Positions 1 to 64,000 of a stretch of DNA of 64,000 nucleotides are shown here, piece by piece (the first letter of the stretch is position 1; each line of letters starts with the position of its first letter). The translations under genes and the position numbers were made by a program. The notes under the pieces are model-generated. The model worked only from the letters and a program-made list of their open reading frames with translations. It made no database searches and was not told the DNA's origin. Source of the DNA: Amphiscolops sp. MND2022 (taxonomy: Eukaryota); assembly GCA_964187785.1 (NCBI GenBank), contig OZ076409.1:70434001-70498000 (forward strand), written 5' to 3'.

Positions 1-77
1 AGAACTAGAAAAAACGGTTGAATGTGACAAGAACTGGAAACTGTTAAACATGGGTGAAGCGTAAAACAGTTGAATCT

Positions 78-840
78 TTAGTTGTCAGCGAGTAACCGAA
101 CGAAATTATGTGACATTTCATCTGGGAACAAAGCAGCTTCAAATTTCACGAAACAAATAAGCGTTATTGTTATGTGCTTTGTCACACTCCTCCTCAAAAT
201 TCGAACAATGGGGGGAAGTCCATCTCCCGAACTGCATCTAACATTGCGGTTACAGGCGTTTTCGGATTTCGTTCCCGATCTCTCGAAAGGCACTATCCGT
301 TCCAAGGTACTAAGCGAAGCCAACAACTGAAGCAAAACTTGCTCATTTATGCCTCAATGGGTCTTTGAATGTGTCTAACAACACCTTCATTTCTTGCGTT
401 ATCCGTCGATATATCGCTCCTGACAAATGTTTTAAGTTGTTGTCTGAACTGATTTCACAAGCTAATTACCCGTTTTCAGCAATTCTTCTAATCTCATTTT
501 GTCTAGAGTTTGAAATACTGTTCAAGTTGTGAATAATTAGGGATTAGAAATTAGAGCTTTATGGTTTTCTAGTAGAATCACCATATTCACTGTTTTCCCG
601 CTCATAATGATCTCTACCGATCATCACGTTGATATTTTCGAGGTCAGAAATCATATTTGCCTCTCTTGATCTTCTACCATTATTCTTCTGCTTTCTTGTG
701 GTAGGCATCAAAATCAACCGATTTGCAATTTTTAAACTAAATCGGAAGGTGATGATTGTAGATGGTTTGAACTCAACAAAAGTTTTACAATCGTGTGTGC
801 CTCAGGAAGTGTTTCCAGTATATATACTTCTTTTAGCATG
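78..840 (-). pseudogene. Degenerate non-LTR retrotransposon (LINE) ORF2 fragment, endonuclease end to pre-RT region
   Basis: Minus-strand translation gives GDGLPPIV...FPDE (cf. the GPDGIPP..LK...FP..W pre-RT motif) and NHHLPI near 740-760 (cf. SDHLPI at the end of APE endonucleases). It is broken by stops and frameshifts; boundaries are approximate. Confidence 0.5.
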
Positions 841-1096
841 ACCCTGCAAGTTCCTTTAGCAAGTTTTATTTACTATTTTACTGAAAAATGAACATACCAA
901 TAACATTACCGCTAAAAGTAACACCTGAATACAAATACCAGTTTGACTTCAATGCGTCGGTAGTTTTCAAAATATTTGAGAAATACATCTACTGCACTTA
1001 GGCACGTGTTTACACGTGTTCGTTACAGCGATGCATAAAATGGGGTTGCATAAATTTTATGTTAAACAGGTGAGCATCCAACTGGCCTAAGCCGGG

Positions 1097-1365
1097 TACC
1101 TTACCAATGGTCAGTAACGAATATTCAGCCGGAACAAAGTTATTGTTTTGAACAAACAATTAAAAGGCATCTTCTTTACCAACAACGATCCACTTCAGAA
1201 CCTGTGAAAGGTGTCGAAAGACTCATTAACTTACCTTACCAATGGTCAGTAACGAATATTCAGCCGGAACAAAGTTATTGTTTTGAACAAACAATTGAAA
1301 GGCATCTTCTTTACCAACAACGATCCACTTCAGAATCTATGAAAGGTGTCTAAAGACTCATTAAC
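1097..1365. repeat. Direct tandem duplication, 135-bp unit x2
   Basis: TACCTTACCAATGGTCAG...GACTCATTAAC starts at both 1097 and 1232, with only a few substitutions between copies. Confidence 0.95.
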
Positions 1366-2998
1366 CACAGAAGCAACATTATTATGTCACTAATGCTCAT
1401 TGGATGAAAGGCAGCAAATATAGCTGGAACCGGCTACTTGCCTAACATATTACTTATCCATTGCTCCTCGCTTCAATTAGCCTTAACCGGCATATTGAAG
1501 AAATACGAAATACAGTCATTTGGTACAAGGAACAGTGTAATATGACTGGTTGAATAATAGGCACAAGCTACGTTGCCGTGAATGTACTTTTAAGCAATCG
1601 AACTGGTTTCCCTACAACTGCATAGTTTGTTTCAATTCACTTCACAGCCTTTTTATTCTTTTTACAACAACGCCAAAAATTCATCGAAAATGTTAAAAGA
1701 CTAGTACACGTTTGAAACGGTGGAATTACATGATACCAAATCATATGTACAAAATCAACCCCTATTAAGCAAACCAAAAACCAATTTCAATAAATGGGTA
1801 ATAATCCAGGGATAGAGACTTGGTTCCCGGCGCAAGTCGGGTACTTCGTGCCATCACAGGTGGAAACCTGCGACAATTAAAAATTATAGTCGTTGAGCCG
1901 TATAATCTTAGAAGAAACCTCATGCGAAACTAGACACAGAAAAATTGATGTAACAACAAGCAGTAACCGTCGGTAAGTAGCTACAAATAGTTGGGGAACC
2001 TGCAGCAAGTGGGTATGTCGCACAAGGCTGGCGCCCATCAATACAGATTCATTTTGCCTCCTAGGAGTCGTGAGGAAGCCCCGTCCCGTAAGAAGCACTC
2101 CAACAGGTTCCAGACTTTAAGTGCTGTTAGTTACTTGCTTTTGCTATTTCAAGAAAAACTTCTTTAGAAACGTGCCAAGATGAAACAAGGTAAATTTCCT
2201 GTTATTCAGGGTGACAAACGGAATGGCGTCTAAAGTTGCAATAAGTTGCCAGAAACTACCATACAATAAGTCGTACATGCAATAACAATCATTAGACAAA
2301 ATTGTCGTTTAGCACGGACACTAGGTCTCCTTGGGCACAGATTGTTGATTGTTAATTTAGGCAAAAGAAACATTTTCATTTTGCAAGGATGTAAGCACTA
2401 CATTAAGTATCATTATGCTAAAATTATAAAACAGTCTCAAATCAATGATTCTAGCAACTGCAGAGAAGATTTTTTTCTGTCTTTTTCTACCCACTTTCTT
2501 GCTCGCTCTGTCGCTTGGTCTCTTTTGTTTTTGATGTACCTGCAAAGTTCGCAGAAACAGTTAAAAGAGCACTCACATGCCCAATGTCACGTCACAACCG
2601 GAATTCAAGTTTATCAAAAGTTTTTGACTTTCATCATCATCATCATGCTTCGCATCAGAAGGTGCCGTTACATGAGTTAGGACATTTTTGTTGAGGAAAC
2701 AAAGAACATCCAGCAAAACATCTCTTGACTAAAGTTTTCGGGTGGCAGAGGTTTTTCAAAAACTGGACCCACGCCCCGTAGGAAAACCAGTTTTTTGTTT
2801 CTTCAGTTCAGTTTTATGGAGCACAAAAAGATTTACATGCTGTTACTCACGAATATTTTGATGTAACGTCGTTTTGACAAAAACAATTAACAATTTTCGA
2901 ACTGGAAATTGATCAACATTGTCTTCCTAAAGCGAGTTTGTTTCTGACAATTATCACGGGTAACAGCTTTTTGATTGTCTTCTTTTAATATGAAATCA

Positions 2999-3612
2999 AA
3001 CAAGTCAGGAGGCTCAAAAATATCTTACGCTCAAAAATAGCAAAAGGACTTCAAAGTGTCAAAGTGTCAACCCCAAAAAGTTAGACTGAATCGGCGCGTT
3101 AAAAAGGGGGACCCTTTCGCATTTTTTGAAATCTATTGTGTTAATCAGGGGCAGAGGGTGGAAACTTTGGCTTCGAATGATTTTACTTCAAATCTAAATA
3201 TCCTAAAGACTGAAACCAAGTGGGCGCCCCGCTCAAGGCTCAAAAGTCTACCCGGGGGAAGTGGTTCTAGTATCACTTGTTGATTAAAGATTTTTCGAAA
3301 ACCGAAAAAAAGTCGTACGCTTTATCCGCCGAACTTATGTACGTGTTAGATGTTACGTATGTTCGAGAAATTTTGAAAAAAGTCCTAAAGTTCCGAAAAA
3401 ATCACAGTTAAAAAACACAGGTAGCCAGAGGCGGGACCCTTGATATGTTTGCGAGGTTCTAGTACGTTTTGTAAGTCCGTAGTTCACTTGTGTACAAGTT
3501 GAAAAAAATGAACAAAATTTGTAGAAATTTATAAGATCACTTCGTCACTTCGTCGGTCTTGAAAAAAGCCACTATTATAGTTTGCTCTTTCTAAGAAAGC
3601 GCCGACTAAAAA
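2999..3612 (-). mobile_element. Copy of the interspersed Helentron/HINE-like family (minus strand)
   Basis: Ends in GCGCCGACTAAAAA, the reverse complement of the family 5' end TTTTTAGTCGGCGC. Bases 3035-3065 match the reverse complement of 18721-18753. A further partial copy ends near 4133. Confidence 0.6.
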
Positions 3613-5098
3613 TCAAGCACCCATTTTCAGTGAATTGTACACGATACGCGACAGGATACACAATATTTTGCTTTTTTAATACACGAACCTACATGATACA
3701 TGATTTTTTTACACGAAATACACGAAATAACACGAAAATTAAATTGAGCGCGTGAATTTGAGACGCAGAAAATTAGCCAGTAGTGTTAAAAAAACGGTAC
3801 GTGTTGGACGTTATATGAGAAACTTTTTACATAGCAAGTTTTACAGCTTTGAAAAATTCTCCAGGAAACGTTATGTCCGGTATACGTTATATTCGACATT
3901 CGTTATATCCGGTTTGCGTTGTTAAATCCGGTATGAGTTGTGTCATTAAACCCGGTATGGGTTGCGTTATTGTCGAAGGGGACTCCTTTACAGCTCAAAT
4001 GTACTATGTATTTGACCAAAAGGGAATTTGCCAAAATTGAAGAGTTTTTGGTAGAACTATTCTGTCAGTTCGTTGGTCTTAAAAACAAAAAAGTCACTAC
4101 TATAGTCTGCTTTCTACTAAAGCGCCGACTAAGAAGTATTGGTGAGAGGAAAAACCTCCTTCGATCATTTTTGTAGCTGTTTTTTTACATTTCACTTGAG
4201 CAGCCGAAAACCAATGTAGTTCCGTGTAAAGGGAGGGCGTTTCCAGAAAAATTCTTGGGTTCAGAACTTGAAGATCTGAATCAAATTTGTCTCAGGCTTT
4301 TTTTCATACGAACAGATTTCAGAGATACTACGTGATCAATAGCGGAAAATGCTGCCAAAGTTGAAAATAGGCAATTAGAATTCTATAACTTTTTTTATAA
4401 CTTGAACTCACAACAAAAAATACCCCTGTAGTTCTGATCGAAATTGGAAAAAGTTTTGCTCCATTTTTGTGTCAATTGATTATGTGAAAAAATTTTCCGA
4501 TTTATTTTGTTTTTCGCAAGCGAAATCGAGTGTCTTTAGCTTTTTTTGTACCGTAGTATACTTTGAAAATGAGTTTTAAAACAATACGTTCTGTCTAAAA
4601 ATTTCGATAGAAGAGGTTTGGTAGCCTTAAAAGAGTGACAAATACGTACAAAACGTAATGTAGAAAAACTTGATCTGCTTTCAAATAGCAAATTACCAAA
4701 GGAATCATTTTCGTTTTTACGTCAACAAACGTATTTCAACAGCACTGTTTCCTCTGGAATCGTGGAAAGGAGTCTAAACCTTTTCAATGCATAATATTAG
4801 TTCCTTCCAAGCGTTGTCTTCAGGAAGTATTGGCTAGTTCTCAATAAAAAACTTTCAACAATGGCTTTAAAGTCCAAACCTTCATTGCATCCAAAATTTC
4901 GAACATAATGCTAAAATAGTCACAACGGCGTCCTTCACCGAAGTTTTTTTCAAAAAAATAACTTTCTGAGTTTTCAATTATCGATATTGAATCCATTCGT
5001 AAAGCTAGAATGATTAAATACCATGCATAATAGCATTTTTTGGAACCAAGTAATCTATACCTGTGACAGTTAAACTGATAGCTTCTTCGCCGTTTTTC

Positions 5099-5761
5099 TC
5101 AAGCTTCAGAGCTGGAAGTCAGGCTGAGAACAGCTCGTTTCGCCTCGCTTCTGAATTCTGGCCAAAAGATGAAGTATACAATCGGGTTTATCACAAAAGT
5201 GAACATAGCAGTTTCATAAGCTAACGCCATCAAATATGCCTGTTTGCATTTAGATGACTCTGGAACTATTAAAAAGTAATACATTTCGGCTGAAGTATAA
5301 AAAAAGTATATTAAAAAGTTTACAAAAAATGCCACACTTAATGCTATTTCTGCATCCAGCTCATCCTTGTCGGGATCCCGTCTGATTGACTGCACGAGAG
5401 TCTCCTCTTCTTTCTCATTGGACAGCCGAACACTTGTTCCAGTTTCTTCAATATGATTGGTGAACCGAATTCCCGAGTTGGTTGGTTCGTAATGACGTTT
5501 AGATGTACACGATTCCACGAAGGTTGTTATTTGGAGGACCAAAGCAGTTAGCCCAACTAAGACAGTTGCAGCAAGGCTGACAAGTTGAACTACGCATTGA
5601 CTGCCTATTACACTTACAGCAACAGGACCACTGATGATAGACAAAACTGCTTCAACTGCGCGGATGCTGCCCTTGAAAAACTGAAAAAATTTAGCAAGGT
5701 AAAATCCGTTGGTTTTCCAATCAGGCTCGTCATACTCTAACCATAGCATGACATCTTTCAA
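5099..5761 (-). CDS. C-terminal part of a rhodopsin-like (class A) GPCR, partial
   Basis: Hydrophobic TM-like segments, then TM7 INPIVY (NPxxY) and a helix-8-like EFRSEAKR. The 5' part is not visible: there is an in-frame stop at 5792-5794 and an assembly gap at 5815. Confidence 0.6.
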   Translation of the reverse strand: MKDVMLWLEYDEPDWKTNGFYLAKFFQFFKGSIRAVEAVLSIISGPVAVSVIGSQCVVQLVSLAATVLVGLTALVLQITTFVESCTSKRHYEPTNSGIRFTNHIEETGTSVRLSNEKEEETLVQSIRRDPDKDELDAEIALSVAFFVNFLIYFFYTSAEMYYFLIVPESSKCKQAYLMALAYETAMFTFVINPIVYFIFWPEFRSEAKRAVLSLTSSSEA

Positions 5762-5814
5762 AATGCACTTTTCAAGTCTCTTGATATGATCTTACTATGA
5801 TCAAGCTGGTATCA

Positions 5815-6014
5815 NNNNNNNNNNNNNNNNNNNNNNNNNNNNNNNNNNNNNNNNNNNNNNNNNNNNNNNNNNNNNNNNNNNNNNNNNNNNNNNNNNNNNN
5901 NNNNNNNNNNNNNNNNNNNNNNNNNNNNNNNNNNNNNNNNNNNNNNNNNNNNNNNNNNNNNNNNNNNNNNNNNNNNNNNNNNNNNNNNNNNNNNNNNNNN
6001 NNNNNNNNNNNNNN
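5815..6014. other. Assembly gap (200 N)
   Basis: Run of exactly 200 N. Confidence 1.
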
Positions 6015-6090
6015 ATCCTATTTTAAAAAATTTTGTCTTCGTATGGTGCCCAGGGATCTACTGGAAGCTGCCGATGTCATGTTGCTGGGA

Positions 6091-6770
6091 TTAGTCTTTA
6101 ACGAAACATTTTAACTGAAACAGCTCCCTGCCGAAAGCCTGATTTGCCCTACCTGGGCTCAGGAGAGTCTGGTAAAGGCTCACAATGGAAGGCATTGTAT
6201 TGCCCTCTACCTCCTCGAATTGTTGGCACCATGAGTGCAGGTCATCTTGCACTACTTTTCGGTCCGTGTTTTTAACGGTTCCAGCAAACACCACATAGAA
6301 TTCATATTGTACATCATTTTCTCTCTTTTCATCGTACTGTTGTTGCACTCACTGCTGCTTCAGCAATTGCCTCCGTTGTCTTATGACAGACATGCGCCAC
6401 CGGATCACTGGGTGCCATTCCAGGTTGTTCTTTACAGTACTCTTTGAACTCGATACTCGGAGTATTTCCATTGCAGCTACCCGCAGCGCCTTGCATTTCT
6501 TTTTAGATACGCTGCCATTTTTTCCTGGAATAAGTATTTCTTGCTTAGCATTTTGTAGCATATTCTCCACCTACTTCAGCTGAGTACGATCTCTGTGTCG
6601 CCGTCGCGTTTTGACTAACCCTCCCCAATGACAAGTGTAGCCAAATCACTCGCAGAGTTCTAATCTTTTCGAGTACGGCATACACCTGTACAATTGTTTA
6701 ACCTTTTTGGTTTGCTCGTTGAAGCACACTTGGCAATTCGGCAGATAACTGAAAACAACGATTAGTTTCA
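6091..6770 (-). pseudogene. Interrupted reading frame of unknown, possibly transposon-derived, origin
   Basis: ORFs 6349-6570 and 6091-6348 are in one frame separated by a single TGA. An upstream Cys-containing segment (LPNCQVC) is also present. I do not recognise the family. Confidence 0.25.
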
Positions 6771-7735
6771 TGTTTTTTCCTTGTTTTATTCATTTTACTA
6801 TCATAAAATCACCGTGGTTATACGCACTCTCCTACTAGCGAAGCCAGCTCCCCTAACGCTGCATGATAAGCACTGCCCGAGTTGCTCAACGAAGTAATCA
6901 TAGCCGTCTGGTCCCTTCGATGCCGTCTGTTATCAGCGACGTGCACATTTAGCTGGACAGGCGTTTTTTATCAGGCGTACGAACAGGTCGCATTTCATGG
7001 TTTCTCTGCCCTTTTACAGGTTTCCATCAGGCTGTCCTTCCGAAATTTGCACGCTTCTCATTGGTCTTGAAGACTTTGATCAATTGTTCCTTCAGTCGAA
7101 TACTTCAACTGCCTCACGGAAACAGGGATACATTATAATCTAAAAGGAAACAACAACTAAATATGTGAACTTTATTTTTGCTTTTGGTTTTCACCTACTC
7201 TGATTCTCTCAAAAACAAAAACCTTATGTCAGGCCCAATCTCCAATTAAAATTTAGAAAATATGTACAGACTGTTTTGAACAAACGATGGGTTGTTTCCG
7301 AACGATTTATTGGAAATGACTGATTGGTCTCTTAATGAAATTCACTGCTTGAAAGGTTTCTATTACTAATTCCTGATGATACTTTGTTTTCGATCAATAA
7401 ATAGCTGCTTCTAACTCCCGGTAACCTTTTGTAAGACTTGACTACCTCTTGTCGAAGGGATCAAGCTGAAAAATACGTGGAGGGGAGTTACAAAAATTCC
7501 GTGTTGTTGGTTTTCCGGTGATGGTCACTAGAACCTCTACGCACTCGACATTGACGACGATTGCGATGTTCCCGAGCGCCAGTGCGGAACTCGAAAAGTG
7601 GTAGAAGCAGCCGAACGAAGAAGTACCTTTGAATTTCCTTTGTTTGATTTTTATTTCTGTGAACTTACCTTTCACCGTTTTCCTCAAGCTTTAAGCTATT
7701 GTTCTAAGTTTAATTTTTTCTTTTCTAAAGGATCC

Positions 7736-7915
7736 GCTTTTGCAGTTGTATTAGTTTCTAGTATTGTGTAGTATTGCGTTTTGCAACTAATGTATAACAT
7801 AGTTTCTACTTTGTCAAAAAAAGTCAGTGACTTTTTTGACAAACTAGAAACTGTTATACATTAGTTGCAAAACGCAATACTACACAATACTAGAAACTAA
7901 TACAACTGCAAAAGC
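7736..7915. repeat. 180-bp near-perfect palindrome (foldback) with essentially no spacer
   Basis: GCTTTTGCAGTTGTATTAG...AAAGTCA-G-TGACTTT...CTAATACAACTGCAAAAGC. Arms of about 90 bp differ by a few small indels or mismatches; the centre is near 7827. Confidence 0.95.
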
Positions 7916-8047
7916 CCACTTCGCCCTAACTCGAATTAGTGTTTATAGAACGTTTTTGATGTCTAGCAAAGCTTCCTGGCCCAGTGATGAAGTGCTCTGA
8001 CTTTCATCAACGAGATCCCCTGTTCGAATCGGGACTTTGTAAACGTG

Positions 8048-8981
8048 TTTATTTTTATTATTATTAATAGGGCTTCGTGGATATGCCACTGGGGAATTAT
8101 ACCCCGCCATTACAATCTATGATTGGCACGACAGTCCACACATAAGCAAATAAATATCCAAGTACAGTGATTGTTTTCAGTATAATGTCTTAAAATACAT
8201 CCACATATATTCAAGTAGTTTCTTCTTGAGATTCTCCGAGTTGAAGAAATCGAGAGATCTTTGCACGACGTTTATTCTGAATCCAGTTCTGTACCAAAAA
8301 TTCTGCATCTGTATTTCATATCTAGTGTCTGGAAGCACAACACGTCTCCTTCTACCGCTGTTTGTGATTTTGAATTCTTTCGAAAAATCCACATTGTATC
8401 TTCCTTCCAGTATGTTACTGAAACGTAAAAGGTCTTTGAGCACTTTAAAGTAGAGTGGTGGTAATAAGTTTGATTGGACCAAAGCATCCTTTTAATCCAA
8501 GTTCTCGCAAATGCACTTCAAAACTTTTTTGTTGAATGTTTCAATGATTTTGAAACTAGTTTTTCTTAGTTCCCAGCATTCGGATGCAAAAAGTAACGTC
8601 GCTGTTATTATTGTTCGGTAGAGAAGGGCTTTACTTTGGGTACAAATGATCGGGGACGTACTTCTTCTTAGCAGAAAGAAAGATTTTGCTGCTTTCCCAA
8701 CTCTAACTTTGACGTGCTCGGTCCAGTTTAGTGATTCGTCTATCATCAGGCCGACGTCACGAACAAGGTTTTTGTGGTTTAAACTTCGACCCTCCATAAT
8801 GGAACAAACTCCTTCCAGAGTGTTCTTATTTCTGCCGAACTGAAATTCGCTGATTGAACACTTTTTCAAATTGAATAGATGATTTTCACACTCCAGTTGT
8901 GAAGGGCTTGTAAGTCGATTTGTAGTTTCTCTAAGGATTCTTGTTCAGCTCTTCCATTGAAAATCAGTTTCAAATCGTCTG
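8048..8981 (-). mobile_element. 5'-truncated LINE (CR1/L2-like) with RT C-terminal region and AAT-rich tail
   Basis: Reads DDLKL..LQIDLQALHNW, FNLKKC, VRDVGLMIDESLNWTEHV, LLYRTII...ASECW. An (AAT)n/A-rich 3' tail lies at 8048-8068. Stops and frameshifts are present. Confidence 0.85.
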
Positions 8982-9553
8982 TTTAGTATAACCTCCTATA
9001 ACATCGAACCCTTATTTTTCTGGAATGTTTTGCATTTTTGAATGTTTTGCGTGACTCTTGATAAACACTGGGAAACAGTGAAATTTTGTCAAAACATTCC
9101 ATTTAACGGTCGAATTTCGAAAAGAAAATTGTCATTTCCGAGGGTGGGATGTTTTGTTCGGTTTGGTTCATTTTCTGAACCAAAGTCTCTATTTTTTTTC
9201 AAAAAGCGTACTGGGTCTCTAACTGTTTCGTCGTTGAACTCGGTTGATATTCTTACCCACGAAAGCCTACAAAAAAGTGTTCTAAACATGCATAGATATG
9301 GTCAAAAATAGGAAAGTTGGAACCTGGCAATTTTTGCAAAAGAACGCGGTTTACTGATTTTAGTTGCCCTTATGTAAATCTTTGTCGAAATATATACTCA
9401 CTGCACATTAGAATTTTAAATGAATTTGGATATTAAATTAGAAATTAGGAACCAGTCTGGAAAGTGTTTTTACACCGAAAGGGTTTACACAAACGCTTTT
9501 CTTTGTAGAATTTGGTATTCTACAAAGTATCCCGTTCTTCTTTCCCTTTTCAG

Positions 9554-9885
9554 GCATTAGTCTTCGGTTGATATGTGGTGCCGATCTCTTGGAATCGTTC
9601 AACATTCCCAACTTATGGAGCGACGAACATATTCGGAATATCTGTTGTAGACATGGGATCGTGTGCATGGAACGGAAAGGCTACGACGCTGAGAACTTTG
9701 CTAGGACACATCCGATTGTCTCGGAAGAACCGCAGAACGTCTTTATCTTCCAACCGGACGTAGAAAACAACATCAGCTCTACTTTGATCAGAGACTTAGC
9801 TTCTAATGGGCGGTCCCTCAAGTACCTTATTCCTGACGATGTCATTTCCTACATAAAACAGCATAAGTTATACCTAAATATTTGA
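9554..9885 (+). CDS. NMNAT: Terminal coding exon of nicotinamide/nicotinate mononucleotide adenylyltransferase
   Basis: A polypyrimidine tract and CAG acceptor end at 9553. Translation LICGADLLESFNIPNLW...NNISSTLIR...SLKYLIPDDVISYIKQHKLY contains the hallmark CGADLLESF and ISST motifs. Stop TGA at 9883-9885. Upstream exons were not found. Confidence 0.9.
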
Positions 9886-10429
9886 AAACTTTCTCTTATG
9901 TTCCATGTTTCGAATTAGACTTTTTCAAAATGAATATTTATTGCTCTAAAGATATTTTATCATTGGAAATTCATGATTTTTCTATCCATTGTTTTGTCAC
10001 ACTTTTTGAAGGCTAATCTGATGGAGAAGTTTCAGAAATTTATCATTTTTCGTCTCTCTGTGGAAACTTCAATTACATAATCTCACCTTTTTGTGAGATG
10101 CAGCAGCGTTTGTCAATTATTATGTCTTTTCTCGTAAAATCGTTAAATGAAATCAAACCAAGAGATGTTTCTGAAAAATTTTCAAGATACATGATTGCCG
10201 GGAGTTTTTCTGGGACACTTGAAATGAATTTTTTACAACTTCGCATCAAGTCAACACGTGAAACATAACCTTTCTACTAGAGCCTGGACCAGTTAAGATT
10301 TCTGCTCAACCGATTAATCGCCAGCCAATTTGATCTCTAGGATTTTCTGACGTCAGAAAAGCAGCAATACGTTCGAGTCTCGAACTAAGCCAAAATTTTT
10401 ATTGCTTGAAATAGTAGAGACGAAATTTC

Positions 10430-10730
10430 TGTCCCCCTTTGGTTTTTTCTGCACTATGCGGCGTTTTCCCCGAAGTTTTTCAATGGAAGTGCCCCTTCTA
10501 GGCACTGTGAGACTTTTTCTGAAGAGAAAAAGCTCACGAAAATATGGTAAAATTTACAATTTTTGATGTTTGCACTTGAGAAGAAGCCCTTTTTAATCTC
10601 ATGGTGTCCCTTTGGGTATTTTACAGCACTTAAATTTGATAGTATTCTCATTATAGTGTCTGTATATTTCAAAAATTTGCTTTTCGTGAACCTTGAGCGG
10701 GCGCCAACTTGGGTCGTTCCCGGCTTGTTG
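10430..10730 (+). mobile_element. 3' part of a Helentron/HINE-like family copy
   Basis: Ends GGCGCCAACTTGGGTCGTTCCCGGCTTGTT, like the copies at 15183-15211 and 18767-18796. Confidence 0.6.
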
Positions 10731-11837
10731 AAATTGAGCCTAATGACTGACTATAAGTTTTGAGACATCGTTTTAAAACAGTATTGATAACTAGTATTCG
10801 TAATTACTTGGTTAAATTAATTTGATTCTTCACCGATATGGTGAAGGGTGCCCACTGATCTGTGGAGTTCAAGTCAAACTTTCCCAGCTCATCGGTTAAC
10901 TGAATAAGTTTTCAATTGGTTAACAATTTTCTAACCGTTAACTCTGATCCAGCCTCTATCCTATACTGATCATAACCAGGCCCGAGAATTTCTGGCGTGA
11001 AAAATCTCAATATTGCGCTATCTATTGCGTCGAAATTTAAATGTAAGTTGCGTCAAAATTGGGCCGAATTAAAAGAAAATATAAATCCAAACATGCCTTC
11101 ATTGTTTCCAGAAGTTTTTAAAAGTATAATTCAATGCATTTTTATAGTTTCATCAAAAGTCAGAGTTTTTGTGGGCCTTGAATTTGACTATCTCCTGAAA
11201 TCATAGTTTTCAATTCTACACTAACCAATGGTTCAAACTTGAATATTAATGCGTTTCCGGGTGTCTCATTGTTGAGAGTAAACGTACGTCATGCACTTAC
11301 ATCAGCAATGCCAAAATATCTTGTTAATCCGGATTTTAGTGTTCTAAATTAGTCTTCGTATATCTATAATTGCGTCGTCAACATCACGAATAGTTTCCGA
11401 TGTATCTACAAGAAGCATGAGTTTTTAGTCGGCGCATTTTAGAAGTCCTTACAGTGGCAAAGGCCTATAGCAATGTTAATTTTATTGTCAGATGACAATC
11501 TCAGACTGAATGGTCCACTTTTTGTACAATCCCCGCCAGATACTCCGGCGACATTAGCCCAGCACGCTATATCCGGATTTTATGACGTTATATCCGAAGT
11601 GAAATGCGTTTCAACAGGAGGATGTGGAGTTTCGAAAATATTGCGCTATATCCGAATTTTGACGTTATATCCGAAATAAATTACGTTTTACTAGGGAGGA
11701 GGCGGAGGGTCGAATGTTTAATTTCCTTCCGAAGTCGAAAAAGATCGGCAAACTGACACATTTCTACAAGCGTTTCTATATGTTAACTTAGTACCATCTA
11801 ACTGCCATTTGGCCTCGGGATTAACTCAGAATCCCAT

Positions 11838-11895
11838 GCGTGGTGACGCGGTCTGAAGCACGAATAATTGGGTTCGAGTCTCGCACTAAACCATT
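11838..11895 (+). repeat. tRNA-like (A/B box) head, possible SINE remnant
   Basis: TGGTGACGCGG (A-box-like) and GGTTCGAGTC (B-box). A related GTTCGAGTCTCG-ACTAA occurs at about 10371. No full cloverleaf. Confidence 0.3.
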
Positions 11896-12640
11896 TTTTT
11901 TCTGTTTGCAAAAGTAAAGGGGAAACCAAAGGCCCCATTTGGGCTTTTTGTCGGCACTATGCGACTTACCGAAAAAAAATTGGAACCAAACTTGAAAAAT
12001 TTACGAAATACTTTTCCCTCTAATTTCTGGTTTTTCGATGTTTTCTGTTGAGAGAAACAGTTTTCTAAGTCTTAAAGATGACCTCTGGTTATTTTTTGAT
12101 GACTTTGTTTTTCGACAAGGAAGTGATTTATCCTGATTTGGACAAGTATCGTAAAACGTCAGCTGACAAGGGTGTAATCAGTGGGTTTGGCTTTTGTTTA
12201 ATTTACCATAGCTAATTTGAAGGGATAATGTACCCGCACCCATTACTGTGAATGTTGAATTTCTATCATCTCTTAATCACTGCTTCGTCGTGCATTTCTT
12301 AAAGAATCTTAGCAGGTCCTCCGATTAATACTTGAATGCAGAGTTTCACGCAGTATTCCAATTTCGAAGAACTTCAACGCGTCTCTCGTTGTTTGTTGAT
12401 GTACTTTTGTGTCAGTTGATGTTTGTATGTTGAAGTTCAAACTTGTCAAGTTTGTGTTTAAACATTCATTTGAAGTTGGAAATGTGTATTCAATCATTTG
12501 CATTAAAGCTCCCATTTTGATAACACGGGCTGTTTCACCGATCTAAGATCTCACCTCTTATTACGAGTAATTCTGATTTGAGTTGTTCAACGAGTGTTGG
12601 TGCATCACAATTCAATCGCTGTATTGACTTAAATTCCTTT

Positions 12641-14053
12641 ATGGAGAGCAATCATTGTGGTAAAGGTCCAGGGTTCGCCACCCCGAATGATGCAACTAAA
12701 GCGCCCATGGAAAAGCTGGTTTACTTTCCCTGTATTCCAGTTGACAAGCGGAAACCCAATTATTTGGCAACTGTTGATGTCGACCCAGAGTCTTGTACAT
12801 ACAGTCAAGTGATCAGTCGAGCTGAAATCCCTTGCTCTGAGGTGGATGAGCTCCACCACAGTGGCTGGAACTCATGTAGCAGCTGCCATGATGATGCCAC
12901 TCAGAAAAGAAGTTACCTAATTCTGCCTTCTATTACGTCAGCAAAGGTTTTTGTGTTTGATGTCGGAACCAACCCTTTGAACCCCAAATTGCATCACATT
13001 GTTCAAGAAGAAGAAGTTTTGGAAAAGACAGACACGAGCTACTTGCATACTGCTCATTGTCTTGCCGATGGAAACATCATGATCAGTGGGATGGGCGATG
13101 CGAAAGGGTCGCCTAAAGGAAGTTTTGTGCTATTGGATGGAACAACATTCCAAGTTAAAGGAACTTGGCAAAAGAGTGGAACTGAAACTGCTTTTGGTTA
13201 CGACTTCTGGTACCAACCTCGCCATAATGTTATGGTAAGCTCTGAGTGGGGATCCCCACATGCGTTTTGCTCTGGTTTCAATCCGGTGCAAGTCGAGGAA
13301 GGAAAGTATGGTAATAAACTACACATCTGGGAATGGGATAGTCATGAGTATGTCAAGAGCTTAGATCTTGGACCTGAAGGCCTCATTCCGCTGGAAGTTC
13401 GATTTCTACATGAACCATCTGCTAATGTTGGATTTGTGGGCTGCGCTTTGAGCAGCACAGTTTTTAGAATATACCAGGATGACTTGAAAGAATGGCAAGC
13501 CGAGAAAGTAATCCAGGTTCCCCCTGTGGAAGTCGAAGGCTGGGCTTTGCCTCACATGCCTGCTCTTATAACTGATATTCTCATATCAATGGATGACAAG
13601 TTTCTGTATTTCAGCAATTGGCTACAAGGCGACATACGGCAGTATGACATCACGGACACTAGAAACCCTAAATTAGTGGGTCAAGTTTTCATCAGTGGAA
13701 GCCTAGTCCAAGAAGGAAATGTCAAAGTGAAAAGCGGAGATTACAAACAGCCCAAAGCTCTGGTCCTACAAGGCAAGCAGGTGCACGGGGGACCACAGAT
13801 GATTCAGTTGAGTCTCGACGGGAAAAGATTGTATGTAACAACTTCCCTCTTCAGTGCATGGGACAAGCAGTTCTACCCCGACATGTATGAGAAGGGATCC
13901 TTTTTTATTCAAGTTGATGTAGACACCGAGCAAGGCGGGTTGAAAGTGAACGAAAAGTTTGGCGTTGATTTGGGCGATGAGCCTCATGGACCTGCACTGG
14001 CTCATGAAGTGAGATACCCAGGCGGAGACTGTTCGTCTGATATTTGGCTCTAG
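12641..14053 (+). CDS. SELENBP1: Selenium-binding protein 1 / methanethiol oxidase (SBP56 family), 470 aa, single coding exon
   Basis: Uninterrupted ORF. The ATG at 12641 gives [15 protein letters not shown], matching the family N-terminus. Conserved motifs include [65 protein letters not shown] and the terminal [12 protein letters not shown]. Confidence 0.96.
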
Positions 14054-14677
14054 ACTAACTGACTAGCAATCAAATCTTCTATCACCTATTTGTACATCAA
14101 TTGGAGAAATTTTCCGTGTGCTCTTGATAGCAAAAAAATGTTTCGGACGAAACTTTTTCACTTGAGTTTTCAAATCTCTGAAATTGTTCGATACAAACGT
14201 TTCCTGGAAGTTTGTTTGCCTAGTGTGCGTGCATTCGTACTTGTTTGAAAATGCTACGATTAAAATTTAGCCAAAATCAGGAAAGCGATTTTCATGAATT
14301 ACCTCAAAGTTTTGACTTGAAAACTCAAATTTTTCTGTTAGGTGCTAAAATCTTCCTGATGATATCAAAAACATGAGTACAACATTTTCCCTGTTATTAA
14401 ATGTTTCATGAATGAAGATTCGGTATGAACTTCTTCGACTACAGATTGATAATTTGCAAGTTAGTTTTAAGCACTAGTTTTTACAAGCTAGAGTTTTGAT
14501 TCTAGAAGTTTGCAGAAACTCAATGACACTCTAATTAGACTAGCAATAAACTTGTAATTGAACGATGTTTGTGGGTACGTGGTATTCTCAAGTATTAGAC
14601 AATATATTTTTTGTCTAGGGCATTTTACCTCTGCTGTATAGATTGCTGTATAATTCTGATACATTGTAAATTCAATG

Positions 14678-15211
14678 TTTTTAGTCGGCGCATTTGGTAG
14701 AAAATGGGCCCGACTCTTACAGTGGGTAGTTTTTTAGATGCGTAAGGTCCACTTTCTTGTGCATTTGTTCAGCAACATCGACTTGAACTACGAACGTCCA
14801 AAACATACTCGAAACGTCAGAACCTCGTCCAAAACAAAAACATCGACGTCCCGAAAACGGAAAACATTTTAAGGATCCCCCCTTCGGTTTTTTTCACTCG
14901 GATTTTTTTCGGCACTATGCGACTTTTTTGGATTCTCCCTTTCGTATGTTTCGATATTTTGCAACACAATGGATGTCAAAAATTCCCAACGGGCCCCATT
15001 TTACATTTTTCGACACTGTGAAACTGTTCAAAAATCTCGTTTTGAAAATTTTTTTCGGAAATTTTTTAAAATCTCCCTAGGGCCCCCTTCATTTTTTCCA
15101 CATTTTTGCAACAAACTGGAGTTCCAAAGAGTCCCCCTGTTTACTATTTTAAAAACGTTGCGCATTTTGAGCCATAGATATAGCGCCAACTTTGGCCGTT
15201 CCCGGCTTGTT
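14678..15211 (+). mobile_element. Full-length Helentron/HINE-like non-autonomous element
   Basis: 5' end TTTTT-AGTCGGCGC; 3' sub-terminal inverted copy GCGCCAACT, then hairpin GCCG-TTCC-CGGC and TTGTT. No TSD. Confidence 0.7.
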
Positions 15212-16778
15212 AGTCGTTGCTTTTTGTAACAAAAAGTACGCGATTTTACATAGGCGAGTAATTTTGGAAGACCACAGACCTCACATTGAATGGTGCAGTT
15301 TTTTCAGATTTTACACCTAAGTTCTATTCTTTGACTTTTTTAAATAGTATTTACCGTATCCGGAACTCTTCGAGTCCAAAGGGATCCATTAGGAGTTTTT
15401 TCTGGGCATTATGCGACTTCTAAAAGTATTTCAACAAATGAGCTGTTTCTGTGCTGGAAAGGCCCCTTTGGATATTTTCGGCACCACTCTTATGTTTGAG
15501 AGTTTTTCCTCGAAGAATGTCGAGCTGAGTTTAGAAATTTTGGTTCACAGGAACTTGTCTTAGCGTGATTTTACTTTTCAATTGTTTCCCTTAGCTACTG
15601 AACGTAAATATAGAACAATATGCGCTGTGGTACTGCGATATTTTTCGTATATTCTGCTAACAGTCCTTTAGAAGAATGACACCTAACCTCGATTGTTTGG
15701 CAAAGAAGTATCGAAATATTAGAACAAAATGTCACCTTATCTTGAAACTACTTCATGCACTTATTCATGTAGAGTTCTGGAATGTCATTACAAAAAACCC
15801 TTCGCGTGGCTTTCGACGTCGCAAAATCCAAAAAAAAATACGATTAACGTCAATAATTCGGATATAGAGCGTTTTTATTGCTGTTATATGAGAGAACTGT
15901 TTAAATAATGCTCAAGTTCCACTCTGACCACAGTCGACCCACGCACTCATCCTGGCAAAATGTGAAATGATTCGAATATGACGTCAAAAATTTAAAATCA
16001 GCGCGTTGTTATCATTACATACGTTTGTAAACTGTAACTTTGTCGTACAATGTCGAAAAAAAACGCAAAGCGCGATCTTTATAAGCTGAAGAAGCCTGAA
16101 TTTTCTAACAAAAAATCGAGAATCGAAGGGCCCCAGGGAAATTTAATTGAACCTATGGAAATAACGAACACATTTTTCTTTAGAAACAAAAAGTCAAGAG
16201 GGAGAAGAAATAAATTCTTGAAATGCGTACAGTGTCCAAAAACTCAGAGAAGGGTTTTGGTCTCAGTCAGTTTTTCGAATTATTCAAAAATCGCAAGAAT
16301 CAAGGAGTTTTTTGGATGTACTTAAGATTTTAGGCAAACTCGAAAATTGTGTTTTTTTTATTCTTCGAAAAACCCTCATGCTTTCGACGGTAGAACGCAT
16401 CGTTTCTACAGAAAACAAGCCGTGAACTTGCACAGTGCCGAAAATCTCCGAAGGTCGGACCCTCTGGTCTTCCCTCTACCTTAGCAAACATGAAAAAAAA
16501 ATGGTCTAGCACAGGACTTGAATCCATGTACTCCTGCTTCCTATACCAAGTTTAGCGGCCGTTCAGCTCTATTCGAAATTTAAGGAACCAAAATTTCATT
16601 CACAATGCAAGTAATAATATTCCCTCAAAGAATTAAAGACTATGTGTATCCTCGACGTCTCCTGGTGCTGCCACAGTCGAAAAAAGTTTTCTCGGCAAGC
16701 GGATTAATCCTGAAAGCTCGACGAAATCAACTCGACTTGAGACTATTGAAAGTTTGACATACCATATTTCTCGAAACA

Positions 16779-17110
16779 CTTTTTAGTCGGCGCTTTTCTT
16801 AAAAGAGTCAACTATAGTCATGGCTTTTCGTCAGTGTTTTTTAAAGACCACCTGAAGTGACCAAAATAGGTCTACCAAAAGTTCTACAAAATTTTCAGAA
16901 GACGCCAAATTGTACCCGTTGGCCCCAGGAACTGAACCAAAAAGGTTTCCTGCGTAACATACAATACCCTTTAGTCCCTCTTTAGATTTTTTTCGGCACT
17001 GCGACTTCGATTTTGTTTGGAGTTTTGCAACAGAATCGATGTTGAAAAATCCCAAAGGGTCCTCCGTTTCGGTTTTATTCGGCATTGTGAGACTTTTTTT
17101 CAAAAATTTT
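16779..17110 (+). mobile_element. 5' part of a Helentron/HINE-like family copy
   Basis: Starts TTTTTAGTCGGCGC and carries the family's TTCGGCA(C/T)TG(C/T)GA internal motifs. Another 5' end is at about 11422. The 3' boundary is approximate. Confidence 0.55.
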
Positions 17111-17671
17111 TTCGCGGCAAAAGTACAATTTTTGAAACAATAATTTTGAAGCCGAATGATCCGAAGCCCCATTAATTTCTTTTCCTTCAATTCTAATTAT
17201 TATGAGTTTGAGAATCAAAGAATATGTATCCATTAAATGCCAATAATTCCATGTATATTTAATTTTTAGGAACATTGGGTTAGATCTCCAACCGAATTAT
17301 TTCGTAGATTAAATTTTGAATAATTTGGGGTTGCAACCAATCCTACCAAAACAGCGTGTGAAATTTCGTCTCCCCGTTTGTATCTAGGAAGTAAGATCTT
17401 GAGCCTGTTATCTCGACATGGTCGTAGGACATACGATCAATACGCTGACTGCCGCGAGTAATTCTATTGTTTCCATAAAAGTAGTTGAATTAATTTTTGA
17501 CAGCAACTCGAAGTACTCGGCGTTCCAAAGCAGGTTCTGGATCCTTCGAAAAAACGCCCCCTGAAGTGTGAGCATGTGACTTTGCTGTTCCGATTCCACA
17601 GTTCTTTGATCGCTTCGTCAAAATGAACTTCGTTCAAAATGAGCACTGCGTCAGATGTTTACAGCTTTAAC

Positions 17672-18004
17672 CAGGGTTTTGACATCGCTAATTTTTTCCG
17701 CTAATCGCTAAACCGCTAATTTGAAAATCGCTATTTTCTGCAAACTATTAAATGTTCAGTTCAAGTATGTTTCAAAATAATTTATCCGGTTTTTGGAAGG
17801 AAAAAAGACTAGAATTGTTTGTACTGTGCGAGTTTTACAAGGGTAAGAGTTGGAATTTTTCCAAAATTAATTTTGAAACACCGTCTATACCGAGAAGAAA
17901 TTTTGAATTTGGACAATCTGTTAGTTACCGCTAATGAAATCGCTGAAAAATTTCTGTGCGGCCGCTAGTTCACTAAATTGCTGATTAACGGTGTCAAAAC
18001 TCTG
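17672..18004. mobile_element. hAT-superfamily MITE (333 bp)
   Basis: TIRs CAGGGTTTTGACATCG / CGGTGTCAAAACTCTG (14/16 match). Exact 8-bp TSD GCTTTAAC at 17664-17671 and 18005-18012. Sub-terminal CGCTA repeats. Confidence 0.9.
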
Positions 18005-18036
18005 GCTTTAACAGATTACATTTTGCTCTACCTCTA

Positions 18037-19902
18037 CAGTAGACTCGCGATTATCCGAACACTACTTCGAGTGGATAGGTTACCTTGACCTGTTCGGATA
18101 ATCGAATCGGAAAAATTTCAATTGGGAAATGTACAAAATGATCAATTGAAAGAATCAGTCATGTTTTCTGTTCAACAACAACTCAGATAGTTCTTTGAGG
18201 CTTCTCAAAACACTTGTATTGTATACAGTTGCCTCAGGTTGCTCTTCTAGCCATTGCATAGCTCTCGTAATACAATCAAATGCTGCTGAATGGGTCGCAG
18301 AACTACGAATCAATGATTCATCTTCCAATACTTGTATTTCTTCCTCAGATTCAGATGTTTTTAGTCGGCGCCTTCTCGCTTGAAAAAAAGCCCGACTATT
18401 ACAGTGGGTAGTTTTTTCAGCCTACAATCTCACTCTGAATGGTCCATTTTTCTTACAATCTTACAAGTTTTACAATTCTTAATTAGCTTACGAAGTGTAT
18501 TTTTACATCATCTAAGAAACTCGACGGGGCCAAAGGGTATTTTCGGCTCTGTGAGACTTTTTTTCGAAAAAAATTCTCACCAAAGGGTCCCCCTTCAATT
18601 TTTTGATATTGACACAATGGATGTTGAAAAATCCAAAGGGTCCCCTTTCAGTTTTTTTTCGGCATTGTGAGACTTTTTTCCCAAATTATTTTTTTCATAA
18701 AAGGATCCCCAGTTCACCAATACTTTGACATTTTAAAGTCTTTTGCTATTTTTGGGCCTTAGATATGGCGCCGACTTGGGCCGTTCCCGGCTTGTTTCTT
18801 CATGCAAAGAAGGAAACTGATTCGAAGATTTGCTCATCTGATTCAATTTTATGCCCACAATCATTGAAATCTTCTTGATGCCAGTTGTTAACTTCCTCTC
18901 CGAAGTCTTCCCTAGGAGCTAGAGCCTCTAAAATATCGGAAATATGGAGAATATTGCAATCATCTTTTGTCAGCTCAACGTCGTCATTTGACCTATAAAA
19001 TTTTATTCCATGCACGTTCGAGGGTGACAGATGATACAGCCTCCCGACATTCGGGAATCATGTTGCAAATTTTTTGCAGATCTACTCTTCTCATAAATCT
19101 TTCGTAGCCCTAGATTTTCGTAATCCTTGATTTTTTACAGTCTCTTTAGGGTTTCAATGATACCCTCATTGTATCATATGATTACCCTTTTGTAGTCCTA
19201 GATTTTTTATAGTCTTTTTAGGGTTTCAATGATACCCTGATCCATTGGTTGAAAAAGGGAGGTTACATTTGGAGGGAAAAATTGGATTTTTGGGTTTTGA
19301 GTTCTTCGGCATTTGGATTAGCTGCACAATTATCGAACAATAAAAACTGCTTTTTGACTTGCCTCCCCAATCTCTGGTAAATTTTTGGACACGTAGAGAA
19401 TGAAGTTTTCAGAATACCATTCCATGAATATAGAAGTAACCATCCATGCTTTATTTTGATGATAGTATTCAACATTTAGTTTTCTTCCGTTTTTGAATGC
19501 TCTTGGATTATTATACTTTCCAATTCGCAGCAGCGGTAACTGTATACTACCGGAAGCATTTGCACAAACCCCAATCGTAATTCGTTCGTTCGCCTTCTTC
19601 CTTCCTGGAACTGACGATTTTGACAAGGCATAGGTCCTGGTATGAAGCTATCTATAAACCTTCCAGTTTCTGTGTAATTGTCAATGTTTTACGTTTTCGT
19701 TTGTTACATTCCATTTTTGTGTATTACGTGCAAGAAAACAAGAAAAGAATTCAATGAAGAACGATTTTGATCGGTCAATAATGTACAACACTAAATTTAA
19801 TTCCACTATGCACTCATTTACATTTATGTAAACATTGTTTAAACCTCGTTCGCATAATCGAGAGTTCGGATAATCGAGTTTCGGATAATCGCGAGTCTAC
19901 TG
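18037..19902 (-). mobile_element. Defective pogo/Tigger-type DNA transposon
   Basis: Perfect 23-bp TIR CAGTAGACTCGCGATTATCCGAA flanked by TA on both sides. DDE_1-type transposase remnants: KKANERITIGVCANASG..LPLLRIGKYNNPRAFK, QNKAWM...F.EW, LLFDNCAA. It is frameshifted, the N-terminal HTH region is missing, and it carries a nested insertion. Confidence 0.92.
18358..18796 (+). mobile_element. Helentron/HINE-like element nested in the pogo transposase
   Basis: Perfect 10-bp sub-terminal IR AGTCGGCGCC (18363) / GGCGCCGACT (18767), 3' hairpin GCCG-TTCC-CGGC, and T-run ends. Removing it restores the host frame HEETSESEEEIQV with no TSD. Confidence 0.75.
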
Positions 19903-20280
19903 TACATTGATAGTTGTTTTTCAGTGTCAGATCAACCAATTTTCAAATCATTGACACAATTTTTCGACTGGTACCGACTATAGCTGGTTTTACGACACCT
20001 CCATTAGACATATTTTGTCCCTGACTATGTTCAAAAGTACTAGGTACTTCTCAACTTTCTGCGCTTGCTGAAGTTTTGTGGAAGCATTAAATGTGATTTT
20101 TTTCAAGACGACTTCATCATCCTTTTTGTTAGCCAACTTTGGTTGACTGCTCCTAGTCTTTAACTAGTTTGTTCAATTCTAGTAGCAACGAGGCCGTGCT
20201 TTCATTGACATGAACATGTTGACACTGTTCAAAATGTGAAGTTCATTTTTGTGAATCCTTTACGTTAAAATGATCCCCTT

Positions 20281-20340
20281 TTCTCCCCATCTCTCTCCCT
20301 CTCTATCTCTATCAATCCATCTATCTATGTCTCTCTTTCA
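20281..20340. repeat. CT/CTAT-rich low-complexity microsatellite
   Basis: ctccccatctctctccctctctatctctatcaatccatctatctatgtctctct. Confidence 0.7.
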
Positions 20341-20459
20341 TTATATTTCGGGAAAACCGCGGGTTTTTTGCAAACAAAAGCTTCCGAAATACACCAAGAA
20401 CGGCGACGAATTGTTCGAGAAGGCAGTTTTGCCTAAAATACATTTTCTGGCTTATCCCC

Positions 20460-20833
20460 TTCCCTAAACACATTACTTTTTTTTCCAGCGATGGGTTGAT
20501 ACATCGGAAAAAAGTTTTCATTCGCAACGACAAAAGCTCACTGACATTATTCCAGCGATGGGTTGATACAAAGACTCGAAAGCTCCACGGACTGATCAAA
20601 AATGAGATGGATCCACTCGGGCTATCATATAAGGAACTCAATCGCCAATTTATTGAAAATTTACACTCTAATCGATTGTCCACCCATATAAGAAATTTCG
20701 GCAGTCTGAAAACAGAAAGAGAGAAGTGGAATTTCTTTAATGAAGCTCGAAACTCAAAACGAACGAAATCTTAACGAAATTAGTACAGTATGCTGATGAC
20801 ATTTTTCTGTTTGTTTCATCCAAAAACTTTAAT
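20460..20833 (+). pseudogene. Internally deleted LINE ORF2 remnant, ending where the array begins
   Basis: KLVQYADDIFLFVSSKNFNL with the RT catalytic YADD at 20789-20800, preceded by a linker-like segment (EKWNFFNEARNSK). Confidence 0.65.
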
Positions 20834-22119
20834 CTAGGTGGCCGGAAATTTTTTTTTCAGCAAAATCTTTGCCATTGGGGGAGGGGCCCCGGATGGCCAG
20901 TAGTACGGTATAGCTTCCTACCAAATCCAGATGGAAAAAACGTGATTTTGGAAACTAGCCGTCAGAATTTGCTCAAATTTTGCATACGGCTTCCTATGAC
21001 AATCCTAAGAACTAATCCCTACTGGCATTTTGCCCAAAAAACGCAAAAAGTTGGTCAAAATCTTAGTTTTTTGGTCAAAAAATGGCGTTTTTTCGAAAAA
21101 AAATTTTTTCAGAGACAATTACTCGTAACTGGTTCACCCAGCGCAAAAACGCCTAGCTGATTTATTGTTGGGCACTTCATGAGGAGTGCGTATACAATTT
21201 TTCGTCGAGATCGGAAAAAAAATGACTAAGTATTAGCCGGAATTCGGACGCATTTTTTCGCAAATTTTTGAAAACCTAGTCTATCTCTGCCGTTTTTTGC
21301 CCAGATTTTTTTCCAGGTCCTCTCCTAAAGGCCTCCCCTGGCCGGTTTACTTCCCAGAAAAACCAACTGGCCCTAAATACGGAGTTTCAGCGTTCTAGCA
21401 TTCCCGGGCGAAAAGATGTGGGACTTAGAAAAAATTCAAAATTTTTCAAAAAATTTTTTTTTCGTTTTCCGGCCCCCCAATGAAGGGGAACGACCCCCCA
21501 ACGAGGATTTTTGGTGAATTCACGTGGAAAGGCCTTGTTTTGTGGAGCAAATTGCCGTTTAGAGCAACTTTTTATCTTAACTTGACGTTGACCTCTGTCG
21601 TTTTGAATTTGATATTAGTATGTGTTGAGCATGTGAAAAATTGATGATTTCAGTTGTTCTCTCGTGTTCAAGCCATTGAGATACAAGCGGTAGTGATCAA
21701 AATGTGATTTATCGCAATTTGATGGTGCTTTTGGTGTATTTTGATTCTTTTAAATAAAAAGTTGTTCTTTATATATTTGGTGTATTGATTCAAATGAACA
21801 AGAAACAGTTGAGTACATTTCATCTCCCCCCTTGTGGGGGAGATGAGGATGTACCCGCTAAATGACACGCACAATGGCCTAATTTTATTTTTATGCGACA
21901 TTTTCTAGGCTTTTGCGCAAGCCCACTAAAATTTAGACTGGTTTCCTTTTCTTTTACTCCAAAATTTTCCGTACTAACCACCTTACGCACCACCAGCTCA
22001 ACGAACATCTGTAACGTCAACGCCACATACTCGCATCAACGCCCACCGTCCGTGGGCATGCCGAGGCATGCCCTTCGACGACGTATGCCAAATAGCGCCA
22101 CAGGGCGCAAACATTCCCG
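20834..22119 (+). mobile_element. Unit U0: divergent 1286-bp member with shared ends and an unrelated interior
   Basis: Starts CTAGGTGGC and shares the terminal module from 22012. It has iso-structural hairpins at 20871-20897 and 21813-21854. I could not align the rest by eye to other units. Confidence 0.75.
22054..22073. promoter_or_regulatory. Palindrome matching a p53-family response element (first of 20 copies, one per complete unit)
   Basis: GGGCATGCCG-AGGCATGCCC is two RRRCWWGYYY half-sites with zero spacer and one mismatch. A units carry AGGCATGCCG-AGGCATGCCT. Function is untested. Confidence 0.5.
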
Positions 22120-25100
22120 CTAGGTGGCGGGGGGCTGTCCCCAATAGAATATAGTGAGGTAGGGTAGGGTTCCCTACCGAACATTCAGTACTGAAAGACT
22201 CTTGTAGTATGAAAATTTTTCGATGTTTTGAGACCGATTTCGGATTCCACCCGTCAGAAGTTTATGATTTTTTGGCCCCCACCCAGATTTTGGGCACTGA
22301 TCGCCCCCCACCAGGTTCCATACCCGTGGTTTCGTTGTGACGGGTACACGAGCGACCGTTAGGGGTCAATCAGGGGGTAAAATTTATAAAAGTGTGAATA
22401 ACTTTTCCCCCCGTCGTTTTAGCAGGTCCGGTCACTAGTAAAGGTTTGTTGGGCATCATGCAGTGGGTACGGGGGGCCAAACAAAAATTTTCTATCTTGC
22501 ACCGTTACGGACTTGGCCCCCCGCCCAAACCGCTATTTTACCGGAAATTGCACTTTTTGACCGGGAAGGAGTCGTCTGAGCGCGGAGTCATTTGGTAATG
22601 TTTTGTAGAGCATCTGGAGACGTGGTGGGGGACATGTAGTTTGCCGACCCCAGTTTACCCCTCGGACGGGAAATGACCGTTATGTGAGTTTCAAAAATGC
22701 CCCCCTCCAATTTTCCCCGCAATTTTCGGTGTGAAGGAGTCGGAATAGCGTGTCGAGTGCTATATATCAAAAGTAGCTTTAAACAAGGACCTATCAGAAA
22801 CATGTGGTTTGGGACCCTTTGAACGGACCCGTTAGCCGGAAATAGGGTGACCGCCTCCTTTTTTTGGTGGTAAAACCGTAAAACGGGCATTAAAGTGTAA
22901 TTATCTCGTGAACGCGTGGAGCAATCGTGTCCATCACTCCTACAAGGTTTCATACCCATGACATGGTGCCTTCAGGGGGGCAAACAGATCAGCGCTATCT
23001 ATCACCGTTACGGACTTTGCCCCCGAGCCTAACCGCTATATTACCGGAAATTGCCCTTTTTGACCGGGAAGGAGTCGTCTGAGAGTGGAGTCGTTAAGTA
23101 ATGTTTTGTAGAGCATCTAGAGACGTGTTGGGGGACATGTAGTTTGCCGACCCCGGTTTACCCCTCGGACGGGAAATTACCGTTATGTGAGTTTTAAAAT
23201 TGACCCCCTTCAACTTTCCCCGTTATTTCCGATGTGAAGGAGTGAGGGTAGCGCGTCGGGTGTCATATATCAAAAGTAGGTTAAGACAAGGACCAACCGG
23301 GAACGTGTTGTTTGGGACCCTCTGGCCCAACCCGTTAGCCGTTATAAGGGTGATCGCCTCCTTTTTTTACTGCTAAAACCGGAAAACGGGCATTGAGGGG
23401 TAAATATCTCGTGAACGCGTGGAGCAATCGTGTCCATCACTACTACAAGGTTTCATACCCATGATACGGTGCCTTCAGGGGGGAAAACAGATTACCGCTA
23501 TATATCACCGTTACGGACTTGGCCCCCCAGCCTAACCACTATGTGACCGGAAATGTCATTTTTTGAGCCAAAAGGGTTGGTCCCAGCGTGGGAACGTCAG
23601 GTAACTTTATGTAGAACTCAATGAGACGAGTTGGGGGATATAGTTTTAGTCACCCCCCGTTGACCCGTTGGACCGGAAACGACCGTTATGTAGTGAAAAA
23701 TGTTATTTTTATACTTTTTGAAGGCCATTTAGGGCAGGAAGTATCGGTAATATGTCTTTGGACAGTATACAATGAAAGTTTTGGTGTGAAACGAGCAATC
23801 TGAAATAACCGTTATTATGATTCGGAAGTCACACTAACAGCGAAAATGACCGTTATGTAGTGAAAATTTTTTTCACAATTTTTTTTTATTTTCGATAGGT
23901 CCTTCAAGCCAGGAAGTAGCTGTATTAGGTCTTTGGTCACTTTATGATGATTGTGGTGTTGTGAGATGACCGTACGAACTTGACCGTTATAATGCCCCTG
24001 AAGTTGCGGCGGCACGAGAAATTTCAGAAAGTTTGTCTTTTCTGTGTTTTGTTGGACTAAACATGTAATTTCATCAAACCAAAGTGCATTCAGGGTGTCA
24101 GAAAGCTTCAAGAAAAGAATTTGACAGGAAACATGAGGTGAGAAATAGGAAAATGCCACGGAAATCCAACCCGCTGGGAAGTAAAGATAATAAATTGGTT
24201 TGGAAGTGCCAATCGACGTGTAATTGCGGATCATAGCTACGATATTGTCTCTTTTGTTTCTTTTTGAAGACTTTGAACATTTTCACTTTATCAGCTTGAA
24301 GTTTCGACTCCATTAACTCAATAACCGTTACAATATGATAGCCCTCAAGTTGACCTTGTGTCAACTTGAAAGGGCTATCCTTTCACAACTGCGCAGCGAC
24401 AGTGTGATTGAGTGTTTTTGTTATTATCCATAGCCAATTTGAACTTCAACAAAAGTTTAACCATAATTAAAAAATTTCATATGATTCTTTTAAAAGGATA
24501 AGTAAGAAACAAATGTTTGACAAAAAACTTTCAACCTTTAATTTGTGGACTGAATATCAGGAAAACCATGTCTCCTAACGTTGTTGGATGAAATTCAACA
24601 TGATTCTTTTAATAGGATAACAAAGTTTGACAACATATTTTTTTATATTCTTTCGTTGGTGCTCTACATTTTAGGAAAACGAATTTTCCAACAAATATTG
24701 TTGGCTGATGCCTGTTCATAGTGGCTTGAAAATTTCACCAACTGTAATGCTTTTTATCAAAGGTGAAACCGCTCCTTACCGTCGCATAATGTAATTCAAG
24801 CCAACGCCCACATGCCAACATCAACGCCCACCGTCCGTAGGCATGCCGAGGCATGCCTTCCGACGACGTATGCCAAATCACGCCCCTGCGAGGTCACTAA
24901 AGCGGTAGCAGCTAGGTGGCGGGGGGCTGTCCCCAATAGAATATAGTGAGGTAGGGTAGGGTTCCCTACCGAACATTCAGTACTGAAAGACTCTTGTAGT
25001 ATGAAAATTTTTCGATGTTTTGAGACCGATTTCGGATTCCACCCGTCAGAAGTTTATGATTTTTTGGCCCCCACCCAGATTTTGGGCACTGATCGCCCCC

Positions 25101-27708
25101 CACCAGGTTCCATACCCGTGGTTTCGTTGTGACGGGTACACGAGCGACCGTTAGGGGTCAATCAGGGGGTAAAATTTATAAAAGTGTGAATAACTTTTCC
25201 CCCCGTCGTTTTAGCAGGTCCGGTCACTAGTAAAGGTTTGTTGGGCATCATGCAGTGGGTACGGGGGGCCAAACAAAAATTTTCTATCATGCACCGTTAC
25301 GGACTTGGCCCCCCGCCCAAACCGCTATTTTACCGGAAATTGCACTTTTTGAACGGGAAGGAGTCGTCTGAGCGCGGAGTCGTTTGGTAATGTTTTGTAG
25401 AGCATCTGAAGACGTGGTGGGGGACATGTAGTTTGCCGACCCCAGTTTACCCCTCGGACGGGAAATGACCGTTATGTTAGTTTTAAAATTGCCCCCTGTC
25501 AACTTTAACCGCTATTTCTGGTGTGAAGGAGTCGGAACAGCGTGTCGGGTGCTATATATCAAAAGTAGCTTTAAACAAGGACCTATCAGAAACATGTGGT
25601 TTGGGACCCTTTGAACGGACCCGTTAGCCGGAAATAGGGTGACCGCCTCCTTTTTTTGGTGTTAAAACCGTAAAACGGGCATTAAAGTGAAATTATCTCG
25701 TGAACGCGTGGAGCAATCGTGTCCATCACTCCTACAAGGTTTCATACCCATGACATGGTGTCTTCAGGGGGGCAAACAGATCAGCGCTATCTATCACCGT
25801 TACGGACTTTGCCCCCCAGCCTAACCGCTATATTACCGGAAACTGCCCTTTTTGACCGGGAAGGAGTCGTCTGAGAGTGGAGTCGTTAAGTAATGTTTTG
25901 TAGAGCATCTAGAGACGTGTTGGGGGACATGTAGTTTGCCGACCCCTGTTTACCCCTCGGACGGGAAATGACCGTTATGTTAGTTTTAAAATTGCCCCCC
26001 GTCAACTTTAACCGCTATTTCTGGTGTGAAGGAGTCGGAATAGCGTGTCGGGTGCTACATATCAAAAGTAGCTTTAAACAAGGACCTATCAGAAACATGT
26101 GGTTTGGGACCCTTGGAACGGACCCGTTAGCCGGAAATAGGGTGACCGCCCCCTTTTTCTGCGGTTAAAATTGTAAAACGGGCATTGAAGTGGAATTATC
26201 TTGGAAACGCGTGGAGCTATAGTGTCCTTCACTACTACAAGGTTTCATACTCAAGATACGGTGCCTTCAGGGGGGAAAACAGATTACCGCTATATATCAC
26301 CGTTACGGACTTGGCCCCCCAGCCTAACCGCTATGTTACCGGAAATGTCATTTTTTGAGCCAAAAGGGTTAGTCCCAGCGTGGGAACGTCAGGTAACTTT
26401 ATGTAGAACTCAATGAGACGAGTTGGGGGATATGGTTTCAGTCACCCCCCGTTGACCCGTTAGACCGGAAACGACCGTTATGTAGTGAAAAATGTAATTT
26501 TTATACTTTTTGAAGGCCATTTAGGGCAGGAAGTATCGGTAATATGTCTTTGGACAGTATACAATGAAAGTTTTGGTGTGAAACAAGCAATCTGAAATAT
26601 CCGTTATTATGATTCGGAAGTCACACTAACAGCGAAAATGACCGTTATGTAGTGAAAATTTTTTTCACATTTTTTTTGCTTTCGATAGGTCCTTCAAGCC
26701 AAGAAGTAGCTGTATTAGGTCTTTGGCCACTTTATGATGATTGTGGTGTTGTGAGATGACCGTACGAACTTGACCTTTATAATGCCCCTGAAGTTGCTGC
26801 GGCACGAGAAATTTCAGAAAGTTTGTCTTTTCTGTGTTTTGTTGGAATAAACATTTAATTTCATTAAACCAATGTGCATTCAGGGTGTTTAGAAAGCTTC
26901 AAGAAAAGAATTTAATAGGAAACATGGCGGTGAGAAATAACAAATTGCCACGTAAATCCAACCCCCGTTGGGGAATAAATGTAATAAATTGTTTTGGAAG
27001 TGCCAATCGACGTGTATTTGCGGATCATAGCCACGGTATTGTCTATTCGTGTTTCTTTTTGAAGACTTTGAACATTTTCACTTTATCAGCTTGAGGTTTT
27101 AACTCTATATGCTTAATAACCGTTACAATATGATAGCCCTCAAGTTGACCTTGTGTCAACTTGAAAGGGCTATCCTTTCACAACTGCGCAGCAACAGTGT
27201 GATTGAGTGATTTAGTTATTATCCAAGGCCAATTTGAACTTCAACAAGATTTTAACCACAATATTTAAAACTATTCATATGATTCTTTCAAAAGGGTAAA
27301 TATTTAACTAATATTTGACAAAAAACTCCAACCTTTAATTTGTGGACCGAATAGTAGGAAAACCATGTTTCTTAACGTTGTTGGATGAAATTCAAAATGA
27401 TGCTTTTAAAAGAATAACAATTCTTGACACTATATATTTTTTCTATTTTCCAATAAACTATTTTTCCAAAAGTCTATTTTTCCAATAAACATTGTTGATT
27501 GATGCCCATTCATAGTGACTGGAAAGTTTTACCAACTGTGGTGTTTTTTTTAATCAGAGGTGAAACCGCTCCCTACCGTCGCATAATGTAATTTAAGCCG
27601 ACGCCCACATGCCAACATCAACGCCCACCGTCCGTAGGCATGCCGAGGCATGCCTTTCGACGACGTATGCCAAATCACGCCCCTGCGAGGTCACTAAAGC
27701 GGTAGCGG
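22120..27708 (+). repeat. Units U1 and U2, subfamily A (2792 and 2797 bp)
   Basis: Head GTGGCGGGGGGCTGTCCCC, an internal 503-bp duplication and an A-specific 3' half. Confidence 0.9.
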
Positions 27709-30700
27709 CTAGGTGCGGGGGGGAAACCCCATCCCTTATCTTGGAGGATTCGGGTAGGGTCCTGAATCCGAGTTCAGTGCCGCCAGCTCTCAGTAGAAAT
27801 CTGGGAAATTTTTTGCGATCTCGTGATCTAACCATAGGATTTTAAAGTTGGAGCGGCCCCCACCAGATTTTCCAAAGTTATTCGCCCCCCACCGGGTTCC
27901 AGCGTGATTGAAATATTTTGTCGAGGTACACGGGCGACCGTTAGGGGTCATTTTAGGGGTAAAATTCATATTGGGCCACATAACTTTTTTTCTGTTGATT
28001 TAAAACTTTAGGACCCTGCTAAAAGTTTCTTGACCATGTTGCAGGGGCCCCGGAGGTCCAAACCAAATTTTTCTATCTTAAAGCTATCTCCAAGTACCCC
28101 CCCGCCCAAACCGTTATTTTTCCGGAAACGCCGGTTTTTGACCCGGAAGGAGTCGTCTGAGCGCGGGGTCGTTAGGTGATGTTTTGGGGACGGCCTCGAG
28201 ACGAAGCGGGGGATATATAGTTTGCCGATCCCAGTTTACCCCCCGCACGGGAAATGACCGTTATATGAGCGGGAAAAATGCCCCCCTCCACGTTTTACCG
28301 CTATTTCCGGTGTGAAGGAGTGGGAGTAGCGCGTCGGGTGTTATATAACAAAAGTAGGTTTAGACAAGGACCTATCGAAAACATGTAGTTTGGGACCCCC
28401 TGGTCCAACCCGTTAGCGGGAAATGGGGCTTCCGCCTCCTTTTTTTACTGCTAAAACCGTAAAATGGGCATTGAGGGGTAAATATCTCGTGAACGCGTGG
28501 AGCAATCGTGTCCATCACTACTACAAGGTTTCATACCCATGATATGGTGCCTTCAGGGGGGCAAACAGATTTCCGCTATCTATCACCGTTACCGACTTGG
28601 CCCCCCAGCCTAACCGCTATGTGACCGGAAATGTCACTTTTTGAGCCCAAAGTGTCGGTCCCAGCCGGGGAACGTTAGGTAACTTATTGTAGTACTCAAT
28701 GAGACGAGTTGGGGGGTATAGTTTCAGTCACCCCCCGTTACCCCTTGGGACCGGAAATGACCGTTATGTGGGTAAAATTGCCATTTTTGTCCTATTTGGA
28801 GGGCATTTAGATGCGGAAGGAGTGGTAATAGGTGCTTGGACACTGTATGATGTAAAAGAGGACGTGATGCGAGCATTCGAAATTAACCGTTATGTTGACC
28901 CCTAAGTCCCCCTGGTACCGTAAATGACCGGAAATGGTCTAATTTTGTGTTTATTGGGTACAAATGTTTGGTATTTTATGAATTAAAGTACATGGAAGGT
29001 GTTTCAAAGGCCTCCAGAAGTGAACATCGTCATGAAACCTTGTGGGGGGTAACGGTATATAACACCGGAAGTCCAAACCGTTGGTCACAGAATAGGTTTT
29101 TTGGTTTCAAAATGTCTTTAGGCGTAGTTTTATGGGTTGAATCGTCATAATATCAACTATTACGGACATTTTTCGGAAAAAAAAATTTTTCACATTAGTT
29201 TCAGAGACCTCCAATGCTTCAGTCAACATAACCGTTACATTTTGATAGCCTTTCAAGTTGGCCTGGCGTCAACTTGGAAGGGCTATCCTTCTAAAATCGT
29301 TAATCAAGAGTGTTTTTGGGTAGGTATATGTTGCATTAGTACCAATTAGAGCTTCATCAACAGTTTGCCAACGGCAAAAACGATGTCGTGATAATTCCGT
29401 TATAAGAATATTAATTAAAAAATTGTTTACAAAGTTGATTTTTTTCATTTAAAATGTGTCCTAATGCCACCAAATTGAATAAAATAATAAATGGTATTGA
29501 CTAAAACTAAATAACATTGAAAAAGAAGATCAACATTTTTATTAGGTCTCATTATGGAAGCTGAAACCTCACGTTTTAACTTGATTAACGTCAACGCCAC
29601 ATACTTTACATCAACGCCCACCGTCTGTGGGCATGCCGAGGCATGCCCTTCGACGACGTATACCAAATTCCTCCAACACAACACCCCCGAGCGCGGTAGC
29701 AGCTAGGTGCGGGGGGGAAACCCCTTCCTTTATCTTGGAGGATTCGGGTAGGGTCCTGAATCCGATCTTAGTTCGCCCAGCTCTCAGTAGAAATCTGGGA
29801 AATTTTTTGCGATCTCGTGATCTAACCATAGGATTTTAAAGTTGGAGCGGCCCCCACCAGATTTTCCAAAGTTATTCGCCCCCCACCGGGTTCCAGCGTG
29901 ATTGAAATATTTTGACGGGGTACACGGGCGACCGTTAGGGGTCATTTTGGGGGTAAAATTTATATCCGGTCGCATAACTTTTTTCCTGTTGGATTAAAAC
30001 TTTGGGACCCTGCTAAAAGTTTCTTGACCGTGTTGCGGGGGCTCCGGAGGTCCAAACCAAATTTTTCTATCTTGAAGCTATCTCCAAGTACCCCCCCGCC
30101 CAAAACGTTATTTTTCCGGAAACGCAGGTTTTTGACCCGGAAGGAGTCGTCTGAGCGCGGGGTCGTTAGGTGATGTTTTGGGGACGGCCTTGAGACGAAG
30201 CGGGGGATATATAGTTTGCCGACCCCAGTTTACCCCCCGCACGGGAAATGACCGTTATATGAGCGGGAAAAATGCCCCCCTCCACGTTTTACCGCTATTT
30301 CCGGTGTGAAGGAGTGGGAGTAGCGCGTCGGGTGTTATATAACAAAAGTAGGTTTAGACAAGGACCTATCGGAAACATGTAGTTGGCGACCCCCTGGACC
30401 AACCCGTTAGCGGGAAATGGGGCTTCCGCCTCCTTTTTTTACTGCTAAAACCGTAAAATGGGCATTGAGGGGTAAATATCTCGTGAACGCGTGGAGCAAT
30501 CGTGTCCATCACTACTACAAGGTTTCATACCCATGATATGGTGCCTTCAGGGGGGCAAACAGATTTCCGCTATCTATCACCGTTACCGACTTGGCCCCCC
30601 AGCCTAACCGCTATGTGACCGGAAATGTCACTTTTTGAGCCCAAAGGGTCGGTCCCAGCCGGGGAACGTTAGGTAACTTATTGTAATACTCAATGAGACG

Positions 30701-31674
30701 AGTTGGGGGATATAGTTTCAGTCACCCCCCGTTACCCCTTGGGACCGGAAATGACCGTTATGTGGGTAAAATTGCAATTTTTATACTTTTTTAAGTGTAT
30801 TTAGGTGCGGAAGGAGTGGTAATAGGTGCTTGGACACTATATGAGGCAAGGGAGGACGTGAGGCGAGCATTCGGAAATAACCGTTATGTTGACCCTAAAG
30901 TCCCCCTGGTACCGTAAACGACCGGAAATGGTCAAATTTTGTGTCTATTGGGTACAAATGTTTAGTATTTTGTAGATAAAAGTATCTATTAGGTGTTTCG
31001 ACGGTCTGCAATAGTGAACATAGTCATGAAACCTTGTGGGGGGTAACGGGGTATATAGCACCGGAAGTCCAAACCGTTGGACACAGGATAGGTTTTTGGT
31101 TTGTAAATGTCTTTTGGCGTACTTTTGTCGACTATTATGGACTATTATTAAAAATTAAAGTTTTTCCATATAGTTTCAGAGACTCCGAAACCTCAACCAA
31201 CATAACCGTTACATTTTGATAGCCTTTCAAGTTGGCCTGGTGTCAACTTGGAAGCGCTATCCTTCTGAAATCGTTAATCAAGAGTGTTTTTGGGTAGGTA
31301 TATATTGCATTAGTACCAATTAGAGCTTCATCAACAGTGTATCAACGACAAAAACTATGCCGTCATGATTCCGTTATCAGAATCATAGTGAGCAAATTGT
31401 TGAAAAAAATGGTTTTTTCCATACAAAAGGTGTCCTAAATGCCAGGAAACCTATTTACCTAACAAATGGTATTAATTGGAATGTATGTAACAGATTTATA
31501 AAAGTTCAAATTGAATATTACATTTCATTATGGAAGCTGAAACGTCATATTTTAGTTTAATTAACGTCAACGCCACACACTTTACATCAACGCCCACCGT
31601 CTGTGGGCATGCCGAGGCATGCCCTTCGACGACGTATGACAAATCCATATCAAACGACGCCCGTACATCCCGGG
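27709..31674 (+). repeat. Units U3 and U4, subfamily B (1994 and 1972 bp)
   Basis: Head GTGCGGGGGGGAAACCCC; the two units have different 3' halves. Confidence 0.9.
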
Positions 31675-34465
31675 CTAGGTGGCGGGGGGCTGTCCCCAAT
31701 AGAATATAGTGAGGTAGGGTAGGGTTCCCTACCGAACATTCAGTACTGAAAGACTCTTGTAGTATGAAAATTTTTCGATGTTTTGAGACCGATTTCGGAT
31801 TCCACCCGTCAGAAGTTTATGATTTTTTGGCCCCCACCCAGATTTTGGGCACTGATCGCCCCCCACCAGGTTCCATACCCGTGGTTTCGTTGTGACGGGT
31901 ACACGAGCGACCGTTAGGGGTCAATCAGGGGGTAAAATTTATAAAAGTGTGAATAACTTTTCCCCCCGTCGTTTTAGCAGGTCCGGTCACTAGTAAAGGT
32001 TTGTTGGGCATCATGCAGTGGGTACGGGGGGCCAAACAAAAATTTTCTATCTTGCACCGTTACGGACTTGGCCCCCCGCCCAAACCGCTATTTTACCGGA
32101 AATTGCACTTTTTGACCGGGAAGGAGTCGTCTGAGCGCGGAGTCATTTGGTAATGTTTTGTAGAGCATCTGGAGACGTGGTGGGGGACATGTAGTTTGCC
32201 GACCCCAGTTTACCCCTCGGACGGGAAATGACCGTTATGTGAGTTTCAAAAATGCCCCCCTCCAATTTTCCCCGCAATTTCCGGTGTGAAGGAGTCGGAA
32301 TAGCGTGTCGAGTGCTATATATCAAAAGTAGCTTTAAACAAGGACCTATCAGAAACATGTGGTTTGGGACCCTTTGAACGGACCCGTTAGCCGGAAATAG
32401 GGTGACCGCCTCCTTTTTTTGGTGGTAAAACCGTAAAACGGGCATTAAAGTGTAATTATCTCGTGAACGCGTGGAGCAATCGTGTCCATCACTCCTACAA
32501 GGTTTCATACCCATGACATGGTGTCTTCAGGGGGGCAAACAGATCAGCGCTATCTATCACCGTTAAGGACTTTGCCCCCCAGACTAACCGCTATATTACC
32601 GGAAATTGCCCTTTTTGACCGGGAAGGAGTCGTCTGAGAGTGGAGTCGTTAAGTAATGTTTTGTAGAGCATCTAGAGACGTGTTGGGGGACATGTAGTTT
32701 GCCGACCCCGGTTTACCCCTCGGACGGGAAATTACCGTTATGTGAGTTTTAAAATTGACCCCCTTCAACTTTCCCCGTTATTTCCGATGTGAAGGAGTGA
32801 GGGTAGCGCGTCGGGTGTCATATATCAAAAGTAGGTTAAGACAAGGACCAACCGGGAACATGTTGTTTGGGACCCTCTGGCCCAACCCGTTAGCCGTTAT
32901 AAGGGTGATCGCCTCCTTTCTTTACTGCTAAAACCGGAAAACGGGCATTGAGGGGTAAATATCTCGTGAACGCGTGGAGCAATCGTGTCCATCACTACTA
33001 CAAGGTTTCATACCCATGATACGGTGCCTTCAGGGGGGAAAACAGATTACCGCTATATATCACCGTTACGGACTTGGCCCCCCAGCCTAACCGCTATGTG
33101 ACCGGAAATGTCATTTTTTGAGCCAAAAGGGTTGGTCCCAGCGTGGGAACGTCAGGTAACTTTATGTAGAACTCAATGAGACGAGTTGGGGGATATAGTT
33201 TTAGTCACCCCCCGTTGACCCGTTGGACCGGAAACGACCGTTATGTAGTGAAAAATGTTATTTTTATACTTTTTGAAGGCCATTTAGGGCAGTAAGTATC
33301 GGTAATATGTCTTTGGACAGTATACAATGAAAGTTTTGGTGTGAAACGAGCAATCTGAAATAACCGTTATTATGATTCGGAAGTCACACTAACAGCGAAA
33401 ATGACCGTTATGTAGTGAAAATTTTTTTCACAATTTTTTTTATTTTCGATAGGTCCTTCAAGCCAGGAAGTAGCTGTATTAGGTCTTTGGTCACTTTATG
33501 ATGATTGTGGTGTTGTGAGATGACCGTACGAACTTGACCGTTATAATGCCCCTGAAGTTGCGGCGGCACGAGAAATTTCAGAAAGTTTGTCTTTTCTGTG
33601 TTTTGTTGGAATAAACATGTAATTTCATCAAACCAAAGTGCATTCAGGGTGTCAGAAAGCTTCAAGAAAAGAATTTGACAGGAAACATGAGGTGAGAAAT
33701 AGGAAAATGCCACGGAAATCCAACCCGTTGGGAAGTAAAGATAATAAATTGGTTTGGAAGTGCCAATCGACGTGTAATTGCGGATCATAGCTACGATATT
33801 GTCTCTTTTGTTTCTTTTTGAAGACTTTGAACATTTTCACTTTATCAGCTTGAAGTTTCGACTCCATTAACTCAATAACCGTTACAATATGATAGCCCTC
33901 AAGTTGACCTTGTGTCAACTTGAAAGGGCTATCCTTTCACAACTGCGCAGCGACAGTGTGATTGAGTGTTTTTGTTATTATCCATAGCCAATTTGAACTT
34001 CAACAAAAGTTTAACCATAGTTAAAAAATTTCATATGATTCTTTTAAAAGGATAAGTAAGAAACAAATGTTTGACAAAAAACTTTCAACCTTTAATTTGT
34101 GGACTGAATATCAGGAAAACCATGTCTCCTAACGTTGTTGGATGAAATTCAACATGATTCTTTTAATAGGATAACAAAATTTGACAACATATTTTTTTAT
34201 ATTCTTTCGTTGGTGCTCTACATTTTAGGAAAACGAATTTTCCAACAAATATTGTTGGCTGATGCCTGTTCATAGTGGCTTGAAAATTTCACCAACTGTA
34301 ATGCTTTTTATCAAAGGTGAAACCGCTCCTTACCGTCGCATAATGTAATTCAAGCCGACGCCCACATGCCAACATCAACGCCCACCGTCCGTAGGCATGC
34401 CGAGGCATGCCTTTCGACGACGTATGCCAAATCACGCCCCTGCGAGGTCACTAAAGCGGTAGCGG
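31675..34465 (+). repeat. Unit U5, subfamily A (2791 bp), near-identical to U1 and lying among B units
   Basis: Matches 22120-24911 with few substitutions. The switches B to A and A to B occur exactly at CTAG. Confidence 0.9.
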
Positions 34466-37400
34466 CTAGGTGCGGGGGGGAAACCCCTTCCTTTATCTTG
34501 GAGGATTCGGGTAGGGTCCTGAATCCGATTTTAGTTCGCCCAGCTCTCAGTAGAAATCTGGGAAATTTTTTGCGATCTCGTGATCTAACCATAGGATTTT
34601 AAAGTTGGAGCGGCCCCCACCAGATTTTCCAAAGTTATTCGCCCCCCACCGGGTTCCAGCGTGATTGAAATATTTTGACGGGGTACACGGGCGACCGTTA
34701 GGGGTCATTTTGGGGGTAAAATTTATATCCGGTCGCATAACTTTTTTCCTGTTGGATTAAAACTTTGGGACCCTGCTAAAAGTTTCTTGACCGTGTTGCG
34801 GGGGCTCCGGAGGTCCAAACCAAATTTTTCTATCTTGAAGCTATCTCCAAGTACCCCCCCGCCCAAAACGTTATTTTTCCGGAAACGCAGGTTTTTGACC
34901 CGGAAGGAGTCGTCTGAGCGCGGGGTCGTTAGGTGATGTTTTGGGGACGGCCTTGAGACGAAGCGGGGGATATATAGTTTGCCGACCCCAGTTTACCCCC
35001 CGGACGGGAAATGACCGTTATATGAGCGGGAAAATTGCCCCCCTCCACGTTTTACCGCTATTTCCGGTGTGAAGGAGTGGGAGTAGCGCGTCGGGTGCCA
35101 TATATCAAAAGTAGGTTTGAACAAGGAACTATCGGAAACATGTGGTTTGGGACCCCCTGGACCAACCCGTTAGCGGGAAATGGGGCTTCCGCCTCCTTTT
35201 TTTACTGCTAAAACAGTAAAATGGGCATTGAGGGGTAAATATCTCGTGAACGCGTGGAGCTACGGTGTCCATCACTACTACAAGGTTTCATACCCATGAT
35301 ATGGTGCCTTCAGGGGGGCAAACAGATTTCCGCTATCTATCACCGTTACCGACTTGGCCCCCCAGCCTAACCGCTATGTGACCGGAAATGTCACTTTTTG
35401 AGCCCAAAGGGTCGGTCCCAGCCGGGGAACGTTAGGTAAATTATTGTAGTACTCAATGAGACGAGTTGGGGGATATAGTTTCAGTCACCCCCCGTTACCC
35501 CTTGGGACCGGAAATGACCGTTATGTGGGTAAAATTGCAATTTTTATACTTTTTCAAGTGTATTTAGGTGCGGAAGGAGTGGTAATAGGTGCTTGGACAC
35601 TATATGAGGTAAGGGAGGACGTGAGGCGAGCATTCGGAAATAACCGTTATGTTGACCCTAAAGTCCCCCTGGTACCGTAAACGACCGGAAATGGTCAAAT
35701 TTTGTGTCTTTTGGGTACAAATGTTTAGTATTTTGTAGATAAAAGTATCTATTAGGTGTTTCGACGGTCTGCAGTAGTGAACATAGTCATGAAACCTTGT
35801 GGGGGGTAACGGTATATAGCACCGGAAGTCCAAACCGTTGGTGACAGGATAGGTTTTTTGGTTTTAAAATGTCTTTCGGCGTACCTTTGTCGACTATTAA
35901 GGACTATTTTTAAAAATTAAAGATTTTCCATATAGTTTCAGAGACCTCGAAACCTCAACCAACATAACCGTTACCTCATGATAGCCTTTCAAGTTGGCCT
36001 GGTGTCAACTTGGAAGGGCTATCCTTCAAAAATCGTCAATCAAGTGTGTTTTTGGGTATGTTTGTATCATTTTAGAATCAATTAGAGCTTCAAGAAAAGT
36101 TTCCCAACAACAAAAACTATGTCGTGAAGATTCCGTTACTAGAATTATAGTAAGCAAATTGTTGAGAAAATTTTTTTTTCCAAATTAAATGTGTCCTAAA
36201 TGCCAGGAAACCTATTTTACTAACAAATAGTATTGATTGGAATGTATGTAACAGATTTATAAAAGTTCAAATTATTAAGTTTCATTATGGAAGCTGAAAC
36301 GTAATATTTTAGTTTAATTAACGTCAACGCCACATACTTTACATCAACGCCCACCGTCTGTGGGCATGCCGAGGCATGCCCTTCGACGACGTATACCAAA
36401 TACATACCTAACGACGCCCGTACATGCCGGGCTAGGTGCGGGGGGGTAACCCCAACAAATATATTGGAGGATTCGGGTAGGGTCCTGAATCCGATTTTAA
36501 CTCTAATAGCTATCGATAGGAAATCTTGCAAAAATTTCGGGATCTCGTGATCTAACCATAGGATTTTAAAGTTGGAGCGGCCCCCACCAGATTTTCCGAA
36601 AATTAGCGCCCCCCACCGGGTTCCATACCCCGGGAAATTTTTTTCTGGCCACACGGGCGACCGTTAGGGGGTCATTTTAGGGGTAAAATTCATATTGGGC
36701 CACATAACTTTTTTTCTGTTGATTTAAAACTTTGGAACCCTGCTAAAAGTTTCTTGACCGTGTTGCAGGGGAACCGAAGGTCCAAACCAAATTTTTCTAT
36801 CTTGAAGCTATCTCCAAGTACCCCCCCGCTCAAACCGTTATTTTTCCGGAAACGCAGGTTTTTGACCCGGAAGGAGTCGTCTGAGCGCGGGGTCGTTAGG
36901 TGATGTATTGGGGACGGCCTTGAGACGAAGTGGGGGACAAGTAGTTTGCCAACCTCAATTTACCCCCCGGACGGGAAATGACCGTTATATGAGCGTGAAA
37001 AATGCCCCCCTCCACGTTTTACCGCTATTTCCGGTGTGAAGGAGTGGGAGTAGCGCGTCGGGTGTTATATAACAAAAGTAGGTTTAGACAAGGACCTATC
37101 GGAAACATGTAGTTTGGGACCCCCTGGACCAACCCGTTAGCGGGAAATGGGGCTTCCGCCTCCTTTTTTTAGTGCTAAAACCGTAAAATGGGCATTGAGG
37201 GGTAAATATCTCGTGAACGCGTGGAGCAATCGTGTCCATCACTACTACAAGGTTTCATACCCATGATATGGTGCCTTCAGGGGGGCAAACAGATTTCCGC
37301 TATCTATCACCGTTACCGACTTGGCCCCCCAGCCTAACCGCTATGTGACCGGAAATGTCACTTTTTGAGCCCAAAGGGTCGGTCCCAGCTGGGGAACGTT

Positions 37401-40400
37401 AGGTAACTTATTGTAGTACTCAATGAGACGAGTTGGGGGATATAGTTTCAGTCACCCCCCGTTACCCCTTGGGACCGGAAATGACCGTTATGTGGGTAAA
37501 ATTGCAATTTTTATACCTTTTCAAGTGTATTTAGGTGCGGAAGGAGTGGTAATAGGTGCTTGGACACTATATGAGGTAAGGGAGGACGTGAGGCGAGCAT
37601 TCGGAAATAACCGTTATGTTGACCCTAAAGTCCCCCTGGTACCGTAAACGACCGGAAATGGTCAAATTTTGTGTCTATTGGGTACAAATGTTTTGTATTT
37701 TGTAGATAAAAGTATCTATTAGGTGTTTCGACGGTCTACAGTAGTGAACATAGTCATGAAACCTTGTGGGGGGTAACGGTATATAGCACCGGAAGTCAAA
37801 CCGTTGGAGACAGGATAGGTTTTTTGGTTTTAAAATGTCTTTCGGCGTAATTTTTTCGACTCTTGTGGACTATTTTTAAAAATTAAAGTTTTTCCATATA
37901 GTTTCAGAGACTCCGAAACCTCAACCAACATAACCGTTACCTTATGATAGCCTTTCAAGTTGGCCTGGTGTCAACTTGGAAGCGCTATCCTTCTGAAATC
38001 GTTAATCAAGAGTGTTTTTGGGTAGGTATATATTGCATTAGTACCAATTAGAGCTTCATCAACAGTGTATCAACGACAAAAACTATGCCGTCATGATTCC
38101 GTTATTAGAATCATAGTGAGCAAATTGTTGAAAAAAATGGTTTTTTCCATACAAAATGTGTCCTAAATGCCAGGAAACCTATTTACCTAACAAATGGTAT
38201 TAATTGGAATGTTTGTAACAGATTTATAAAAGTTCAAATTGAATATTACATTTCATTATGGAAGCTGAAACGTCATATTTTAGTTTAATTAACGTCAACG
38301 CCACACACTTTACATCAACGCCCACCGTCTGTGGGCATGCCGAGGCATGCCCTTCGACGACGTATGACAAATCCATATCAAACGACGCCCGTACATCCCG
38401 GGCTAGGTGCGGGGGGGAAACCCCTTCCTTTATCTTGGAGGATTCGGGTAGGGTCCTGAATCCGAGTTCAGTGCCGCCAGCTCTCAGTAGAAATCTGGGA
38501 AATTTTTTGCGATCTCGGGATCTAACCATAGGATTTTAAAGTTGGAGCGGCCCCCACCAGATTTTCCAAAGTTATTCGCCCCCCACCGGGTTCCAGCGTG
38601 ATTGAAATATTTTGTCGGGGTACACGGGCGACCGTTAGGGGTCATTTTAGGGGTAAAATTTATATAATGTCGCATAACTTTTTTCCTGTTGGTTTAAAAC
38701 TTTAGGACCCTGCTAAAAGTTTCTTGACCTTGTTGCAGTGGCTCCGGAGGTCCAAACCAATTTTTTCTATCTTGAAGCTATCTCCAAGTACCCCCCCGCC
38801 CAAACCGTTATTTTTCCGGAAACGCCGGTTTTTGACCCGGAAGGAGTCGTCTGAGCGCGGGGTCGTTAGGTGATGTTTTGGGGACGGCCTTGAGACGAAG
38901 CGGGGGACATGTAATTTGCCGACCCCAGTTTACCCCCCGGACGGAAAATGACCGTTATATGAGCGGGATAAATGCCCCCCTCCACGTTTTACCGCTATTT
39001 CCGATGGGAAGGAGTGGGAGTAGCGCTTCGGGTGCCATATATCAAAAGTAGGTTTAGACAAGGACCTATCGGAAACATGTGGTTTGGGACCCCCTGACCC
39101 AACCCGTTAGCGGGAAATGGGGCTTCCGCCTCCTTTTTTTACAGTTAAAACCGGAAAATGGGCATTGAGGGGTAAATATCTCGTGAACGCGTGGAGCAAT
39201 CGTGTCCATCACTACTACAAGGTTTCATACCCATGATATGGTGCCTTCAGGGGGGCAAACAGATTTCCGCTATCTATCACCGTTACGGACTTGGCCCCCC
39301 AGCCTAACCGCTATGTGACCGGAAATGTCATTTTTTGAGCCCAAAGGGTCAGTCCGAGCGCGGCATGGTTAGGTAACTTATTGTAGTACTCAATGAGACG
39401 AGTTGGGGGATATAGTTTCAGTCACCCCCCGTTACCCCTTGTGACCGGAAATGACCGTTATGTGGGTAAAAATGCGATTTTTGTACTTTTTGAAGGGCAT
39501 TTAGGTGCGGAAGGAATGGTAAAAGGTGCTTGGACACTATATGATGTAATGGAGGTCGTGAGGAGAGCATTCGGAAGTAACCGTTACGTTGACCCCAAAG
39601 TCCCCCTGGTACCGTTAACAACCGGAAATGGCCAAATTTTGTGTTTATAGGGTACAAATGTTTGGTATTTTATGGATAAAAGTACCTGGAAGGTGTTTTA
39701 AAGGCCTCCAGAAGTGAACATAGTCATGAAACTTTGTGGGGGGTAACGGTATATAGCACCGGAAGTCCAAACCGTTGGTCACAGAATAGGTTTTTTGGTT
39801 TCAAAATGTCTTTAGGCGTAGTTTTGTGGGTTGAATCGTCATAATATCAACTAATACGGACTTTTTTCGGAAATAAAATTTTTTCACATTAGTTTCAGGG
39901 ACCTCCAATGTTTCAGTCAACATAACCGTTACATTTTGATAGCCTTTCAAGTTGGCCTGGTGTCAACTTGGAAGGGCTATCCTTCTAAAATCGTTAATCA
40001 AGAGTGTTTTTGGATAGATATATGTTGCATTAGTACCAATTAGAGCTTCATCAACAGTTTGCCAACGGCAAAACAATGTCGTGATAATTCCGTTCTAAGA
40101 ATATTAATTAACAAATTGTTTCCAAAGTTGATTTTTTCCAATCGAAATGTGTCCTAATGCCACCAAATTGAATAAAATAATAAATGGTATTGACTAAACC
40201 TAAATAACATTGAAAAAGAAGCTCAACATTTTTAATAGGTCTCATTATGGAAGCTGAAACCTCACGTTTTAACTTAATTAACGTCAACGCCACATACTTT
40301 ACATCAACGCCCACCGTCTGTGGGCATGCCGAGGCATGCCCTTCGACGACGTATACCAATTACATATATATCTACACCCACCCGCGGTAGCAGCTAGGTG

Positions 40401-43400
40401 CGGGGGGGTAACCCCAACAAAGATATTGGAGGATTCGGGTAGGGTCCTGAATCCGATCTTAGTACCGTCAGCTATCAGTAGAAAATTTCCCTCAAAAACC
40501 GGGATCTCGGGAACTAACCGTAGGATTTGAAAGTTGGAGCGGCCCCCACCAGATTTTCCCGAATAGATCGCCCCCCACCGGGCTCCATACCCCGGAAAAT
40601 TTTTTTTTGGCCACACGGGCGACAGTTAGGGGGTCATTTTAGGGGTAAAATTCATATTGGTCCATATAACTTTTTTCCTGTTGGTTTAAAAATTTGGGAA
40701 CCCTTCTAAAGGTTTTTCGACCATGTTGCAAGGGCTCCGGAGGTGCAAACCAAAGTTTTCTATCTTGAAGCTATCTCCAAGTACCCCCCCGCTCAAACCG
40801 TTATTTTTCCGGAAACGCAGGTTTTTGACCCGGAAGGAGTCGTCTGAGCGCGGGGTCGTTAGGTGATGTTTTGGGGACGGCCTTGAGACAAAGTGGGGGA
40901 CATGTAGTTTACCAACCTCAGTTTACCCCCCGGACGGGAAATGACCGTTATATGAGCGTGAAAAATGCCCCCCTCCACGTTTTACCGCTATTTCCGGTGT
41001 GAAGGTGTGGGAGTAGCGCGTCGGGTGCCATATATCAAAAGTAGGTTTAGACAAGGATCTATCAAAAACATGTGGTTTGGGACCCCCTGACCCAACCCGT
41101 TAGCGGGAAATGGGGCTTCCGCCTCCTTTTTTTTCGGTTAAAAACGGAAAATGGGCATTGAGGGGTAAATATCTCGTGAACGCGTGGAGCTACGGTGTCC
41201 TTCACTACTACAAGGTTTCATACCCATGATATGGTGCCTTCAGGGGGGCAAACAGATTTCCGCTATCTATCACCGTTACGGACTTGGCCCCCCAGCCTAA
41301 CCGCTATGTGACCGGAAATGTCACTTTTTGAGCCCAAAGGGTCGGTCCCAGCCAGGGAACGTTAGATAACTTTTTGTAGTAGTCAATGAGACGAGTTGGG
41401 GGATATAGTTTCAGTCACCCCCGTTACTCCTTGGGACCGGAAATGACCGTTATGTGAGTAAAATTGCGATTTTTGTACTTTTTGAAGGGCAATTAGGTGC
41501 GGAAGGAGTGGTAATAGGTGCTTGGACACTATATGATGGAAGGGAGGACGTGAGGCGAGCGTTCGGAAATAACCGTTATGTTGACCCCAAAGTCCCCCTG
41601 GTACCGTAAACGACCGGAAATGGTCAAATTTTGTGTCTATTGGGTACAAATGTTTGGTATTTTGTAAATAAAAGTATCTATTAGGTGTTTCGACGGTCTG
41701 CAGTAGTGAACATAGTCATGAAACCTTGTGGGGGGTAACGGTATATAGCACCGGAAGTCCAAAACGTTAGAGACGGGATAGGTTTTTCCGTTTTAAAATG
41801 TCTTTCGGCGTACTTTTGTCAACTAATATGGAATATTTTTTAAAATTAAAGTTTTTCCATATAGTTTCAGAGACTCCCAAACCTGAAACAACATAACCGT
41901 TACCTTATGATAGCCTTTCAAGTTGGCCTGGTGTCAACTTGGAAGGGCTATCCTTCAAAAATCGTTGATCAAGTGTGTTTTTGGGTATGTTTGAATCATT
42001 TTAGAATCAATTAGAGCTTCAAGAAATGTTTGCCAACGACAAAAACTATGTCGTGATGATTCCGTTATTAGAGTAATAGTTAACAAAATATTGATTAAGT
42101 TGATTTTTTACATTTCAAAAGTGTCCTAAAAGCCAGAAAACCTCTTTACCAAACAAATGGTATTGATTGGATTGTATATAACAGGTAATAAAAGTTCAAA
42201 TTGATTATTACGTTTTAATATGTAAGCTGAAACGTCATATTATAGTTTAATTAACGTCAACGCCACATACTTTACACCAACGCCCACCGTCTGTGGGCAT
42301 GCCGAGGCATGCCCTTCGACGACGTATACCAAACACCCTCCATATCTACACCCAACCGCGGTAGCAGCTAGGTGCGGGGGGGAAACCCCAACAAAATTTT
42401 TGGAGGATTCGGGTAGGGTCCTGAATCCGAGTTCAGTGCTGCCAGCTTTCGTTAAGAAAATTTGGATAGGATTCGGGATCTCGTGATCTAACCATAGGAT
42501 TTTAAAGTTGGAGCGGCCCCCACCAGATTTTCCGAAAATTAGCGCCCCCCACCGGGTTCCATACCCCGGAAAATTTTTTTCTGGCCACACGGGCGACCGT
42601 TAGGGGGTCATTTTAGGGGTAAAATTCATATTGGGCCACATAACTTTTTTTCTGTTGATTTAAAAGTTTGGGAACCCTACTAAAGGTTTCTTGACCGTGT
42701 TGCAGGGGCCCCGGAGGTCCAAACCAAATTTTTCTATCTTGAAGCTATCTCCAAGTACCCCCCCGCCCAAAACGTTATTTTTCCGGAAACGCAGGTTTTT
42801 GACCCGGAAGGAGTCGTCGGAGCGCGGGGTCGTTAGGTGATGTATTGGGGACGGCCTTGAGACGAAGTGGGGGACATGCAGTTTGCCAACCCCAGTTTAC
42901 CCCCCGGACGGGAAATGACCGTTATATGAGCGGGAAAAATGCCCCCCTCCACGTTTTACCGCTATTTCCGGTGTGAAGGAATGGGAGTAGCGCGTCGGGT
43001 GCCATATATCAAAAGTAGGTTTAAACAAGGACCTATCGGAAACATGTGGTTTGGGACCCCCTAGACCAACCCGTTAGCAGGAAATGGGGCTTCCGGCCCG
43101 TTTTTTTACGGTTAAAAACGGAAAATGGGCATTGAGGGGTAAATATCTCGTGAACGCGTGGAGCTATGGTGTCCTTCACTACTACAAGGTTTCATACCCA
43201 TGATATGGTGCCTTCAGGGGGGCAAACAGATTTCCGCTATCTATCACCGTTACGGACTTGGCCCCCCAGCCTAACCGTTAAGTGACCGGAAATGTCATAT
43301 TTTGAACCCAAAGGGTCGATCCTAGCCGGGCAACGTTAGGTAACAAATTGTAGTACTCATTGAGACGAGTTGGGGGATCTAGTTTCAGTCACCCCCCGTT

Positions 43401-46400
43401 ACCCCTTGAGACCGGAAATGACCGTTATGTGAGTAGAATTGCAATTTTTATACCTTTTGAAGGGCATTTAGGTGCGGAAGGAATGGTAATAGGTGCTTGG
43501 ACACTATATGATGTAATGGAGGTCGTGAGGAGAGCATTCGGAAGTAACCGTTACGTTGACCCCAAAGTCCCCCTGGTACCGTTAACAACCGGAAATGGCC
43601 AAATTTTGTGTTTATAGGGTACAAATGTTTGGTATTTTATGGATAAAAGTACCTGGAAGGTGTTTTAAAGGCCTCCAGAAGTGAACATAGTCATGAAACT
43701 TTGTGGGGGGTAACGGTATATAGCACCGGAAGTCCAAACCGTTAGTTACAGAATAGGTTTTTTGGTTTCAAAATGTCTTTAGGCGTAGTTTTGTGGGTTG
43801 AATCGTCATAATATCAACTAATACGGACTTTTTTCGGAAATAAAATTTTTTCACATTAGTTTCAGGGACCTCCAATGTTTCAGTCAACATAACCGTTACA
43901 TTTTGATAGCCTTTCAAGTTGGCCTGGTGTCAACTTGGAAGGGCTATCCTTCTAAAATCGTTAATCAAGAGTGTTTTCGGGTAGGTGTATGTTGCATTAG
44001 TACCAATTAGAGCTTCATCAACAGTTTGCCAACGGCAAAAACGATGTCGTGATAATTCCGTTATAACAATATTAATTAACAAATTGTTTCCAAAGTTGAT
44101 TTTTTTCCATTCGAAATGTGTCCCAATGCCACCAAATTGAATAAAATAATAAATGGTATTGACTAAAACTAAATAACATTGAAAAAGAAGCTCAACATTT
44201 TTAATAGGTCTCATTATGGAAGCTGAAACCTCACGTTTTAACTTAATTAACGTCAACGCCACATACTTTACATCAACGCCCACCGTCTGTGGGCATGCCG
44301 AGGCATGCCCTTCGACGACGTATACCAATTACATATATATCTACACCCACCCGCGGTAGCAGCTAGGTGCGGGGGGGTAACCCCAACAAAAATTTTGGAG
44401 GATTCGGGTAGGGTCCTGAATCCGATTTTAACTCTAATAGCTATCGATAGGAAATCTTGCAAAAATTTCGGGATCTCGTGATCTAACCATAGGATTTTAA
44501 AGTTGGAGCGGCCCCCACCAGATTTTCCGAAAATTAGCGCCCCCCACCGGGTTCCAGCGTGATTGAAATATTTTGTCGGGGTACACGGGCGACCGTTAGG
44601 GGTCATTTTGGGGGTAAAATTTATATAATGTCGCATAACTTTTTTCCTGTTGGATTAAAATTTTGGGACCCTGCTAAAAGTTTCTTGACCGTGTTGCAGT
44701 GGCTCCGGAGGTCCAAACCAAATTTTTCTATCTTGAAGCTATCTCCAAGTACCCCCCCGCCCAAACCGTTATTTTTCCGGAAACGGAGGTTTTTGACCCG
44801 GAAGGAGTCGTCTGAGCGCGGGGTCGTTAGGTGATGTATTGGGGACGGCCTTGAGACGAAGCGGGGGATATATAGTTTGCCGACCCCAGTTTACCCCCCG
44901 CACGGGAAATGACCGTTATATGAGCGGGAAAAATGCCCCCCTCCACGTTTTACCGCTATTTCCGGTGTGAAGGAGTGGGAGTAGCGCGTCGGGTGTTATA
45001 TAACAAAAGTAGGTTTAGACAAGGATCTATCGGAAACATGTAGTTTGGGACCCCCTGGACCAACCCGTTAGCGGGAAATGGGGCTTCCGTCTCCTTTTTT
45101 TACTGCTAAAACCGTAAAATGGGCATTGAGGGGTAAATATCTCGTGAACGCGTGGAGCAATCGTGTCCATCACTACTACAAGGTTTCATACCCATGATAT
45201 GGTGCCTTCAGGGGGGCAAACAGATTTCCGCTATCTATCACCGTTACCGACTTGGCCCCCCAGCCTAACCGCTATGTGACCGGAAATGTCACTTTTTGAG
45301 CCCAAAGGGTCGGTCCAAGCCGGGGAACGTTAGGTAACTTATTGTAGTACTCAATGAGACGAGTTGGGGGATATAGTTTTAGTCACCCCCCGTTACCCCT
45401 TGGGACCGGAAATGACCGTTATGTGGGTAAAATTGCAATTTTTATACTTTTTCAAGTGTATTTAGGTGCGGAAGGCGTGGTAATAGGTGCTTGGACACTA
45501 TATGAGGTAAGGGAGGACGTGAGGCGAGCATTCGGAAATAACCGTTATGTTGACCCTAAAGTCCCCCTGGTACCGTAAACGACCGGAAATGGTCAAATTT
45601 TGTGTCTATTGGGTACAAATGTTTAGTATTTTGTAGATAAAAGTATCTATTAGGTGTTTCGACGGTCTGCAATAGTGAACATAGTCATGAAACCTTGTGG
45701 GGGGTAACGGGGTATATAGCCCCGGAAGTCCAAACCGTTGGACACAGGATAGGTTTTTGGTTTGAAAATGTCTTTCGGCGTACTTTTGTCGACTATTATG
45801 GACTATTATTAAACATTAAAGTTTTTCCATATAGTTTCAGAGACTCCGAAACCTCAACCAACATAACCGTTACATTTTGATAGCCTTTCAAGTTGGCCTG
45901 GTGTCAACTTGGAAGCGCTATCCTTCTGAAATCGTTAATCAAGAGTGTTTTTGGGTAGGTATATATTGCATTAGTACCAATTAGAGCTTCATCAACAGTG
46001 TATCAACGACAAAAACTATGCCGTCATGATTCCGTTATCAGAATCATAGTGAGCAACTTGTTGAAAAAAATGGTTTTTTCCATACAAAATGTGTCCTAAA
46101 TGCCAGGAAACCTAATTACCTAACAAATGGTATTAATTGGAATGTTTGTAACAGATTTATGAAAGTTCAAATTGAATATTACATTTCATTATGGAAGCTG
46201 AAACGTCATATTTTAGTTTAATTAACGTCAACGCCACACACTTTACATCAACGCACACCGTCTGTGGGCATGCCGAGGCATGCCCTTCGACGACGTATGA
46301 CAAATCCTTATCAAACGACGCCCGTACATGCCGGGCTAGGTGCGGGGGGGAAACCCCTTCCTTTATCTTGGAGGATTCGGGTAGGGTCCTGAATCCGATC

Positions 46401-49400
46401 TTAGTTCGCCCAGCTCTCAGTAGAAATCTGGGAAATTTTTTGCGATCTCGTGATCTAACCATAGGATTTTAAAGTTGGAGCGGCCCCCACCAGATTTTCC
46501 AAAGTTATTCGCCCCCCACCGGGTTCCAGCGTGATTGAAATATTTTGACGGGGTACACGGGCGACCGTTAGGGGTCATTTTGGGGGTAAAATTTATATCC
46601 GGTCGCATAACTTTTTTCCTGTTGGATTAAAACTTTGGGACCCTGCTAAAAGTTTCTTGACCGTGTTGCGGGGGCTCCGGAGGTCCAAACCAAATTTTTC
46701 TATCTTGAAGCTATCTCCAAGTACCCCCCCGCCCAAAACGTTATTTTTCCGGAAACGCAGGTTTTTGACCCGGAAGGAGTCGTCTGAGCGCGGGGTCGTT
46801 AGGTGATGTTTTGGGGACGGCCTTGAGACGAAGCGGGGGATATATAGTTTGCCGACCCCAGTTTACCCCCCGCACGGGAAATGACCGTTATATGAGCGGG
46901 AAAAATGCCCCCCTCCACGTTTTACCGCTATTTCCGGTGTGAAGGAGTGGGAGTAGCGCGTCGGGTGTTATATAACAAAAGTAGGTTTAGACAAGGACCT
47001 ATCGGAAACATGTAGCTTGCGACCCCCTGGACCAACCCGTTAGCGGGAAATGGGGCTTCCGCCTCCTTTTTTTACTGCTAAAACCGTAAAATGGGCATTG
47101 AGGGGTAAATATCTCGTGAACGCGTGGAGCAATCGTGTCCATCACTACTACAAGGTTTCATACCCATGATATGGTGCCTTCAGGGGGGCAAACAGATTTC
47201 CGCTATCTATCACCGTTACCGACTTGGCCCCCCAGCCTAACCGCTATGTGACCGGAAATGTCACTTTTTGAGCCCAAAGGGTCGGTCCCAGCCGGGGAAC
47301 GTTAGGTAACTTATTGTAATACTCAATGAGACGAGTTGGGGGATATAGTTTCAGTCACCCCCCGTTACCCCTTGGGACCGGAAATGACCGTTATGTGGGT
47401 AAAATTGCAATTTTTATACTTTTTTAAGTGTATTTAGGTGCGGAAGGAGTGGTAATAGGTGCTTGGACACTATATGAGGCAAGGGAGGACGTGAGGCGAG
47501 CATTCGGAAATAACCGTTATGTTGACCCTAAAGTCCCCCTGGTACCGTAAACGACCGGAAATGGTCAAATTTTGTGTCTATTGGGTACAAATGTTTAGTA
47601 TTTTGTAGATAAAAGTATCTATTAGGTGTTTCGACGGTCTGCAATAGTGAACATAGTCATGAAACCTTGTGGGGGGTAACGGGGTATATAGCACCGGAAG
47701 TCCAAACCGTTGGACACAGGATAGGTTTTTGGTTTGAAAATGTCTTTTGGCGTACTTTTGTCGACTATTATGGACTATTATTAAAAATTAAAGTTTTTCC
47801 ATATAGTTTCAGAGACTCCGAAACCTCAACCAACATAACCGTTACATTTTGATAGCCTTTCAAGTTGGCCTGGTGTCAACTTGGAAGCGCTATCCTTCTG
47901 AAATCGTTAATCAAGAGTGTTTTTGGGTAGGTATATATTGCATTAGTACCAATTAGAGCTTCATCAACAGTGTATCAACGACAAAAACTATGCCGTCATG
48001 ATTCCGTTATCAGAATCATAGTGAGCAAATTGTTGAAAAAAATGGTTTTTTCCATACAAAAGGTGTCCTAAATGCCAGGAAACCTATTTACCTAACAAAT
48101 GGTATTAATTGGAATGTATGTAACAGATTTATAAAAGTTCAAATTGAATATTACATTTCATTATGGAAGCTGAAACGTCATATTTTAGTTTAATTAACGT
48201 CAACGCCACACACTTTACATCAACGCACACCGTCTGTGGGCATGCCGAGGCATGCCCTTCGACGACGTATGACAAATCCTTATCAAACGACGCCCGTACA
48301 TGCCGGGCTAGGTGCGGGGGGAAACCCCTTCCTTTATCTTGGAGGATTCGGGTAGGGTCCTGAATCCGATTTTAGTTCGCCCAGCTCTCAGTAGAAATCT
48401 GGGAAATTTTTTGCGATCTCGTGATCTAACCATAGGATTTTAAAGTTGGAGCGGCCCCCACCAGATTTTCCAAAGTTATTCGCCCCCCACCGGGTTCCAG
48501 CGTGATTGAAATATTTTGACGGGGTACACGGGCGACCGTTAGGGGTCATTTTGGGGGTAAAATTTATATCCGGTCGCATAACTTTTTTCCTGTTGGATTA
48601 AAACTTTGGGACCCTGCTAAAAGTTTCTTGACCGTGTTGCGGGGGCTCCGGAGGTCCAAACCAAATTTTTCTATCTTGAAGCTATCTCCAAGTACCCCCC
48701 CGCCCAAAACGTTATTTTTCCGGAAACGCAGGTTTTTGACCCGGAAGGAGTCGTCGGAGCGCGGGGTCGTTAGGTGATGTATTGGGGACGGCTTTGAGAC
48801 GAAGTGGGGGACATGCAGTTTGCCAACCCCAGTTTACCCCCGGGACGGGAAATGACCGTTATATGAGCGGGAAAAATGCCCCCCTCCACGTTTTACCGCT
48901 ATTTCCGGTGTGAAGGAGTGGGAGTAGCGCGTCGGGTGCCATATATCAAAAGTAGGTTTGAACAAGGAACTATCGGAAACATGTGGTTTGGGACCCCCTG
49001 GACCAACCCGTTAGCGGGAAATGGGGCTTCCGCCTCCTTTTTTTACTGCTAAAACAGTAAAATGGGCATTGAGGGGTAAATATCTCGTGAACGCGTGGAG
49101 CTACGGTGTCCATCACTACTACAAGGTTTCATACCCATGATATGGTGCCTTCAGGGGGGCAAACAGATTTCCGCTATCTATCACCGTTACCGACTTGGCC
49201 CCCCAGCCTAACCGCTATGTGACCGGAAATGTCACTTTTTGAGCCCAAAGGGTCGGTCCCAGCCGGGGAACGTTAGGTAAATTATTGTAGTACTCAATGA
49301 GACGAGTTGGGGGATATAGTTTCAGTCACCCCCCGTTACCCCTTGGGACCGGAAATGACCGTTATGTGGGTAAAATTGCAATTTTTATACTTTTTCAAGT

Positions 49401-52400
49401 GTATTTAGGTGCGGAAGGAGTGGTAATAGGTGCTTGGACACTATATGAGGTAAGGGAGGACGTGAGGCGAGCATTCGGAAATAACCGTTATGTTGACCCT
49501 AAAGTCCCCCTGGTACCGTAAACGACCGGAAATGGTCAAATTTTGTGTCTATTGGGTACAAATGTTTAGTATTTTGTAGATAAAAGTATCTATTAGGTGT
49601 TTCGACGGTCTGCAGTAGTGAACATAGTCATGAAACCTTGTGGGGGGTAACGGTATATAGCACCGGAAGTCCAAACCGTTGGTGACAGGATAGGTTTTTT
49701 GGTTTTAAAATGTCTTTCGGCGTACCTTTGTCGACTATTAAGGACTATTTTTAAAAATTAAAGATTTTCCATATAGTTTCAGAGACCTCGAAACCTCAAC
49801 CAACATAACCGTTACCTCATGATAGCCTTTCAAGTTGGCCTGGTGTCAACTTGGAAGGGCTATCCTTCAAAAATCGTCAATCAAGTGTGTTTTTGGGTAT
49901 GTTTGTATCATTTTAGAATCAATTAGAGCTTCAAGAAAAGTTTCCCAACAACAAAAACTATGTCGTGAAGATTCCGTTACTAGAATTATAGTAAGCAAAT
50001 TGTTGAGAAAATTTTTTTTTTCCAAATTAAATGTGTCCTAAATGCCAGGAAACCTATTTTACTAACAAATAGTATTGATTGGAATGTATGTAACAGATTT
50101 ATAAAAGTTCAAATTATTAAGTTTCATTATGGAAGCTGAAACGTAATATTTTAGTTTAATTAACGTCAACGCCACATACTTTACATCAACGCCCACCGTC
50201 TGTGGGCATGCCGAGGCATGCCCTTCGACGACATATACCAAATACATACCTAACGACGCCCGTACATCCCGGGCTAGGTGCGGGGGGGAAACCCCTTCCT
50301 TTATCTTGGAGGATTCGGGTAGGGTCCTGAATCCGAGTTCAGTGCCGCCAGCTCTCAGTAGAAATCTGGGCATTTTTTTGCGATCTCGTGATCTAACCAT
50401 AGGATTTTAAAGTTGGAGCGGCCCCCACCAGATTTTCCAAAGTTATTCGCCCCCCACCGGGTTCCAGCGTGATTGAAATATTTTGTCGGGGTACACGGGC
50501 GACCGTTAGGGGTCATTTTAGGGGTAAAATTCATATTGGGCCACATAACTTTTTTTCTGTTGATTTAAAACTTTAGGACCCTGCTAAAAGTTTCTTGACC
50601 ATGTTGCAGGGGCCCCGGAGGTCCAAACCAAATTTTTCTATCTTGAAGCTATCTCCAAGCACCCCCCCCGCCCAAACCGTTATTTTTCCGGAAACGCCGG
50701 TTTTTGACCCGGAAGGAGTCGTCTGAGCGCGGGGTCGTTAGGTGAAGTTTTGGGGACGGCCTCGAGACGAAGCGGGGGATATATAGTTTGCCGATCCCAG
50801 TTTACCCCCCGCACGGGAAATGACCGTTATATGAGCGGGAAAAAAGCCCCCCTCCACGTTTTACCGCTATTTCCGGTGTGAAGGAGTGGGAGTAGCGCTT
50901 CGGGTGCCATATATCAAAAATAAGTTTAGACAAGGACCTATCGGAAACATGTAGTTTGGGACCCCCTGGACCAACCCGTTAGCGGGAAATGGGGCTTCCG
51001 CCTCCTTTTTTTACTGCTAAAACCGTAAAATGGGCATTGAGGGGTAAATATCTCGTGAACGCGTGGAGCTACGATGTCCTTCACTACTACAAGGTTTCAT
51101 ACCCATGATATGGTGCCTTCAGGGGGGCAAACAGATTTCCGCTATCTATCACCGTTACTGACTTGGCCCCCCAGCCTAACCGCTATGTGACCGGAAATGT
51201 CACTTTTTGAGCCCAAAGGGTCGGTCCCAGCCAGGGAACGTTAGGTAACTTATTGTAGTACTCATTGAGACGAGTTGGGGGACATAGTTTCAGTCACCCC
51301 CCGTTACCCCTCGAGACCGGAAATGACCGTTATGTGAGTAAAATTACAATTTTTGTACTTTTTGAAGGGTATTTAGGTGTGGAAGGAGTGGTAATAGGTG
51401 CTTGGACACTATATGAGGTAAGGGAGGACGTGAGGCGAGCATTCGGAAATAACCGTTATGTTGACCCTAAAGTCCCCCTGGTACCGTTAACAACCGGAAA
51501 TGGCCAAATTTTGTGTTTATAGGGTACAAATGTTTGGTATTTTATAGATAAAATTACCTGGAAGGTGTTTTAAAGGCCTCCAGAAGTAAACATAGTCATG
51601 AAACTTTGTGGGGGGTAACGGTATATAGCACCGGAAGTCCAAACCGTTGGTCACAGAATAGGTTTTTTGGTTTCAAAATGTCTTTAGGCGTAGTTTTGTG
51701 GGTTGAATCGTCATAATATCAAATAATACGGACTTTTTTCGGAAATAAAATTTTTTCACATTAGTTTCAGGGACCTCCAATGTTTCAGTCAACATAACCG
51801 TTACATTTTGATAGCCTTTCAAGTTGGCCTGGTGTCAACTTGGAAGGGCTATCCTTCTAAAATCGTTAATCAAGAGTGTTTTTGGATAGATATATGTTGC
51901 ATTAGTACCAATTAGAGCTTCATCAACAGTTTGCCAACGGCAAAACAATGTCGTGATAATTCCGTTATAAGAATATTAATTAACAAATTGTTTCCAAAGT
52001 TGATTTTTTCCATTCGAAATGTGTCCTAATGCCACCAAATTGAATAAAATAATAAATGGTATTGACTAAACCTAAATAACATTGAAAAAGAAGCTCAACA
52101 TTTTTAATAGGTCTCATTATGGAAGCTGAAACCTCACGTTTTAACCTAATTAACGTCAACGCCACATACTTTACATCAACGCCCACCGTCTGTGGGCATG
52201 CCGAGGCATGCCCTTCGACGACGTATGCCAATTACATATATATCTACACCCACCCGCGGTAGCAGCTAGGTGCGGGGGGGAAACCCCAACAAAATTTTTG
52301 GAGGATTCGGGTAGGGTCCTGAATCCGAGTTCAGTGCTGCCAGCTTTCGTTAAGAAAATTTGGATAGGATTCGGGATCTCGTGATCTAACCATAGGATTT

Positions 52401-55400
52401 TAAAGTTGGAGCGGCCCCCACCAGATTTTCCGAAAATTAGCGCCCCCCACCGGGTTCCATACCCCGGAAAATTTTTTTCTGGCCACACGGGCGACCGTTA
52501 GGGGGTCATTTTAGGGGTAAAAATCATATTGGGCCACATAACTTTTTTTCTGTTGATTTAAAACTTTGGGAACCCTACTAAAGGTTTCTTGACCGTGTTG
52601 CAGGGGCCCCGGAGGTCCAAACCAAATTTTTCTATCTTGAAGCTATCTCCAAGTACCCCCCCGCCCAAAACGTTATTTTTCCGGAAACGCAGGTTTTTAA
52701 CCCGGAAGGAGTCGTCGGAGCGCGGGGTCGTTAGGTGATGTTTTGGGGACGGCCTTGAGACGAAGTGGGGGACATGTAGTTTGCCGACCTCGGTTTACCC
52801 CCCGGACAGGAAATGACCGTTATATGAGCGGGAAAAATGCCCCCCTCCTCGTTTTACCGCTATTTCCGGTGTGAAGGAGTGGGAGTAGCGCGTCGGGTGC
52901 CTTATATCAAAAGTAGGTTTAAACAAGGACCTATCGGAAACATGTGGTTTGGGACCCCCTGGACCAACCCGTTAGCGGGAAATGGGGCTTCCGCCTCCTT
53001 TTTTTACTTCTAAAACCGTAAAATGGGCATTGAGGGGTAAATATCTCGTGAACGCGTGGAGCTACAGTGTCCATCACTACTACAAGGTTTCATACCCATG
53101 ATATGGTGCCTTCAGGGGGGCAAACAGATTTCCGCTATCTATCACCGTTACGGACTTGCCCCCCCAGCCTAACCGCTATGTGACCGGAAATGTCACTTTT
53201 TGAGCCCAAAGGGTCGGTCCCAGCCAGGGAACGTTAGGTAACTTATTGTAGTACTCAATGAGACGAGTTGGGGGACATAGTTTCAGTCACCCCCCGTTAC
53301 CCCTTGGGACCGGAAATGACCGTTTTGTGGGTAAAATTGCAATATATGTACTTTTTAAAGGATTTTAGATGCGGAAGGAGTGGTAATAGGTGCTTGGACA
53401 CTATATGATGATAGGGAGGACGTGAGGCGAGCATTCGGAAATAACCGTTATGTTGACCCTAAAGTCCCCCTGGTACCGGAAGTGACCCGTAATGGTCAAA
53501 TTTAGTGTTTAAAGGGTACAAATGTTTGGTGTTTTTTGGATAACAGTACCTATTAGGTGTTTCGACGGTCTGCAGTCGTGAACATAGTCATGAAACCTTG
53601 TGGGGGGTAACGGTATATAGCACCGGAAGTGCAAACCGTTGGAGACAGGATAAGTTTTTTGGTTTTAAAATGTCTTTCGGCCTACTTTTGTTGACTATTA
53701 TGGACTATTTTTGAAAAATAAAGTTTTTCCATATAGTTTCAGAGACTCCGAAACCTCAACCAACATAACCGTTACCTTATGATAGCCTTTCAAGTTGGCC
53801 TGGTGTCAACTTGGAAGGGCTATCCTTCAAAAATCATTAATCAAGTGTGTTTTTGAGTATGTTTGTTTTACTTTAGAATCAATTAGAGCTTCAAGAAAAG
53901 TTTGCCAACGATAAAAACTATGTCGTGATGATTCCGTTATTAGAATAATAGTTAACAAAATATTGATAAAGTTGATTTTTTACATTTCAAATGTGTCCTA
54001 AATGCCAGAAAAACTCTTTATCAAACAAATGGTATTGATTGGATTGTATATAACAGCTAATAAAAGTTCAAATTGAATATTACGTTTCATTATGGAAGCT
54101 GAAACGTCAAATTATAGTTTAATTAACGTCAACGCCACATAGTTTACATCAACGCCCACCGTCTGTGGGCATGCCGAGGCATGCCCTTCGACGACGTATA
54201 CCAAATTCCTCCAACACAACACCCCCGAGCGCGGTAGCAGCTAGGTGCGGGGGGGAAACCCCATCCCTTATCTTGGAGGATTCGGGTAGGGTCCTGAATC
54301 CGAGTTCAGTGCCGCCAGCTCTCAGTAGAAATCTGGGAAATTTTTTGCGATCTCGTGATCTAACCATAGGATTTTAAAGTTGGAGCGGCCCCCACCAGAT
54401 TTTCCAAAGTTATTCGCCCCCCACCGGGTTCCAGCGTGATTGAAATATTTTGTCGGGGTACACGGGCGACCGTTAGGGGTCATTTTAGGGGTAAAATTTA
54501 TATCCGGTCGCATAACTTTTTTCCTGTTGGTTTAAAACTTTGGGACCCTGCTAAAAGTTTCTTGACCGTGTTGCGGTGGCTCCGGAGGTCCAAACCAAAT
54601 TTTTCTATCTTGAAGCTATCTCCAAGTACCCCCCCGCCCAAACCGTTATTTTTCCGGAAACGCCGGTTTTTGACCCGGAAGGAGTCGTCTGAGCGCGGGG
54701 TCGTTAGGTGATGTTTTGGGGACGGCCTCGAGACGAAGCGGGGGATATATAGTTTGCCGACCCCAGTTTACCCCCCGCACGGGAAATGACCGTTATATGA
54801 GCGGGAAAAATGCCCCCCTCCACGTTTTACCGCTATTTCCGGTGTGAAGGAGTGGGAGTAGCGCGTCGGGTGTTATATAACAAAAGTAGGTTTAGACAAG
54901 GACCTATCGGAAACATGTAGTTTGGGACCCCCTGGACCAACCCGTTAGCGGGAAATGGGGCTTCCGCCTCCTTTTTTTACTGCTAAAACCGTAAAATGGG
55001 CATTGAGGGGTAAATATCTCGTGAACGCGTGGAGCAATCGTGTCCATCACTACTACAAGGTTTCATACCCATGATATGGTGCCTTCAGGGGGGCAAACAG
55101 ATTTCCGCTATCTATCACCGTTACCGACTTGGCCCCCCAGCCTAACCGCTATGTGACCGGAATTGTCACTTTTTGAGCCCAAAGGGTCGGTCCCAGCCGG
55201 GGAACGTTAGGTAACTTATTGTAGTACTCAATGAGACGAGTTGGGGGATATAGTTTCAGTCACCCCCCGTTACCCCTTGGGACCGGAAATGACCGTTATG
55301 TGGGTAAAATTGCAATTTTTATACTTTTAAGTGTATTTAGGTGCGGAAGGAGTGGTAATAGGTGCTTGGACACTATATGAGGTAAGGGAGGACGTGAGGC

Positions 55401-58400
55401 GAGCATTCGGAAATAACCGTTATATTGACCCTAAAGTCCCCCTGGTACCGTAAACGACCGGAAATGGTCAAATTTTGTGTCTATTGGGTACAAATGTTTA
55501 GTATTTTGTAGATAAAAGTATCTATTAGGTGTTTCGACGGTCTGCAATAGTGAACATAGTCATGAAACCTTGTGGGGGGTAACGGGGTATATAGCACCGG
55601 AAGTCCAAACCGTTGGACACAGGATAGGTTTTTGGTTTGAAAATGTCTTTCGGCGTACTTTTGTCGACTATTATGGACTATTATTAAAAATTAAAGGTTT
55701 TCCATATAGTTTCAGAGACTCCGAAACCTCAACCAACATAACCGTTACATTTTGATAGCCTTTCAAGTTGGCCTGGTGTCAACTTGGAAGCGCTATCCTT
55801 CTGAAATCGTTAATCAAGAGTGTTTTTGGGTAGGTATATATTGCATTAGTACCAATTAGAGCTTCATCAATAGTGTATCAACGACAAAAACTATGCCGTC
55901 ATGATTCCGTTATTAGAATCATAGTGAGCAAATTGTTGAAAAAAATGGTTTTTTCCATACAAAATGTGTCCTAAATGCCAGGAAACCTATTTACCTAACA
56001 AATGGTATTAATTGGAATGTATGTAACAGATTTATAAAAGTTCAAATTGAATATTACATTTCATTATGGAAGCTGAAACGTCATATTTTAGTTTAATTAA
56101 CGTCAACGCCACACACTTTACATCAACGCACACCGTCTGTGGGCATGCCGAGGCATGCCCTTCGACGACGTATGACAAATCCATATCAAACGACGCCCGT
56201 ACATCCCGGGCTAGGTGCGGGGGGGAAACCCCAACAAAATTTTTGGAGGATTCGGGTAGGGTCCTGAATCCGAGTTCAGTGCTGCCAGCTTTCGTTAAGA
56301 AAATTTGGATAGGATTCGGGATCTCGTGATCTAACCATAGGATTTTAAAGTTGGAGCGGCCCCCACCAGATTTTCCGAAAATTAGCGCCCCCCACCGGGT
56401 TCCAGCGTGATTGAAATATTTTGTCGGGGTACACGGGCGACCGTTAGGGGTCATTTTAGGGGTAAAATTTATAAAAGTTCGCATAACTTTTTTCCTGTTG
56501 GATTAAAACTTTGGGACCCTGCTAAAAGTTTCTTGACCATGTTGCAGGGGCTCCGGAGGTCCAAACCAAATTTTTCTATCTTGAAGCTATCTCCAAGTAC
56601 CCCCCCGCCCAAACCGTTATTTTTCCGGAAACGCAGGTTTTTGACCCGGAAGGAGTCGTCTGAGCGCGGGGTCGTTAGGTGATGTATTGGGGACGGTCTT
56701 GAGACGAAGCGGGGGACATGTAGTTTGCCGACCCCAGTTTACCCCCCGGACGGGAAATGACCGTTATTTGAGCAGGAAAAATGCCCCCCTCCACGTTTTA
56801 CCGCTATTTCCGGTGTGAAGGAGTGGGAGTAGCGCGTCGGGTGCCATATATCAAAAGTAGGTTTAGACAAGGACCTATCGGAAACATGTGGTTTGGGACC
56901 CCCAGGCCCAACCCGTTAGCGGGAAATGGGGCTTCCGCCTCCTTTTTTTACTGCTAAAACCGTAAAATGGGCATTGAGGGGTAAATATCTCGTGAACGCG
57001 TGGAGCTACAGTGTCCATCACTACTACAAGTTTTCATACCCATGATATGGTGCCTTCAGGGGGGCAAACAGATTTCCGCTATCTATCACCGTTACGGACT
57101 TGGCCCCCCAGCCTAACCGCTATGTGACCGGAAATGTCACTTTTCGAGCCCAAAGGGTCGGTCCCAGCCAGGGAACGTTAGGTACCTTATTGAAGTACTC
57201 ATTGAGACGAGTTGGGGGACATAGTTTCAGTCACCCCCCGTTACCCCTTGGGACCGGAAATGACCGTTATGTGGGTAAATTTGCTTTTTTTGTACTTTTT
57301 GGAGGGCATTTAGATGCGGAAGGAGTGGTAATAGGTGCTTGGACACTATATGATGATAGGGAGGACGTGAGGCGAGCTTTCGGAAATAACCGTTATGTTG
57401 ACCCCTAAGTCCCCCTGGTACCGTAAATGACCGGAAATGGTCTAATTTTGTGTTTATTGGGTACAAATGTTTGGTATTTTATGAATTAAAGTACATGGAA
57501 GGTGTTTCAAAGGCCTCCAGAAGTGAACATCGTCATGAAACCTTGTGAGGGGTAACGGTATATAACACCGGAAGTCCAAACCGTTGGTCACAGAATAGGT
57601 TTTTTGGTTTCAAAATGTCTTTAGGCGTAGTTTTATGGGTTGAATCGTCATAATATCAACTATTACGGACTTTTTTCGGAAATAAAATTTTTTCACATTA
57701 GTTTCAGAGATCTCCAATGCTTCAGTCAACATAACCGTTACATTTTGATAGCCTTTCAAGTTGGCCTGGTGTCAACTTGGAAGGGCTATCCTTCTAAAAT
57801 CGTTAATCAAGAGTGTTTTTGGGTAGGTATATGTTGCATTAGTACCAATTAGAGCTTCATCAACAGTTTGCCAACGGCAAAAACGATGTCGTGATAATTC
57901 CGTTATAAAAATATTAGTTAACAAATTGTTTTCAAAGTTGATTTTTTCCATTAAAAATGTGTCCTAATGCCACCAAATTGAGTAAAATATTAAATGGTAT
58001 TGACTAAAACTAAATAACATTGAAAAAGAAGATCAACATTTTTATTAGGTCTCATTATGGAAGCTGAAACCTCACGTTTTAACTTAATTAACGTCAACGC
58101 CACATACTTTACATCATCGCCCACCGTCTGTGGGCATGCCGAGGCATGCCCTTCGACGACGTATACCAAACACCAATATATCTACACCCAATTGCGGTAG
58201 CGGCTAGGTGCGGGGGGGTAACCCCAACAAATATATTGGAGGATTCGGGTAGGGTCCTGAATCCGATTTTAACTCTAATAGCTATCGATAGGAAATCTTG
58301 CAAAAATTTCGGGATCTCGTGATCTAACCATAGGATTTTAAAGTTGGAGCGGCCCCCACCAGATTTTCCGAAAATTAGCGCCCCCCACCGGGTTCCAGCG

Positions 58401-60173
58401 TGATTGAAATATTTTGACGGGGTACACGGGCGACCGTTAGGGGTCATTTTGGGGGTAAAATTTATATCCGGTCGCATAACTTTTTTTCTGTTGATTTAAA
58501 ACTTTGGAACCCTGCTAAAAGTTTCTTGACCGTGTAGCAGGGGCCCCGAAGGTCCAAACCAAATTTTTCTATCTTGAAGCTATCTCCAAGTACCCCCCCG
58601 CTCAAACCGTTATTTTTCCGGAAACGCAGGTTTTTGACCCGGAAGGAGTCGTCTGAGCGCGGGGTCGTTAGGTGATGTATTGGGGACGGCCTTGAGACGA
58701 AGTGGGGGACAAGTAGTTTGCCAACCTCAATTTACCCCCCGGACGGGAAATGACCGTTATATGAGCGTGAAAAATGCCCCCCTCCACGTTTTACCGCTAT
58801 TTCCGGTGTGAAGGAGTGGGAGTAGCGCGTCGGGTGTTATATAACAAAAGTAGGTTTAGACAAGGACCTATCGGAAACATGTAGTTTGGGACCCCCTGGA
58901 CCAACCCGTTAGCGGGAAATGGGGCTTCCGCCTCCTTTTTTTAGTGCTAAAACCGTAAAATGGGCATTGAGGGGTAAATATCTCGTGAACGCGTGGAGCA
59001 ATCGTGTCCATCACTACTACAAGGTTTCATACCCATGATATGGTGCCTTCAGGGGGCAAACAGATTTCCGCTATCTATCACCGTTACCGACTTGGCCCCC
59101 CAGCCTAACCGCTATGTGACCGGAAATGTCACTTTTTGAGCCCAAAGGGTCGGTCCCAGCCGGGGAACGTCAGGTAACTTATTGTAGTACTCAATGAGAC
59201 GAGTTGGGGGATATAGTTTCAGTCACCCCCCGTTACCCCTTGGGACCGGAAATGACCGTTATGTGGGTAAAATTGCAATTTTTATACTTTTTCAAGTGTA
59301 TTTAGGTGCGGAAGGAGTGGTAATAGGTGCTTGGACACTATATGAGGTAAGGGAGGACGTGAGGCGAGCATTCGGAAATAACCGTTATGTTGACCCTAAA
59401 GTCCCCCTGGTACCGTAAACGACCGGAAATGGTCAAATTTTGTGTCTATTGGGTACAAATGTTTTGTATTTTGTAGATAAAAGTATCTATTAGGTGTTTC
59501 GACGGTCGACAGTAGTGAACATAGTCATGAAACCTTGTGGGGGGTAACGGTATATAGCACCGGAAGTCAAACCGTTGGAGACAGGATAGGTTTTTTGTTT
59601 TTAAAATGTCTTTCGGCGTAATTTTTTCGACTCTTGTGGACTATTTTTAAAAATTAAAGTTTTTCCATATAGTTTCAGAGACTCCGAAACCTCAACCAAC
59701 ATAACCGTTACCTTATGATAGCCTTTCAAGTTGGCCTGGTGTCAACTTGGAAGCGCTATCCTTCTGAAATCGTTAATCAAGAGTGTTTTTGGGTAGGTAT
59801 ATATTGCATTAGTACCAATTAGAGCTTCATCAACAGTGTATCAACGACAAAAACTATGCCGTCATGATTCCGTTATTAGAATCATAGTGAGCAAATTGTT
59901 GAAAAAAATGGTTTTTTCCATACAAAATGTGTCCTAAATGCCAGGAAACCTATTTACCTAACAAATGGTATTAATTGGAATGTTTGTAACAGATTTATAA
60001 AAGTTCAAATTGAATATTACATTTCATTATGGAAGCTGAAACGTAATATTTTAGTTTAATTAACGTCAACGCCACACACTTTACATCAACGCCCACCGTC
60101 TGTGGGCATGCCGAGGCATGCCCTTCGACGACGTATGACAAATCCTTATCAAACGACGCCCGTACATCCCGGG
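34466..60173 (+). repeat. Units U6-U18, subfamily B mosaics (1966-1995 bp each)
   Basis: 13 units built from at least four head variants and four tail variants in different combinations. Confidence 0.9.
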
Positions 60174-63100
60174 CTAGGTGCGGGGGGGTAACCCCAACTT
60201 TTTTCTTGGAGGAATCGGGTAGGGTCCTGATTCCGAGCTTAGTGCCGCCAGCTATCGTTAAAAACCCATACCTTTTAAACCCGATCTCGGGAACTAACCA
60301 CGCCCCTTCTTTAATTTTTTGGCCCCCACTCACTTTTTGAGAGTAGATCGCCCCCCACTGGGTTCCAAGTTGGGCAAAAATGGAGGTCATGGGTAACGGG
60401 GACCGTTAAGGGGTAACTCAGGGGGTAAAATTTATTTTTTGCGTCATATCTTTTCCCCCCGTGGATTTAGCGCTTCCGGTCAGCAGACAAAACCTCATGT
60501 ACGTGATAAGGGGCCTCCGTAGGTCCAAACAAAATTTTTCTATCATGCACCGTTACGGACTTGCCCCCCCGGCCCAACCGTTATTTTGCCGGAAATTGCC
60601 TTTTTTGACAGGGAAGGAGTCGTCTGAGCACGGAGTCGTTTGGTAATGTTTTGTAGTGCATCTGGAGACGTGTTGGGGGACATGTAGTTTGCCGACCCCA
60701 GTTTACCCCTCGGACGGTAAATGACCGTTATGTGAGTTTTAAAAATGCCCCCCTTCAATTTTCCCCGCAATTTCCGGTGTGAAGGAGTGGGAGTAGGGTG
60801 TCGGGTGCCATATATCAAAAGTAGGTTTAGACAAGGACCAACCGGAAACATGTGGTTTCGGACCCCCTGACCCAACCCGTTAGCCGCTATTAGGGTGATC
60901 GCCTCCTTTTTTTGCTGTTAAAACCGGAAAACGGGCATTGAGGGGTAAATATCTCGTGAACGCGTGGAGCAATCGTGTCCATCACTACTACAAGGTTTCA
61001 TACCCATGATATGGTGCCTTCAGGGGGGCAAACAGATTACCGCTATCTATCACCGTTACCGACTTGGCCCCCCAGCCTAACCGCTATGTGACCGGAAATT
61101 GCACTTTTTGAGCCCAAAGGGTCGATCCTAGCCGGGCAACGATAGGTAACATATTGTAGTACTCATTGAGACGAGTTGGGGGATCTAGTTTCAGTCACCC
61201 CCGTTACCCCTTGAGACCGGAAATGACCGTTATGTGAGTAGAATTGCAATTTTTATACCTTTTGAAGGGCATTTAGAAGCGGAAGGAATGGTAATAGGTG
61301 CTTGGACACTATATGATGTAATGGAGGTCGTGAGGAGAGCATTCGGAAGTAACCGTTACGTTGACCCCAAAGTCCCCTGGTACCGTTAACAACCGGAAAT
61401 GGCCAGATTTTGTGTTTGTAGGGTACAAATGTTTGGTATTTTATGGATAAAAGTACCTGGAAGGTGTTTTAAAGGCCTCCAGAAGTGAACATAGTCAAGA
61501 AACTTTGTGGGGGGTAACGGTATATAGCACCGGAAGTCCAAACCGTTAGTTACAGAATAGGTTTTTTGGTTTCAAAATGTCTTTAGGCGTAGTTTTGTGG
61601 GTGGAATCGTCATAATATCAACTAATACGGACTTTTTTCGGAAATAAATTTTTTTCACATTAGTTTCAGGGACCTCCAATGTTTCAGTCAACATAACCGT
61701 TACATTTTGATAGCCTTTCAAGTTGGCCTGGTGTCAACTTGGAAGGGCTATCCTTCTAAAATCGTTAATCAAGAGTGTTTTTGGGTAGGTATATGTTGCA
61801 TTAGTACCAATTAGAGCTTCATCAACAGTTTGCCAACGGCAAAAACGATGTCGTGATAATTCCGTTATAAGAATATTAATTAACAAATTGTTTACAAAGT
61901 TGATTTTTTTCATTTAAAATGTGTCCTAATGCCACCAAATTGAATAAAATAATAAATGGTATTGACTAAAACTAAATAACATTGAAAAAGAACATCAACA
62001 TTTTTATTAGGTCTCATTATGGAAGCTGAAACCTCACGTTTTAACTTGATTAACGTCAACGCCACATACTTTACATCAACGCCCACCGTCTGTGGGCATG
62101 CCGAGGCATGCCCTTCGACGACGTATACCAAACAACCTCCATATCTACACCCACCCGCGGTAGCAGCTAGGTGCGGGGGGGTAACCCCAACTTTTTTCTT
62201 GGAGGAATCGGGTAGGGTCCTGATTCCGAGTTCAGTGCCGCCAGCTATCGTTAAAAACCCATACCTTTTAAACCCGATCTCGGGAACTAACCACGCCCCT
62301 TCTTTAATTTTTTGGCCCCCACTCACTTTTTGAGAGTAGATCGCCCCCCATTGGGTTCGATGTTGGGCAAAAATGGAGATCATGGGTAACGGGGACCGTT
62401 AAGGGGTAACTCAGGGGGTAAAATTTATTTTTTGCGTCATATCTTTTCCCCCCGTGGATTTAGCGTTTCCGGTCAGCAGACAAAACCTCATGTACGTGAT
62501 ACGGGGCCTCCATAGGTCCAAACAAAATTTTTCTATCATGCACCGTTACGGACTTGGCCCCCCGGCCCAACCGTTATTTTACCGGAAATTGCACTTTTTG
62601 ACCGGGAAGGAGTCGTCTGAGCACGGAGTCGTTTGGTAATGTTTTGTAGTGCATCTGGAGACGTGTTGGGGGACATGTAGTTTGCCGGCCCCAGTTTACC
62701 CCCCGTACGGGAAATGACCGTTATGTGAGTTTTAAAACTACCCCCCTTCAATTTTCCCCGTTATTTCCGGTGTGAAGGAGTGGGAGTAGCGCGTCGGGTA
62801 CCATATATCAAAAGTAGGTTTAGACAAGGACCAACCGGAAACTTGTTGTTTGGGACCCCCTGACCCAACCCATTAGCCGTTATAAGGGTGATCGCCTCCT
62901 TTTTTTACTCTCAAAACCGGAAATGGGCATTGAGGGGTAAATATCTCGTGAACGCGTGGAGCAATCGTGTCCATCACTACTACAAGGTTTCATACCCATG
63001 ATATGGTGCCTTCAGGTGGGCAAACAGATTACCGCTATCTATCACCGTTACCGACTTGGCCCCCCAGCCTAACCGCTATGTGACCGGAAATTGCACTTTT

Positions 63101-64000
63101 TGAGCCCAAAGGGTCGATCCTAGCCGGGCAACGTTAGGTAACTTATTGTAGTACTCATTGAAACGAGTTGGGGGACATAGTTTCAGTCACCACCCGTTAC
63201 CTCTTAGGACCGGAAATGACCGTTATGAGGGTAAAATTGCAATTTTTATACATTTTGAAGGGCATTTAGGTGCGGAAGGAATGGTAATAGGTGCTTGGAC
63301 ACTATATGATGTAATGGAGGTCGTGAGGAGAGCATTCGGAAGTAACCGTTACGTTGACCCCAAAGTCCCCCTGGTACCGTTAACAACCGGAAATGGCCAA
63401 ATTTTGTGTTTATAGGGTACAAATGTTTGGTATTTTATGGATGAAAGTACCTGGAAGGTGTTTTAAAGGCCTCCAGAAGTGAACATAGTCATGAAACTTT
63501 GTGGGGGGTAACGGTATATAGCACCGGAAGTCCAAACCGTTGGTCACAGAATAGGTTTTTTGGTTTCAAAATGTCTTTAGGCGTAGTTTTGTGGGTTGAA
63601 TCGTCATAATATCAACTAATACGGACTTTTTTCGGAAATAAAATTTTTTCACATTAGTTTCAGGGACCTCCAATGTTTCAGTCAACATAACCGTTACATT
63701 TTGATAGCCTTTCAAGTTGGCCTGGTGTCAACTTGGAAGGGCTATCCTTCTAAAATCGTTAATCAAGAGTGTTTTTGGATAGATATATGTTGCATTAGTA
63801 CCAATTAGAGCTTCATCAACAGTTTGCCAACGGCAAAACAATGTCGTGATAATTCCGTTATAAGAATATTAATTAACAAATTGTTTCCAAAGTTGATTTT
63901 TTCCATTCGAAATGTGTCCTAATGTCACCAAATTGAATAAAATAATAAATGGTATTGACTAAACCTAAATAACATTGAAAAAGAAGCTCAACATTTTTAA
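60174..64000 (+). repeat. Units U19 and U20 (partial), subfamily C head with a B-type tail
   Basis: Distinct head (GGAATCGGGTAGGGTCCTGATTCC, AAAAACCCATACCTTTT), an A-like middle module and a 3' half like U8/U10/U14. Confidence 0.85.

Follow-up and report, generated by a model that had tools for sequence, protein, structure and literature searches.

Long arrays of units derived from transposable elements are usually ascribed to rolling-circle concatemers or to unequal exchange. The target of IS91 resembles the element's own end. IS91 inserts beside a tetranucleotide, and Replitrons and IS91-type HUH elements have short terminal direct repeats, a right-end hairpin and an orientation-specific target (PMC10288648); Replitrons are reported from plants, algae and protists. 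Canonical Helitron1 elements have a CTAG 3' end and no terminal inverted repeats (TIRs), and circular intermediates and tandem arrays have been described for them (PMC5876387, PMC12001565). Elements of the Helitron2/Helentron type (HINE, DINE-1 and FoHeli) are non-coding and carry internal subrepeats and a palindrome some tens of nucleotides before the 3' end, with reports of tandem and self-insertions (PMC4067079, PMC5148889); in the Fusarium FoHeli elements the 3' hairpin lies 38-51 bp from the end (PMC5148889). Crypton tyrosine recombinase (YR) transposons also lack TIRs, carry terminal direct repeats of 4-6 bp and have been proposed to form a circular intermediate that integrates (PMC3212892), and long mixed arrays are not described in the available text on Cryptons. 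Double insertions of Drosophila P, hobo and R1 elements retain the target word between head-to-tail copies, these tandems consisting for the most part of two copies of a single TIR or non-LTR family, later expanded by unequal exchange (PMC5932611). Other Helitron, satellite or Crypton cases, as far as the available text of the papers goes (PMC13085455, PMC13404089, PMC5753468), do not match the array studied here. In the literature covered, in which subscription papers are few and Repbase is not included, neither this element nor mixed-family arrays at a CTAG core were described.

In this work we analysed a window of 64,000 nucleotides, by which we mean the whole stretch of DNA. From position 20834 to its end the window is occupied by at least 21 units of three interleaved non-coding families, arranged head to tail in a single orientation (plus strand), the last of which runs off the window. 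The first unit, U0 (20834-22119, 1286 bp), is the sole member of its family in the window. It is followed by U1 and U2 (22120-27708), members of a 2.79-kb family with internal subrepeats of about 503 bp. The third member of that family, U5 (31675-34465), stands amid seventeen units of 1.97-1.99 kb belonging to several subfamilies, which together with U5 fill positions 27709-64000 and continue past the window end. The junctions in this part lie at 27709, 29703, 31675, 34466, 36432, 38403, 40394, 42368, 44363, 46336, 48308, 50274, 52266, 54241, 56211, 58204, 60174 and 62167. The two large families are 67-70% alike, and U0 shares only its ends with them. The array was missed by TRF because its period exceeds 500. 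A Pfam search of 42 open reading frames (ORFs) from four units gave nothing above the cut-off, two sub-threshold matches being taken as noise, and no transposase or recombinase gene was found among these ORFs. Rfam gave no match at an E value of 1 or better over positions 18000-32000, and thus no known RNA gene or ribozyme there.

Outside the array, the window contains an assembly gap of about 200 N (5815-6014), a 180-bp foldback element with perfect arms of 64 nt (7736-7915), and an ORF (9445-9882) with a weak cytidylyltransferase-like match (E 0.065), which may be NMNAT-like. A dispersed degenerate repeat family is present in many short copies between 10400 and 18800 (families D1 and D3-D9), and an intronless gene for a selenium-binding protein (SBP56, 470 aa) lies at 12641-14053. 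A pogo/Tigger-like element (18035-19904) has perfect inverted ends of 25 nt, including the TA, and contains a DDE_1 fragment on the minus strand (19333-19647). Together with the LINE relics described below, the intronless SBP56 gene and the pogo-like element suggest that the DNA is eukaryotic and probably that of an invertebrate.

According to the original prediction, the array begins precisely at a CTAG, and the flank junction uses the same core as the junctions between units. Both statements were borne out, with one correction to the length of the core. The left edge reads AAT-CTAG-GTGGCC (20831-20843), with CTAG at 20834-20837. For the longer word CTAGGTG, 3.74 matches would be expected in the window (SD 2.05, maximum of 12 in 100 shuffles); 21 were counted, one at the left edge and the others at the 20 junctions between units. 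The word common to the edge and the junctions has 7 nucleotides, not 4, and the crossover at the left edge lies somewhere within these seven bases (20834-20840, plus strand). Directly 5' of the core, each of the 20 internal junctions has a G, and the left edge a T. The position of U0 relative to the core was assessed with an HMM built from the left arms of the other units, from which the first 10 nt had been removed in order to mask the core. This model matched U0 at 20876-20971 (9.1 bits, E 0.0053, the best of three matches in 22 kb), that is at offset 43 where about 42 was expected. The left arm is thus in register with 20834, which indicates that U0 begins at this CTAG. Pairwise comparisons of left arms were weaker, two out of six beating all 200 shuffles. 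No remnant of a unit right end was detected to the left of 20850 (best E 6.8). The left flank is A/T-rich and unlike the unit right ends, which places any determinant of the target at the C of CTAG or to the right of it.

All 20 complete units carry a subterminal box of 51 bp with 88-100% identity (22037-22087 in U0, plus strand). The box includes an 18-nt palindrome (22055-22072), located 47-55 nt before CTAG in 20/20 units. It is separated from the core by a subfamily-specific tail (22088-22119 in U0, plus strand), which measures 32-40 nt across the units. If the core is assigned to the right end, every complete unit ends in GCTAG. An intron-like reading of the units (GT...AG if cut after CTAG) was considered and rejected: the donors would be GTGCGG, GTGGCG or GTGGCC, the intron donor consensus being GTRAG, and several tails contain earlier AGs. 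Each family also has an internal hairpin with a stem of 10-11 bp (21820-21846 on the plus strand in U0, 24345-24369, 29249-29281 and equivalents), lying about 550, 425 or 280 bp before the unit's right end; that of U0 differs in sequence from the others. The shared palindrome resembles the hairpins quoted for FoHeli in its centre and in its distance from the end (PMC5148889).

A motif scan of metagenome contigs resulted in a single match, contig L001. This contig contains a U0-like unit (60% identity over 878 columns) with the same 51-bp box and palindrome and a similar internal hairpin with a changed loop, followed by a unit resembling U1 and U3. Since L001 has the same architecture, the latter is not confined to the window locus. 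The L001 junction (880-886) reads CGAGGTG in place of CTAGGTG, so that the T of CTAG varies in the one case from outside the window, AGGTG being common to L001 and the window. Motif scans of viral contigs gave no match. Those of prokaryote genomes gave one, L002, which was dropped as a chance hit, only 23-24 nt of the palindrome being matched.

The relationships between units indicate how the array was built. Among 14 pairs examined, three were at least 99% identical from core to core and no further, namely U1/U5 (17 differences in 2792 bp), U4/U12 (6 in 1972 bp) and U6/U13 (15 in 1966 bp). In these pairs divergence starts at -1, -2 and -3, respectively, on the left side of the core and at +7, +7 and +15 on the right side. 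That whole monomers are exchanged and that the breakpoints fall in the core implies a target defined by sequence. The pair U4/U16 is an exception, in that identity extends 99 bp further left past the junction, where the neighbouring units share a tail type. When the ends of high-identity tracts (40 ends; the tracts are not independent of each other) were placed on the array, 15 fell within 45 bp of a junction, against 4.6% expected. The remaining 25 lie inside units at recurring places, and homologous exchange or mosaic subfamilies therefore also shape the array. Recurring subfamily breakpoints were observed in units U3-U20 at offsets of about +74, +174, +965, -379 and -915, making these units mosaics of modules.

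Tail sequences covary with the upstream body, on the far side of the 51-bp box (rho 0.60, p 0.0002), but show no such relation to the downstream body (rho 0.07, p 0.18), and heads covary with the downstream body (rho 0.60); a weak association between tail and head remains across the core (rho 0.17, p 0.025). Ancestry thus switches within the 8-bp GCTAGGTG and not in the box located 32-40 nt upstream. Homologous exchange should resolve in the 51-bp box, whereas here linkage survives the box and breaks within 8 bp, which is the pattern of independent monomer insertion. This suggests that the array is not a simple satellite and that its monomers were inserted independently at the junction.

We consider it probable, as judged from the sequence, that the units are non-autonomous elements without TIRs, inserted singly and in succession at a CTAG(GTG) site which regenerates itself. 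Each unit would be a non-autonomous DNA element bounded by one shared copy of CTAG(GTG). An unseen autonomous partner would release monomers as circles closed at the core, and the partner's enzyme would integrate these circles at a core-like target. Insertion would leave a core on both sides, so that the junctions would remain targets and the array would grow by stacking. As for the enzyme, our tentative preference is for a Helitron-like HUH (rolling-circle) transposase, with a Crypton-like tyrosine recombinase as the second candidate. The transposase would cut 3' of CTAG and, by analogy with IS91, pick a target resembling its own end. This preference is based on the CTAG at the 3' end of the plus strand, the palindrome 47-55 nt upstream and the variable spacing between box and core.

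The original prediction further placed the left edge inside a LINE reverse transcriptase (RT) frame. LINE RT sequence with a YADD motif is indeed present at the edge, as a relic of 20 codons and not as an open RT frame. The flank contains first a part of the endonuclease-RT linker region of ORF2 (20499-20771, plus strand, frame +3), aligned with P0003 at 81% identity (91 aa) and with P0004 at 80% (55 aa), the latter protein extending beyond the linker into the start of the RT domain. After an internal deletion of 286-290 codons, estimated with seven relatives as a yardstick and accompanied by a frame change, there follow the 20 codons with the YADD motif (20774-20833, plus strand, frame +2). 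In the translation of the window, frame +2 of the left flank reads ...KLVQYADDIFLFVSSKNFN and runs into the core, LTKLVQYADDIFLFVSSKNFNL being the frame +2 reading with the Y codon at 20789. The Pfam RVT_1 match on this frame was below the cut-off (E 0.074), and five LINE proteins matched 20774-20851 by tblastn (E 0.001-0.01); the linker and the YADD motif are homologous to non-LTR elements. A 20-nt direct duplication (20484-20503 and 20551-20570), joined at a short shared word, marks the place where the relic is broken at its 5' side. A second decayed LINE piece, with weak tblastn matches, lies on the minus strand at 8177-8944.

It was also proposed that the founding unit integrated at a genomic CTAG. 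A genomic CTAG as the founder's target gains support from the exchange of whole monomers and from the determinant located at or to the right of the C. For a native origin of this CTAG in the LINE the evidence is mixed. Among 28 close relatives, 24 had a usable YADD region. At the position of the codon CTA, after the aligned Asn, these 24 relatives have Thr in 10 cases, other hydrophobic residues in 4 and Leu in none. The missing Leu does not settle the matter, since the window residue two codons before CTA is likewise found in 0/24 relatives. Directly after the CTA position, 21/24 relatives have a residue with a G-initial codon. P0195, which is among the five best-matching proteins, has N-I-A at the aligned position. 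By columns 20-21 the LINE pattern is gone, with L and E in 21/24 relatives and F and F in the window. Assuming a Leu frequency of 3-10%, the likelihood ratio for a native CTAG versus background is approximately 1.5-5. Searches for a same-family LINE protein spanning YADD gave three candidates with a 41-aa query, none at an E value of 10 or better, and no closer protein in a 50%-cluster search; the closest proteins, P0003-P0005, stop before YADD.

The CTAG might instead derive from the left end of the element, the array having been built elsewhere or as mixed circles and then joined, or the edge being a deletion breakpoint. The absence of Leu at the column speaks for such an origin, as do the CGAG of L001, the deletion of about 870 bp located 60 bp from the array edge and the 20-nt duplication at the 5' break. 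In addition, LINE similarity is certain only up to 20833, and the final L of 'NFNL', being encoded by the CTA of the core, may not belong to the LINE. Against this stand the edge exactly at the start of a unit and in register, as enzymatic insertion predicts, the G-initial codon that fits the LINE, and the N-I-A of P0195. We regard this alternative as rather unlikely. A native CTAG is favoured because the left flank is unlike the unit right ends, with the target signal starting at the C or rightward, and on balance a CTAG in the decayed LINE is the most likely target of the founder, a native CTAG being plausible, if unproven. Next to the array the LINE has already undergone deletion and rearrangement, and its frame may therefore not resume even if the CTAG is native. 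The stacking at the 8-bp core is a more solid result than this step.

The same stacking could be due to a Crypton-like tyrosine recombinase with CTAGGTG as an overlap of 6-8 bp, in which case the LINE would natively have read N-L-G followed by a G-initial codon. The units resemble Cryptons in the absence of TIRs and in their short terminal direct repeats, here of 7 nt at both ends of every unit (PMC3212892), and Gly follows in 3/24 LINE relatives. They differ from them in that no inverted arms of 11-13 bp consistently flank the core, a 5-bp inverted pair at the U0/U1 junction not being conserved elsewhere, that the spacing between box and core varies from 32 to 40 nt, and that no YR gene was seen in the 42 ORFs from four units. 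We consider a Crypton-like enzyme rather unlikely, though second to an HUH transposase among the candidates.

An ordinary complex satellite, in which one founder was amplified by unequal crossing-over or rolling-circle concatemers and junction conservation is a by-product, appears improbable. It would account for the head-to-tail arrangement in one orientation, for the mosaic breakpoints inside units and for the adjacent units U19 and U20, which are 96% alike, and Helitron-derived arrays are known (PMC12001565). Neighbours in U1-U20 are slightly more alike than shuffled ones (p 0.052); those in U6-U18 are no more alike (89.9 vs 91.1%, p 0.94). However, the closest relative is non-adjacent for 19/21 units, no 99% tract spans two units, and crossovers occur within 8 bp and not in the 51-bp box, the part with the best homology. 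The break of linkage in the 8-bp core largely refutes this explanation.

The comparison with Helitron1 is similarly unfavourable. A canonical Helitron1 reading would have U0 start at A|TC (20833) and end in a hairpin plus CTAG. AA-TC does precede U0, a hairpin with a 5-bp stem lies about 11 nt before its CTAG, and the GCTAG ends of all 20 complete units agree with the CTRR 3' end, L001 having CGAG. Helitron junctions join CTAG directly to TC (PMC5876387); here none of the 20 does so, TC being possible only at the left edge of U0. The U0 hairpin belongs to this unit's own tail, and no hairpin 10-12 nt from the 3' end is common to the units; their shared palindrome lies 47-55 nt away in front of differing tails, there is no A|T target, and neighbours are of different families. 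We thus consider this reading very improbable. Still less probable is a DDE transposon with CTAG as target-site duplication, stacked by repeated insertion as in P elements: double insertion is recognised by a target word that persists between tandem copies (PMC5932611), but the units have no TIR, the ends of 6/6 units tested matching at 5-8 of 30 nt.

With HINE, DINE-1 and FoHeli (PMC4067079, PMC5148889) the units share their non-coding nature, internal subrepeats and the subterminal palindrome near the 3' end, present in 20/20 units and in L001. In contrast to these elements, their junctions read G-CTAG-GTG and not TT or a T-rich target, their 5' end is GTG, they stack strictly at the CTAG core, and asymmetric subterminal inverted repeats of 11-16 nt are absent from 20/20 units, the longest match being 5-8 nt at inconsistent places. 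With Replitrons they share short terminal direct repeats and a right-end palindrome, and they differ from them in that no Rep gene was seen and no fuzzy junction ends are present. In its manner of growth the array would resemble the double-insertion tandems (PMC5932611), in which dimers prevail, whereas at least 21 monomers of three families are stacked here; in appearance the units are close to non-autonomous elements derived from Helitrons (PMC4067079, PMC12001565, PMC5876387). By these sequence features the termini fit no canonical superfamily, failing the defining features of Helitron1, Helitron2/HINE and TIR elements.

Several observations count against integration of single monomers at a self-regenerating core: no solo copy or empty site was seen, the L001 junction is CGAG, Leu is missing in the LINE relatives, identity in U4/U16 overruns the junction by 99 bp, a tail-head association of rho 0.17 persists, and the p value for U1-U20 neighbours is 0.052. 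In a more speculative reading, to which we give a low probability, the units may belong to a group of DNA transposons in animals that is new to the literature, with an enzyme that would integrate circular monomers site-specifically at a core of 4-7 bp regenerated by each insertion. This enzyme would thereby build integron-like cassette arrays of tens of kilobases, in which several families share one subterminal recognition box. Since the termini match no canonical superfamily, a new Helitron variant or a recombinase with a short defined target may serve as the partner enzyme. The features of the array are those expected of single insertions repeated at its own junction. This would be a third way to long arrays next to rolling-circle concatemers and unequal exchange, one that has so far been shown mainly for dimers.
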